From: an uncultured Spirochaetota bacterium
GTDB taxonomy: Bacteria > Spirochaetota > Spirochaetia > SZUA-6 > Fen-1364
Direction: 5' to 3'
Length of the DNA: 64,000 nucleotides
NCBI GenBank assembly: GCA_963734545.1
Contig: CAVTHO010000008.1
Location: 32,001-96,000 of the forward strand
The notes under the pieces are model-generated. The model had not been told where the DNA came from. It saw only the letters and a list, made by a program, of their open reading frames with translations, and ran no database searches. Made by a program: the position numbers and the translations under genes. This document shows positions 1 to 64,000 of the stretch, piece by piece; within the stretch, counting starts at the first letter, position 1, and every line of letters begins with the position of its first letter.

Positions 1-1
1 G

Positions 2-3000
2 ACTCGGCCCGAGGTATTCGAAAACGTCCACGGCGCGTGGACCATCGGTTATCTTGACTGTCATGCCGGCATTCAGCGCCGCTCCGTCGGCAAGACGCGT
101 GCCGGTTTCGTACGTGGCGGATGTGGAATCGGAAGGATCCCAGCCGATGAAGTTGCGGGCAACCGAAACGCCGATGGACACGCCGCCGGCACTCTTCGAG
201 GAGCTGCCCGCAACCGCGAGCGAGACGGCCGCGACCGTGGCGTCGATCGACGCCGTGCTGGTCGCTGTAATATCCACGGCGTCGTCGCTGTGGAGCGTAC
301 TGTCGGTGACGGAGGCGTTGGCCTTGGTGAGGACGACGTTCGTCGCCTCGGCGCCTCCGCCGCTCAAGGCAAGAGAGGTCTTCTTGCCGATGCCCACGTC
401 GATCGATGCCGCGACCGACGTCGCCGCGATCGTAGCGTCCTCGACGACGGTGACCTCGATGCTGCCGCCGGCACTGGTTGTGACGGTGGAGTTGTCGATG
501 GAGGCATCGACGGTGTTGTCGATCTCGTTTCTGGCGATGGAGACCCCGACCGAGAGAGCCCCGGCACTGCCGCTCGTCGTGACCGCGACGCCGATGGCGG
601 CGCCGATCACATCGACATCGATGCACGAGGCGTCGAGTGCCGTCACCGATACGTCTCCGGCAGCATGCGCAACGCTGTCTGTGATGGAGGCAGAGACCGT
701 GCTCGTGACCTTGTTCAGCGAGCCGGCACCCGCAGCGGCGAACGCTCCGGTGGTGCCCTTACCGACCGCGCCACCACCGGCACCAGCGACGGAGACTGCA
801 CCGATCGTGTCCTTGACCGTATCAAGTCGGTGACTGTCGCCCGTTCCCGCGACGGTCGTGCTCAAGCGGATGGCCACGGGGGTGTCGCCGGTGGCGTTCT
901 CCTTCGTGGCCGCAAGCTTGATCGTGTCACTGTCCACGACGATGACGTAATAGCGTTCGCCGTTCCGCAGGCCGCCGATCTCCTCCCCGGATACACCGAG
1001 GTTCCGGTAGACCACCCGGTCACCGGTCGCAAGACCGTGGTCGGGGAGCTTGATCTCGTTCGCAGTGGTGACGGCCGTCTTCAGGAAGTCGAACCGTTCG
1101 TCGTGGGCTCCTTCGCTCGCGGCGCTGACCATCAGCTGCAGACCGGTATCGATCGTGGACGAATCAACGGATGCCGTTGTGAAGTTGCTCACTTCGTTGA
1201 ATGCCAGCACGATGCCGAGCGTTGCCGCCCCGCCGCTGCTGTTACCTTTTCTGACACCGAGGGCGACGCCGCCGCCGTCGGCTCGAATCGAGGAAGCATC
1301 CGCAGCCTTGACTGTGGCATTGCCCTGCGTCGTGACGTCAGCGCCGTTCGCGATAAGGGCATGCGCCTCGGCATTGATCGTGTTGAGGGAGACGGCTCCG
1401 GAGAGAACGATCTGATTCTTGTCGCCAGCCCCGAGTGCTCCCGAAACGGTAATCGCCTGAATGTCGGCCCCATTTGTGGCGAGGACCCTCATCTCACCAA
1501 CGTGGAGCAGGTGTGAGCCGTCGACACTCGCAAGAGTTTCGTTTTCAATGGTATTGATCGCCAGGCTGAAGCCGACCGCGAGGTTGCCACCGCCGAGCCC
1601 CACAGATAGCGCACCGGCGAGCGCGAAGATCGAAGACGAATCCTGGGCCTGCACCGTGATATCGCAGGCGCCCGCCGGGCTCGTGGGGACCCTGTTGTCC
1701 CACACGCCGATCACGGAAGATTCTGTCGTGTTGTTGATCTCGTTCAGGGAGACGGAGCCGGCAACGACCAGGGCTCTTCCGTCAGCATCCTTCTTCGAGA
1801 CGGCGACGCCGATACCGACCGCAATCGCCTGGATGTCGCCCACACGATCGGCGCTCAGCACGAGCGTTGCGCCGGGACGGAGGAACAGATTCGTGGATAC
1901 CGCGGCGTCACGGCCGTTGATGAAGGCAGCGGTGCTCCCCGTCAGCTCGTTCTTGCTGAACGAGCCGGCGATGCTCGCCTGATTACGCGCCCTGGATCCC
2001 GGAAGAACGGCCGACACGGCCGCGCCCCAGGCAACGAGCTCGGTGCTGTTGAACGCGGCAAGCGCGATGCTCGGGGACAGGATCTGCCCCGCATCGTGCA
2101 CATAGGCAGAGACGTCATCCTCGACGGTGTTGAGGGAAACATTCGCCGAGATACCGATTCCGTATTTCGGCTTCTGCCCGTCAGAGTCGCCGACGGGAGC
2201 TTCACCCTCTGTCTTCTCCGATGTGGGCGGTTCTTCTTTACCCGCGATGGCGGCAGCGTGGGTGAACGCCCAGAGGTCGCCATCGACCTTGGCATCGACT
2301 TTCAATTGCCCCGACGCGTCGATACTGGTGGTTGTGGAAGGGGCTATCGCATTCGCGGGATCGACGGAGGCGTCGATGGTTCCGACCACCGCGCTGGTGT
2401 CGCGGTCGATGTCGTTAATGGCCACCGTGATGCCGAAGCCGAGGTTCCTCCCCTTGGCGACGCCGCCTGCCCAGTTGATGTTGGTTTCCAGGCTTCCTGA
2501 GTAGATCGTGACGGGGCTGCCGGCGGTGTCGATTTCATCGGGATCTGCTCCCCCGGAGACCTGTACTCCGCCCGACAACTGGGCCCGTGTGCTGCTGGCC
2601 TGTTCGAAGTACGCGACTGTACCGCCGATGGCGTACGTGTCGGATTGGGCGCCGGCCTGGCTGAAGCTGAAATACACGATTGCTTCTTCGGCCTTCATAT
2701 TGAAGCCGCCGCTGCTGCCGCTGTAGATCGCCGCGCCTTCTTCGACGAGGGCGGTCGTTGTGTTGTCCAGCAGCGATACAAGGATGGCGCCGCCGAGGCC
2801 GCCCTTCTTTCCCGTCGATGCCACCGGCGACACGGAGAGCCCCGGATCGAACTCCGGATCGAGCGGGTCGAGGGATGCGCTGGGCAGTTTGAACTCGAAG
2901 GTGCCTGTCACGTTGAAAAACTGCATGTAGTTCGTTGCCTCGACGGACACGACCTGCTGATCTTTCCTTGACTCCGGCGTGGGGGTTCTGAAAACCGTGT

Positions 3001-6000
3001 CCTGGTTGATTCTGGCACCTGAACGGATGATCGCCTCGGAGACATTCCTGAAGTCCAGGAAGTTGACCGAGCCGGCAACAGAGAGCTCGCCCGCTTCGCC
3101 TGAGCTCCTCGCCCATGTGTTGAACAGCTTGGACTGAAGGCCCAGGGTCCCATCGAGATAGTCGTTGACCCCATCCGGTCCCTCGCTCTCCAGCTGGTCG
3201 ACGAGCTCGCCGACGCTCATCGGAATGAATTCGTCGGGACGGGTGAGATAGGGATACGTGATGCCGGAGATGACACGCAGGGCCCGCAGCGCGTCGAGCT
3301 GTGCTCCGGATGCCACCGTTGCCCGGGCGGTGCTGTCCACCAGGCTAACGGCCACGGCGGCGCTGAGCGCGCCCTTTGCGTCCGTCTCGACACTCGTCTC
3401 GGCCTTGGTCTGGATTTGGTCTGAGATCTGGGCCTTGACTTCGAGGTCTTCATTCGACTTGAGCACCGCAGCGGGTCCGACAGTCGCCGAGACCGTGTGG
3501 TCCGCATCCACATACCCCAGAGCGCCTGCCGCCTGCAGCTTGGGTTTTGCTCCGCTGTCCGACTTCTCGGAATTCGCGTTATAGCTGGTCAGGAGTCGGT
3601 CAAGCAGAGATGTGTTCAGTAGATTCCCGACTTTGTCGGTGATACCCTTCGGTTCTTCCTTCTTTACACCCGAATCGACCGTTGCCTTGTTGGTCGCATC
3701 GAGCGAAGCAAGCACTCCGAGCCCGGTCGAAAGACCCGAGTCGAGCACGTGGAGTGCCGTCAGCGTCTGCGTCCCTGTGGCGCCGCTCGCGTCGATATCA
3801 ATGGCGATACCGGCACGGGCTTCGTTCTCCGATTCGGCGAGCCGTATTACCTGTTTGTCGACGAACCGGAGATCTCCCTCCAGGTTGAATTGATTGGTGC
3901 TTGCGATGACGTAGTAGACGTTGCCGGGAGTGAGACCCGCGATCGGTGTGTCTCCATCGGCGACATCATAGCGAACCGCCTGGCCCAACTCGAAGGTGGA
4001 GCCGATCAACGACCCTTCGGGTCGTGCATTGTCGAGAGTAATGGTGTCATTTACGCTATCCACGACCTCGGTACTGCCGGCGTCAAACTCCTTGGTATTC
4101 GCGGCAACCTCGTTGGCGCCGTCCCCCAACTCGAGATCGATTGCGTGTCCCTGAATTGCCCTGTCCCGCGTTTCAGCCAGCTTGATCTTTCCCGGGTCGG
4201 GCGTCGTGATGATGTAATAGTCGCCGCCGTCAGTCAGGCCTCCCTCGCCCACGGCTCCCCCGATGCTCGTGCCGCGACGGTTGGTGTAGGTGACCCGGTC
4301 ACCGGTCGCGAGCGCATTCTCGCCGACGTAGATGGTATCGTTGGCCGTATCAACGTAGCCGGGCCTGGTGGGATCGCGCAGGGTGGGGTCGAACTCCAGC
4401 TTGACCACCGACCCGGGAGCCATGTTCGCCGTTACCGTTCCGTACACCTCGGTGGTGATCGTGGCGTCCGAAAGGCTGATGCCCAAAGAGATTCCGGCGC
4501 TGCCGTCTGCCTGGATCCCGACGGACGCTTCCGCCTCGGCGTCTTCACGACCTTCGGCTGTGATATTGGCGGTCTTGCCCGCAGTGATGGTGACCGATTC
4601 CGCCACGGTGACTTTCGAGACGATTTCGGTCTTCGCGATTGCCAGAGAAATCGCGGGCGTCGCAGAATCGCCGAGGCCCCGACTGGTCTCGGTCTTCAGC
4701 AGAGACACTGCCTTGCCGTCGGTGTTGATCGCTACGCGACCGCTGGGGGAGGTGATCTGCACGCCATCCTGGATATCGATGACGGCGTTCGCCGTTGTGT
4801 CCACATAGCCGAAGCTGAATAGCTTGCTCTTCGCCACGAGGGGCAGGCGAAGCGCTGTCACCGAATCGACTGCACCACCGGCACTGGCATCCGCGCCGGC
4901 ATCGGCCTCGATGGTCACACCGGCCCTGCCGGTCAGACTCACGTTTTCATGGATGGTGACAGTGGCGTCCGAAGTTTTCAGGAGCACCTTGAATGGCAGC
5001 GCGAACAGGCAGGTGACGGTTTGGAACAATTGGTCGATGACGTACTTGTTGAGGAGCTCACTCGTCCCGAAAGAGGAAGTCAGGGATTTGTCGGCGGCTT
5101 CCGCCCTGATGATCAGGGTGTCCGCGCTTATCTCCGCATCCTGCCGAATCTCGATTGTGGCCGTGTTGCTCTTGCTGCCGGGGATGAGATCTTCCAGCTG
5201 CTTGATGCTCGTGTCCCTGGCGCCGAGGGTGATGTTCCCGGAGCTGGTGAGCCTTGCTCCGGTGTCGACGATGATTTTCTCCGCGCGCACCTCCAGGGCG
5301 CGGTTACCCAGATCGATATCACCCTGAATCGTTATTGAGTCATCGCCGAAGCCGAGATCGACCACCACCCGGTCGACCCCGCTGATGTCCACTTCGCGCC
5401 ATGGGGAGCCTAACGAAAGCCCGAGGGGTTCGCTCCACTCCAGGAAATAGAGCACACCCGGCATTTCCTCTATTCTCAGGGTGTCGGGGGCTGGCTGCGT
5501 GAGCGTCAACGTGTCACCGAAGACGGTGCCGCCCAGGGCGAGGGCAGACGGCGTTTCGAAAGCACCCTCCAGTCCTCGAAACTCCACTACGATCGTGCGG
5601 CCGAGATCTACGTCAAGGATCGTGTCGGTCAGCAGCGTTCCGCTCCCGTCGCCATCGGGAATAATGACGGCCAACTTGCCGTCCGGGTCCTCGACGGCCA
5701 GGTTGTCATGGCCCGAGGCGCCACCGTCCACGGTGCCGCTGATGCTGCCGCTGGAGCGCAGGACAAAACCGTCCTCGTTGTCAGCCGCGCCCGTCAGGTT
5801 CTGGAATTGAGAAAATGCGATGCCGTTGACCTCTCCGGCATCGGCTCCGGTGATTTCCCAAACAGCATCTTCATTCGGCCCGAGCAGTTCGTTTGCGCCG
5901 TGAGAACCCGCCGTTATCGCGTGCATGTGGGAGATGCCTCCGCGCACGCCGGTGGTCGCCGGACCGGTACTGCCGAGATTCACCGTCACCGGGGTGGTGT

Positions 6001-9000
6001 ACGCGGAGAAGTCCAGGCTGTTGATGCCCGCGCCGCCGTCGATGCTGCCCGTCATTCCGGCGGCGTCCTCGAAGATGAAGGTATCGCCGGCGAAGCTGCC
6101 GCCGAGGTTCTCGAATCCGCCGAAAATGATCGAGGAAATCGTCACTGCCGGGCTGTTCAGCGAGCCGACGCCCTCCGTCCACGCGCCGCAGCTCACCGCA
6201 GCGGGAACCCCGCCGGTCGTCTCGAGCCGAATCGTTTTCTCATCCACAACTCTTACCGTGTAGGTGGTACCGACAGTCAGGCCGCTTGCGTCGGGCACGG
6301 GAAGATCGCTCTGATAGACGAGCTGGTCATCGTCCGCCAATCCGTGGGGCAGCAGGAATCGGATCGCATCGGCAGGAATCGGTACGACGTCGTTCAGCGA
6401 GACGGTAGTCGCGAGGCTGACCAACGCGTACGAGCCCGTGTTCCATGCGCGGACGTCGACTGCGACAGGAACAGATTCCTCTGTCTTCAGTGCAATGGTG
6501 ACATCATCGATGTACGCGACGATGTACGTGGAGAGGTTGGTGAGCCCACTGATGTCGTTGCTGTCACTGCTCTCGTATCTGACCGCCTCGCCATCGACGT
6601 AGCCGTGGGGCTCCTTGAACTCAATTCCATTGGAGACGCTGGCCACGACGGTGGCGTTCGTGCCAAAACTATCGAGCGATTTGCCGGTCTCCGCGGTACT
6701 CAAAGAGCTCGATCCGGTGCTCCACGCGTCGATGTTCACCGGTACCGCAACCGACTGCGTCGACTCGAGCGTGATGGTGTTTTCATCGACGAATTTGACG
6801 ATGTAGGTTTCACCCGTGACGAGCCCACTGTTGTCGACCGCGAGGTCACTCTGGTAGGTGACCTCGTCGCCGTTCCGGAGGCCATGAGGTGAGGCAAACG
6901 TGATCTCGTTCGATGCTCCGGCCTTCAAGGTGGCATTCTCTCCGGAAGCGTCCAGCCGGATAGAATCGCTGCTCGTCGTGTTCACCTGACCGGCATTCGT
7001 GCCGGTGATCGTCCAAATGTTGTCGTCGTCTGCGCCGAGGAGCGTGTCGGCAGCGCCGGACCCGCCGAGGATCTCGTCGATATTGACGTTGCCGAACCCT
7101 ATCTGGATCTCCACGGGACCCGCCACGGCGCTGTAGTCGAGGATGTCGTTCCCATCGGTTCCGCCGTCGACTCCGACACTCAGACTCGATGAGCTCGCGG
7201 TAAAGGCAAAGGTGTCATCCTGATCTCCCCCGACGAGCGATTCAACGCTGAAGAAGGAGACGATTCCCGACCCATCAAGCGTCCCCGTATCCGCCCCGTC
7301 GACGGTCCAGAGGTGCTCGCCATCCCAGGCGCTCAGGACATCGTCACCGTCGCCGCCGGAATAAATCACCTCAACGACAGGAACGGCTGCCAGCGTCAGG
7401 TTGTCATCACCCGCGCCGAGTGCGAAGAGTATGGATGTTGCAGGTGTGGCGAAGCTGAGTTCGGCTACGAAGGAGTTCGAGCCGGCATCGTAGAAATCTC
7501 CGGAGGCGTTCACGATCTTCTTGCCCGCCGGCGTCGCATCGTCGAGCACGAAGTTGTCGGCAGTCCCGGTACCGAAAACGACGCGGTCAGCACTTGTTCC
7601 CGCTATCAGCGGCTCGATGCCCGCATACCGGAAGGTTCTCTCCCGTGCCGGGTCTGCCGGATTCGCCACGCTAAACGCGTGGGCGTTGTCGCCGGTCGAG
7701 TGAACGGTGATGAAATCATTCCCGCGCTGCACCACCACGCTGTCGGGCCCGCCGGCGCCACCGGTGAGGGTGCCCTCGATCGAACCGTCCAAGAGGACGA
7801 GGAAGGTATCAGGAACAGTGTCTGCTCCGACGAGATTCTCGATCCCGCTGAAATCGAACACACCCTCGAGATAACCTTCGTTTGACCCGGATATCGTCCA
7901 GAGGTTGGCCGCAGATGCCGGGCCGACGAGTGTATCCTGGCTGCCTGACCCGCCGACAACCTCTGATATCCCCACGGCAGAGTTGAGGGCCGTAAAGTCG
8001 ATACGGTCGTCACCGTCTCCGGTATCTATGGCGACGGAAACGCCGGCAAACGGCGCCGTGAGCTCGGTCGCCTCGACGCTGACAATGTCCACGCCCGCGC
8101 CGGTCTTGACGGAGAGATTCTGCAGGCCGGACGCCACGAGCCCGGGAGACGAGATGGTCAAGGAGTCGGCATCGCCGCCGGGTACGTCGTTGGCGCCGAG
8201 GTCGACGGTGACGCTGGCCACGTCAAAGAACGTGACCGCTTCGAATGCCACGCCGCCGCTCGTGCCCCTGATTCGGTTCTGCCCAAGAGCGGGGCTGTCG
8301 ATGACGACTTCGTCCACGCCGGTCAGGTTCTCAGGCGTGGTACCGGGAAACAGCGCAGATGTGTCGTCGGTACGGAACGTGTAGGCGGAAACGCCGCTGA
8401 TCGTCACCGGCTCGAGGCCGGTGAATTGCACGAACGTCGTGACAGGGGTCCCGTCCGCATCACCTCTCAACGCCAGCATGCCGGCGTCTGCGCCGAGGGC
8501 CGTGTAATCGGCGATGATGCCATCGGCGCCGATGAACACCAGGCTGTCGTACCAGCCGGAACCGCCATCGAAGGTGATACCGTCGTTCAGCCAGAAGGGG
8601 ACGGAAAAATCCACGGTAAGCAGATCGTCTGATTCGTCGGAACCGAATATTCCGATCGAAGTGAGTGACGCCAGTGGCGCCGACGCGACGACCTGATTGG
8701 CGTTGTTACTGAAAATTTCTATATTGCGGTGCGTTTGCCAATCGACTCTGAGAATCAAGTCGTTCTGACCCGCGCTGGAAATGATTCGAAACGTCTCGGC
8801 CCCTATTGGAGGAGGCTGCGGTGCGTGTAATGTCTCAACGAACTCATCAGGTTGCGTTGAAAAAGCCGACACGGAAGGAGCGCCGGCCGCCGATGCCGTG
8901 AAGGCCTTTTCGCCTCCATCTGCAAAGGAGAACGAGACAATCACGACGTCGTCGGTGTCTGTGTTTTCGTACAACTCCGCCACCTTGGCGGCACGCGGCT

Positions 9001-9337
9001 TTTCCGGCTCGGTCTCAGTATCGATGGGGGGATTCTTGAGCAGGTCGACGTCACAAGCGTTGTCCAGGGCATCACAAGGCTCAGTTTTGACAGAATTTGC
9101 CTTTTGTTCAGTGTCGTCCGTTTCGCCCCCGAAAAGGTCAGCAAGCTGCACATCGGGAGAGTAGGTGAGGCCCGAGCGTTCCATGCCAAATTCAGGGAGC
9201 TCTACCGTGATTACCTCTTGAGCAATCGCTTCGTCGATCGGATGGATGGCAAGGACAGCTACTTCCGGCAGAAGACCGTTGCCTGACAAAAGGAGTCGGG
9301 GTTCCAGTTGTTCCAGCCTATATCGGTCCTTACTCAT
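2..9337 (-). CDS. Giant LEPR-XLL-domain secreted/surface repeat protein, N-terminal >=3112 aa; continues beyond the left edge of the window
   Basis: Manual translation from ATG 9337 gives MSKDRYRLEQLEPRLLLSGNG (LEPR-XLL signature). The same frame at the window start reads AGGVSIGVSVARNFIGWD. The + strand shadow ORFs (54, 1461, 2127, 3258, 4368, 5481, 7905, 8781) share one register and the track lists no stop-bounded ORF in this frame. Gly/Ala/Asp/Thr-rich beta-repeat composition. Confidence 0.9.
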   Translation of the reverse strand, partial: MSKDRYRLEQLEPRLLLSGNGLLPEVAVLAIHPIDEAIAQEVITVELPEFGMERSGLTYSPDVQLADLFGGETDDTEQKANSVKTEPCDALDNACDVDLLKNPPIDTETEPEKPRAAKVAELYENTDTDDVVIVSFSFADGGEKAFTASAAGAPSVSAFSTQPDEFVETLHAPQPPPIGAETFRIISSAGQNDLILRVDWQTHRNIEIFSNNANQVVASAPLASLTSIGIFGSDESDDLLTVDFSVPFWLNDGITFDGGSGWYDSLVFIGADGIIADYTALGADAGMLALRGDADGTPVTTFVQFTGLEPVTISGVSAYTFRTDDTSALFPGTTPENLTGVDEVVIDSPALGQNRIRGTSGGVAFEAVTFFDVASVTVDLGANDVPGGDADSLTISSPGLVASGLQNLSVKTGAGVDIVSVEATELTAPFAGVSVAIDTGDGDDRIDFTALNSAVGISEVVGGSGSQDTLVGPASAANLWTISGSNEGYLEGVFDFSGIENLVGADTVPDTFLVLLDGSIEGTLTGGAGGPDSVVVQRGNDFITVHSTGDNAHAFSVANPADPARERTFRYAGIEPLIAGTSADRVVFGTGTADNFVLDDATPAGKKIVNASGDFYDAGSNSFVAELSFATPATSILFALGAGDDNLTLAAVPVVEVIYSGGDGDDVLSAWDGEHLWTVDGADTGTLDGSGIVSFFSVESLVGGDQDDTFAFTASSSSLSVGVDGGTDGNDILDYSAVAGPVEIQIGFGNVNIDEILGGSGAADTLLGADDDNIWTITGTNAGQVNTTSSDSIRLDASGENATLKAGASNEITFASPHGLRNGDEVTYQSDLAVDNSGLVTGETYIVKFVDENTITLESTQSVAVPVNIDAWSTGSSSLSTAETGKSLDSFGTNATVVASVSNGIEFKEPHGYVDGEAVRYESSDSNDISGLTNLSTYIVAYIDDVTIALKTEESVPVAVDVRAWNTGSYALVSLATTVSLNDVVPIPADAIRFLLPHGLADDDQLVYQSDLPVPDASGLTVGTTYTVRVVDEKTIRLETTGGVPAAVSCGAWTEGVGSLNSPAVTISSIIFGGFENLGGSFAGDTFIFEDAAGMTGSIDGGAGINSLDFSAYTTPVTVNLGSTGPATTGVRGGISHMHAITAGSHGANELLGPNEDAVWEITGADAGEVNGIAFSQFQNLTGAADNEDGFVLRSSGSISGTVDGGASGHDNLAVEDPDGKLAVIIPDGDGSGTLLTDTILDVDLGRTIVVEFRGLEGAFETPSALALGGTVFGDTLTLTQPAPDTLRIEEMPGVLYFLEWSEPLGLSLGSPWREVDISGVDRVVVDLGFGDDSITIQGDIDLGNRALEVRAEKIIVDTGARLTSSGNITLGARDTSIKQLEDLIPGSKSNTATIEIRQDAEISADTLIIRAEAADKSLTSSFGTSELLNKYVIDQLFQTVTCLFALPFKVLLKTSDATVTIHENVSLTGRAGVTIEADAGADASAGGAVDSVTALRLPLVAKSKLFSFGYVDTTANAVIDIQDGVQITSPSGRVAINTDGKAVSLLKTETSRGLGDSATPAISLAIAKTEIVSKVTVAESVTITAGKTANITAEGREDAEAEASVGIQADGSAGISLGISLSDATITTEVYGTVTANMAPGSVVKLEFDPTLRDPTRPGYVDTANDTIYVGENALATGDRVTYTNRRGTSIGGAVGEGGLTDGGDYYIITTPDPGKIKLAETRDRAIQGHAIDLELGDGANEVAANTKEFDAGSTEVVDSVNDTITLDNARPEGSLIGSTFELGQAVRYDVADGDTPIAGLTPGNVYYVIASTNQFNLEGDLRFVDKQVIRLAESENEARAGIAIDIDASGATGTQTLTALHVLDSGLSTGLGVLASLDATNKATVDSGVKKEEPKGITDKVGNLLNTSLLDRLLTSYNANSEKSDSGAKPKLQAAGALGYVDADHTVSATVGPAAVLKSNEDLEVKAQISDQIQTKAETSVETDAKGALSAAVAVSLVDSTARATVASGAQLDALRALRVISGITYPYLTRPDEFIPMSVGELVDQLESEGPDGVNDYLDGTLGLQSKLFNTWARSSGEAGELSVAGSVNFLDFRNVSEAIIRSGARINQDTVFRTPTPESRKDQQVVSVEATNYMQFFNVTGTFEFKLPSASLDPLDPEFDPGLSVSPVASTGKKGGLGGAILVSLLDNTTTALVEEGAAIYSGSSGGFNMKAEEAIVYFSFSQAGAQSDTYAIGGTVAYFEQASSTRAQLSGGVQVSGGADPDEIDTAGSPVTIYSGSLETNINWAGGVAKGRNLGFGITVAINDIDRDTSAVVGTIDASVDPANAIAPSTTTSIDASGQLKVDAKVDGDLWAFTHAAAIAGKEEPPTSEKTEGEAPVGDSDGQKPKYGIGISANVSLNTVEDDVSAYVHDAGQILSPSIALAAFNSTELVAWGAAVSAVLPGSRARNQASIAGSFSKNELTGSTAAFINGRDAAVSTNLFLRPGATLVLSADRVGDIQAIAVGIGVAVSKKDADGRALVVAGSVSLNEINNTTESSVIGVWDNRVPTSPAGACDITVQAQDSSSIFALAGALSVGLGGGNLAVGFSLAINTIENETLASVDGSHLLHVGEMRVLATNGADIQAITVSGALGAGDKNQIVLSGAVSLNTINAEAHALIANGADVTTQGNATVKAADASSIRADGGGVALGVRKGNSSGGAATLGIVLAFNEVSNFTTASVDSSTIDTGLQLMVSAASEGAHDERFDFLKTAVTTANEIKLPDHGLATGDRVVYRNLGVSGEEIGGLRNGERYYVIVVDSDTIKLAATKENATGDTPVAIRLSTTVAGTGDSHRLDTVKDTIGAVSVAGAGGGAVGKGTTGAFAAAGAGSLNKVTSTVSASITDSVAHAAGDVSVTALDASCIDVDVIGAAIGVAVTTSGSAGALSVGVSIARNEIDNTVDASIDNSTVTTSAGGSIEVTVVEDATIAATSVAASIDVGIGKKTSLALSGGGAEATNVVLTKANASVTDSTLHSDDAVDITATSTASIDATVAAVSLAVAGSSSKSAGGVSIGVSVARNFIGWDPSDSTSATYETGTRLADGAALNAGMTVKITDGPRAVDVFEYLGPS

Positions 9338-9370
9338 TTCTGACTTCTTAATTCACATTTGCGGCCGGAA

Positions 9371-9399
9371 AGTCTAAGACACGGTGTTCCCGAAGTCAA
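9371..9399 (-). promoter_or_regulatory. Putative sigma70 promoter of the giant gene
   Basis: TTGACT-17 nt-TAGACT on the minus strand, 33 nt upstream of ATG 9337. Confidence 0.55.
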
Positions 9400-9588
9400 G
9401 GGCATCTCGCACGAATTCTCGGACCTCTTTCGCAGGATTGCTGCCCCGGTGGAGCTCGGGATCCGTCAGACTGACACCGGATGGCCGCTTTGCCAGGCAG
9501 GGTCCGCAGCACCCGCTCTCATTGGGGTTTTTACGGCTAAAAAGTGCATAGTCTAATGCTAGGTGGCTGTCCCCGGGGAGGACGACGG

Positions 9589-9696
9589 ATGAAAATTCTT
9601 CGCAAGTATGGGTACCCGCCGGACAAGCAGGAGAAGGCAACCGAAACGGTGCTGGAACAAGCCGCCGTGCTGTCGGAAGAATGGGCGGTAGCTTGA
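9589..9696 (+). pseudogene. hsdR: C-terminal relic of a type I restriction enzyme R subunit (DUF3387-type tail)
   Basis: Translates as [35 protein letters not shown], the characteristic last ~35 aa of HsdR proteins. The rest of the gene is absent. Confidence 0.8.
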
Positions 9697-9804
9697 ATCC
9701 GTCACCATTCGGCGTTGCTCTCTCAGCGATCATGAGGGAGACGGCGCCACGCAAGGGCTTGCGCCCGGCACTTTTCTATGTCTCCATTGGATTGAGGATC
9801 CATC

Positions 9805-10098
9805 GTGAAAAGCCGGGAAGAGGTACTCAGCATACTACGCGCGGCGCGGAGTGACCTGGAAACGCGGTATCAGGTCACTCGGATCGCCCTTTTCGGCTCC
9901 TATGCGCGTGGAGATCAGCGAGAGGACAGCGACATTGACGTGCTCATCGACGTCGATCCATCAATCGGCATGAAGCTCGTTACGCTGGCAAACGAGCTGG
10001 AGAATCTGCTCGGTAATCGTGTCGAGCTTGTAACCTCCCGGGCTGTCAGCCCGAAGATGAAACAGATCCTCGAGGCTGAATGCATTGAAGTCGCGTAG
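9805..10098 (+). CDS. Minimal nucleotidyltransferase (MNT) antitoxin
   Basis: 97 aa with LFGSYARGDQREDSDIDVL (GS-x10-DxD motif). Overlaps the downstream HEPN gene. Confidence 0.9.
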   Translation: MKSREEVLSILRAARSDLETRYQVTRIALFGSYARGDQREDSDIDVLIDVDPSIGMKLVTLANELENLLGNRVELVTSRAVSPKMKQILEAECIEVA

Positions 10099-10438
10099 GG
10101 CGGACAGACTCCTCCTCGAGGACATGCTTGAATCGATAGAGCGGATAGCCAGTTATTCATCAGGCATGGACAGGGGGACTTTCCTTTCGGACCGCAAGAC
10201 GATAGACGCCGTTGTGAGGAATCTCGAGGTCATCGGCGAAGCTGCGGCCCGGCTGACCGATGAAGCCAGGAAACAGAAGTCGGACATCGAGTGGGTGCAG
10301 ATTGTCGGTCTGCGAAACAGGATCGTGCACGAATACTTCGGCGTCGACGCAGAGATTGTCTGGGACATCATTACCCGCGACCTTACGAAGCTGAAGATCG
10401 GTTTGCAGTCGATTCTAAGAATGCGGACCTTGGAATGA
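10085..10438 (+). CDS. HEPN/HepT (DUF86) ribonuclease toxin
   Basis: 117 aa with RNLEVIGEAA and the RNRIVHEY (R-x4-H-x-Y) motif. Paired with the MNT gene. Confidence 0.9.
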   Translation: MKSRRADRLLLEDMLESIERIASYSSGMDRGTFLSDRKTIDAVVRNLEVIGEAAARLTDEARKQKSDIEWVQIVGLRNRIVHEYFGVDAEIVWDIITRDLTKLKIGLQSILRMRTLE

Positions 10439-10465
10439 CGTCGTTGCTTGTTGGCAAATAAAAAA

Positions 10466-10580
<115 letters not shown>

Positions 10581-10748
10581 AATATTATGCGCTAGGGAAT
10601 GAACGTGCTCTCGGCGTTTCTGACGAAACGCCTGCCGCACGAATGTCACGGAATACCGTGACCGCGGTGAACGAATCAGTCCGTACGGCCTTGCGGCCGC
10701 GCGTCTTTCTTTATTGGGCTTGCACCCTTTGAGAGCGATGAAAAATAT

Positions 10749-13755
<3,007 letters not shown>

Positions 13756-13929
13756 ATATTTTCCATCGTTCCCTTGCTTAGCACGTAATCCACGCCAGGT
13801 AATGACGTCGATCACGTCTCTTCTCCGCGGCTTCGCCTCTCAGGCCAGCTCCACCACGGACTCTCTTCACGCAACGCACGCCTGGTGCCATCCAGCGCAC
13901 GTTCGCGTATTCGTTCACCCTTCCCTAGA

Positions 13930-13941
13930 TTGTCAAAGAAC
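13930..13941 (-). promoter_or_regulatory. rrn boxA-like antitermination site in the ITS
   Basis: GTTCTTTGACAA on the minus strand; a similar GATCTTTGACAG occurs in the 16S leader (~16017-16028), each followed by a GGGAAGGG tract. Confidence 0.55.
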
Positions 13942-14008
13942 AGCCACAGCACGCGTATCTTGCCGATGTGATTTCTGCCGCGGTTCCCGCGGCGACATCG
14001 CGCCGCTC

Positions 14009-14084
14009 TGGTGGAGGTATGGGGACTTGAACCCCAGACCTATGGCTTGCAAAGCCACCGCTCTAGCCACTGAGCTATACCCCC
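14009..14084 (-). tRNA. tRNA-Ala(TGC) in the 16S-23S spacer
   Basis: GGGGGTATAGCTCAGTGGCTAGAGCGGTGGCTTTGCAAGCCATAGGTCTGGGGTTCAAGTCCCCATACCTCCACCA: cloverleaf, anticodon TGC, G3-U70, encoded CCA. Confidence 0.97.
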
Positions 14085-14310
14085 AGGCTTGGCCGCCGCA
14101 CCATCGCGCAACACTCCCGTCAGCATGGCTCGGCGGGTTTGTGCTGTGTACGGGATGCGGCATATATACAGAAAAGGGAGGAGAGTTTGAGAGAGAGCGA
14201 GCTATTCCGCGCTCGCTCTCGCCGTCCTGCTCTTCCACGCTTTCGCGTGGACTTGCGCAGGCCGGCTGCCGCTCGCACGGATTCGCGCCTCTGTATACAG
14301 AGGCGCTACT

Positions 14311-15864
<1,554 letters not shown>

Positions 15865-16147
15865 TAGAACCTGTCCTTGCGGACAGGTTTTATACTTCGT
15901 TACACGCGCTTCCGACGCCTCGCTGACTTTGCGACGCCGTATAGCGCGTTTTCGCCCCAGACGCAGTTACCCGCGCCCGTGACGGACCCGCTCACCTCAT
16001 TCTCCCCTTCCCTTCACTGTCAAAGATCACGGCCGTGGCTTCACACGGCTCGGCCCCAGAGACGGTACTCCCCCCCTCGGATTTTTTGGTCTGAGGAGAG
16101 AATGCCGCGGATCACCGCGGCCGAAGTACTACCCTGGAGGCTTTCTT

Positions 16148-16177
16148 AATATAACTTCAGCCCAACAGTCATGTCAA
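16148..16177 (-). promoter_or_regulatory. Putative rRNA operon promoter
   Basis: TTGACA-18 nt-TATATT on the minus strand; the -35 overlaps the pgsA stop codon. Confidence 0.55.
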
Positions 16178-16749
16178 CTAGGTTTTCGAAAATTCTTCAT
16201 GAAGAATGCTGCATAATCGGCCAAAGACCACAGCGCCACCAGCGCGGCCAGAACGAAAAGCACGAATGCGATTCCCTGAATGATGGGCATGTAGTCCAGG
16301 AAAAGACCGAGTTTCCTCACTGAAAACACGGCAATACCGACACCGCCCGCGAACGCATAGATCCATGCCTTGAGCTTCCCGCTTGTGCGGGCGGGCATCA
16401 AAACCTGCGATTTTGAAACCATCACTCTGATATAGGCTACTGCAACATCGCGGTAGATGAGAATGAGCAGTATCCACAGAGGAAGAATCCCTGTTCCAGC
16501 AAAGGCGACGAAATAGGTGAGCCTGCTCAAAGAGTCGGCAAATGGATCGAGAATCTTGCCAATGTCGGATTCCTGTTTCCAAATCCGGGCAAAATGGCCA
16601 TCCAGCAGGTCCGAAACCTCGATAAGGAGGAAAGTGGCCCAGACCGGTACGAGAAGAGCTGTCCCGTAAGCTTCGGCCAGCTCGTAAAGCAGGAAAAAAA
16701 GGGGCGCAATGGCGATTCTGCCCCACGTAAGAATCATGGGCAAAGTCAT
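16174..16749 (-). CDS. pgsA: CDP-diacylglycerol--glycerol-3-phosphate 3-phosphatidyltransferase
   Basis: MTLPMILTWGRI N-terminus and SDLLDGHFAR...GKILDPFADS CDP-alcohol phosphotransferase motif; hydrophobic. Confidence 0.8.
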   Translation of the reverse strand: MTLPMILTWGRIAIAPLFFLLYELAEAYGTALLVPVWATFLLIEVSDLLDGHFARIWKQESDIGKILDPFADSLSRLTYFVAFAGTGILPLWILLILIYRDVAVAYIRVMVSKSQVLMPARTSGKLKAWIYAFAGGVGIAVFSVRKLGLFLDYMPIIQGIAFVLFVLAALVALWSLADYAAFFMKNFRKPS

Positions 16750-16997
16750 GGGTGCATCTTAGTGTTCAGGTGGATTTCGTCAACGTCTGATTCTCCGGTG
16801 ACGCTGTCTGCATTGTGAAAATGCAGAATTTAGAAGCGCCCCTTCTAAATTCATCGAAAAGCTCAATGGGACGCGCATACTCCTGGCAAAACCTCAGACG
16901 CGCGAGTCGCGCTGGCCACCTCGGTCTTCGGCGGGCCGCGCAGCGGCGTTCGACTCCCTCTCCCTTGACAGGGGCATGCCGGTAGCCTAGATTCCCC

Positions 16998-17822
16998 GTG
17001 ATGCCAGCCAAGGGAACCCTCGAGAGAAGCATTATTCTGCATGGCGTACTCTTTTTCCTCGCCCAGGGTGTGATCCTGCTCGCAGTCCCCCTGGCCTATC
17101 GGATGGGGTGGCAGCGGCCCGCCCTGTTCCTGGCGATATCCGCGGCGTACCACGCACTTTTTACCTCATTGTTGCTCCATCGCAAGGCGGATTTTCATGT
17201 CGACGGGACCCCTACCCCGCTTGCGCGGGTGAATCTCTCGAATACCCTCACTTTCGGGCGTCTCAGCGCCATACCCACGGTGCTGTTCCTGATCATCCAG
17301 GCGTCCGCCTACCCCATCATGCCTGTTCTCCTGCCGCTCATGGTTCTCGTATTCGTCACCGACACGCTGGACGGAATGGTGGCCCGAAGAAGGAATGAGA
17401 TCACTTTTGTCGGCAGATACCTGGATTCCTCAAGCGACTATCTCATGATCATCACTGTGACGATCATTTTCTTCTATTATGAGCTCATTCCGCTCTGGTT
17501 TTTCATCCTTATCATGTGCCGATTCGTGTTTTTCGCGCTCGCCATGGTCGCCCTTGCGCTCCGCGAAGGAAGGCCCGACCCCCTTTCCACCTTCCTCGGC
17601 AAGGCGTCCATTTTCGCCCTCATGGTGCTCTACGTGATGGAGATCGCCGGGCTTTTCGGAGTGCCGTGGATCGGCAATGACCTGGTCATTCGGATCGTGG
17701 AGTACGCCGTTGCGCTGATCGTGGCCGTTTCCATGGTGGACAAGGCGATATTCCTGAGGCGTGCGTTCCAGAAAGCAGCGCATCGACAGGAGCGGATCCC
17801 GCCCGCCAGCGGGTCAGCCTGA
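16998..17822 (+). CDS. CDP-alcohol phosphatidyltransferase family protein with N-terminal TM extension
   Basis: NLSNTLTFGRL and TDTLDGMVARRRNEITFVGRYLDSSSD motif; multiple TM helices. Confidence 0.85.
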   Translation: MMPAKGTLERSIILHGVLFFLAQGVILLAVPLAYRMGWQRPALFLAISAAYHALFTSLLLHRKADFHVDGTPTPLARVNLSNTLTFGRLSAIPTVLFLIIQASAYPIMPVLLPLMVLVFVTDTLDGMVARRRNEITFVGRYLDSSSDYLMIITVTIIFFYYELIPLWFFILIMCRFVFFALAMVALALREGRPDPLSTFLGKASIFALMVLYVMEIAGLFGVPWIGNDLVIRIVEYAVALIVAVSMVDKAIFLRRAFQKAAHRQERIPPASGSA

Positions 17823-18623
17823 TTTCGGCACGATCTGAACTCCCCCATCGTTCTGCACCCTGATGCCATAGGTGGCGAACTCCGCCGCTCTCTTGCTGGA
17901 CATCTCGATCTGAGCTGTCTTCACGCCGGGGATCCGTGTTTCGTTCTTTTCGAAAAAAGCCCAGAGCTCTTCGGACACGCCCAGGGGCCGCGGGAACCGG
18001 TAGGCCGACTTGACCTGCAGGAGCTGCTCGTCGAAAGTGTTGATCCCCTCGAACCGATACCAGGTCCGCGCGCCCAGGAAAACGAGGAGGTCATCGAAAA
18101 TCACGACCTTGACGATGGGAGCGAAACGGACGCCATCCATGGTCAGGAGGACCGGCTCCTGGCCCCGCGGGGCGACCTCCAGCCTCATCGAGGAGGCCGA
18201 CACGCTGATCACCCGCACGCTGGCGATCTCGGTCTCCCCGGTAAAGGCGCGGATGCTCTGAAAGAAGAGGCTGAACAGGATGACCGATGCAATGAGGAGC
18301 ACCATGACGGGAATCCCGAGGGCCTTTTTGAAACGCAGGGCGCAAAAGGCGACTACCGCCGCGACAAGGGCAGCCCATGCAAGACGGATATCGACGACCT
18401 TGGACGGCCCGGGGATGAATACTCCGAGCAGGGCCAGGACAATGGCGATGGAGAAAAGCACGCAGGCGACAACCCACTTCCGCGTGCGCGCCCGGTCAGG
18501 ATCCCGGCGATGTTTCGTGCGCATCGAGGCGCGCGCAACCGCCGCCCCGACGAACACTCCTGCGAGGATCGCCCATGGAAGCGGGCTGGAAGCCACGGTG
18601 CGGAGTATCGACAAGGCATTCAT
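17814..18623 (-). CDS. Hypothetical membrane protein (about 4 N-terminal TM helices plus a soluble domain)
   Basis: 269-aa clean ORF starting 18 nt downstream of the kinase gene. Confidence 0.75.
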   Translation of the reverse strand: MNALSILRTVASSPLPWAILAGVFVGAAVARASMRTKHRRDPDRARTRKWVVACVLFSIAIVLALLGVFIPGPSKVVDIRLAWAALVAAVVAFCALRFKKALGIPVMVLLIASVILFSLFFQSIRAFTGETEIASVRVISVSASSMRLEVAPRGQEPVLLTMDGVRFAPIVKVVIFDDLLVFLGARTWYRFEGINTFDEQLLQVKSAYRFPRPLGVSEELWAFFEKNETRIPGVKTAQIEMSSKRAAEFATYGIRVQNDGGVQIVPKSG

Positions 18624-18641
18624 GGGTCCCTCCCCGGGTTC

Positions 18642-19976
18642 TCAATGGTACGTATATGCGCTCCCGCCGATGAACTCACGGAGGAGCGAGCGGCTGGGAA
18701 CGACGCTTTCGTCCTCGGCTGCCGGCACCTGGTCGAGCAGCGACTTCACCCTGACCGCTCTCTCGTGCGCGTCCTGCGTGTCTGGATCCGCCGCGAACTG
18801 CTCGATGAGCGGCGCAAGGTGCCGTTCCACCCTTCCCTTCATGATGGGAAGCTCATAGGATAAAAAGCTGTTCACGAGGGCGTGCGCCCTGCGCAGCTCC
18901 GGCACGATGTAGCGGAGCTCGGCCCGGCGCACCAGGTGCCAGTGCCGGATCGTGGCCCGCGGGGAATAGTTCCTGAACTGCATGTCGCGCACGATCCGGC
19001 GCAGCATGCGGATGTCCGCCCAGCGGATGTAGCGACCGTCCGCGGCCTTGATCTGGGACAGGGTTTCCACGTAGAGCCGAAACTTCATGTCCTCGGGCAC
19101 GCTGCGGGTCATCTCGGGGAACAACCCGTGCAGGGAGTCGATGAGCAGGACCTGGTCCGGCGCCAGACGGATCGTGCCGGAGTCCCCTGTCCGCCTGCCT
19201 GTCTTGAAGTCGTAGCGGGGCACGACGACGCTGGCGCCGCCGACCAGCGCCTGGAGGTGCTGGTCGAGGAGAGCCAGATCGAGGGCCTGCGGCGTCTCGA
19301 AGTCATAGTCATCGTCGCCGATCTTCGGGTGCACGTCGAGGTCGTAGAAGTAGTTGTCCACCGTGAGCGGGACGGTCGTGATCCCCGCCGCCGCGAGTTT
19401 CTCTTTCACCTTGATCGTGGTAGTCGATTTTCCGGATGAAGAGGGCCCGGCGATGATGACGATCTTCAGCTCATCCCGTCGGGAGAGTATCTTCTCCGCC
19501 GCTGCGTCCAGCTCGGCCTCATAGAAATCATCTGCCGCCGCAATGAGATCCCTGTACTTCCCCGAGGCCATCTGCCGGGCGAGCTGGGCAAGGGTGACGC
19601 AGGCGTGATCCGTGGCCCATGAGAGCGCCTCCCACAGCTTGCGGTAGGGGATGTTCTCCTCCGAGTAGGTGAGACTGGCCTTTCCCTCGCGCTTGAGGGC
19701 GTGCTCGTAGCGGTACACGATGTAGGCCTTTGCCACACGCGCGTGGCCGCGCTCGATCAGGGCCTTCTCCACGAGATCCTGGATCTCTTCCACCGTCGGC
19801 CAGCTTCCGCGGCCCTGCCGTGCCTCGAGCATCGCAAGGACATCGTCCGTGACCAGCTCAGCCTCGGCTTTGTCCCTGCCCCCGCAGGCCACCGCGGCCC
19901 TGTAGACGGCAGAGGTGATCTTCTCCTTCTGGAACGGGACGGCCCTCCCGTCCCGCTTGATGATCATTTCGATCAT
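18642..19976 (-). CDS. ATP-cone + uridine/nucleoside-kinase-like P-loop protein
   Basis: N-terminal IIKRDGRAVPFQKEKI...VEEIQDLVEKALIE (ATP cone); IAGPSSSGKSTT Walker A; DNYF, YDFETPQALD and RMLRRIVRD kinase motifs. Confidence 0.88.
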   Translation of the reverse strand: MIEMIIKRDGRAVPFQKEKITSAVYRAAVACGGRDKAEAELVTDDVLAMLEARQGRGSWPTVEEIQDLVEKALIERGHARVAKAYIVYRYEHALKREGKASLTYSEENIPYRKLWEALSWATDHACVTLAQLARQMASGKYRDLIAAADDFYEAELDAAAEKILSRRDELKIVIIAGPSSSGKSTTTIKVKEKLAAAGITTVPLTVDNYFYDLDVHPKIGDDDYDFETPQALDLALLDQHLQALVGGASVVVPRYDFKTGRRTGDSGTIRLAPDQVLLIDSLHGLFPEMTRSVPEDMKFRLYVETLSQIKAADGRYIRWADIRMLRRIVRDMQFRNYSPRATIRHWHLVRRAELRYIVPELRRAHALVNSFLSYELPIMKGRVERHLAPLIEQFAADPDTQDAHERAVRVKSLLDQVPAAEDESVVPSRSLLREFIGGSAYTYH

Positions 19977-19978
19977 GT

Positions 19979-21737
19979 TCAGTCCAGCGTCTTCGGCCTC
20001 ACCTCGACCTCGATCATCGTCAGGAACTCCTCCAGCGGAATGAGATTCTTCTGCTCACCGCTTCGGGTGCGCAGGGACACGCTCCTTCCCGTCTGCTCCT
20101 TTTCCCCCAGGATGATCATGAACGGGACCTTCTGGTTCTGCGCGTTTCGGATCTTGGCGTTCATGCGATCGTCTCCCTTGTCCAGCTCGGCCCGCACGCC
20201 GCGGCCTCGAAGCCGCCTTCACCACCTCTTCCCCGTAGGCGGTGAATGCGGTCGCTGACGGGTATGGCCACTGCCTGCACCGGGGCGAGCCACGGCGGGA
20301 ACGCCCCGCCGTAAGTGCTCGATCAGGACGCCGAAGAAACGCTCCAGGGAGCCAAGCAGCGCGCGGTGCACCATGAAGGGCCGCTTCTGCGTGTTGTCCG
20401 CGGCGACGTAGGTGAGCCCGAAACGCTCGGGCTCGTTCCAGTCGAACTGGATGGTGGTCATCTGCCACTCGCGCCCCAGGGCATCCTTGATCTTGAGGTC
20501 GATCTTGGGGCCGTAGAAGGCTCCCCCGCCCTCGTCGATCACGATGTCCAGCTTTTCGATCTCCGCGGCCCGCTTCAGCGACGGCGATCGCCTTGTCCCA
20601 CGTCGCGTCGTCGCCGATCCCGTCGGCCGGCTTGGTGGCGAGGTACGCCTTGATGTCGGTGAACCCGAACGCCTTCCAGATCTTCAGGGAGAAGCGAAGG
20701 ACTTCGAGGATCTCGTCGTCGATCTGCTCCGGGGTGCAGATGATGTGCGCGTCGTCCTGCGTGAAGCCGCGCACGCGCAGGAGACCGTGCAGGACGCCGG
20801 ACTTCTCGTAGCGGTACACGGTGCCCAGCTCGGCCCAGCGCAGCGGAAGGTCGCGGTAGGAGCGCTGCTGGTTCTTGTAGATCATGAGGTGGAACGGGCA
20901 GTTCATCGGCTTGAGGAAGTAGTCCACGTCGTCGATGGACAGCGGGCGCGTACATGTTCTGCTTGTAGAACCCGAGGTGGCCCGATGTCTCCCACAGCCA
21001 GGACTTGCCGATGTGCGGCGTGTAGAGAAGCTCGTAGCCGTTCTTCAGGTGCTCCGCGCGCCAGAAGTCCTCGATGGCCAGCCGGACGCGGGCGCCCTTG
21101 GGATGCCAGTAGATGAGACCCGCGCCCGGCTTCCTCGTGGATGGAGTACAGGTCGAGCTCCTTGCCCGAGCCTGCGGTGGTCGCGCTTCTCGATCTCCAG
21201 CAGCTTCTTCAGGTACGCCTCGAGATCCGCCTTCGACTCCCACGCGGTGCCGTAGATGCGCTGGAGCATCTTGTTCTTCTCGTCTCCGCGCCAGTACGCC
21301 CCTGCAATGGAGGTGAGCTTGAAGCGCATCGGGAGGGAGCTCACGCGTGCTGGAGACGTGCGGGCCGCGGCAGAGATCGGTGAAAGTGTCCTGCGTGTAG
21401 GTGGAGATCTCTTCGCCCTCCGGGAAGCTCGTCGATGAGCTCCAGCTTGTACGGCTGGTCCTTGAACAGCTTGCGCGCCTCCGCGCGGCTGATCACGGCC
21501 TTGCGGGTAAACGCGTGCGTCCCGGCGACGATGGCGCGCATCTTCTCCTCGATCTCCGGCCAGGTCCTCGGTGCTGCAGCGAACGCGGGAGCTCGAAATC
21601 GTAGTAGAAGCCCTCCGTCGATCGCCGGGCCGATGGCAAGCTTCGCCCCGGGGAACATCTGGAGCACCGCTTCCGCCATGACGTGCGAGAAGGAGTGCCG
21701 GATTTCCAGCAGCCCGGGATTCTCGTGCATCTTCCAT
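19979..21737 (-). CDS. thrS: Threonyl-tRNA synthetase (multiple apparent sequencing frameshifts)
   Basis: Fragments in different frames: [99 protein letters not shown]. Confidence 0.95.
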
Positions 21738-21754
21738 CTCTGTCCTCCATACGA

Positions 21755-22112
21755 CAAAGCCCCTTTCGGCGCTTCGTCCCAGTATTGGACGCGGCAATAC
21801 GCCGCGCTTCCAAGGACGAAAAGCCGAAAGGGGCTCTCCGCGGTTCCACCTTGATTCGCCTCCCTTGCGCGGTACTCCGCGTGTTTCGCGGTATTCCGTG
21901 CAGCTACGGGACGCGCTCTCTCCGTGCTCTCTTACGTGGAGCCGCCGTCGGCGCCTACTCGAACGACGCACGGAGCGCCGTCTTTCGGGCCGCGGCTCGG
22001 GAGTGGTTTTCAGCGATTCGCGGTCCGCGCGCCTTTCACTCCGCGGCCCGTGCATCCGGGGCGCTCTCTCTGTTGACCGGAGCTTTCGCCTACTCTTCTC
22101 CGTCGCAGCCTT
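21755..22112 (-). ncRNA. T-box riboswitch leader (Thr specifier)
   Basis: T-box core AATCAAGGTGGAACCGCGG (21839-21856); Stem I with AGAGA box and specifier loop GAAAACCACTC (ACC = Thr at 22005-22007); downstream GCCCCTTTCGGC/GCCGAAAGGGGC hairpin; directly upstream of thrS. Confidence 0.85.
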
Positions 22113-22200
22113 TCTGAAAGTATCAGGACAAACTGCATCGCCTGTCAAGGCTGAGATCGACCGAAAGATTGACATCGTTCCGGCGGGGGGGCTACATTGA

Positions 22201-23493
22201 ATGGTAGAAATGAAGCGCATCGACATCTACACGATCGACATCGGCGGAGGGCATATCGCCCCCGCCGTGGCGCTGAAGGAGCAGTTCGACATCCTGGGCT
22301 ACAAGGACCTCGATGTCCGTGTCGTGAATCTGGGCATCGCCCTGGGGGCAAGCTTCCTCCGATACCTCTACAAGTTCTACTGGAACAAGGCGCTTCGCTA
22401 CCCGCCGCTCATCAACGCGTTCTACCGCGGCGCGGACAACCCCTTCATGATCAAGATCATCGACAGAATCCTCGGCATCACGATCCTGCCGAAATTCGTC
22501 CGCTACCTGGAGCGGGAGAAGTCCCGACCTCGTCGTGTCCACGTACTTCACTTTCACGCACTACCTGGAGCTGCTGAAGCGGTCGGCCAGCTCGATGCGG
22601 TCTCCGTCGTGCTCAATCCCGAGCCCTTCGACTCGCACTATATCTGGTTCTCCCCCGTCTTCGACTGGAGCATGGTTTTCTCCCGCAAAGTCCCGTGACG
22701 AGATCATCGCAGAAGGGCATCTGGGCGCGCAAGGTGAAGGTCTTCCAGTTTCCCATCAAGCCAAGCTTCTCACCCCGCAAGGAGTCCCGCACCGTGCTTC
22801 GACGGCGGCTGGGGCTCGCGCAGAAACCGTTCACCGTGCTGTTCTTTTTCGGCGCGGAAGGTGTCGGCCCGGTCAAGAAGATCCTGGCCACTCTCATTCG
22901 AGAGGGGCCTCGCGCTCCAGGCGGTGGTCATCTGCGGCCGCAACGAAAAGCTGCAGGCATGACATCGAGACCCTGGCGCGAAGGGCCCACGGGTGCCCTG
23001 CAGATCAACGTGAAGGGCTACGTCACGAATGTCGCGGAATACATAAGCGCCGCCGATGTCGTGGTGGGCAAGTCAGGACCCAACCAGGTATTCGAGACCC
23101 TCGCTGCAGGGACGGCCCATCGTCATCTCCAGCTTCCTTGCCAATGAGAAGGAGACGACGAGCTGGGTCATCGGCAACCAGCTCGGATGGCTGACGCGCA
23201 CCCCGACGCACCTGGCGACCCTCCTGGCAAAGCTGGCGGCAAATCCGGCGATCCTGGAACGCTACCAGCAGAACATCCGCAGGTTGAACCTGCGCTCCGG
23301 AGCGCCGGAGATATGCGAGTTTCTCTACGGGCTGGTCAAGAATACCCACAGAAAGAAGAAGCAGACTGTCGGAGATGCCTTGCGCAGATTCCGAGACGCC
23401 GTGGTGGCAGAAGGAGAAGCAATCTCCCGGCGCATCGACGCCTCGGAGGGGATTCAGCGATTGAGACGCGCGACGAGCTCACACCGGGGATAG
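22201..23493 (+). CDS. GT-B glycosyltransferase, MGDG synthase/UgtP-like (frameshifted)
   Basis: [14 protein letters not shown]-terminal motif, v[26 protein letters not shown] across frames. Confidence 0.82.
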
Positions 23494-23507
23494 CCGGTCC
23501 CCGGCCC

Positions 23508-23591
23508 ATAGCCATGGACGACGTTCGCGTCGAACGGGTACTCCCGTATGGCGAGGGCGGCCGAGGCCATGGATGGCCCGACAGGCCGCCC
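23508..23591 (+). repeat. Single degenerate copy of the GGA-hairpin repeat element
   Basis: GGGCGGC-CGA-GGCCATGGATGGCC-CGACAG-GCCGCCC, preceded by TAGCCATGGA...ATGGC; same architecture as the array at 51413-51572. Confidence 0.75.
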
Positions 23592-23592
23592 C

Positions 23593-25574
23593 CTACTTCC
23601 AGTCCCGGATCCTCTTCTCCAGCGCAGCGGCAGTGATGCCGAGGTGCTCCGCGATCTTCTGGTACGGCCCTGACTCGCCGAACCTGTCGATGCCCACGAC
23701 GAGCGTGTCATCGTCAAATGGCCCCTTCCAGCCCGGGTCACGCCCGCCTCGAAGACGACCTTCTTCGCCCCCGGCGGAACGAGCGACAAGCGGAAGTCCT
23801 GGCAGGCTGCGCGGTGAAGAGCTCGCGGGAGATCATGGATACCACGCGCACCTTGCGGTCTGACAAGCGCGGCGGCTGCCTGCAGGGCGACGGAGACTTC
23901 GGAGCCGGTGGCGACGATCACGATATCCGGTGTCCCGTCGCAGTCCTTCGCGATGTACGCTCCCTGCCGGATGGTCTTCCGCCACTCGGAATCCGCCTTG
24001 GCGTAGACGACGATTCCCTGCCGCGTGAGAGCGAGCGCGGTCGGACCGTCCTTCCGCTCGAACGCCATTCGCCATGCCATCTCGGTCTCCTCGGCGTCAC
24101 CGGGGCGCAGGAGAAGGAGGTTGGGAATGGCACGCAGCGCGGCCAGGTGCTCCACCGGCTCGTGCGTGGGTCCGTCCTCTCCCACAAAGACCGAGTCGTG
24201 AGTGAAAATGTAGATCACGGGCAGCTTCGCAATCGCAGCCAGGCGGATGGACGGGCGCATGTAGTCCGAGAAGACCATGAAGGTGGCGCAGAAGGGGCGC
24301 AGCCCTCCGTGGTAAGCGATGCCGTTGCAGATGCCGCCCATGCCGTGCTCGCGGATCCCGAAGTGGAAGTTTCTCCCCTGCGGGTTCGCCTTGTTGAAAT
24401 CCCCCATGTCCTTGAGGTTGGTGTTGTTGGAGGGGGCGAGGTCCGCGGAACCGCCAATGAGGTTCGGCACGCCCTTCGCGATGGCATTCAGCACCTGGCC
24501 GCTCGCGGCCCGGGTTGGACGCTGTCGCCTGTCTTGAAAACCGGCATGGTGATTGCGGAGAGAGAGTAGCTCCCGTCGAAGAATTTCTCCCACTCCTTCG
24601 CTAGATCGGGGTTCTCTTTTTTCCATGATTCGAGCGTCTTCTTCCACTGCTCGTACCGGGTCTTCCAGCCGGGCTTGCTTGTCCTTGAAATAAGCCTCAG
24701 CCTCCGGAAAGACGTAGAACTGGCTGCCGTCCGGCACGCCGATCGCTTTTTTGGCGCCCGCCGCCTCTTCAGGCCCGAGCGGCTCACCGTGCGCCTTGGC
24801 GGTTCCCGCCCGTGTGGGGGCGCCCTTTCCGATCACGGACGTGAGCTGAATGATCGTCGGCTTGTCGGCGGACTTCTTCGCCTGCTCCACCATGGCCGCC
24901 ATCCCCTCGATGTCGTACATGCTGCCCGACAGGGTGTGCCAGCCGTACCCCTCGTAGCGCTTGAGCACGTTTTCCGAGAAGGCAAGCGCGGTCGAGCCCT
25001 CGATGGTGATGCTGTTGGAATCGTAGAAGACGATCAGCTTGCCCAGTCCCAGGTGGCCGGCCAGAGACGCGGCCTCCGACGCCACTCCTTCCATCATGTC
25101 CCCGTCGCTCGCCAGGACGTAGGTGAAATGGTCGATCACGGCGCGCGTCGGCGTATTGAACCTCGAGGCGAGCATGCGCTCGGCAATCGCCATGCCCACC
25201 GCATTGGAGAGGCCCTGTCCGAGCGGGCCGCCGGTTGCTTCGACGCCCGGTGTCATGCCCCACTCGGGATGCCCCGGAGTGCGGGAGCCGAGCTGGCGGA
25301 AGCTCTTGATGTCATCGAGGCTCAGGTCGTATCCGGAGAGGTGGAGGAGCGAGTACAGAAGCATGCAGCCGTGTCCTGCCGAGAGCACGAACCTGTCCCT
25401 GTTTATCCAAAGGGGGTCTGCCGGCCAGTGGTTGAGCAGCTCGCCATAGACGAGCGCGCCCAGCTCCGCGCATCCCATGGGAAGGCCCGGATGGCCGGAC
25501 TTGGCTTTTTCTACGGCGTCGATTGCCAGGGAACGTACGCTGTTGGCAACAGCGGAAAGCGCGCTCAGATTCAT
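23593..25574 (-). CDS. tkt: Transketolase (frameshifted)
   Basis: [76 protein letters not shown]. Confidence 0.96.
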
Positions 25575-26230
25575 ACCTTCCTCCATGTGACCCGTGCCCC
25601 CGTCTCGTCGATGCTGACAAGGGCGTAGCTTCCGTTCTTGAACGGACCGATATTCACACAGTGCGCTCGGCCGAGAGTGTCCTCTCCGGCGGACTCGTGG
25701 ATATGCCCGCAGATGCAAAGGTCCACGGCTCCGGCAAGGAGAAACTCCCGCACTGCCTCAGATCCTACGTGCAGGCCGGTAAAGCTTCGGTCGAGCCTGG
25801 TGCCCCGGGGAGGCGCATGAGACACGAGCACCTTGTACGGCGCCTGCGCGATGCCGGGCAGCCCTGAGGCGAGAATCCTCCCTGCCTCGAGCTCCGTTAT
25901 TTCCCACGGCGTGCCGAAAGGAGAAGGAGTTCCGCCTCCCAGGCCCATGAATCCTACACCTTCGAGCACGATTCCACGGCCGTGGATGTTGATTCCCTTT
26001 TCATCGAGACAGCGCCTCGCGCCTTCCCGGTCCATGTTCCCCCCCACGGCGACAAGGGGGATTCCCGTCGCGAGCAGCGGGGCGAGTATCGCTTCCGCCT
26101 CTGCATGGCCTCCCAGGTGGGTGAGGTCCCCTGCAACGACAACCAGGTCCAAGCCGGCCGCATCACGGAGAAGCACATCCTTCAGCCCCGCGCCCTCCCC
26201 ATGGATGTCAGCAAGGCAGAGGAGATTCAC
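25571..26230 (-). CDS. Calcineurin-like metallophosphoesterase
   Basis: LADIHG, AGDLT, GNMD, SHAPP, CGHIHE motifs; stop overlaps the tkt start (ATGA). Confidence 0.9.
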
Positions 26231-26310
26231 AAAGGCGCGCCGCCCGGAGGGCGGCATCCACGAGAGTGGTGATGTGTCCCGGTCGTGCCCATGCAGTTTC
26301 AGACGCCTGC

Positions 26311-27857
26311 CTAGTGGTGCCGCCTCCTGCGCTTCTTGTTCTTGCGGGAGCCCGAATGCCCGATGAAAGCGGTCACGTTTCCCGCGGGCGCAGGGGCAGG
26401 CTGACCGGCGGGACCCTGTTGTGCGGGCATCGGCTGTCCGGCCTCTGGTGATGGCATCCCGGGGACTGCACCGGTCAAGCCGACGGGCTCAGCGACAAGC
26501 TCCTCCGTCTCCGACTCATCATCAGCTTCGACCACGGCCTCCACCTCGACAGCCTCCATCTCCGCTGTCTTCTGCTGCACCGGTTCGGCCCCGCTCCCGA
26601 TCCCGTACTTGTCCATCTCCCGCTTCTTGCGGCGCCGGTCCATGGCCCGGGTCCACTCGAGCACGATGAATGAGGAGATGAACGTGGAGTAGGTTCCCTC
26701 GACGATACCCACGATCATGTTGAGGGAGAAGTTCTTCATGCGAGCCGCTGGTGAGCAGGAACAGCGCGATGACTGTGAGCAGGGTGGCGCCGGATGTGAT
26801 GAACGTCCGGCTCAGGGTCTGGGTGACGCTCGTATCCAGGATGGACCGCAGCGGTGTTCCCCGCATGAGGTTCTTGTTTTCGCGTACCCGGTCGAAGATG
26901 ACGATGGTGTCATTGATCGAGTAGCCGAGGATGGTCAGGATTGCCGCGATGGTCGCGGCGTCTATCTCCACCCTGAAGACCGCGTCAAACGCCAGCATGA
27001 CAAGGCGCGTCGTGCATGATCCCGATGACTGCCGCCACCGCGTAGATGGGAGGGTGGAATCGGAACATCATGTAGACGAGGATCAGCGCAACCGCGATGA
27101 GCACCAGCCAGATGGCCTGTGCAGCCGAGGCTCTGCGCCACACGGCGGCCGACGAAGTCCGTGCTCTTCAGGATGACCTGGCCGACTCCGTATTTCGCTT
27201 CCAGAACCTTTCTCAGGTTGTTCTCCGTGGTGGTCTGGAATGTCGGGTCTTCTGTCTTGGCTTCCAGCCGTGTGATGAACTCCTGGTTGACAGGCGCACC
27301 GACGACCTGGAGCTCGTGCCTGCCCCATCGGCGCGAGGGTCGCGCGCATGTCGGCGAGGTTGGTCTGCACGCCCCTGCCGGGGCCCGGGGAGAGGTTGAT
27401 GTACACGGGCATGCCCGTGATGTCCTGCGGGCCGGATCAGCGGCAGAAGCTGGGTCGGAACAGCATCCAGGCTCCCCACCGGCTGGACCGTCAGCCCGGG
27501 AACCTGTGCAACAGCGGCAGTCAGATCGCGCACGCTGGCGAAGCTCGGAGTACCGGAAGGGGTAGTCTGTCCTCGTGCCGTCCTTGGTGCTGGTGATGGT
27601 GATGATGATGTCACCGGCGGAGGTGAGGGCCTGCTCACCCGCGGGGATCGAGATCTCCGCCTTGTCGGTGCCCGTTGTACTGGACGGTGAAGCTGGCCGG
27701 CGCAACCTGGAACTGCAGCGCGATGCCCGCCTTGAAGTCGACGCCGAGGTTGAAGCCGCTGATTGACGATGTATCCGACCACGCCGATGAGAACGAGAAG
27801 GGCGGAGAAGGCGAAGAAGAAGTAGCGCGCCTTCGAGAACTGGATGACTCTCTTCAT
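26311..27857 (-). CDS. secF: Protein translocase subunit SecF with an enlarged periplasmic region and acidic C-terminal tail (frameshifted)
   Basis: IAAILTILGYSINDTIVIFDRVREN, SVTQTLSRTFITS, GTYSTFIS. Confidence 0.9.
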
Positions 27858-29598
27858 GCGATCTTTCTCCAGGTGACCCAGGATCTTCTTGACCTTGAGC
27901 ACCTCCACGTTGAAGTCGAAGATGAGCCGGGAGACGAAGACCGCGGAGAACAGCGTCGCAAGGTTGCCGACCGCGAGGGTCACGGCGAAGCCCTGGATGC
28001 TGCCCTTGGCGAGCTGGGTCAGGACGAGTGCGGCGATGATCGTGGTGATGTTCGAGTCCGCGATGGCCAGGAACGCCCGGTCGAATCCGGACTTCACCAC
28101 GGCCTGCGTCGTCTTGCCCAGCCGCATCTCCTCCTTCATCCTCTCGAAGATCAGCACGCTCGCATCGACCGCCATGCCGACGTTGAGCACGAGACCCGCG
28201 ATTGCCGCCAGGGTGAGGGTGAAGCCGAAGACGGAAAGGATGGAGACGATGAGGTAGAGGTTGAGGATCTGGGCGATGATGGCGTTCAGACCCGCCCGGC
28301 GGTAGTACAGCAGCATGAACAGGAACACCAGGGCGAGCCCGAGCACGCTCGCCTTGATGTCCCTGGCTGATGGCGTCCTGTCCCAGGGAGGCGCCGATGG
28401 CCTGCTGGCTGATGATCTCCAGCGGCACCGGCAGCGAGCCCGTGCGCAGGGTGAGGGCGAGGTCGGTGGCTTCCTCGATCTTGAACCCGCTGACACTGCA
28501 CCTGGTCACGGATGGGCTCCTGGATGGTCGCCTGAGCCTTGACCTTGTTGTCCAGCGCAACGGCGAGCCGCTTGCCCACGTTGGCGCTGGTGAGCTTGTA
28601 GAAGGTCTCCCCGCCCGCGGAGGTCAGGATGAAGTTGACCGTCGGCTGGCCCGTGACCGGGTCCCGGCCGACCTGCGCGTTCCTGATCTCCGTCCCGTTC
28701 AGACCCGACCTCCTCGTGCAGGACCGTGTAGCCCTTCAGCTCGTCCAGGCCGTAGGAGTCCTTGTCGAAAACGCCGCGCAGCACGTCACCCTTGGGAATG
28801 ACGGCCAGCACGCCCGGTGTCCTTGACGTTTCCCGCGGCGTCCAGGAGGACGCCGGGATTGGTCGCCGCGTACTCCTTGACCTTTGCCAGGGCATCCGTC
28901 ATCCACGATGTGGAACGTGAGGGAGCCCTTGCCCATGATGAACCGGCGCACGGTCTCGGGGTCCGAGGTACCGGGGATCTCGATGATGATCTTGTCGTTC
29001 CCCTGCGTGCGGATGGAGGGATCGGTGAGACCGAACTGGTCGATCTTGTTCCGCAGCACCTCCAGCGTCGTGCTTCATCTTGTCCTCACGCTGCGGCAGG
29101 CGTTCAGCGTGGTCTTGTTCGGTCTTCTCGAAGGCGGCGTAGTCCACCTGGATGGTGACGTACATGCCGCCGCGCAGGTCCAGACCGAGCTGCATGGTCT
29201 GGTTCTTCAGGTCCTTGAGCGCGAACATCTGGTCGCGGTACCAGTCCTCCGCGTCCGCCGCGATGTCCGCGCGGCTGGTGTAGGCCTGCAGGACGTCCTG
29301 CACCGTCCACGTGGCGGGGGCGTTCTTGTTGGCGGTCTTGTAGCGCGCCGCTGGCCTTCGGGACCAGGAACGAGTACTCCGCGGGCAGCGGGATCGGCGC
29401 GCGTTCATGGCGACGAGCTTCTTGATGGCCTCGTCCGCCCGCTCCTGCGCGTACACCTTGATCTGGTTGCGCGAGCTTTCCGCCATGTCCTTGTCCGCCT
29501 GCGGCGTCAGGAAATACCACCTGATGGAGGGCCACACGAAGTAGAAGCCGACGCGCGATGACGGCAAGGATGATGAGGAACCGGTACCGCTTTTTCAT
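27854..29598 (-). CDS. secD: Protein translocase subunit SecD (frameshifted)
   Basis: LGLDLRGG, LRNKIDQFGLTDPSIR, LRTGSLPVPL, GMAVDASVLIFERMKEE, IADSNITT, QGFAVTL. Confidence 0.93.
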
Positions 29599-29606
29599 GA
29601 AATCTG

Positions 29607-29982
29607 TTACTCCTTGGAGTCTCCCGAATCACCCTTGCGTTCGAGGACCTGGGAGACGGCGCTCTTGGAGAACTTGAGCTTCATGTTGTCGTCGACCTTC
29701 AGCACGACCGCGTCTTCCTTCACGGATTCCACGGTGCCGTGCAAGCCGCCGATCGTGACCACCCGGTCGCCCTTCGTGATGCTCTGCAGCATCTTCTTCG
29801 CGTCCTTCTGCTTCTTGTTCTGCGGCCGGATCACCAGGAAGTAGAAGACGACGATGATGAGGCCGAAGGTCACGAGCATGGTGACAAGCTGCGTGCTGCC
29901 TCCGCCGCCCGCCGCGCCGCCCGCGCCTGACCCGTCCGGGCATGCCGAGCATCAGGGGGAGAAAATTGGATATGGCTGTCAT
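29607..29982 (-). CDS. yajC: Preprotein translocase subunit YajC (frameshift near the N-terminus)
   Basis: FYFLVIRPQNKKQK...KGDRVVTIGGLHGTV; directly upstream of secD. Confidence 0.93.
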
Positions 29983-30054
29983 ATGGTGTCCTTAAAATGA
30001 AGATAAATAACCGCGCAACCATAGCATGAAGCCGGAGCGAGCGTCAACAGGAGC

Positions 30055-30747
30055 CTATGCCCGCATCCGCGCCCGCCGGTTCACGTCCGCTTCTTCGATT
30101 CTGAGTATCCGTGAGACGACCCGCAGCCGGCGCGAAAAAACGGTTTCGACGCGCGAGGAGGCGTCGCGGACCTCGCGCATCCGCTCGACCAGGTATTCCA
30201 GGGCGGCTCCCGTCTTTTCGATCTCCGGCAAGGGGCATCTCGGCGAGGTCGGCGTCCGTCGCTCCCAGGTCCGGGCCGGCCAGGCGCAGGATGTTGCCGA
30301 TCTCCGCCAGGGTGTAGTTGAACGCCTGCAGGTCCTTGATGAAGGAGAGCAGGACCACGTCGCCGGGCCGGTAGAGCCGGAACCCTCCCTCGGTGCGCCG
30401 GTGCGGGCGCGATCAGCCCCTTTTCCTCCCAGAACTTGATGGTGCGGACGTTGATGCCGCTCTTGCTCGGCAAGCTCGCCGATGGTGAGGAAATCGCTGC
30501 GCGAGACGTAGCGGCCCTTCTCGTCCTTGACGGGAAGCCCGACGCTGCGCTTGATCTTCTGGATTTCGGGAAGCGCGTAGCCCAGGGAGCAGAACTTCTT
30601 GATCAGCTCCCCTTCCTCGATGGCCGACTCGGGGAACAGGTCCCCGCGGCCGGAGAGCGGAGCAAGAAGCTCGTTCTCCGTCCACTCTTCCAGCTCTCGC
30701 GGGGTGAGCCTCAGGCGCTGGAGGAGCTCTTCACGGGTCAGCTCCAC
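30055..30747 (-). CDS. MerR-family regulator with two tandem HTH modules (frameshifted)
   Basis: First module LTREELLQRLRLTPRELEEW...GYALPEIQKI; second module LTIGELAE(K)SGINVRTIKFWEEKGLIAP...GGFRLY...NYTLAEI. Confidence 0.78.
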   Translation of the reverse strand: MELTREELLQRLRLTPRELEEWTENELLAPLSGRGDLFPESAIEEGELIKKFCSLGYALPEIQKIKRSVGLPVKDEKGRYVSRSDFLTIGELAEQERHQRPHHQVLGGKGADRARTGAPREGSGSTGPATWSCSPSSRTCRRSTTPWRRSATSCAWPARTWERRTPTSPRCPLPEIEKTGAALEYLVERMREVRDASSRVETVFSRRLRVVSRILRIEEADVNRRARMRA

Positions 30748-30757
30748 GACAGCCCCT

Positions 30758-31053
30758 TCAGACGACTGTGACCTTCTTCACTCCCTCGGGAACCCCGAAG
30801 ACGCCGAAGATCCTCTTCAGCTCCTCCACCGACGCACCGGGGTCTCGTACGCCCGTTGTAAAGGGCGAGCACCTCTTCCAGTTCCTGCGGGGTTGCCGCT
30901 GAAGATGGCCGAGCAGACGCGCCTGCTTGAAGAGTCCTGCCTCGGCGAGCTGGCGCGGGTCGAGCGCGAGCCGTACCTGCGCAGCAGCCTGCCGTCGATG
31001 ATGGCGGTGCTTCCCTCGAAACCGATGCAGAAGACGAAGTCCTCCCTGCGCAT
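30758..31053 (-). CDS. Small hypothetical protein (frameshifted)
   Basis: MRREDFVFCIGFEGSTAIID...EELKRIFGVFGVPEGVKKVTVV reconstructed across frames; coding-like; promoter-like elements upstream. Confidence 0.6.
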
Positions 31054-31138
31054 GCCGCAATCCTGACAGATAGGCCCGGGTTGTGCAAGCTGCGCCGACT
31101 CCGCCCTTCCGCGGTACCCCGCGGAGTTGAGCGGAAGG

Positions 31139-33964
<2,826 letters not shown>

Positions 33965-34096
33965 TCACGCGCGAGTAATTTGAGCGTGTCTGTCGCTTTT
34001 GTAGCTAAGATACAGAAAGAGTCCGAATTCATCAAGTGGTTTTTATGCGATTGAGCGAGGTTGCGCTTCTGGCCGTGCTCTGATACAAAAGGAAGG

Positions 34097-35715
34097 ATGA
34101 AGAGACGGAATGGCAGGCGGCTGTGCCTGGGATTCCAGTGGGACGCCGGATCCTGGGATGATGCCCCCCTCTGGTGTGACTACCTCTTCACCCGGCTCGA
34201 CGGGCAAAGGGTGCATTGGAACCTTCCCGCCTTCCCCCCGGACGGTCCGGTGCGCAAACGCGCGTCCCTCGCAAAATCCCTTCATGACCGCATACAACGA
34301 AACGGTGACGCTCTTGCTTCCATGGGATTTTCCGGAGCCTGCCATCCCCTTCTCAATCTGGACGAGCTGGACAAGGAGCTCTCGTGGGGAATGAAAAATC
34401 CATGGGGAACCGGACTCACCGATGTGCTGAACCTCCGCACGCACGTCCTCATTCCCCGGGTACCCGATCTCGTGCGCCCGGACGCGCGGCGGCTGTACGC
34501 GGATCGGGGGTTCAGTCTCGTCGGCATCTGTGACACCCCGTCGCACGCATCGGCCGCCTGCGGCGACGGATTCTTCCACGCCATCAGGCTGAGCGTGGCA
34601 GCCGCGGGCCCGACGGACCCCGACTTCCGCAGAGTGCGGCGGCTCATCGCCTCCTCGGGAGACGTTTTCGTGCTGCTGGATCTCACCGGGCTCACCCTGG
34701 CGGGCCCGCTGGAGCGCGCGACCGAGGAGCTCATCGGCCCTCTCCTCGGCTCCGACAGCTCGGTGTTCTCCCTTATCGCCGAGTCACCGGCCTCATCGTC
34801 TCCTGCCCCGACTTCCGGCGCGTCCCCGCGCGCGGATTGGTCGCTTTTCCCTGCCTCGGTCCTCCGCGCCCGGTTGAAAGCCACCGCGGCGCTCGCCAGG
34901 AGAAAGAGAAAGAAGACAGAGGAGTACCAGGACCTGCTCTCCACGCTCGCCCGGTCGGACGTGCCGGCGCGGCAGGCGGAGGCGGGGGAAGAGCAATCCC
35001 CCAACCGCCTGCGGCTGGTCGCGCACATGCTGGGAGACGTCGCGCTGGCGGGAAAGGATTTCGACGTCAAGCTGTCCGGCGGCCGGTTCTGCGGCATCAC
35101 GCGCCGGGGGAGCTGGCTTCTGCCCCCCGGCCGGCGCTCTCGTACCTCAAGATGCAGGGCAGGACCACCCCGTTTCGGACGCTCAGCTCCTTTTCCTTCG
35201 AGGGAGAAAACGGGACCGGCCTGCGGGAGGAGCTGGGCATCGAGGGAGAGAGCGGCACCGCGCTCAGCATCGAGTACTCGTTCTGCAACGACTCCCCCCT
35301 GCTGTCGGTCACGGCAGAGATAAGCTATCCCCGTCTCGCTGCCGCGCGCGTGGTGGAGGAGTACGCTCCCCTCGCCATCACGCTTGCCGAGCTGCCGAAG
35401 GGCGGAACCGTTACCCTGGAGGCGACCGCCCCGGATGAAAGCGCGGCCACCGTCACTCTGTCGGAGAAGAGCGGATGGGTCCTGCTCCCCGGCGCGGTCC
35501 ACAGGATCGCGCGCGCTGACGGCGGGTCCATCCACCTGCAATTCTCCCCCCGTGAAGGAAAGAGGTGGGGAATCCCCTTCTTCCGGGTCGTGAAGGCGCG
35601 CGGCGGCCGATTCCTGGAGATGAATCCCTTCGGCAGCTACTCGCCCGTTCCCGCCGCCGTGCTGGGCGGGAAGCGGGAGTCCTTTTCCCTGCTCCTCGGA
35701 CTGGACGACCCCTGA
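34097..35715 (+). CDS. Hypothetical protein (~540 aa, one frameshift near 35130)
   Basis: Two long overlapping + ORFs (34061-35323 and 34837-35715) with coding-like halves; GGAAGG before ATG 34097; no recognised family. Confidence 0.6.
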
Positions 35716-35717
35716 CG

Positions 35718-36369
35718 ATGCCCGGCATCGACTTCTTCGACGTGGATCACACCCTCACGCGGCGATCATCCGGCACCCGGTTCGTCGGGCTCGCGATGCA
35801 GCAGAAGAGTGCTTCCCCTCCGGCTGCTCCTCGTCATGCCGTGGTACTCGCTCACGTACAGGCTGGGACTGTTCAAAATGAAAGAGTACGTGGACGGCTT
35901 TCCCTACCTTCGCGGAATCCAGCGGACCACGCTGGAAGAGATTGCAGAGGACAGCTTCGAGGGCCGCCTGAAGGGGGACCTGTTCGAAGAAGCGGTCATG
36001 CTCGTCCGACAGCGGCGCGCGGAGGGGCGGCGCGTGATACTCGCCACCTCCTCGATCGACCTCATCGTCGCGCCTCTGGCCGCGCACCTGGGAGTCGACG
36101 GGATGCTCGCCACGACCCTGCAGTTCGAGGACGGGGTCTGTACCGGACGGATCGCCGGCACGCCCATGTTCCGGAGGGAAAAGAAGAACCGGGTGCTGGC
36201 GTATCTTGCCTCGGAAGGAGTGTCTGCCTCCGAATGCTCCTTCTACTCGGACAGCATCTACGACCTCCCCCTGCTCGAGGAGGTCGGCAGGCCCGTGGCC
36301 GTGAATCCGGATTTCAGGCTGCGCCGCATCGCGCGCCGCCGTGGCTGGCCCATCGTCAATCTGTCCTGA
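35718..36369 (+). CDS. HAD-IB family hydrolase (SerB-like)
   Basis: FFDVDHTL motif I, LATSS, K, FYSDSIYDLPLLEEVGRPVAVNPD. Confidence 0.9.
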
Positions 36370-37096
36370 GCTCACCCTGCTCGATGCGCTGGAGGCGGCC
36401 GTTCCCGGTCAGAAGGACGAGCCTGCCCTGCTCGTCCACATCGCTCAGAATCCCTGACGCGCGCCGACCCGATCCCAGGAGATCCACGCTCACCTGCCGC
36501 CCCCGCGCATACAGCCGCGCCTGCAGCTTCTCCCGCCACCCGGAATCGGTCAGGACCTCCTTCAGCCGGGCCAGCAGGGAAGCGAGCAGCGCAAAACGAG
36601 CCACCACGCGGCCGCTCGCCTGAAGCAGGGAGCAGGCGGAGTCTGCCAGCTCCGGCGGAAACGAAGTCTGCGTGAGATTCACGCCGAGCCCTATGAGACC
36701 GACGCTGCCGAACGCTTCGCACAGCAGGCCGGCGAATTTCTTTCCGTCGCACACCAGGTCGTTGGGCCACTTGATCCGGGGCGCGATGCCGGCCGACTCC
36801 TCCACGGCGAGCGCCACTGCAACCCCCGCGCGCAGGGGCAGCTGCTGCAGGGAGAATGCGGTCTCCGAAAGGTCCACGACCACCGTTGCGAGCAGGCTCT
36901 CCCCGGGCGCGGAGCTCCACACCCGGCCCGGCACCCTCCCCCTCCCCTTCTCCTGGAAATCCGCCACAACGACGGTGCCGCTCGGACAGCCGGCCCGCGC
37001 GAGCTCGCGCGCGTCATCCATGGTAGACGAGGTCCGTTCCCGCACGTATATGGGGGCCCCGGCCCACGGGTTGATGATGCCCGGGCTTGTCTCCAT
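36356..37096 (-). CDS. birA: Biotin--protein ligase (no HTH domain)
   Basis: TSSTMD, QEKGRGR..RVWSS, IKWPNDL, KFAGLL, IGLGVN. Confidence 0.93.
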   Translation of the reverse strand: METSPGIINPWAGAPIYVRERTSSTMDDARELARAGCPSGTVVVADFQEKGRGRVPGRVWSSAPGESLLATVVVDLSETAFSLQQLPLRAGVAVALAVEESAGIAPRIKWPNDLVCDGKKFAGLLCEAFGSVGLIGLGVNLTQTSFPPELADSACSLLQASGRVVARFALLASLLARLKEVLTDSGWREKLQARLYARGRQVSVDLLGSGRRASGILSDVDEQGRLVLLTGNGRLQRIEQGELRTD

Positions 37097-37123
37097 ACGG
37101 CCAATTATGTACCATTTTCTGCT

Positions 37124-38623
37124 ATGGAGGAGAACCCGCTGCTCGCGGGGCTGGGCCTGCCCCGAGAGCCGCAGCCGTTGACGTTGGTGATATTCGGCGC
37201 GAGCGGCGATCTCACCAGACGCAAGCTCAGTTCCCGCCCTCTTCTCCCTGTACATGAAGGGGGCCATCACCGGGGTCAGGATCGTCGGTTTCGCCCGCCG
37301 GGAGTGGGACACGGCGACTTTCCGCGCGCTCGTGCGGAAGATGCTGGACGCGGAAGATTCGGCCGGTGCGGATGCGGAATTGAAGGATACCTTTGCGGAG
37401 GGGGTAGGATTTATCCGCTCCTCGTTCGAATCCCCGGAAGGATACGCGGAAATACAGGAGAAATACCCCAGTCCCGCCAACAGGATCTTTTACCTGGCGG
37501 CGCCTCCGGACGCCTACCAGGTCATCTGGAGCGCATCGGGGCGGCGGGCCTTGCTGACCAGTCCCGCGGCTTTTCCCGTGTGATTGTGGAGAAACCGCTG
37601 GGACGTGACCTGGCGAGCGCGCGCTCTCTCAACGAGCGCATCTCCCAGACCTTTCCCGAGGACCAGATCTACCGCATCGACCACTATCTGGGCAAGGAGA
37701 CGGTGCAGAATATCATGCTGATGCGCTTCGGCAACGGCATCTTCGAGCCGGTCTGGAACAAGCGCTACGTCGACCACGTGCAGATCACCATGGCGGAAAC
37801 CATCGGCGTCGGCACCCGGGGCCGCTACTACGAGAGCGCGGGCGCCCTCCGGGACATGATGCAGAACCACATGCTGCAGCTTCTCTCTCTGGTGGCCATG
37901 GAGCCGCCGGTGGACCTCGATCCCGACAGCATCCACGATGAAAAGGTGAAAGTGCTGAAATCCATCGCGCCCATCACCGGCGGGCTTGTGCGCACGGAAA
38001 CGGTGCGGGGCCAGTACGAGCGGGGCATCGTGGACGGTGAGGAGGCTCTCGCCTACAGGGAAGAGGACGGCGTGGGTCCGGGCTCGCACACGGAGACATT
38101 CGCCGCCCTGCGCGTCTTCCTGCAGTCCTGGCGTTGGGCAGGGGTGCCGTTTCTTCTCCGGACGGGCAAGATGCTGTCGCGGCGCACCACGGAGATCTCC
38201 ATTCACTTCAAGCAGCCGCCCCTGCTGCTGTTCGCGGACCGGGACCCTGCCGGCACGCCGCCGAACGTCCTGACCTTTCGCATCCAGCCGCAGGAGGGAA
38301 TCACCATGGGATTCAACTCCAAGATTCCCGGGCCCACGACCGAGATGCGGACGGTGAACATGGATTTCTCGTACGGATCGGCATTCGGAGACGACCTCCC
38401 CGACGCGTATGAGAGGCTTCTGCTCGACGCCATGCTGGGCGATTCGACCCTCTACATGCGGAATGACGAGGTGGATTCCGCGTGGGGATTCATCACTGAA
38501 ATCCTGCAGGGGTGGGAGCGCACGGCGGAGCCCGCGCTCTCCCTGTATCGCGCGGGAAGCTCGGGACCGGAGGCCGCGGCCCGGCTCCTGGGCTCACCCG
38601 AGCGGAAGTGGAGGAGACTGTGA
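37124..38623 (+). CDS. zwf: Glucose-6-phosphate 1-dehydrogenase (compensating frameshifts)
   Basis: IFGASGDLTRRKL, EKPLG, YRIDHYLGKETVQN, RDMMQNHMLQ, RWAGVPF, DAYERLL. Confidence 0.97.
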   Translation: MEENPLLAGLGLPREPQPLTLVIFGASGDLTRRKLSSRPLLPVHEGGHHRGQDRRFRPPGVGHGDFPRARAEDAGRGRFGRCGCGIEGYLCGGGRIYPLLVRIPGRIRGNTGEIPQSRQQDLLPGGASGRLPGHLERIGAAGLADQSRGFSRVIVEKPLGRDLASARSLNERISQTFPEDQIYRIDHYLGKETVQNIMLMRFGNGIFEPVWNKRYVDHVQITMAETIGVGTRGRYYESAGALRDMMQNHMLQLLSLVAMEPPVDLDPDSIHDEKVKVLKSIAPITGGLVRTETVRGQYERGIVDGEEALAYREEDGVGPGSHTETFAALRVFLQSWRWAGVPFLLRTGKMLSRRTTEISIHFKQPPLLLFADRDPAGTPPNVLTFRIQPQEGITMGFNSKIPGPTTEMRTVNMDFSYGSAFGDDLPDAYERLLLDAMLGDSTLYMRNDEVDSAWGFITEILQGWERTAEPALSLYRAGSSGPEAAARLLGSPERKWRRL

Positions 38624-39607
38624 GCGCCCTCCTCAACCCGCGTGTCATCGAGCAGGAAATCGCCAGGATCCGGGAGAAGGAATCCAACCCCTATTCATCC
38701 GGGGTCAAGACGAATCTTTTTTCCCTGGTTGTTTTCCGGCAGGAGGGCGCTGTCCGGCCGGGGAGCCTGACCCGGCCGAAACCGCGCTGCAGTACATGCT
38801 CGGCAAGCGCCCCGCGCGCATCATCACCATCACGAAGGCGCGCGCCCCGGGGACCGAGGTGTGGGTGAGCGGCCGCTGCTTCCCCGACAAGAGGAACCGC
38901 GGGGTCTGCTTCGAGGAAGTCCACATCGAGAGCGGGGAGGACGGCGTGGGACTGGATCCCGGCGCATGGGCCCCTCTGCTCATACGCGACTTGCCGGTTT
39001 TCGCATGGATCCCCGACGGCCTGGGCACGGACGGGGGGACGTGGGAGGGCGCCCTCCTGAAGGCCGCGGGTCTCATCGACAAGCTGCTCGTGGATTCCGC
39101 GCGTCTGTCATCAGGACAGGCGGAGCCGCGCGAAGTATTGGGCGCGGTGCGGCAGCTGAGGGAGAGGACCGCCGGGCGCTTTCCTGCTCTCCGATTTCTC
39201 CTGGCGGCGCAGCAGGGTGCTGCGCGAGCAGACGCGCGCGCGCGTTCGATCCCCCCGGCATCCGGCCCTTCCTCGCCTCCATCCAGAGCGTCCGCCTGTA
39301 CGGAGGATCGAAGTTCGAGGCGTCTCTCTTCTTTCTCTGGCTTCGGGTGAGGCTGGGAAGGGAGATACTCGCGGATCATGCGGCGACGGGCTCTCTTGCG
39401 GAGGGGTTTCGCGTCACCTTCAAGCTCGCCGGCGCGCCTGATGTGGACATCGGCTGCACGAAGGGCGGGTGTCTCTCCCGCGGCGAGGAGAAGGGCGCGT
39501 ACAGGTTCCCCACCGATGGTGAGATCCTCCTGGAGGAAGTGGACACCCTCTCGCGGGACCCGGTTTTCTTGGAGGTGCTCGCCCATGCGGGACGCCCCGA
39601 CGCCTGA
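38620..39607 (+). CDS. opcA: OpcA-like G6PD assembly/effector protein (frameshifted)
   Basis: Overlaps the zwf stop; KTNLFSLVV, RPARII, CFEEV, PLLIRDLPVFAW, DKLLVDS, LLEEVDTLSRDPVF. Confidence 0.78.
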
Positions 39608-40406
39608 CCGGGAGGGCGCGTTTCCTCCCTCTCTCCCCCGGACGATTGTGGCGGAGGATGCGCGCGCGCTTGCCGAGCAGGCGGGCAGTCTCCTGCTTTC
39701 CACTATAGAAGACTCCCTGACCGTCCGCGGACGCGCCCGTGTCATCCTGGCAGGGGGCGGCACGCCGAGGGAGACGTATGCGCTCCTGGGAGAGGGCTTG
39801 CGCGCGCGGAAAGTCCCCGTAGAGAGGCTGGCGTGGTTTTTCGGTGACGAGCGCTGGGTGAACCGAACCCACCCGCAGTCGAATGAGGGCATGGCACGCG
39901 AGACACTCCTGACGGGGATCGGCGCCCCGGAGGAAACCATCCACTCCTGGGACGCGGGATGGGGAAATCCGGTGGAGTGCGCCCGGACATACGGCGGCCG
40001 GGTCAGGGAGCTGATGGGCGGCACCGCGGACGCTCCCGACCTTCTCATCCTCGGGCTCGGCGCGGACGGGCACACTGCCTCGCTCTTTCCCGGTGCCACC
40101 GCACACCTGCCCGGCGGCGCGCGCGTTGCCGTCTCTTCCGACATGCCCGGGGAGGCGGCCGCGGTGCAGGGAATCGCGGAGCGAGGATGGCGGTTGACCC
40201 TCTGCCCGGTTTTCCTTAGAACTTCCCGATGCGTTGTTTTCCTGGTCGCCGGGGCGGACAAGGCGCCGGCCCTGCGCCGGGCCCGGGCCGGCGAGAGCGC
40301 GACCCCTGCCGCCTGGATCAGGGGAGCGGCCACCTGGTTCGTCGCAACGCGCGAGGCAATGGGCACCGAGGAGCCGGGATACGGGAGGGAAATCCTGCAT
40401 GCGTGA
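39585..40406 (+). CDS. pgl: 6-phosphogluconolactonase
   Basis: LAGGGTP, FFGDERWV, SNEGMA, LGLGADGHTASLFPG, RLTL. Confidence 0.95.
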   Translation: MRDAPTPDREGAFPPSLPRTIVAEDARALAEQAGSLLLSTIEDSLTVRGRARVILAGGGTPRETYALLGEGLRARKVPVERLAWFFGDERWVNRTHPQSNEGMARETLLTGIGAPEETIHSWDAGWGNPVECARTYGGRVRELMGGTADAPDLLILGLGADGHTASLFPGATAHLPGGARVAVSSDMPGEAAAVQGIAERGWRLTLCPVFLRTSRCVVFLVAGADKAPALRRARAGESATPAAWIRGAATWFVATREAMGTEEPGYGREILHA

Positions 40407-41247
40407 GAGCACGGGGGACGCACACGGAGACGCACGGCCGTCCGAGTTCGTGCGCGGCTTGTATTTCGAGATACAGACGATCGAGGGCGTCCAGCCGCTG
40501 GAAATCTGGAACGGGATACGCGAGTTCTTCGATCCCTATGAGAAAACGGCCCTCATCAAGAACCTCTACAAGATCGTCTTCCCCCTGGTGAACGAGCACT
40601 GCTTCGGGTGGCCGTTCGCGGAACACTCCCGGCTCGCCCGTGAGACGGTCGGCATGGTCATCGACTGGTTCTCCGCGGACCCCGAGGCGCGGCTCTTCGC
40701 GCGCTTCCCCCACCCGCCCACGGGAGACGCCGACCAGAAGGCCCTGTACCGAACGATCAAGGAAAAGGCCGCCAGCCTCGTGGAGAACCTCCATCCCCTG
40801 GATCGCGGGGGGAAAGGCGCACACAAGGACTCGCAGACGCTCGCCCAGGGCGTGTTTCCCGGAGGCCTGTTCGATTTCAGGGAGATGCGTATCGTGGACA
40901 ACGAGCTCCCCTTCATCATCTTCACCGACAAGGAGTACCGGGTCATCCACGGCCTGGCAATCGTGTACCTGTGGCTCATCGACCTGGACAGCATCTTCCT
41001 GGGAACGCTCGAGAAGCAGAAGGTCGACGCGGCGATCATCGAAGAATACCGCCAGTTCGCGCGCAAAGTGCAGAAGGAGAACCCCCTCACGCTGCACGGC
41101 CGCAGGATCGACGCGAAGGAGGTGACCGCGCGCATACTGGAGCTGCTCAAGCAGGAGGATTACCTGGACCTTTTCGAAGACGTCTACCGCTGGTTCGAGC
41201 AGGCAAAGACCCGGTTCGGCACAAAGGGCGCGGCGCAGAAAGAGTGA
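40399..41247 (+). CDS. Hypothetical protein (282 aa) coupled to pgl
   Basis: Clean coding-like ORF overlapping the pgl stop; no recognised motif. Confidence 0.7.
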   Translation: MRESTGDAHGDARPSEFVRGLYFEIQTIEGVQPLEIWNGIREFFDPYEKTALIKNLYKIVFPLVNEHCFGWPFAEHSRLARETVGMVIDWFSADPEARLFARFPHPPTGDADQKALYRTIKEKAASLVENLHPLDRGGKGAHKDSQTLAQGVFPGGLFDFREMRIVDNELPFIIFTDKEYRVIHGLAIVYLWLIDLDSIFLGTLEKQKVDAAIIEEYRQFARKVQKENPLTLHGRRIDAKEVTARILELLKQEDYLDLFEDVYRWFEQAKTRFGTKGAAQKE

Positions 41248-41257
41248 GGCGCGGCAA

Positions 41258-41292
41258 AGAGGGGGGCCGCCGTCACCAGCGGCCCCCTCTGA
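41258..41292. terminator. Hairpin between convergent genes
   Basis: AGAGGGGGGCCGC...GCGGCCCCCTCT inverted repeat without a clear U-tract. Confidence 0.5.
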
Positions 41293-41310
41293 GCCTGTTC
41301 TTCCTGCGGA

Positions 41311-42678
41311 TCAGCCGACCTTCGGCAGGTCTTTCTCCGCTTTCAGGATCTCCTTTTCGGGATACTCGTAGTCCTCCAGCTTGCCCGCGAAGTACTGCTC
41401 GTAGGCGTACATGTCGAAGTGGCCGTGACCGGAGAGGTTGAAGAGGATCACCTTCTTCTCCCCCGTCTCCTTGCACTTCTTTGCCGCGCGGATGGCGGAG
41501 GCGATGGCGTGCGCGGACTCCGGCGCCGGGATGATCCCCTCGGTCCGGGCGAAGAGCACCGCCGCCTCGAAGGTCTCCTTCTGCCGCAGGGCCTCGGCCC
41601 GGATCAGGCCCTTGCTGTTCAGCAGGGACACGATGGGCGCCGCGCCGTGGTAGCGCAGCCCTCCCGCGTGCACGGACGGCGGGATGAACCCGTGGCCCAG
41701 GGTGTACATCTTGGCCAGCGGGATGAGCTTCCCCGCGTCCCCGAAATCGTAGGCGTAGATGCCCTTGCTGAGCGACGGGCAGGCCAGGGGCTCGGAGGCG
41801 ACGAACTCGATCTTCCTCTTTCCCGGAGATCTTGTCCTCCATGAAGGGGATCGCGATGCCGCCGAAGTTGCTCCCGCCGCCGTGGCAGGCGATGACGATG
41901 TCCGGCATAGAGGCCGAGGTCCTCCAGCACGGCGCGCGCCTCCAGGCCGATCACCGTCTGGTGCAGGAGCACGTGGTTGAGCACGGAGCCCAGGGAGTAC
42001 TTCACCGTTCCGCCGGACGTGGCCGCCACCTCCACCGCCTCGCTGATCGCGATGCCGAGGGAGCCCGGGGTAGTTGCGCTTGTCCTCGAGCATCTTCCTC
42101 CCGATCTGCGTCTCCTTGGACGGGCTCGGCGTGCACCTTTGCGCCGTAGCTCTCCATCATGATCTTGCGGTACGGCTTCTGCTCGTAGGAGGCGCGGACC
42201 ATGAAGACGTTGATGTCGAGATTGAAATGCGCGCCGGCGAACGCCAGGGCGCTCCCCCACTGCCCCGCCCCGGTTTCGGTGACGAGCTTCTTCACGCCCT
42301 CCTTCTTGTTGTAGTAGGCCTGCGCGATGGCCGTGTTCGGCTTGTGGCTGCCCGTGGGCGTCACGCTCTCGTTCTTGAAGAAGATCATGGCCGGCGTGCC
42401 CAGCGCCTCCTCCAGGAACTTCGCCCTGATGAGCGGGGTCGGCCGGAAGAGGGAGTACACCTTGAGCACCTCGTCGGGAATGGTGATTTCCCGCTGCTGG
42501 GAGACCTCCTGCTCGAGGAGGCCCATGGGGAACAGCGGCGTGAATGCCTCCAGGGGCACCGGCTTGCCGTCCGCGGGCTGAGCATGGGCGGAACCGGCTC
42601 GGGCAGCGACGGCTGGATGTTCAGCCACTTCTTCGGGATCTCCCTGGTGGGAAGCTGGAAGATTCTGTCGTCGGTCAT
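41311..42678 (-). CDS. trpB2: Stand-alone tryptophan synthase beta chain, TrpB2 type (frameshifted)
   Basis: [88 protein letters not shown]. Confidence 0.95.
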
Positions 42679-42736
42679 GGAGCGACTCCTTTCGAACGTG
42701 ATCTGGCGGCTCCGCGCCCCGACGGGGCGGAGAAAT

Positions 42737-42970
42737 AAAAAACCCGGGCCATTGCCCGGGTTTTCCGCGAATAAAAAAACCGCGGGCGGTTTCTCTCTCA
42801 AAGGGGAGGGAAACCGCCTGCGGTCTCCTGGCACATCGTTATACCGCTCAGGCAGACCTGGGTTTCCTCCCCGGGTCCACCACCACCAGGACTGCTGCAT
42901 GCGTACTGCTCATGTGCAAGACCGCTACTCATCATATGCATATATATACGGTATCCGGGCTTCCTGTCAA
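42737..42970 (-). promoter_or_regulatory. Tryptophan attenuator-like leader
   Basis: TTGACA (42965-42970) and TATATA promoter elements; ATG CAG CAG TCC TGG TGG TGG TGG (Trp codons 42877-42888); two hairpin+U-tract terminators at 42773-42824 and 42737-42764 before trpB2. Confidence 0.8.
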
Positions 42971-42979
42971 CAACAAAAA

Positions 42980-44021
42980 TCAGAAGTCGACGAGCTCCAC
43001 CTCGAAGACGAGGAAGGCGTTCGGCGGGATGACCCCCGGGTATCCGCGCTCGCCGTAGCCGAGCTCGGGCGGGATCACCAGCCGCCGCTTCTCCCCGCGC
43101 TTCATCATGAGGAGCGCCTCGGTCCAGCCCTCGATGACCCTGTCCACCTGGAACGTCACCGGCGCTCCGCGGGATTCCGTGCTGTCGAACACTCGTCCGT
43201 CCAGCAGCAGTCCCGTGTAGTTCACGCTGACCGTGACGCCGGCCGCGGGACTGGCCCCGGAACCCTTGGCCAGCACCTCGTACATGAGCCCGGACTTGGT
43301 CGTGGTCAGCTTCGGCCACTTCTTCCTGATGATCGCCAGGGCCGCCGCGCGGTCCTTCTTTTTCTTGTCCTCGACGGCTGACCGCGCCCCTGCCACCAGG
43401 GTGTCGAAGCCCTGCTGCGTCACCACGAATGCGCCCGCTGCCGGGCCCACGCGCAGGATGCGCACGCTGATCATGTGGTCCCCCGGCTTGATTGCCGTGA
43501 CCACGTCCATGCCCTGCACGACGTGCCCGAAGACGTTGTATCCGCCGTCCAGCCAGGGGGCAGCCTCCATCGTGATGTAGAACTGGCTGCCGTTGGTGTC
43601 GGGACCCGAGTTCGCCATGGCAAGCACGCCCGGGGCGTCGTGCTTCAGATCCGCGCGCATCTCGTTCGGGAACTCGTAGCCGGGGCCGCCGCTGCCGTCG
43701 CCCTTCGGGTCGCCGCCCTGGATCACGAATCCCTTGTCCACCCTGTGGAAGGTGAGGCCATCGTAGAACTTCCTTCCCGACGCGCCGTTCGCCTTCAGCG
43801 TGCCCTCCGCGAGGCCGACGAAGTTGGCCACGGTCATGGGGGACTTCTGGTACTCGAGCGAGCAGATGATGGTCCCCCGCTCGGTCTTTATCTCGGCGTA
43901 CAGCCCGTCCGGCGAGCGGCTTCTGCGCCTGAGGCAGACAGCGCGGGAACGACGGCGAGGACGATGACAGGGCCAGCGATCAATTCCGCGGATTTGCGCA
44001 GTGGTCAGTCGACTGTGCCAC
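42980..44021 (-). CDS. Cyclophilin-FKBP dual peptidyl-prolyl isomerase with signal peptide (start approximate)
   Basis: Cyclophilin FYDGLTFHRV, QGGDP, LAMANSGPDTNGSQFYIT, then FKBP SGLMYEV, VNYTG, FDS, VIEGW, LGYG, LVFEVEL. Confidence 0.92.
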
Positions 44022-44039
44022 GGACGGCGCGGTTCACTG

Positions 44040-44554
44040 TCAAGACTCGAGGTCCACCTCCAGGGGATCGTCGGGCGACGGCACGATCTTCCACTCCTGC
44101 GTGTCCGGGTCGAAATCCGCGATCTTCGAGAGGGGCATCTTGATGTACCTCCCCTGCCCTTCCACCGCCACGGAGCCGTCCTCCAGGAGGATCTCGCCGG
44201 TGCCTTCGAAGAACCGCGACCCTTCCTTCACGATCCGGCCGACAACCCGCACGGGCGTGTCGATCGGCACCGGCTTCTTGAATCGCATCGTGAACTCCAC
44301 CGTGACGCCCCAGACCTCGCCCTGGGACCTGTTCAGGATGGCCCTGCCGATTGTCTCGTCGAGGACCGTGGCGCTGATCCCGCCGTGCAGCCGGCCCGGG
44401 ATAGCTCTGGTGCTCGTCCCGCGCCTTGAAGATAGCCATGAGATCCCCGCCTTCCAGCTCGTAGAAGGAGGCCCGGAGGCCCGACGGGATTCTTCAGGCC
44501 GCAGACGAAACACATCCTGGAGTTCTGCTGTTTTCCCGTCACCTTGCGTTTCAT
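44040..44554 (-). CDS. PaaI-like hotdog-fold thioesterase (frameshifted)
   Basis: QQNSRMCFVCGLKNP, HQSYPGRLHGGISATVLDETIGRA, RFKKPVP. Confidence 0.88.
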
Positions 44555-46243
44555 AGCAGGGTGCTCCCCAGCACGATCTGAGATGCCTCGTAGTAGGACG
44601 GGCCGAGCCGGCGCAGCACTTCCGCGACGTCGCGCTCGTCGCCCTCGATGCCGAGGGCGGCGAAGTTCTTGTCCCCGCGCGCGCCGAGCTGGAGGTCCAC
44701 CACGTTCACGCCGCGGGAGGCGAGCGCGGAGAGCAGGACGAGCACGACGCCCGGCCGGTTCGCGTGCACGGCGACCACCATGTGACGCGAGACCGGGTAT
44801 GGGCAGCCAGACGCCGTCCACCTCGAGCAGGTAGGCGGCGGCAGGCTTGAGGGGCGGCAGGCGCATGCGGACGTCCGTGTCGATGCGCATGAACCGGTCC
44901 GCCGCGGTGCCCAGCACGAACTCCACCGCCTCCCGGATGTGCTCCTGGGGCCGCCAAGGGTGAGGTACGCGGTGGCCGTGCCGTCCTGCAGGGAGTTCAG
45001 CCACGCGGTCTCGACGTTGATCTCCTCCGAGGCCAGCGTGTTGAGCAGGATGGCCAGGGTTCCCGGGAAGGTCTCTGTGGTGGGAGAAGAGGCAGGCGAT
45101 TTCCCCGCCTTCATAGGCGGGCATCCGAGTCGGTGATCGTCACCGACCTTTCCTCCTTGCGCACGCGGATGGCGTGGAAGGACCCGAGCGAGGAAGATTC
45201 GGGAAACTCCTTCTGCAGGGACCTGAACCTGCCCCCGAATGAGAGGTGCGGAATCTCCAGCCGCTTCTCTCGCGCAAATCGATGGTTGAGCATTTCCATG
45301 CCGAGGTTGAGGACGTGATAGGGACCCTCGCTCCCTGCCTGCAGCGAGCGCTTCTCGGGAATGCCCCGGGAGAACGAGACGTAGTAGCGGTAGCCCGCTT
45401 TCCGCACCGCCTCGAGGCCCGCCGCGTAGTCCCGTCCGAGGTCGTCGAGGGCTGTGGGTGTCCCCGCCGATCGCCACAGGGATGCCCAGGGTGCGGGCCC
45501 GGCGGAGGATCTCGGGGTGCGGATAGATGCCCACTCCCTTGCGGAGGCCGGAGAGGTTCACATCCAGCGCAAGGTTGCGCTCGGCGATCATCTCCAGCAG
45601 GGTGAAAAGCCTGCGCGCCGTCTCGCTGTCGGCCCCGTCCAGGTCGGTGAGGCACGCCGGCAGCGGGGCAAAGAGCTTGGGCAGGTCGAGGTGCCCGACA
45701 ACGGAGATCATCTGCCAGCTCGCGTCCACCATCTCGATGCAGCTCGTCGAAATATGCGGCCCAGAACGGCTCCACGCCGCCCCGTTCTTCGATCAGGCGG
45801 CGCGTGTCCTCCGCGGAGCCGTCGTACGGGATGCCGTTGGGCGCGAAATGTATCGGAGGACACGACAAAGTCCACCCCGTGGGCCTGGAACAGCTTTGCC
45901 CGGTTCCACTGCATGCCGCAGGCCGGTCCCCAGCCACTCGAGCTCCACGCCGCAGCGGACCTGGATCCGGCCGGCGAACCTTTCGCGCAGGCCCCGCATC
46001 CGGGCGGCGAAGTCGAAATAGGAGGCGTCCCCGCGGATGAACTTCACCGCCGTGTCGCGTTCCTCGCGTAGCGGAACCGGGTGAGCCGGGGGGAGTGGAT
46101 GATGAGGGTGAGGGACGGGAAACCCAGGCCGGATGGCCCGGTCCGACAACGGCGTCCAGGTCGTCTATCCCGTGTTTGACGTGGTCGGTGCCGGTGCCCA
46201 CGTGAATGCCGTGGGTCTCCCAGATGAACGGCTGCGCGTGCAT
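44551..46243 (-). CDS. PHP-family phosphoesterase (HisK-like) fused to two ACT-like domains (frameshifted)
   Basis: ETHGIH, IIH, CGVELEW, VVGHLDLPK, LDVNLSGLRK...YP, IGGDTHS, followed by PGTLAILLNTLASEEINV and NRPGVVLVLLSALASRGVNV. Confidence 0.78.
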
Positions 46244-46316
46244 GCGGGCCAGTATAGCGAATTACCGGCGCGTCGGCCAACTTGAAAGCAGACCCGGTTT
46301 ATTCTATCTTCGACGC

Positions 46317-46757
46317 ATGGACAGCCGCGAGGTGATGAACAGGATCGGGGCCATCATCGAGGCCCACGGGACGGGACTTGCTCGCCACGGCGGACCAGGA
46401 CGGCACCCCTCACCTGCGCTGGCTCACGCCGACTCTCCTCCGGGAGCGGGCCGGGCGCCATCTATGCCATCACGGCGCCCCGGTTCGCGAAGGTCGTGCA
46501 GGTGCGCAAGCACCCGCGGGTGGAGTGGATGTTCCAGACGCCGACGCTGGACGAGATCGTCAGCATCCGCGGCGCGATCAACGTCGTGGAGAACCCCTCG
46601 CTGCGGGCGGAGGTCCTCGAGGTGCTCGGCCCCCGGCTGCGCACGTTCTGGAAGCTCGCGCACGACCCGCGTGACCTGGTCGTCCTGGAGACAGTCGTTG
46701 AAGAGGCGACCCACTTCCTGCCGATGCAGGGCAGGAAAGACAGTCGTCCATTTCTGA
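46317..46757 (+). CDS. Pyridoxamine 5'-phosphate oxidase-like FMN-binding protein (frameshifted)
   Basis: LATADQDGTPHLRW and KVVQVRKHPRVEWMF split-barrel pattern. Confidence 0.72.
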   Translation: MDSREVMNRIGAIIEAHGTGLARHGGPGRHPSPALAHADSPPGAGRAPSMPSRRPGSRRSCRCASTRGWSGCSRRRRWTRSSASAARSTSWRTPRCGRRSSRCSAPGCARSGSSRTTRVTWSSWRQSLKRRPTSCRCRAGKTVVHF

Positions 46758-46771
46758 GGGAAGGAGCGCGG

Positions 46772-47763
46772 ATGGGCGACCAGGAAGAGGGAGCGCGCCT
46801 CGGCGCGCAGTTCGAGAAAGATCTCCTCGGACAAGATGCTCCTCATCCGCAGGTTCGAGGAGAAGGCCGCGCAGATGTACGGCCTGAAGAAGATCGGCGG
46901 CTTCTGCCACCTGTACATCGGGCAGGAAGCAGCCGGCTGTCGGCGCCATCGCCGCCATCGACCTTGCCAACGGACTACACCGTGGGCGCCTACCGTGACC
47001 ACGGCTACGCGCTGGCCTGCGGCATGGATCCCCGAGGGTCTCATGGCGGAGCTCTTCGGCAAGGCAACGGGATGCTCCAAGGGCAAGGGCGGCTCCATGC
47101 ACTTCTTCGACGCCGCAGCGGCACATGTTCGGCGGCAACGGCATCGTCGGCGCGCAGATCCCCGTGGCAACGGGCGTGGCCCTGAAGTGCCGCTACCGCA
47201 AGGACGGCGGCGTGGTGCTCTGCTGGTTCGGCGACGGCGCCATCCACCAGGGATCCTTCCACGAGAGCCTCAACATGGCCAAGATCTGGAACCTTCCCAT
47301 CATCTACATCTGCGAGAACAACCAGTACGGCATGGGCACCGACTTCCGCCGGGTCTCCTCGGTCACCGACTTCGTGGTCATGGGAGACTCCTACGGCATC
47401 CCGGGCAAGCAGGTGAACGGCATGGACGTGCTGGAGGTGTACCGGGAGGTCGAGCGAGGCCGCGGCGCGGGTCCGAACGGAGTCCACGCCCATGTTCCTG
47501 GAGATCAAGACCTACCGCTACCGGGGCCATTCGATGAGCGACCCGGCCAAGTACCGCACTCCGGAGGAGCTGGAATCCTACAAGAAGCAGGATCCGCATC
47601 CTGATCCTGAAGTCCAGGATGGAGGAGTCCGGCAATCTCACCGAGCGGCCAGTACGCGGCCATGGACGCGGAGTGCAAGGCGGTGTGCGACGACGCGGTG
47701 AAGTTCGCGGAGGAGAGCCCCGAGCCCGAGCCCTCCGCTCTGTACGAGGACGTGCTCGCATGA
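46772..47763 (+). CDS. pdhA: Pyruvate dehydrogenase E1 alpha (frameshifted)
   Basis: MLLIRRFEEK, GFCHLYIGQEA, GKGGSMH, GDGA...ENN, TYRYRGHSMSDP. Confidence 0.96.
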
Positions 47764-48742
47764 GCCTCGATCACCTTCCGGGAAGCCCTGCGTGCCGCCA
47801 TGGACGAGGAGATGGCGCGCGACGACTCGGTCATCCTCCTGGGCGAGGAGGTCGGCCAGTACAACGGCGCCTACAAGGTCAGCCAGGGACTGCTGGAGAA
47901 GTACGGGCCCGAGCGCGTCATCGACACGCCCATCTCGGAGGAGGGATTCACCGGCATCGGCATCGGCGCCGCGATGGCCGGTCTGCGTCCCATCGTCGAA
48001 TGGATGACCCTCAACTTCTCCCTGCAGGCCATGGACCAGGTCATCAGCAACGCGGCCAAGATGCGCTACATGTCCGGCGGCCAGTTCACCGTGCCCGATG
48101 GTCTTCCGCGGACCCAACGGCCCCGCGGAGTACCTGGGCGCCCAGCACTCCCAGGCGCTGCAGTCGCTCTACGCGCATTTTCCCGGCCTGAAGGTGGTGG
48201 CGCCCTCCACGCCCGCGGACGGCAAGGGCCTGCTGAAGGCCTCCATCCGGGACGACAACCCCGTGCTCTTCCTGGAATCGCGAGATGATGTACGGGGTGA
48301 AGGGCGAGGTGCCGGACGGCGAGCACCTCGTGCCCCTCGGCGTGGCCGAGGTGAAGCGCCCCGGGAAGGACGTGACCATCGTCAGCTTCTCCAAGCCCGT
48401 GCGCATGGTCCTGGAAGCGGCGGAGGCGCTTGCCGCGCGAGGGGATCGAGGCCGAGGTCGTGGACCTGCGCACCATACGGCCCCTGGACGAGAAGGCGAT
48501 CTACGACTCGGTGGTGAAGACGAATCGCTGCGTCGTCGTGGACGAGGCCATGGCCGTTTGCCAGCGTGGGCTCGCACGTGGCGTGGCTCGTCTCCCGCAA
48601 CTGCTTCGACGACCTGGACGCGGCGGTGGAGCTCGTCTCCGTCGGAGGACGTGCCCATGCCGTACAACCACTCCCTGGAGCTCGCCGCCCAGCCTTCGGT
48701 GGCCAAGATCGTCGAGGCGGTGAAAGGGTGCTGTATGCCTGA
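47760..48742 (+). CDS. pdhB: Pyruvate dehydrogenase E1 beta (frameshifted)
   Basis: [42 protein letters not shown]. Confidence 0.96.
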
Positions 48743-49995
48743 GAAGATCCTGATGATCGCCCTGTCTCCCACCATGGAGACCGGCACCCTCGCGCGGTGG
48801 CGGAAGAAGGAAGGGGACACGTCGCCAGCGGCGACGTGCTCTGCGAGGTGGAGACCGACAAGGCCACCATGGACTACGAGTCCAGCTGCCGAGGGAACTC
48901 TCCTCAAGATCCTGCTGCCCGAGGGCGGGCAGGCAAAGGTCGGAGACCTCATCGCCATCGTCGGAAAGCCGGGAGAGGACATCTCGGGGATCATGGCAGG
49001 GCTCGGCTCAGCGCCTGCCGTGGAGCATGCCCCTGCCCGGGGGGCGGCAGCGCCGTCAGCCCCGGCCTTGACGCCCGCGCCTGCGGGAGTCGCTTGCAGC
49101 CCCGAGCCCTTCCCTGAAAACAGGCGCGCCGGCGGGCAGGATCAAGTCCTCACCCCTTGCGCGCAAGGTCGCGGCCCAGAAGGGCGTCGACCTCCGCTCC
49201 CTCGCGGCTCGGGCCCCGCCGGAAGAATCGTGATGCGGGACCTGGAGAAGCTGCCCGCGGCACCGGCGCGTGAGCAGACTGGGGCCGCCATCGGCTCCCC
49301 TGCAGCCCGGCGCCGGCGACGAGGTCGTCCCCGTCTCACGGATGCGCAAGGTCATCGCAAAGCGGCTCTCGGAATCGATGTACAGCGCACCGCACTTCTA
49401 TCTCACCGTGGCGGTGGGCATGGACGAGCTTCTGGCCGCGCGCACGAAGATGAACGACGGGACGCGAGAAGAAGCTTTCCGTCAACGCGTTTCTCATGGC
49501 CATTGCGGGCAGGACGCTTGCCCGTCATCCGCAGGTCAACTCGACGTGGAACGGGGACACGTTCCTGCGGCACGCCGCGGCAGACATCGGCCTCGCGGTG
49601 GCGCTGCCGGACGGCCTGATCACCCCGTCGTGCGTGACTGCGGCCGCAAGGGCATCATCGCCATCGACGCGGAGCTCGCAGACCTCGTCGAAAGGGCACG
49701 CGCGGGCAAGCTCGCGCCGGAAGAGTACGCGGGAGCGACCTTCACCATCAGCAATCTCGGCATGGCGGGGATCGACGAGTTCACCGCCATCATCAACCCG
49801 CCCGGCTCCGCCATCCTCGCGGTGGGAGCGGTGCGCAAGGAAGTCGTAGTGGCGGAGAACGACGCGATGGTCGTCCGGCAGCGGATGCGCGTCACGCTCT
49901 CCTGCGATCACCGGGTCATCGACGGCGCGGTCGGCGCCGCGTTTCTCAGGGAGCTGGCGGACATGCTGGAGAATCCGCTGCTCGCCCTTGCCTGA
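48735..49995 (+). CDS. pdhC: Dihydrolipoamide acetyltransferase E2 (frameshifted)
   Basis: LSPTMETG, EVETDKATM lipoyl site, SPLARK, TFTISNLG, IINPP, CDHRVIDGA. Confidence 0.96.
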
Positions 49996-50022
49996 GCCGT
50001 TCCCTGACACGGAGGAGACACA

Positions 50023-51416
50023 ATGGCAGGCTTCGATTTCGACGTTCTCATCATGGGCTCGGGTCCCGGCGGGTACGTGGCCGGCATCCGCGCTGCCCAG
50101 CTCGGCCTGAAGGCCGCCGTCATCGAGCGGGACAAGGTGGGCGGGGTGTGCCTGAACATCGGCTGCATCCCTTCCAAGGCGCTGATCCACCAGGCCGAGC
50201 TCTTCCGCTCCCTGCCCGCCCTGAAGGAAATGGGCATCGCGGTGGACGTGAAGGGACTTCGACTACTCGAAGGTGTTCGACAAGTCCCGCAAGGCGGCGG
50301 ACACGCTCTCCAAGGGTGTGCAGTTCCTGCTGAAGAAGTACAAGGCGGAGCTCATCACGGGGGACGCCGTCCTTCTCGGGAAGGAACGAGGTCACCCTCA
50401 AGGACGGGAAGAAGATCACCGGGAAGAACATCATCATCGCCACCGGCTCCCGGCCCCGCGTCATCCCGGGCTTCGAGTTCGACGAGAAGCAGGTGCTCTC
50501 TTCCACGGGCGCGCTCATGCTCAAGAAGCTGCCGAAAAAGGCGATCATCCTCGGCGCGGGGGCCATCGGCGTGGAGTTCAGCCACGTCTGGAACTCGTTC
50601 GGCGTCGAGGTGCACCTGGTGGAAATGATGGACCGGATCCTCCCCCTGGAGGACGCGGAGGCGGTCCAGGTCCTTGCGCGCAGCTTCCAGAAGCGGGGCG
50701 TGCAGATGTACACGGGGACAAAGGCTGTCTCCCTGCAGAAGGCAAAAGCCGGAGTGAGCGTCGTCCTGGAGGACAAGGCCGGCGCACGCACGACCCTCGA
50801 GGCGGACCTGATCCTCGTGGTCGTCGGCCGCACGTGCAACACGGACGGCATCGGGCTGGACAAGGTGGGCATCGCCACGGAGAAGGGCTTCATCCCCGTG
50901 GGGGACTACAACCAGACGAAGGTCCCCGGCATCTACGCCATCGGGGACGTCGTGGCCACTCCCCTCCTGGCGCACGTGGCGTTCAAGGAGGCGGAGATGG
51001 TGGTCGAGCACCTGGCCGGCAAATCCCCGGCGCCGCGCCTCGACCCCCTCTCCATCCCCGGGGCCACCTACTGCGAGCCGCAGGTGGCCAGCTTCGGCCT
51101 TACCGAGTGGAAAGCCGTGGAACAGAAAGTGCCGTTCGCCAAGGCGAGCTTCCCCTACCGTGGCGCGGGGAAGTCGGTGGCCATCGAGCAGTCAGAAGGA
51201 TTCGTGAAGGTCATCTACGATCCGAAGACAAAGGAGATCCTCGGCGCCCACGTGGTGGGCGCGGAAGCCACGGAGCTCATCCACGAGCTGCTGCTCGCGC
51301 GCACCGCCGAGCTCCTGCCCGAGGACATCGCCAACATGATCCACGCGCACCCCACCCTCTCGGAGGCTGTCATGGAGTCCATGCGCGCCGTGGAGGGCTG
51401 GAATATTCACGTGTAG
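50023..51416 (+). CDS. lpdA: Dihydrolipoamide dehydrogenase E3 (frameshifted)
   Basis: [43 protein letters not shown]. Confidence 0.97.
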
Positions 51417-51572
51417 TCAGGGATGACGCAAGTCGGCCGAGGACAGGGATGTCCGAAAGGCCGACTGTAGCCATGGATGGCGAAGGCGCGCGAGGCCAGG
51501 GATGGCCGAAAGCGCGCCTGTAGCCATGGATGGCGAAGGCGCGCGAGGCCAGGGATGGCCGAAAGCGCGCCT
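51413..51572 (+). repeat. Tandem array of three 53-54-nt structured units with GGA-loop hairpins, plus a partial fourth unit to ~51608
   Basis: Units 2 and 3 (51467-51519, 51520-51572) are identical: GTAGCCATGGATGGCGAAGGCGCGCGAGGCCAGGGATGGCCGAAAGCGCGCCT. Unit 1 (51413-51466) differs almost only by compensatory stem changes. Confidence 0.92.
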
Positions 51573-51604
51573 GTAGCCAAGGCCGACTGTAGCCCGGACG
51601 CCGG

Positions 51605-51877
51605 CTACCCGACGGCTTTCCGCGGGGGCCGTGTCGCCGCTTCCAGATCCGCAAGCAGCGTGAGGGCCTCCGCAGGGGACCGTCCGCACATGTCCCCCGA
51701 CGGCTGCAGCCGGAGGCACACGGCCGGCCTTTCAGCGCGACCGAAGAGGCCGCAGCGGTTATCCCAGGAGAGCTGGACGCAGCGCACCCCGGCCGGCTTC
51801 CCGTCCGGCATGCCGGGGATGGAGGAGGAAATCGAGGGCGCAATGCAGCACGCTCCGCAGCCGATCCTGCACTTCAT
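51605..51877 (-). CDS. YkgJ-family Cys-cluster protein
   Basis: MKCRIGCGACCIAPSISSSIPGMPDGKPAGVRCVQL...C..FGRAERPAVC. Confidence 0.9.
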   Translation of the reverse strand: MKCRIGCGACCIAPSISSSIPGMPDGKPAGVRCVQLSWDNRCGLFGRAERPAVCLRLQPSGDMCGRSPAEALTLLADLEAATRPPRKAVG

Positions 51878-51957
51878 AGGTCTCCCCTGAGGATATCTGA
51901 TCCGCGAAAAGGGGAACAGCCCTTGCATGACGGGAGAAAATCGACGATCCTGAGCGC

Positions 51958-52368
51958 ATGGTGCGGATCATCGTCAGCATGCTGCTGCTCGTCGTGCTCG
52001 CGGTGCTCGTTTCCTTCAATCTTGGATTTACCACATCCATCAGCCTGTTCGGCGCCCGGTTCGACCAGGTGCCGGTGATGGCCGTCGCGCTGTTGAGCTT
52101 TGCTACGGGCGTTCTCTATTCGTTGTTCCTCTACATCGGCCGGTTCCTGCACACGAAGAAGAGGGAGCACCTGGCCCGGAGGGACAAGGAAATCAGCGAA
52201 CGGGAACGCAAGCTCGCCGAGCGCGAATCCGAGAAGAGCCAGGCAGCGGTGACCGCGGCGGAAGCAGAGGTCGCGCGCGCGGCATCCCCGGAGAACACCG
52301 AAAAGTCGGGCCCTGCAAAGCGCACCTGGCGTGAACGGTTTTCCCGGTTCTTCAATCCGGACAGCTGA
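51958..52368 (+). CDS. LapA/DUF1049-like small membrane protein
   Basis: TM-N-...-P-TM followed by a charged coiled coil. Confidence 0.7.
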   Translation: MVRIIVSMLLLVVLAVLVSFNLGFTTSISLFGARFDQVPVMAVALLSFATGVLYSLFLYIGRFLHTKKREHLARRDKEISERERKLAERESEKSQAAVTAAEAEVARAASPENTEKSGPAKRTWRERFSRFFNPDS

Positions 52369-52462
52369 CCCCACGCACAAAACCTGTCAGATAAATTCGA
52401 CAGGGAAATCAACCAATCACTGACAGCTCCTTTCCCCCGCGCGTCGTATCCTTGCCTCAGGT

Positions 52463-52726
52463 ATGAAGGGAATCGCCGTGGAAAAAACGATCGCGGAATG
52501 TGCGGAGCGAATCATCACACTCCTGGCGAAGCTGGGCGAGGCGAACATCCTGCGCCTCTCCGAGCATCTCGCTGAAAGAAACGTGATCACCTACCAGGCC
52601 CTCGGTTGGCTGGCCAAGGAAGGGAGGATCAGCTATCAGCAGCTGGGAAACCAGGTATACGTCGCCCTGCACAGGGACGCACCGCCGCCTTCTGATGATT
52701 CCGCGGGTGAAAGGAGCTCACGATGA
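52463..52726 (+). CDS. Small winged-helix protein (DUF2582-like)
   Basis: 87 aa with the YQALGWLAKEGRI motif. Confidence 0.75.
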   Translation: MKGIAVEKTIAECAERIITLLAKLGEANILRLSEHLAERNVITYQALGWLAKEGRISYQQLGNQVYVALHRDAPPPSDDSAGERSSR

Positions 52727-54558
52727 ACAAGAGTCTTGTCCGCGCGGCAGGGGGTGCCGCCATCCTTCTCGTGGTCCTGCTCGCGTGCCAGACCGCGAAA
52801 CCCGTCTCGCCCGCGGAGAGCGCAATTCGGACCGAGGCCCCCGGCTTCTCGCCGAGCGGAGATTCCGATCATTCGACGCTCGGCATCGACCTGACGTACG
52901 GCAACGGGGATGCGATCAAGAGCTGGAAGGTCGAGATCACCGGCAACGGCACGACGCAGAAGAGCTGGAGCGGCGATGCGCGCTATCTCCCCGCGAATCT
53001 TCGCTGGGACGGAAAGAGCGATGCCGGCGCCATGGCGCCCGAAGGGACGTACGTGGCCGCGCTCTCGATCGAGTACGCGCAGACCTTCGAGCCGGTCACC
53101 CGGCAGAGCCAGAGCTTCGTCCTCGTCCTGACGCCTCCCACGGTGAGCATCTCGATGAATCCGCCGCAGTTCGTTCCCACCGAGAAGGGAGTCGCCGGAC
53201 CGATGACGCTCACCATAGATGCGCGCTCGTCACTCGCGAAGGTGGAGAGCTGGTCGCTGGACATCTATGATGAAGCCGGCGGGCTGTTCAAGAGCTTCAA
53301 GGGGTCATGGCCGGACGCTTCGCCGACCTGGGACGGCAGGTCCGGTGCAGGGGCGTTCGTCGTCCCGACCCAGACCTACAAGGCATTGGCGTCCGTGCAG
53401 GACGAATACGGAAACAGGGCCGATCTGAAGGCTGATATTCCGGTGGCCAGCCTCGCCATCGCAACCCCGCCTAAACCCGTCAAGAAGGAGCCGGTCGTCG
53501 CCGAGGGCAAGGTCGCCGTCGTGCCGGTGACCGAGGGATTCTCCCCCAATGGAGACAAGGTCATGGACGACATCAGCCTCGCACTCTTCTACGGGCAGCC
53601 CGCGGCGGTCAGGTCCTGGGAGCTCGATATTGCGGATTCGACGCGGGGGGTGCAAAAGACCTACAAGGGCGACGGGTCACGCCTGCCCACGAGCGTCGCC
53701 TGGGACGGCATGACCGACTCCGGCAAGGCGGCACCGGAAGGCACCTATACGGCGAGACTTTCCGTGGACTACGGGACGCTCTACAAGCCGGCCTCGGCAT
53801 CGAGCGAGGAATTCATCCTTGCCGTCACTCCTCCCACCGGGTCGATTGCGCTCTCGTCTCCCCTCTTCTCGCCGATAGAGTCTTCCGACACGATCACGCT
53901 GACGCTGGATGCGCGGGCACCTGCCGCGAAGATCGACAGCTGGTCCATGAACATCTACGATCCGGGCGGAAACATTTTCAGGAGCTTCAAGGCCGCCTGG
54001 CCCGCGAATCGGGTGGTCTGGAACGGCAAAGGGGCCAAAGGGGACATGGTCCAGTCCGCGGAGGACTATCCTGTCGTGGCAGCGATACGCGACGAGTTCG
54101 GAAATGTCGGCGAGGTGAAATCGACAATTCCCATCGACATCCTCGTGGAAAAGATGCCCAAGGGGTACAGGATCCTCGCCTCGCGCGTGTTTTTCAAAGC
54201 ATTCACGGCGGACTATGAGGATGTGTCACCTGATCTTGCCCGGCAGAACGCGGCCCGGCTGGACGCGCTTGCCAGGAAGCTGCAGAAGTTCCCCGATTAC
54301 AAGAGCAGGATCGTCGGGCACGCGGTAAAGATATTCTGGAACAATCCGACCCTCGGCGACGTGGAGGAAAGTGAGATACTCATCCCGCTTTCCAAAGCCC
54401 GGGCGGATGCGGTCAAGAAGGCCCTGGTGGACCGCGGGCTGGACGCGGCGAACCTCACCACGGACGGCGTCGGATCCTCCGATCAGCTGGTCCCGGACAG
54501 CAATATCAAGGACCGGTGGCAGAACCGCAGGGTCGCCCTGTTCCTTGAAAAAGAATAG
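52723..54558 (+). CDS. Lipoprotein with four FlgD-Ig-like repeats and a C-terminal OmpA peptidoglycan-binding domain
   Basis: Lipobox LLAC; repeated FSP...W.G...PEG.Y units; IVGHA, LSKARADAVK, NRRV. Confidence 0.88.
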   Translation: MNKSLVRAAGGAAILLVVLLACQTAKPVSPAESAIRTEAPGFSPSGDSDHSTLGIDLTYGNGDAIKSWKVEITGNGTTQKSWSGDARYLPANLRWDGKSDAGAMAPEGTYVAALSIEYAQTFEPVTRQSQSFVLVLTPPTVSISMNPPQFVPTEKGVAGPMTLTIDARSSLAKVESWSLDIYDEAGGLFKSFKGSWPDASPTWDGRSGAGAFVVPTQTYKALASVQDEYGNRADLKADIPVASLAIATPPKPVKKEPVVAEGKVAVVPVTEGFSPNGDKVMDDISLALFYGQPAAVRSWELDIADSTRGVQKTYKGDGSRLPTSVAWDGMTDSGKAAPEGTYTARLSVDYGTLYKPASASSEEFILAVTPPTGSIALSSPLFSPIESSDTITLTLDARAPAAKIDSWSMNIYDPGGNIFRSFKAAWPANRVVWNGKGAKGDMVQSAEDYPVVAAIRDEFGNVGEVKSTIPIDILVEKMPKGYRILASRVFFKAFTADYEDVSPDLARQNAARLDALARKLQKFPDYKSRIVGHAVKIFWNNPTLGDVEESEILIPLSKARADAVKKALVDRGLDAANLTTDGVGSSDQLVPDSNIKDRWQNRRVALFLEKE

Positions 54559-54681
54559 CGCAGGCCTCCTTCCTTTCAGTTTCCTCTCCTTTGTCCCCGG
54601 CTCTCCGCAGCCGGGGACTCTTTTCCGGCACAACCCTTGCGGCGCGCGCTTCGGAGATGCACTATGCGTGGTGGGAATGAC

Positions 54682-57197
54682 ATGCGCGAATCATTCAAAG
54701 AGCTCCTGAAGAGACCGCTCGTCAGATACCTGTCCGGAGTGGTCGCTGTCGGGCTGGCATTCCTCCTGCAGAGAAGCCCTGTCCCTCTGGACAGGTCCCG
54801 ATTTTCCGGAATACCTCGTCTTCTACCCCACCGTCATGATCATCGCCCTGCTGGCAGGCTTCTGGCCGGCGCTGTGCGCCATCGCGGCAGCGGCCGCCAT
54901 GATCGCCGGCTACTGGATCCTCCCCTGGCATGCTTCTCTCTCCGCCCCGAGGATCTCCAATTTCATCGGGCTCGGCCTCTTTGTCGTCGTCTGCGCGTTC
55001 CTCAGCGTGGTCGCCGAGCTCTACCGCCGCAGCCGGCAAAAGGCCGCCGCATACGACAAAGAGCAGGCATTGAGAGAGAGCCAGGAAGCGCTGCGCCGGC
55101 AGGCGGAGCTGCTGAAGCTCTCTTTCGACGCGATCATCGTCTGGCGGACGGACGGGCGCATCGAAAGCTGGAATCGCGGAGCGGAGGAGCTGTACGGCTT
55201 CTCGGAGAGCGAGGCGAGTGGGCAGCGTGGTGCACGAGCTCCTCGATACGCCGGACACGGCAGCGAAGCTGGATTTCGAGGGCCTGGTGCGCGCGGGGGA
55301 CAATGGGAAGGTGAGCTTCGCCACCGCACCAAGGACGATCGCGAGGTAATCGTCTCTTCCCGCCTGCAGATCGGCCGCGGCTTCGACGGCGGAGAGCGCG
55401 TCCTGGAGATCGACCGCGATATCACCGACCGCATACGGGCCCGGGAAGATCTTCAGAGAGCGCACGACGAGCTCGAGGAAAAGGTCCTGCAGCGAACCTC
55501 CGATCTGCAGAGGGCCAACCGGATGCTGCGGATGGTCAGCGCATGCGACCAGGCACTGGTGGAAATCTCCGATGAGCTCGAGCTGATGCACGTCATCTGC
55601 CAGATCATACAGGACGAGGGCGGCTACCGACTGGTGTGGGTGGGACTGGCGGAGGATGACGGCGCGCGGTGCATCCGGTGCGTGGCCTCAGCGGGGGACC
55701 ACGACGGCTTTCTGGAAAGCCTCCGCCTGACCGGAGAACGGCGGCTCGATCAGCCCCGGGTCGATCGGCAGCGCGATTGAAACAGGCCTGCCCGTCATCA
55801 GCGGCGATATCTCGCTTCTCCCGGAGAGCGAGCCGTGGCGGGACGACGCTTTGAGAAGAGGGTTCCGCTCCATGGCGTCTCTGCCCCTGATGAGCGTTCC
55901 GAAACCCGCCTTCGGCGCGCTCGTGATCTATTCCGACCAGCAGGGGGGGTTCGAACCGAATCAGGTCAACCTCCTGAAGGAGCTCGTCGACGATCTCGCC
56001 TTCGGTCTTACCTCCCTTCGTGCCCGGGCGGAACGCGACCAGGCCCGGCAGAACCTCGAGACAAAGGCCTCCCAGCTTCAGATTCTCGCCGGGGAGCTGG
56101 TCCGGACGGAGCAGCGGGAACGGAGAAGGATCGCGCAGCTCCTGCACGACCAGCTCCAGCAGCTGCTCGCCGCGGCGCTCTACGGCCTGGTGAGCCTCCG
56201 CCCGGCGCAGAAAACTCCGAAGTTTCAGGATGATTTGACGAAGATCAGCGACCTGCTGCGGGAATGCATCGAGATGTCCCGGTCACTCACGTCGGAGCTC
56301 AGCCATCCGGCCCTCTCGGAGCCCGACCTGCGCGCGGCGCTCGAATGGCTGGCGGCATGGATGAAGGAAAAGCACGGCCTGGAGGTGGAGGTGGAAGCGG
56401 CGCAGGCCGTTTCAGTGGAGGCCGAGGAAACGCGCATCATGCTCGTCCAGGCGGTCCGCGAGCTGCTCTTCAACGTGGCGAAGCATTCCGGCGTCACGCG
56501 CGCCCGGGTGCGGCTGACCGTGTCCGAGGATGATCGCGTGCTCATCACGGTCAGCGATGAAGGGGTGGGCTTCGACGCAGCCAGCATTCGGCCGATCGGC
56601 AGCGCCACGAGCGGCATCGGGCTCTTCAGTATTCGCGAGAGACTGGCGCTTGCGGGCGGAGGCATGGAAATGGACAGCTCTCCGGGCACGGGCAGCCGAT
56701 TCACCGTGTGGGTGCCTTCCCCGCAGCCGGTTCCCGTCGAGGAAGATACAACGCCGCAGAGCGCGATAAAGGCCCGCCCGCCACGGGCAGGCGCCAGAGG
56801 CGGGCATGCATCTGGAAAGATCAGGGTCGTGCTGGTGGACGACCACGCGGTGGTGAGAAACGGCCTTGCGCTGCAGCTCAACGCGCAGCCGGATATCGAA
56901 ATTGCCGGCGAGGCGGCCGACGGCAAATCCGCCATCAGGATCGTGCGCCGCATCCGACCGGACGTCGTGACAATGGACGTCAGCATGCCGGGAATGGGCG
57001 GCATCGAGGCGGCGCGTGTGATCCACGCGGAGTTCCCCGACATGAGCATCATCGGGTTGTCCATGTTCGAGGAGGCCAAGCAGGCCGCGGCGATGCGCGA
57101 AGCAGGGGCGGTGGGCTACCTTTCCAAGAGCGCGTCATTCGACAGCCTGCTCGACGCAATCCGCTCGTGCGCACGGAAGACGCAGGAAAAGGCCTGA
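54682..57197 (+). CDS. Hybrid sensor kinase: DUF4118-like TM region, PAS, GAF, HisKA_3/HATPase, receiver (frameshifted)
   Basis: TM block; DAII..IESWNRGAEELYG PAS; ERRRIAQLLHD, ELLFNVAKHS, DEGVGF, GIGL; VLVDDH...MDVSMP receiver. Confidence 0.88.
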
Positions 57198-57199
57198 CG

Positions 57200-57832
57200 A
57201 TGCTGCATGTCATCCTGTGTGACGATCATCCCATCTTCCGGGAAGGCTTGAAGAAGATCCTCCTCCCTCATTCCGACATCAAGGTGGACGCGGAGGCCGG
57301 AAGCGGCGCCGAGCTCATGCAGAAGATCGAGGGCAGGCGCTTCGACGTTCTCATCCTGGACATCAGCCTGAAGGACATGAACGGCCTCGACGTGGTGAAG
57401 GCGCTCCAGGCGTCGGGCAACAGGACCGCGATCCTCATCCTGAGCATGCACCCGGAAGAGCACTATGCGCTCCGGGCGCTCAAGGCAGGTGCGGCGGGAT
57501 ACCTGCAGAAAGAGAGCGTGCCGGAAGAGCTGGTCAACGCGATCCGCAAGATTGCCAAAGGCGGAAAGTACGTGACTCCCTCATTGGCCGAACGACTCGC
57601 GTACCAGCTCGAGCCGAACACCGAAAAGGCGCCGCACGAGCTCTTGTCGGACCGGGAATACCAGGTGCTGTGTCTCCTGGCAGCAGGGAGAGGCGTGAAG
57701 GAAATCGCCGCGGAGCTCGCCCTGAGCCCTCCCACCGTTGCGACCTACCGTTCACGCATCCTGACCAAGCTCAATCTTTCCACCACGGTCGATCTTGTCC
57801 GCTACGCGCTCAGGTACGGACTCGTACAGTAG
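57200..57832 (+). CDS. NarL/LuxR-family response regulator
   Basis: LCDDHPIFREG, LDISL, LSDREYQVL...TVATYRSRILTKL. Confidence 0.95.
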   Translation: MLHVILCDDHPIFREGLKKILLPHSDIKVDAEAGSGAELMQKIEGRRFDVLILDISLKDMNGLDVVKALQASGNRTAILILSMHPEEHYALRALKAGAAGYLQKESVPEELVNAIRKIAKGGKYVTPSLAERLAYQLEPNTEKAPHELLSDREYQVLCLLAAGRGVKEIAAELALSPPTVATYRSRILTKLNLSTTVDLVRYALRYGLVQ

Positions 57833-57843
57833 CCTTCCCCGGC

Positions 57844-58650
57844 CTAAGAGATGAGTCGATCCAGGCTCGACAGGCGGTCGACAATGGCGTCAGGCCGAGC
57901 ACGGGCGCCGTCGATCGGGCGCTGCATCCGCCCGTCTCCCGCCGCGAGAACCGTCATAAAGCCGGCGCGTCGCGCTGCTGCCACGTCGTTGAGGGGATCA
58001 TTACCGACCATGACGGCTTCTTGCGCGGGGATCCCGAGTCTGCCCAAACGCCTCTTTGCCAGCTCGTAAAGCTCGGGGCCGGGCTTCCCCGCGCGATGCC
58101 GGTAGGAATAGAGACAGAGCGATGGATGGAATCCCAGTTCCTCGAGCGTGCATGCAAAAAAGGCCTGAAAGAAAAGCGGCGTGTAGAACTGGGCGTTCGA
58201 CACGAGGCCGAGCCGTACCCCGCGACCGGCAATGGCGGCAATCACCCCTCGGCAGCCGGGCATTGGCCAGCACGAATGCGCGGCAAGCTCGTAGCCGACT
58301 GCAAGACGGCGCAGCTCTCCATCGGAACGGCCGGGGAATAGTCCACCCCAGATTCGTTCGATCCGCACCTCCGGAAAGGCAATGCCGCGCGCCCGCAACT
58401 GCTCGTGTCGCGCGGCCACCGCCCGCCCAAGGCTGTCCGATAGCTGCGCGGGAGTGAGGTGAAGGCCGTTCCTGCGGATGAAGGCCTCTATGGCCCGGTC
58501 GGCTCGCGGCACCTGCAGAAAGAGGGTGCCATAGACGTCGAAGAGAACGGCCCGCGGCTCCCGAGGCAGGGATCCCGAGCAGGGAATACCTGGGGGAACG
58601 AACCTGAGACGGCGCGAGTTTTTCCTGATGAGACCGACGAGGGGATCCAA
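57844..58650 (-). CDS. HAD-family hydrolase
   Basis: LFDVYGTL, VSNAQFYT, GKP, MVGNDPLND. Confidence 0.9.
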   Translation of the reverse strand: MDPLVGLIRKNSRRLRFVPPGIPCSGSLPREPRAVLFDVYGTLFLQVPRADRAIEAFIRRNGLHLTPAQLSDSLGRAVAARHEQLRARGIAFPEVRIERIWGGLFPGRSDGELRRLAVGYELAAHSCWPMPGCRGVIAAIAGRGVRLGLVSNAQFYTPLFFQAFFACTLEELGFHPSLCLYSYRHRAGKPGPELYELAKRRLGRLGIPAQEAVMVGNDPLNDVAAARRAGFMTVLAAGDGRMQRPIDGARARPDAIVDRLSSLDRLIS

Positions 58651-58657
58651 CGCCGCC

Positions 58658-60070
58658 TCAGCGGAATGCGATCATCCTGAATCGCTCAGGCCTGAGGAAC
58701 TGGTCCAGAAGCTCCTTCTTATCCACCCTCTGCCGCACGAGCCGGTTCATGCAACCGTGATAGCACTCCAGGAGCGTCTGCGCATATCGCCGGGGGCCGA
58801 ACTCCGCTTCTATCACCAAGCGGTTGTATTCGAGAAGGGATGGATCCGTTTCCGCGAGGGAACCTCGAATCCGATCCAGCTCCTGATTGCTCGCAAGAAG
58901 CTCGCGCGCGAATCCCGCGTCGGTCAGCACGGTGTCCAGCACCTCGCGTTGAGACTGCTCGTCAAGCGCGGCGAAATCCATACGACCGCCGTGTGTCATT
59001 GCGTCCCATGCACCTCCTATCGCCGAATCCGTCGGCTCTCGATTGAACGAGCGGAATGCCGCGCGCAGACCATCGCGCCATCGCTCGCGGAAAGAAGGAG
59101 CATCAAAGCACTCGAGGGGAACGGAAAGGGAGAGATACAGATAGGGCAGGCGGATCCCCGCACTCTCAAAATCGTGGCAAACGTGCTCCAGCCTCCGCCC
59201 CGCGGTAGGGAGACCTGCAGTCCAGGGTTCCAGGAACGCGAACCCGAAGCCTTCGTTGACGCTGGTGCTGATGGCGGCGTCGGATTCTCCCATCAAGTCT
59301 TCCAACGTGCTGTGGATACCCTGATCGAACCGGACCGGAAGCTCGCGCCTTGTCGCGTACCGCCTCCAATCGTCGTATCGCATGAGATCGTCCGGGTTGC
59401 GGGGGGGGAGCGTCACGGTGAGGTCCGCCTCGAAAAGCGCTCCCAGCAGGAGCGCTTCGCCTACGTTTTTCCGCCGAATGCCCCGTACCGGATAAAGAAG
59501 AGAGAGGCGGCTTTTTCCGCCCCGGCGAGCGGGGATCTGGGGAAGGGACCGGACCGTGTTGAATATCAAGTGCACCGCGTCGGGGCGCAAACCTGCGGCT
59601 ACCAGCGCGTCTCGATCGCGGGAATTGATGGCCACATAGTGGCAATCGGCCGGATACTCTTCTACTGCGTAGTAGGCTGACGGCCTGCCGTCCTCAGCCA
59701 GATCGTGAATCTGGGGGAGGAGCTGGATCCCCATTTCCTGCAAATGGCGAAGGATCGCCGGAAGCTGGGAGTTCTTGTTCAATGTAGGGTTGTGGACGTG
59801 GAGCACGTCCGCCAGTCGGCCCCACGTGCGCAACATTTCTTTCGCCACTTCCTCAGCGATACTCTTTGGGGGCTGCCCGGATACGGGCGCATACCCGAGT
59901 CCCGGAACCACTGAAATGGATGCGGGAAAATCCTCGCGCTGCGTTTCGGAGGCCGGCTCCCCCGTGAGCACGATTGATTGTACGCTGCGCCCGAGCGCCT
60001 CGGCTTGAGCACGGATGACGGAGGTGACGCCGCCGGCACGCAAGTGATAGTGCATAAAAGCAATGCGCAT
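58658..60070 (-). CDS. GT-B (GT4-like) glycosyltransferase
   Basis: MRIAFMHYHLRAGGVTSVI, HVHNPTLNKN, YPVRGIRRKN, EGFGFAFLEPW. Confidence 0.88.
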   Translation of the reverse strand: MRIAFMHYHLRAGGVTSVIRAQAEALGRSVQSIVLTGEPASETQREDFPASISVVPGLGYAPVSGQPPKSIAEEVAKEMLRTWGRLADVLHVHNPTLNKNSQLPAILRHLQEMGIQLLPQIHDLAEDGRPSAYYAVEEYPADCHYVAINSRDRDALVAAGLRPDAVHLIFNTVRSLPQIPARRGGKSRLSLLYPVRGIRRKNVGEALLLGALFEADLTVTLPPRNPDDLMRYDDWRRYATRRELPVRFDQGIHSTLEDLMGESDAAISTSVNEGFGFAFLEPWTAGLPTAGRRLEHVCHDFESAGIRLPYLYLSLSVPLECFDAPSFRERWRDGLRAAFRSFNREPTDSAIGGAWDAMTHGGRMDFAALDEQSQREVLDTVLTDAGFARELLASNQELDRIRGSLAETDPSLLEYNRLVIEAEFGPRRYAQTLLECYHGCMNRLVRQRVDKKELLDQFLRPERFRMIAFR

Positions 60071-60214
60071 GACGCTCCTATCGTAGCGGCAAGCAGCTTT
60101 CGGTTCCAGAGGGTGGGTACGGCGCGTGCGCCGCAGGAGGGATGCCGGGTCGACTGCGTCCACACGCCCGCGGCCCCCCGCCCTTGTTGCAGCGACGGCA
60201 GCGAATCTGCTTGA

Positions 60215-61933
60215 ATGAGTGCGATGGGATTCTCCCTCTCCTCCCTCCGGCGGATACCGGAAAATACGCGCGGGATCCTCAACTCCGTTCTTTACGCCGT
60301 CGCCGCTGCGGGATCGGCGGTCGCATTCCTGTGGCTGACCAACATCCTGTTTCGGGCGACGATCGAACGCCTGGCATCAGGATCACTGCTCGTCTTCGTG
60401 CTAGGAAGCCTTGGCGTCATCAGCAGCACGTCGATCATCGCGGGCCTCCTCATGACCCGGGTCAGTCCGGAATCCGCCGGAAGCGGCGTACCTCAGCTCA
60501 AGGCTGCTTACTGGAAGGACCTGGGGTTCGTCAGGCTGCGCTCCGTCATCGTGAAATTCGCAGGTGGAGTGCTTACTCTGGGAGGAGGCACGAGCCTCGG
60601 CCGTGAAGGCCCGTCGGTGTACGTAGGTGGAGGCGTGGCATCGAGCCTCTCCGCGGTGATCGGGGTTCCGAAGACCGGCCGCCGATCCGCTTCCGCAACA
60701 GGCGCCGCTGCCGCTCTTGCGGCGGCTTTCAACACGCCGCTGGCCGCCATCACGTTCGTGCTGGAGGAGATGCTCAACAATGAGTTCGGCAGCCGGGTGC
60801 TTGGCAGCGTGGTTCTTGCAGCCGTAACGGGTGCCCTGGTCGTGCAGGCATTCCTCGGCCGGCAGCCGGCGTTCTCCCTGCCCGCCGTGGAAGGCGTGAC
60901 GTGGCTGATGTACCTGATCCTGCCGATTGTCGCGACGGTTGCGTCGCTGATCGGCGTGGCGTTCCAGAGGCTGACCCTGATCCTGCGCGCCCGGGTGCGG
61001 GACCGCAGCCCGCTGCCTGCATGGCTTCGTCCCCTCTGTGGAGCGCTGGTGACATGGGCTCTTGGCTGCGCGGTCTACGTCGTCACCGGGCATACCGGAG
61101 TATTCGGGCTGGGGTACAATGACCTGTCCCTTGCCCTCACCGGCAACCTGCTCTGGCAGGCCGCCGGGCTCCTTGTCGTGGCCAAGTTCGCGGCCACCGT
61201 TGCATCGTATGCCTGGGGAGGCTGCGGGGGAATATTCTCCCCTACCCTGTTTCTCGGGGGACTGACAGGTTTGTTCCTCGCCGGGGTCGCGGGTATCTGG
61301 ATCCCGCTCACGGCCGCAGACAGGATCGTCCTGGCGGCCGTCGGCATGAGCGCGTGCTTCAACGCGGTCGTACGCGCGCCCCTTACGGCGCTTCTGATCG
61401 TCTTCGAGATGACTCACCAGTTCTCCATGGTCCCCGCGCTCATGTTCTGCTCCATCGTCAGCCAGGCAATTGCCCGGATCGGCGGCCGTCACAACTTCTA
61501 CGACGCTCTTCTCCTGCAGGATGGCCATGAGCTCATCCGCATCAAGCCGCCGCGTGACCTCGAGAGTTGGCAAAAGCTCCCCGTGTCCGAGATTGCGCAC
61601 ACGCGCCCCGTCATTCTCCCCAACCTGGAACGCCCTACTATCCAGACCTTCCTGGAATCCTACCCTTACGCCCGGTTCCCTGTTGTCACGAAAGGCGCGA
61701 TCGACGGAATCGCAAGCCGTCAGGATCTGAAATCCGCCCTTGCGTCGAATGCGGTCCCGCGGCTGACAACCCCGGTGCTGTGCGCTCCGCACATGAGCGT
61801 TCGCGAAGTCGGGACCCTCCTGATGGAAAGCGCATCGGGAATGGTCCTGATACGGGGGGATTCGACAGGAGATATCGAGTCGGTCGTGACCCTGCATGAC
61901 CTGCTCCGCGCCCAAGCGGCACTCTCAGAGTAG
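60215..61933 (+). CDS. ClC-family chloride/proton antiporter with CBS domains
   Basis: GSGVP, LGREGP, FNTPL, GGIFSP signatures; C-terminal CBS pair. Confidence 0.94.
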   Translation: MSAMGFSLSSLRRIPENTRGILNSVLYAVAAAGSAVAFLWLTNILFRATIERLASGSLLVFVLGSLGVISSTSIIAGLLMTRVSPESAGSGVPQLKAAYWKDLGFVRLRSVIVKFAGGVLTLGGGTSLGREGPSVYVGGGVASSLSAVIGVPKTGRRSASATGAAAALAAAFNTPLAAITFVLEEMLNNEFGSRVLGSVVLAAVTGALVVQAFLGRQPAFSLPAVEGVTWLMYLILPIVATVASLIGVAFQRLTLILRARVRDRSPLPAWLRPLCGALVTWALGCAVYVVTGHTGVFGLGYNDLSLALTGNLLWQAAGLLVVAKFAATVASYAWGGCGGIFSPTLFLGGLTGLFLAGVAGIWIPLTAADRIVLAAVGMSACFNAVVRAPLTALLIVFEMTHQFSMVPALMFCSIVSQAIARIGGRHNFYDALLLQDGHELIRIKPPRDLESWQKLPVSEIAHTRPVILPNLERPTIQTFLESYPYARFPVVTKGAIDGIASRQDLKSALASNAVPRLTTPVLCAPHMSVREVGTLLMESASGMVLIRGDSTGDIESVVTLHDLLRAQAALSE

Positions 61934-62014
61934 AGACACCGCCGGCTTTGACAACCATGGTGACGGGAGCTATGATCGGCTTCGGCCCGAGGACGGATCC
62001 GAGGGAGGCGCCAG

Positions 62015-62496
62015 ATGCAGAGGATCAAGGTTGCCAACGGCATATGGTGGGTGAGCATTCCTGAAGAGGGTCTGTCAGTCCTCTGCGGATGCCCTGCCGA
62101 CAGCGTCAAACATCTGATCAAGCGCGGTCTCATTTCCACCGTGGAGCACGAAGAAAAAACCTTCGAAACCGGCCCCAACGCCGTCCTCCTCTCGGATGTT
62201 GCGGTGCAGAACGGGGAGTTCGCAAATCTTGCGGAGTTTTCTCAATATCTTGATGTCGTCGACCTCGGCCTGGATGCCTGGAACGATGTCGATGGCCTGG
62301 AAGTGAAGCCTGCTCTCTCGGCTCACCCGATGTGCTTCTCACAAGGCGGAAGTTGTTCGAGGCACGCGCCCTGGCGGACGCGCTTGTTCTCCAGGTCCCA
62401 CATGACGTGCTGCGCGATATCCCGATTGTACAATGGAAACTGCTGGAGACGCTGGAAAGGCGGCTGATGACTGCGGCGAAAAAAGGCCCCCGATAG
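62015..62496 (+). pseudogene. Internally deleted relic of a metallo-beta-lactamase-fold/cNMP-binding protein
   Basis: N-terminus LCGCPADSVKHL...ETGPNAVLLSD...NLAEF joined to WNDVDGLEVKP..SAHP, then in another frame the C-terminal IPIVQWKLLET. I recall the intact family as several hundred aa longer. Confidence 0.62.
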
Positions 62497-62523
62497 AACC
62501 CCGAGGTCAAGAGGAGAACGATT

Positions 62524-63696
62524 ATGCGCAAGGGACTGTTCGGGAGGAAGAACAAAGATACGGCCGGGGACCCGGACACGGGGCAGACGAATCCACCCAA
62601 GGAGCGCACGGCGCCCGTTGAGGAGAAGAAGCCTGGTCCGCAGCCGGGCCCCGGCAGGAGAACCGATTCCTGGGAGTTGGCAAGACTTATCAACCCTGCG
62701 TCATGGCTGGCCATGCGGGAGAGCTTTGTCAAGAGGCGCGAAAAGGAGAAGCAGGATCTCGACGTCTATCGGGTACTCTCAGACGGGGCGCGGCCGAGCG
62801 CGGAGTACTACGTGCTGATCGTGCTCTCCTGCCTCATTGCAACGATGGGGCTCATCCAGGGGTCGGTTGCCGTCATCATCGGCGCAATGATAATTGCTCC
62901 GCTCATGACGCCGATTCTCGGCTTCTCGCTCGGCGTCATCTGGGGAGATCTCCGGCTCCTGAGGATCGCCCTCTCGTCTCTGGTCAAGGGAGTTCTCCTC
63001 GCGGTCGTGATATCCGGGCTTCTTGCATTTGCAGTTCCGATCTCCCACTTCTCAGGGGAGATCTCTTCCCGCGCAAATCCGTCCCTGTTTGATATTATCG
63101 TCGCCCTCGGGTCAGGGGCCCTCGCGGCATATGGCTACGCGAACAAGAAGGTCAGCAGCGCGCTCACGGGCATCGCCATTGCCGTGGCGCTCATGCCCCC
63201 ACTGTGCACCGTGGGCATCGGCCTCGGCAAGCTCGACCCGCGCATCGCCTCGGGCGCAGCGGTGCTCTTCGCAATCAATCTTGTCTCCATTTCCCTTGCC
63301 GCGGCGGTCGTCTTCTGGCTCATGAAGATTCACCCCCTGTCGGAGGACAGGGCGGTCGTCAAGCGTCGCGCGTTGTGGCAGATCGCCCTGTCGGTCGTGC
63401 TGCTGAGCGTCATTACGATTCCAGTGGTCCTTTATATGCGTACGGGATATGCGCTGGAACACGCCCAGAGTGACGCACGCCGCCTGATCGCGGAGACCAT
63501 TCCGGGCAGCTCGGTGCTTTCGGCGGAAGCCCTGCACACGGGAGGCGGAAACGCCCTCCACCTGACGATCGCCGCGGAGAGGGAGGTCGCGAAGGATGAG
63601 ATTCGCCTGCTTGCATCCGATATCGAACGCCGCAATCCCGTCCTCATGCGGGCGGAAATCACCGTCATAAAGGCAACCGAGTACACCACCCAGTAG
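62524..63696 (+). CDS. DUF389 (TIGR00341-type) membrane protein
   Basis: SVAVIIGAMIIAPLMTPI, GIAIAVALMPPL, AINLVSI. Confidence 0.9.
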   Translation: MRKGLFGRKNKDTAGDPDTGQTNPPKERTAPVEEKKPGPQPGPGRRTDSWELARLINPASWLAMRESFVKRREKEKQDLDVYRVLSDGARPSAEYYVLIVLSCLIATMGLIQGSVAVIIGAMIIAPLMTPILGFSLGVIWGDLRLLRIALSSLVKGVLLAVVISGLLAFAVPISHFSGEISSRANPSLFDIIVALGSGALAAYGYANKKVSSALTGIAIAVALMPPLCTVGIGLGKLDPRIASGAAVLFAINLVSISLAAAVVFWLMKIHPLSEDRAVVKRRALWQIALSVVLLSVITIPVVLYMRTGYALEHAQSDARRLIAETIPGSSVLSAEALHTGGGNALHLTIAAEREVAKDEIRLLASDIERRNPVLMRAEITVIKATEYTTQ

Positions 63697-63798
63697 CATG
63701 ACCAGATAGTGAGCATTGTCCCGGAGAAGGCCGCTCTCCCGCCAATTCGGCGGGAGAGACTGCTCTTTGGCAGCGAGGCGTCTTTTTTTTCGATGAAA

Positions 63799-64000
63799 GC
63801 AGCAGGGTTTCGTATGCATCCGGTGAGGGGACTGAAAAACTCTCCTCGATCCCCCTGTTCAAGAAGCGGGAGCAGGTCACTTATTACCGAATCAACAGGA
63901 GGGCCGGCGCGAACGAGCAGCATGACTGCGCGCGGCGGGCGGAGCAGGCCGATGAACCCCTTGATATCAGCCATACCTGTCACATCACGTTCCCTGGATT
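63799..64000 (-). pseudogene. gnd: Truncated gnd fragment joined to a short zwf-like fragment
   Basis: FIGLLRPPRAVMLLVRAGPPVDSVISDLLPLLEQGD (6PGDH N-domain) breaks at ~63850 and is followed by EESFSVPSPDAYETLL (G6PD C-terminal-like). The 5' part lies outside the window. Confidence 0.65.

Follow-up and report, generated by a model that had tools for sequence, protein, structure and literature searches.

A REP-like repeat with candidate flagellin-type CsrA sites behind the lpdA gene of an uncultured Spirochaetota bacterium

The tandem array and its host operon

We identified a tandem array that begins in the stop codon of lpdA in an uncultured Spirochaetota bacterium, and we hold with moderate confidence, judging from sequence comparisons, that it represents a recent, lineage-specific insertion of 3.2 units of a REP-like repeat bearing flagellin-type candidate CsrA sites in 3' UTRs. 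The repeat, a 53-nt interspersed element, is itself REP-like, non-coding and without a RAYT (REP-associated tyrosine transposase). The window, i.e., the whole 64,000-nt stretch of DNA analysed, harbors upstream of the array an operon with E1_dh and Transketolase_C pieces and the open reading frame (ORF) 50493..51416, which is lpdA by its match to TIGR01350 positions 158-461. The original prediction had called this a pdh operon; it is a 2-oxo-acid dehydrogenase operon, for which pdh is only a candidate identity. The frames of the operon are broken in several places, and lpdA itself is frame-broken in this assembly.

Tandem Repeats Finder placed the repeat at 51412-51579 with a period of 53, 89% matches and a score of 250. 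The predicted array is real, but it comprises 3.2 copies rather than four full ones, and direct reading of the sequence confirmed that it starts in the lpdA stop codon and forms six hairpins at the predicted positions. The space between the convergent stops of lpdA and of a gene for a CxxCxxCC protein is taken up by three head-to-tail units, an internally deleted unit and a GTAG palindrome. These features are as follows.

51414..51416, + strand: TAG stop codon of lpdA, closing ORF 50493..51416 and doubling as positions 2-4 of the first repeat unit
51413..51466, + strand: repeat unit 1, 54 nt, stem P1 of the GTCGGCC type, 60.3 bits with covariance model R1
51416..51427, + strand: hairpin A of unit 1, 4-bp stem, loop GGGA, GGA at 51421-51423
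51441..51454, + strand: hairpin B of unit 1, 5-bp stem, GGA at 51447-51449, inside P1 (51431-51438 / 51459-51466)
51467..51519, + strand: repeat unit 2, 53 nt, P1 of the GGCGCGC type, R1 68.1 bits
51470..51481, + strand: hairpin A of unit 2, GGA at 51475-51477
51494..51507, + strand: hairpin B of unit 2, GGA at 51500-51502, inside P1 (51484-51491 / 51512-51519)
51520..51572, + strand: repeat unit 3, identical to unit 2 (BLAST, 100% over 53 nt), R1 80.1 bits
51523..51534, + strand: hairpin A of unit 3
51547..51560, + strand: hairpin B of unit 3, inside P1 (51537-51544 / 51565-51572)
51573..51588, + strand: internally deleted unit, 16 nt, with 7 nt from the start of a unit fused to 9 nt from the end of a unit-1-type P1 arm
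51589..51608, no strand assigned: palindrome, 20 nt, 6-bp arms and 8-nt loop, starting with GTAG on both strands
51605..51928, - strand: convergent gene, 107 aa, CxxCxxCC putative metal-chelating domain (PF03692, 25.6 bits)

The final base of the lpdA stop codon is the first paired base of hairpin A of unit 1, and the convergent gene ends on the minus-strand TAG of the palindrome (51605-51607). The makeup of the deleted unit suggests that the block of units 2 and 3, together with the 7 nt of the deleted unit, is flanked by a 9-nt direct repeat. The six GGA hairpins are spaced by 26-28 nt and would lie on one transcript if the array is transcribed as a single RNA. No promoter-like or terminator-like sites flank the array, the sole terminator-like site within 50900-52500 being far from it. 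A transcript of the convergent gene, if it reads on, would hold the array in antisense.

Structure and loop conservation of the repeat unit

On one strand, a unit forms hairpin A and then stem P1, which encloses hairpin B only. The folding energy of the + strand of the array is -130.9 kcal/mol (z -5.38; none of 200 shuffles did as well), and the - strand also folds well (-119.6 kcal/mol, z -5.83). Direct reading bears out the described compensatory changes, which set unit 1 apart from units 2 and 3 in all three stems. Across 37 units, 89.8% of the cells are paired, versus 69.7% in shuffles and 27-34% in slid controls, and 10 of the 17 base pairs are changed on both sides; for 35 matches from other genera the figures are 93.5% versus 67.9%, with 13 of the 17 pairs changed on both sides. 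The non-Watson-Crick cells are asymmetric between the strands (43 G.A/A.G vs 0 C.T/T.C), indicating that the structure is kept on the GGA strand.

Both hairpins have the loop pattern C-A-N-G-G-A-N-G, in which C, G, G, A and G are invariant in 37/37 units, in hairpins A and B alike, and the A preceding N is found in 36/37 units in hairpin A and 37/37 in hairpin B. The original claim that every hairpin keeps its GGA loop extends to other copies, other genera and one other family. The G of the 5' tag pairs with C15 in all 37 units. The unit consensus shows no terminal inverted repeat of the kind expected in a MITE. The tetramers at the 5' and 3' ends differ from copy to copy and frequently match each other, as in ATAG/ATAG at three loci and CAAG/CAAG, CTGG/CTGG and AAGG/AAGG in sister genera.

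Distribution and turnover of the repeat family

The repeat had been described as a dispersed one, and searches with nhmmer (82 hits) and with covariance model R1 (at least 91 matches in about 75 loci of the same genome at E<=0.01) showed it to be a family-wide element with many loci. All 25 genomes of the taxonomic family carry it, namely the one analysed here and 24/24 others; within the genus it occurs in 21/21 genomes, with 10-82 matches each. A few genomes of one further family bear the repeat as well. Most csrA-bearing families of the order are without the repeat, which counts against the CsrA reading. One family has csrA in 1/24 genomes and the repeat in 0/24, yet five csrA-bearing families also lack the repeat; this phyletic pattern of csrA and the repeat is compatible with a link between the two but not discriminating. 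The 5' tetramer is GTAG in 33 of the 43 full units, ATAG in six and CTAG in four, while in sister genera it is CTAG, CAAG, CTGG, AAGG or GGAG. Arrays are built head-to-tail as mosaics of differing subfamilies, and other hairpin modules are nested in the loops of many copies.

At the lpdA stop the array is absent in 10/10 readable relatives, including G014, in which the lpdA DNA is 94% identical. Since 9 of these 10 relatives end lpdA in TAG without an array, the stop codon is older than the insertion. Orthologous post-stop sites in sister species are occupied by different members of the family, and such turnover at orthologous sites is the behaviour of selfish DNA. The orthologous sites in G014, G002 and G018 hold mostly other family members or are rearranged, and none of them is a clean empty site that would fix the target or a duplication. 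In one filled/empty pair (C9:188778 vs G002), the insertion is not at a TAG and has a partial unit on its 5' side; elsewhere (C10:151858), a truncated 5' half has no matching 3' half nearby. We also examined replication-strand bias as an expectation for HUH or ssDNA transposition, but GC skew is weak here, hence the counts of element strand against GC-skew sign (19/11 and 21/24) are not informative.

Association with stop codons and orientation

Twenty-four of the 75 loci begin within 6 nt of a co-oriented stop codon. The unit starts on (G/A/C)TAG, and in about one third of the loci this TAG is the stop codon that a real upstream gene already had. For the 28 best loci from 20 other genomes, an open stretch of at least 80 codons precedes the element's TAG in 20/28 in the frame that it closes, vs 6 and 15 in the other two frames, and 19 of 20 abutted ORFs contain Pfam domains. 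The host genes are unrelated in function, including those for Rho, Lon, class II aaRS and response regulators, among others. REPs are said to lie close to stop codons, as Liang, Rudd and Deutscher reportedly described in 2015.

Convergent gene pairs are enriched around the repeat, accounting for 23/58 intergenic loci vs 418/2495 intergenic regions, and divergent pairs account for 5/58 vs 589/2495. Ten loci lie inside called ORFs, seven of them in antisense. Sense orientation, found in 45/58 intergenic loci, would be a sign of RNA function in the terms of the original prediction; however, once the loci abutting a stop codon are removed, nine are sense and nine antisense, and the argument is not supported. 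The sense bias can arise from the coincidence of the tag with TAG stops, and no selection for a transcribed sense is visible away from stop codons.

CsrA, FliW and the flagellin leaders

In FliW-controlled bacteria (B. subtilis, Campylobacter, spirochaetes) flagellin mRNA is the main target of CsrA, and BS1 and BS2 of B. subtilis hag are CsrA sites in a flagellin leader. Both csrA and fliW, which the original prediction presupposed, are present and adjacent in the genome: csrA, on the minus strand at C4:34554-34919 and scoring 87.7 bits, adjoins fliW downstream of a putative flgL-like ORF, and the best solved relative of its product is the FliW-bound CsrA 5DMB_D. A hairpin of the same sequence class as that of the repeat lies about 33 nt (-31 to -42) upstream of flaB starts in 28/31 leaders across the order, together with a second GGA that lies in the Shine-Dalgarno sequence. 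In the same genome the strict hairpin occurs in 3/4 flaB leaders with its GGA at -31 to -33, and all four have the Shine-Dalgarno GGA at -10; the hairpin is likewise found in 14/15 flaB leaders of five repeat-bearing genomes of other genera and in 11/12 distinct flaB leaders of five families without the repeat. As such hairpins number only 563 on both strands of 5.14 Mb, their placement in flaB leaders is not by chance. This sharing of the hairpin is a new observation of the present analysis and strengthens the CsrA idea. By analogy with B. subtilis hag, Borrelia flaB and Leptospira flaB, we infer that the flaB hairpin is probably the CsrA site of these organisms. We know of no established RNA sponge or antagonist for a FliW-type CsrA, and a literature search on CsrA with repeats found no RNA sponge for FliW-controlled CsrA.

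Leptospira CsrA binds flaB 5' UTRs via GGA in EMSA (PMC8668096). The SELEX consensus for CsrA is RUACARGGAUGU with GGA in a hairpin loop, ACA and GGA being fully conserved (PMC4347634). Compared with this consensus, the looped GGA and the flanking CA...G are invariant in the repeat, but only CA, not ACA, is; an A precedes CA only where the stem has an A there, e.g., in hairpin B of unit 1. The base following GGA does not covary between the repeats and the flaB leaders of genome G023, being G in the repeats and T in the leaders. Moreover, the repeat's sites and the leader sites differ in context: in flagellin leaders the hairpin and the GGA overlapping the Shine-Dalgarno sequence control translation initiation, whereas the repeat's sites sit after a stop codon and therefore cannot block initiation of the host gene. 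Finally, the Hag-FliW-CsrA loop of B. subtilis runs at about 1:1:1, so one would expect such a loop to be upset by about 180 additional sites of high affinity, which counts against the CsrA reading.

Relation to known repeats and RNA families

The closest known system and sole Rfam match of the array is TwoAYGGAY (RF01731, Csr/Rsm clan CL00106) at 26.5 bits vs a gathering score of 43, with an alignment that spans a unit junction (hairpin B of unit 2 and hairpin A of unit 3). In 120 kb including five repeat-rich loci there is no Rfam match at the gathering threshold. The nearest family is thus one of the Csr/Rsm clan, but below threshold. Like TwoAYGGAY, the repeat has two hairpins with CA-UGGA-UG loops, near-identical to the family consensus, although the first Y of AYGGAY is C or T in only 18/37 units in hairpin A and 11/37 in hairpin B (the last Y in 33/37 in both). 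TwoAYGGAY has been proposed to bind Csr/Rsm proteins and is, according to a preprint, multicopy and mobile-element-like in Pseudomonas, with a copy number variable between relatives and links to other repeats, which resembles the repeat described here. In contrast, both TwoAYGGAY hairpins emanate from a common basal stem, whereas here hairpin A stands outside P1 and no common basal stem exists; the Pseudomonas copies form divergent doublets rather than 53-nt head-to-tail units starting on stop codons; and the hosts from which the family was described (PMC2864571) are gamma-proteobacteria, Clostridiales and gut metagenomes, not Spirochaetota.

The array resembles the CsrB/CsrC/RsmX-Z sponge sRNAs in having several GGA hairpins (six) on one would-be transcript, but those families have no Rfam match here, the repeat is dispersed in 3' UTRs and is not a separate gene, and the host has a FliW-type CsrA. 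Pneumococcal BOX and mycobacterial MIRU elements are likewise arrays of short head-to-tail units in operons or 3' regions, and MIRU overlaps the stop codons of neighbouring genes; however, they have no sequence relation to this repeat, and to our knowledge neither family carries GGA loops.

In location the repeat resembles GTAG REPs, which, according to Di Nocera et al. 2013 (PMC3733652), bear a GTAG tag at one end, lie downstream of ORFs and mostly between unidirectional or convergent genes, often provide a TAG stop codon through their tag, and have a species-specific, mobile-DNA-like distribution; for Spirochaetes, that paper names only CGTC repeats. The present repeat shares the GTAG end, the position 3' of ORFs, the use of the tag as a TAG stop and the enrichment between convergent genes. 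GTAG REPs are, however, single palindromes of 20-40 bp with an unpaired tag, whereas the unit here has 53 nt, two hairpins with three helices, conserved loops and a paired tag G, and forms direct tandems, not inverted dimers, in genomes without a RAYT over the cut-off.

Alternative explanations

It is possible, though we doubt it, that the repeat is purely selfish, its GGA loops being read by the mobilising enzyme on ssDNA or inherited from a master copy, so that it would act at most as an mRNA 3'-end stabiliser or barrier and its likeness to a CsrA site would have no regulatory consequence. The variation from 10 to 82 copies among species of one genus, the differing presence at lpdA and the turnover of orthologous sites between close relatives, the mosaic arrays with nested modules, the functionally unrelated hosts (Rho, Lon, class II aaRS, response regulators), the 9 sense to 9 antisense loci away from stop codons and the abutment on TAG stops, already known for GTAG REPs (PMC3733652), all agree with it, and the G.A over C.T asymmetry fits ssDNA and RNA equally. 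Against it, the conserved loop and its closing pair are the same as those of the flaB-leader hairpin (28/31), including in repeat-free lineages, and no candidate enzyme is at hand, RAYT being found in 0/25 genomes and IS200 genes missing from 9 of the 21 repeat-bearing genomes of the genus. Besides, transposases usually read ends, and here it is the stems and the terminal tetramer that vary between two families, and the loops that stay the same. The original prediction favoured instead a 3' UTR element specific to this locus, a CsrA sponge or stabiliser that selection would have kept for linking pdh transcription to the availability of CsrA. Six sense GGA hairpins after lpdA and the presence of csrA and fliW are in keeping with such a coupling, but it is disfavoured at this locus, and we regard it as very improbable, since no unit is found at the lpdA stop in any of the 10 readable relatives, even with 94% identical lpdA DNA (G014), the same element lies behind at least 24 unrelated genes, and lpdA is frame-broken in this assembly.

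The alternative that had been offered, a GTAG-type REP, was right as to the kind of element, given the stop-codon tag and the 3' location, but not as to a RAYT link. Mobilisation of an ordinary GTAG REP by a RAYT would account for the GTAG tetramer in 33/43 full units, the position downstream of ORFs with enrichment between convergent genes (23/58 vs 418/2495) and the supply of stop codons by the tag, as in known GTAG REPs (PMC3733652). We nevertheless think it highly unlikely: the RAYT model NF047646 reached its cut-off in 0/25 genomes (best 37.5 vs 80 bits; completeness 60-99%, several genomes being incomplete, so that absence is not proof), the sole Y1 gene of the same genome belongs to IS200/IS605 (145.6 bits), none of 20 Y1 loci in the genus has a copy of the repeat, the tag of sister genera is not GTAG, and a 53-nt, two-hairpin, head-to-tail unit is neither one 20-40 bp palindrome nor an inverted dimer. 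The search for a RAYT associated with the repeat, which would have favoured an ordinary REP, thus came out negative over these 25 genomes and 20 Y1 loci. We give equally little credence to a divergent TwoAYGGAY member expressed as an independent small RNA, with a promoter and a terminator of its own: TwoAYGGAY is the only Rfam match, with hairpins near-identical to its consensus, and is multicopy and mobile-element-like in Pseudomonas (preprint), but the score of 26.5 bits vs 43 is reached only across a unit junction, the 120 kb with the five repeat-rich loci have no match at the gathering threshold, the two hairpins lack a common basal stem, there is no promoter-like site and the lone terminator-like site in 50900-52500 is far away, and the array begins within a stop codon.

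Proposed mechanism and implications

We return to a recent insertion of a REP-like repeat with candidate CsrA sites as the explanation of the array. The repeat would spread as selfish DNA by some enzyme and, if the flaB hairpin is a CsrA site, each unit would hold that site twice as a decoy, at a spacing of 26-28 nt. As part of a transcript in which it forms the lpdA 3' UTR, the array would display six candidate CsrA sites and could bind CsrA dimers, which might thereby be titrated away from flaB or recruited to the host mRNA, and its G+C-rich stems may also hold up 3' exonucleases in the manner of REPs. Any effect on CsrA would be a property of the whole repeat family, not of the pdh locus. 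We suggest only tentatively that the flagellin-leader CsrA hairpin was captured by the repeat, or arose in it by convergence, and that about 180 copies of this hairpin, spread over 3' UTRs of housekeeping and regulatory operons of one spirochaete family, could form an RNA-level sink or recruitment network for a FliW-type CsrA. Such a network would make the translation of flagellin depend on how much unrelated genes are transcribed in bulk, and the strength of this link could be re-tuned between species through copy number.

The repeat multiplies the flagellin-type site about 45-fold over the four flaB leaders and would place it on many mRNAs. Even if CsrA does not bind, it would still represent a REP-like family that is new for Spirochaetota, is unusual in structure and lands on TAG stop codons with no RAYT to help it. 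If CsrA does bind, mobile DNA would be rewiring a global post-transcriptional regulator, in parallel to the unproven proposal for TwoAYGGAY in Pseudomonas.

The array at the lpdA stop codon

A tandem array at window positions 51412-51579 was found with Tandem Repeats Finder (period 53, 3.2 copies, 89% matches, score 250) at the 3' end of lpdA. Each unit of 53-54 nt consists of hairpin A followed by a stem, P1, that encloses hairpin B, and both hairpins carry GGA loops. The original prediction of an array of GGA hairpins at this place was thus right in substance, but its four copies come down to 3.2 units.

Elements of the array and the flanking stop codons (window coordinates)
51413-51466, +, repeat unit 1 (direct sequence reading)
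51467-51519, +, repeat unit 2 (direct sequence reading)
51520-51572, +, repeat unit 3, same sequence as unit 2
51573-51588, +, internally deleted unit of 16 nt, after unit 3
51589-51608, palindrome of 20 nt with a GTAG start on either strand, last element of the array
51414-51416, +, lpdA stop codon TAG, closing the lpdA frame
51605-51607, - (CTA on the + strand), stop of a convergent 107-aa CxxCxxCC gene (ORF reading)

Since the lpdA stop lies inside the start of the array and the convergent stop inside its end, repeat material occupies the entire gap between both stops. On folding, the + strand reaches -130.9 kcal/mol (z -5.38) and forms the predicted hairpins; its complement, at -119.6, is weaker in absolute terms. 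A 9-nt direct repeat derived from unit 1 stands on both sides of the unit 2-3 block.

The 2-oxo-acid dehydrogenase operon itself (46836-51416) is frame-broken in the assembly. Its E1 genes appear as overlapping ORF pieces, and lpdA is split into 50023-50628 (profile positions 2-71) and 50493-51416 (158-461), with the middle part in the third frame; these breaks may be sequencing indels or pseudogenes. The window also holds a complete rRNA operon on the - strand (10466-15863: 5S, 23S, spacer tRNA, 16S).

A dispersed family with a conserved fold

We searched the source genome (5.14 Mb, 63% G+C, 10 contigs, cited below by C number) on both strands by iterated nhmmer and obtained 82 matches. A covariance model, R1, built from an alignment of 37 full units, A1, gave at least 91 matches at E<=0.01 among 150 first-look candidates scored. 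R1 also matched all 21 genus genomes (10 to 82 matches per genome) and each of the 24 genomes that the host's taxonomic family has besides the source genome. In the rest of the order, weaker matches occurred in 4 of the 21 genomes of family f6 and in both f4 genomes (a single match each), and none in families f7 (24 genomes), f2 (5), f3 (2), f5 (8) and f8 (5). The dispersed-repeat origin proposed for the array is therefore borne out. Many f7 genomes are closed; this family, devoid of the repeat, lacks csrA in 23 of its 24 genomes and may be a non-flagellated lineage.

Ten relatives could be read at the lpdA stop (the locus of an eleventh is truncated), and none has a unit there; in one of them the lpdA DNA is 94% identical. 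The lpdA stop is TAG in nine of the ten, with G, A, T or C as the preceding base, so the stop codon predates the array, which was inserted directly 3' of it. One relative, G011, carries a unit of the family (45.7 bits) in sense orientation at the opposite end of lpdA, some 1.4 kb away from its stop (cut-out locus L015, 2907-2956, -); hence the operon was struck at another place in another species. The occurrence of the repeat at lpdA is incidental; the array belongs to a dispersed family and is no pdh feature.

Pairing in the three helices reaches 89.8% of cells over A1, as against 69.7% after shuffling and 27-34% with partners slid, and both sides vary in 10 of 17 pairs. For 35 matches drawn from three further host-family genera and two f6 genomes, the values are 93.5% versus 67.9%, with both sides varying in 13 of 17 pairs, in an alignment that was fitted to R1 and hence leans towards the model. 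As the copies are paralogues, this covariation shows persistence or amplification of foldable variants only, and not in-place selection on each copy. In both loops C, G, G, A and the closing G are constant in 37/37 units, in keeping with the GGA conservation predicted for other copies; the A before N is present in 36/37 (hairpin A) and 37/37 (hairpin B), and the base 3' of GGA is T in 25/37 and 28/37, respectively. The effective motif is an A-N-G-G-A-N loop closed by C-G. The most frequent P1 subfamily has tandem G.A/A.G mid-stem, and A1 as a whole contains 43 G.A or A.G cells but no C.T or T.C, which indicates that the GGA strand keeps the fold in single-stranded form, as RNA or ssDNA.

Position relative to genes

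Genes were called with a crude purpose-made caller (4178 genes, 81% coding). The upstream gene is co-oriented with the repeat at 45 of 58 intergenic loci; 23 of the 58 lie between convergent and 5 between divergent genes, the background of 2495 intergenic regions having 418 convergent and 589 divergent. When 13 model-only matches were added (75 loci, 95 matches), 24 loci began no more than 6 nt from a co-oriented stop codon, mostly with the TAG in common, and 14 more at 7-45 nt, several behind a nested hairpin that starts on the stop itself. The abutted ORFs are real, since 19 of 20 have Pfam domains; among their products are Rho, Lon, a class II aminoacyl-tRNA synthetase, a PfkB kinase, two OmpR-type regulators, a GAF histidine kinase and a radical SAM enzyme. 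At the 28 best-scoring loci of the 20 other genus genomes, an open stretch of 80 codons or more leads up to the element's TAG in its own frame in 20 cases, versus 6 and 15 for the remaining two frames.

At loci more than 30 nt from stops between co-directional genes, however, we counted 9 sense and 9 antisense copies. The predicted sense bias is therefore real, but it arises because the tag coincides with stop codons, vanishes away from them, and gives no independent evidence of RNA function. TAG makes up 1284 (31%) of the 4172 called stops (TGA 2490, TAA 398), and GTAG is the most frequent stop context (573 cases); this is either a large landing-site pool or a trace of earlier element turnover.

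Relation to known repeats and mobility

The sole Rfam match of the repeat, and its nearest family, was TwoAYGGAY of the Csr/Rsm clan (26.5 bits versus 43 at gathering). The alignment spans a unit junction, and the TwoAYGGAY consensus hairpins read like those of the repeat; in 120 kb including five repeat-rich loci no match to it came up to the gathering score. According to a 2026 preprint, TwoAYGGAY is multicopy in Pseudomonas (medians 11-23, maximum 202), strain-variable and found next to REP arrays; its loops are proposed Csr/Rsm sites and its expansion looks mobile-element-like, the link between the two being left open there. The present repeat is a spirochaete counterpart with similar loops, but differs by a P1 enclosing hairpin B alone, head-to-tail 53-nt units and the stop-codon tag. 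GTAG REPs share the latter habit: their termini are described as often giving a TAG stop to flanking ORFs, and the elements occupy sites 3' of ORFs where the neighbouring genes are unidirectional or convergent (Di Nocera et al. 2013, PMC3733652). In the limited literature collection searched, we found no description of a CsrA-linked REP/AYGGAY-type repeat in spirochaetes.

Arrays mix different subfamilies, with nested hairpin modules in many loops or arms. When six post-stop sites were compared with their orthologues in three to five sister genomes, the site usually held another member, another module or nothing; behind rho, four relatives with a TAG stop have family elements and one with a TGA stop has none. 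Within single units, the tetramers at the 5' and 3' ends often match each other yet vary among copies (ATAG/ATAG at three loci in the source genome; CAAG/CAAG, CTGG/CTGG and AAGG/AAGG in other genera), which looks like a 4-bp target duplication. In one filled/empty pair, in contrast, the insertion is not at any TAG and has a partial unit on its 5' side.

In none of the 25 host-family genomes, which are 60 to 99% complete, did a model of the REP-associated tyrosine transposase (RAYT) reach its cut-off (best 37.5 versus 80 bits), and none of 20 loci of Y1 genes in the genus, the transposase class that includes IS200/IS605, holds a repeat copy; these two results speak against a RAYT association. 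Nine of the 21 genus genomes carry the repeat without Y1 genes. Orientation shows no correspondence with GC skew, which is weak. The sole Y1 gene of the source genome is an IS200/IS605 transposase gene (C4:159537-160019; cut-out locus L002, 1408-1890, -), flanked by near-identical 19-nt palindromes 524 nt apart; it is unrelated to the repeat.

The intergenic regions of this genome are mosaics of nested hairpin repeats. A second module, a 6-7 bp CCGCGG-type hairpin with a TAYY loop (142 regex matches genome-wide, e.g. C5:237912-237940 and C7:158167-158195), is often nested immediately 5' of the GGA of hairpin A or stands alone after GTAG; more modules lie within hairpin B arms, one of them starting GGGCGGCAGGCG (45 matches). 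Three near-identical composites (C4:545290-545400, C4:588718-588830 and C9:67451-67580) hold a full unit within a small GCCGCCCGAAGGGCGGC-type hairpin repeat, an intact copy of which lies nearby, and seem to have been copied as wholes.

CsrA and the flagellin leaders

The genome does have csrA (87.7 bits), as predicted; it adjoins fliW, 3' of a putative flgL-like ORF, in the gene order reported in T. denticola (PMC9481697). The nearest solved relative of the host CsrA is the FliW-bound CsrA 5DMB. The reported CsrA SELEX consensus is RUACARGGAUGU with GGA within a hairpin loop (PMC4347634). Flagellin genes are the established CsrA targets in FliW systems. Leptospira CsrA is reported to shift flaB 5' UTR RNA solely with GGA intact, Borrelia flaB being cited in the same paper (PMC8668096). 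Three of the four flaB leaders of the source genome contain a strict C-A-N-G-G-A-N-G hairpin with GGA at -31 or -33, and all four have a second GGA at -10, in the Shine-Dalgarno sequence.

Hairpins in flaB leaders of the source genome
C4:25397-25410
C4:26596-26613
C7:775913-775931

Two of these hairpin cores are identical letter by letter to repeat-unit cores. Of 15 leaders in five genomes of other genera that have the repeat, 14 carry the hairpin, and so do 11 of 12 distinct leaders (two loci had one and the same leader) from five genomes of five repeat-free families; overall, a hairpin with GGA near -33, together with a Shine-Dalgarno GGA at -10, is present in 28 of 31 flagellin leaders from six families of the order. 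The source genome, counted on both strands, contains 563 such hairpins, about one per thousand 20-nt windows. In this order the GGA hairpin is therefore an ancient and conserved component of flagellin leaders, and its position corresponds to the upstream CsrA site of B. subtilis hag.

A repeat unit holds two copies of this flaB-type hairpin, 26-28 nt apart, and from the likeness we infer that CsrA may bind the repeat hairpins. That the repeat displays functional CsrA sites in transcripts we put at about an even chance: the likeness to the conserved flaB-leader hairpin strengthens this reading, while the lack of sense bias away from stop codons and the turnover between species weaken it. The latter two observations also count in favor of a purely selfish or structural element, and the shared flagellin hairpin speaks against it; we regard such an element as the less likely reading, and minor rivals share the remaining weight. 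One flaB-leader hairpin with its 3' flank closely resembles the start of a repeat unit. The element is a new REP-like interspersed repeat that joins the habits of GTAG REPs to TwoAYGGAY-like loops, and its resemblance to the flagellin-leader site suggests that it arose from, or converged on, that site.
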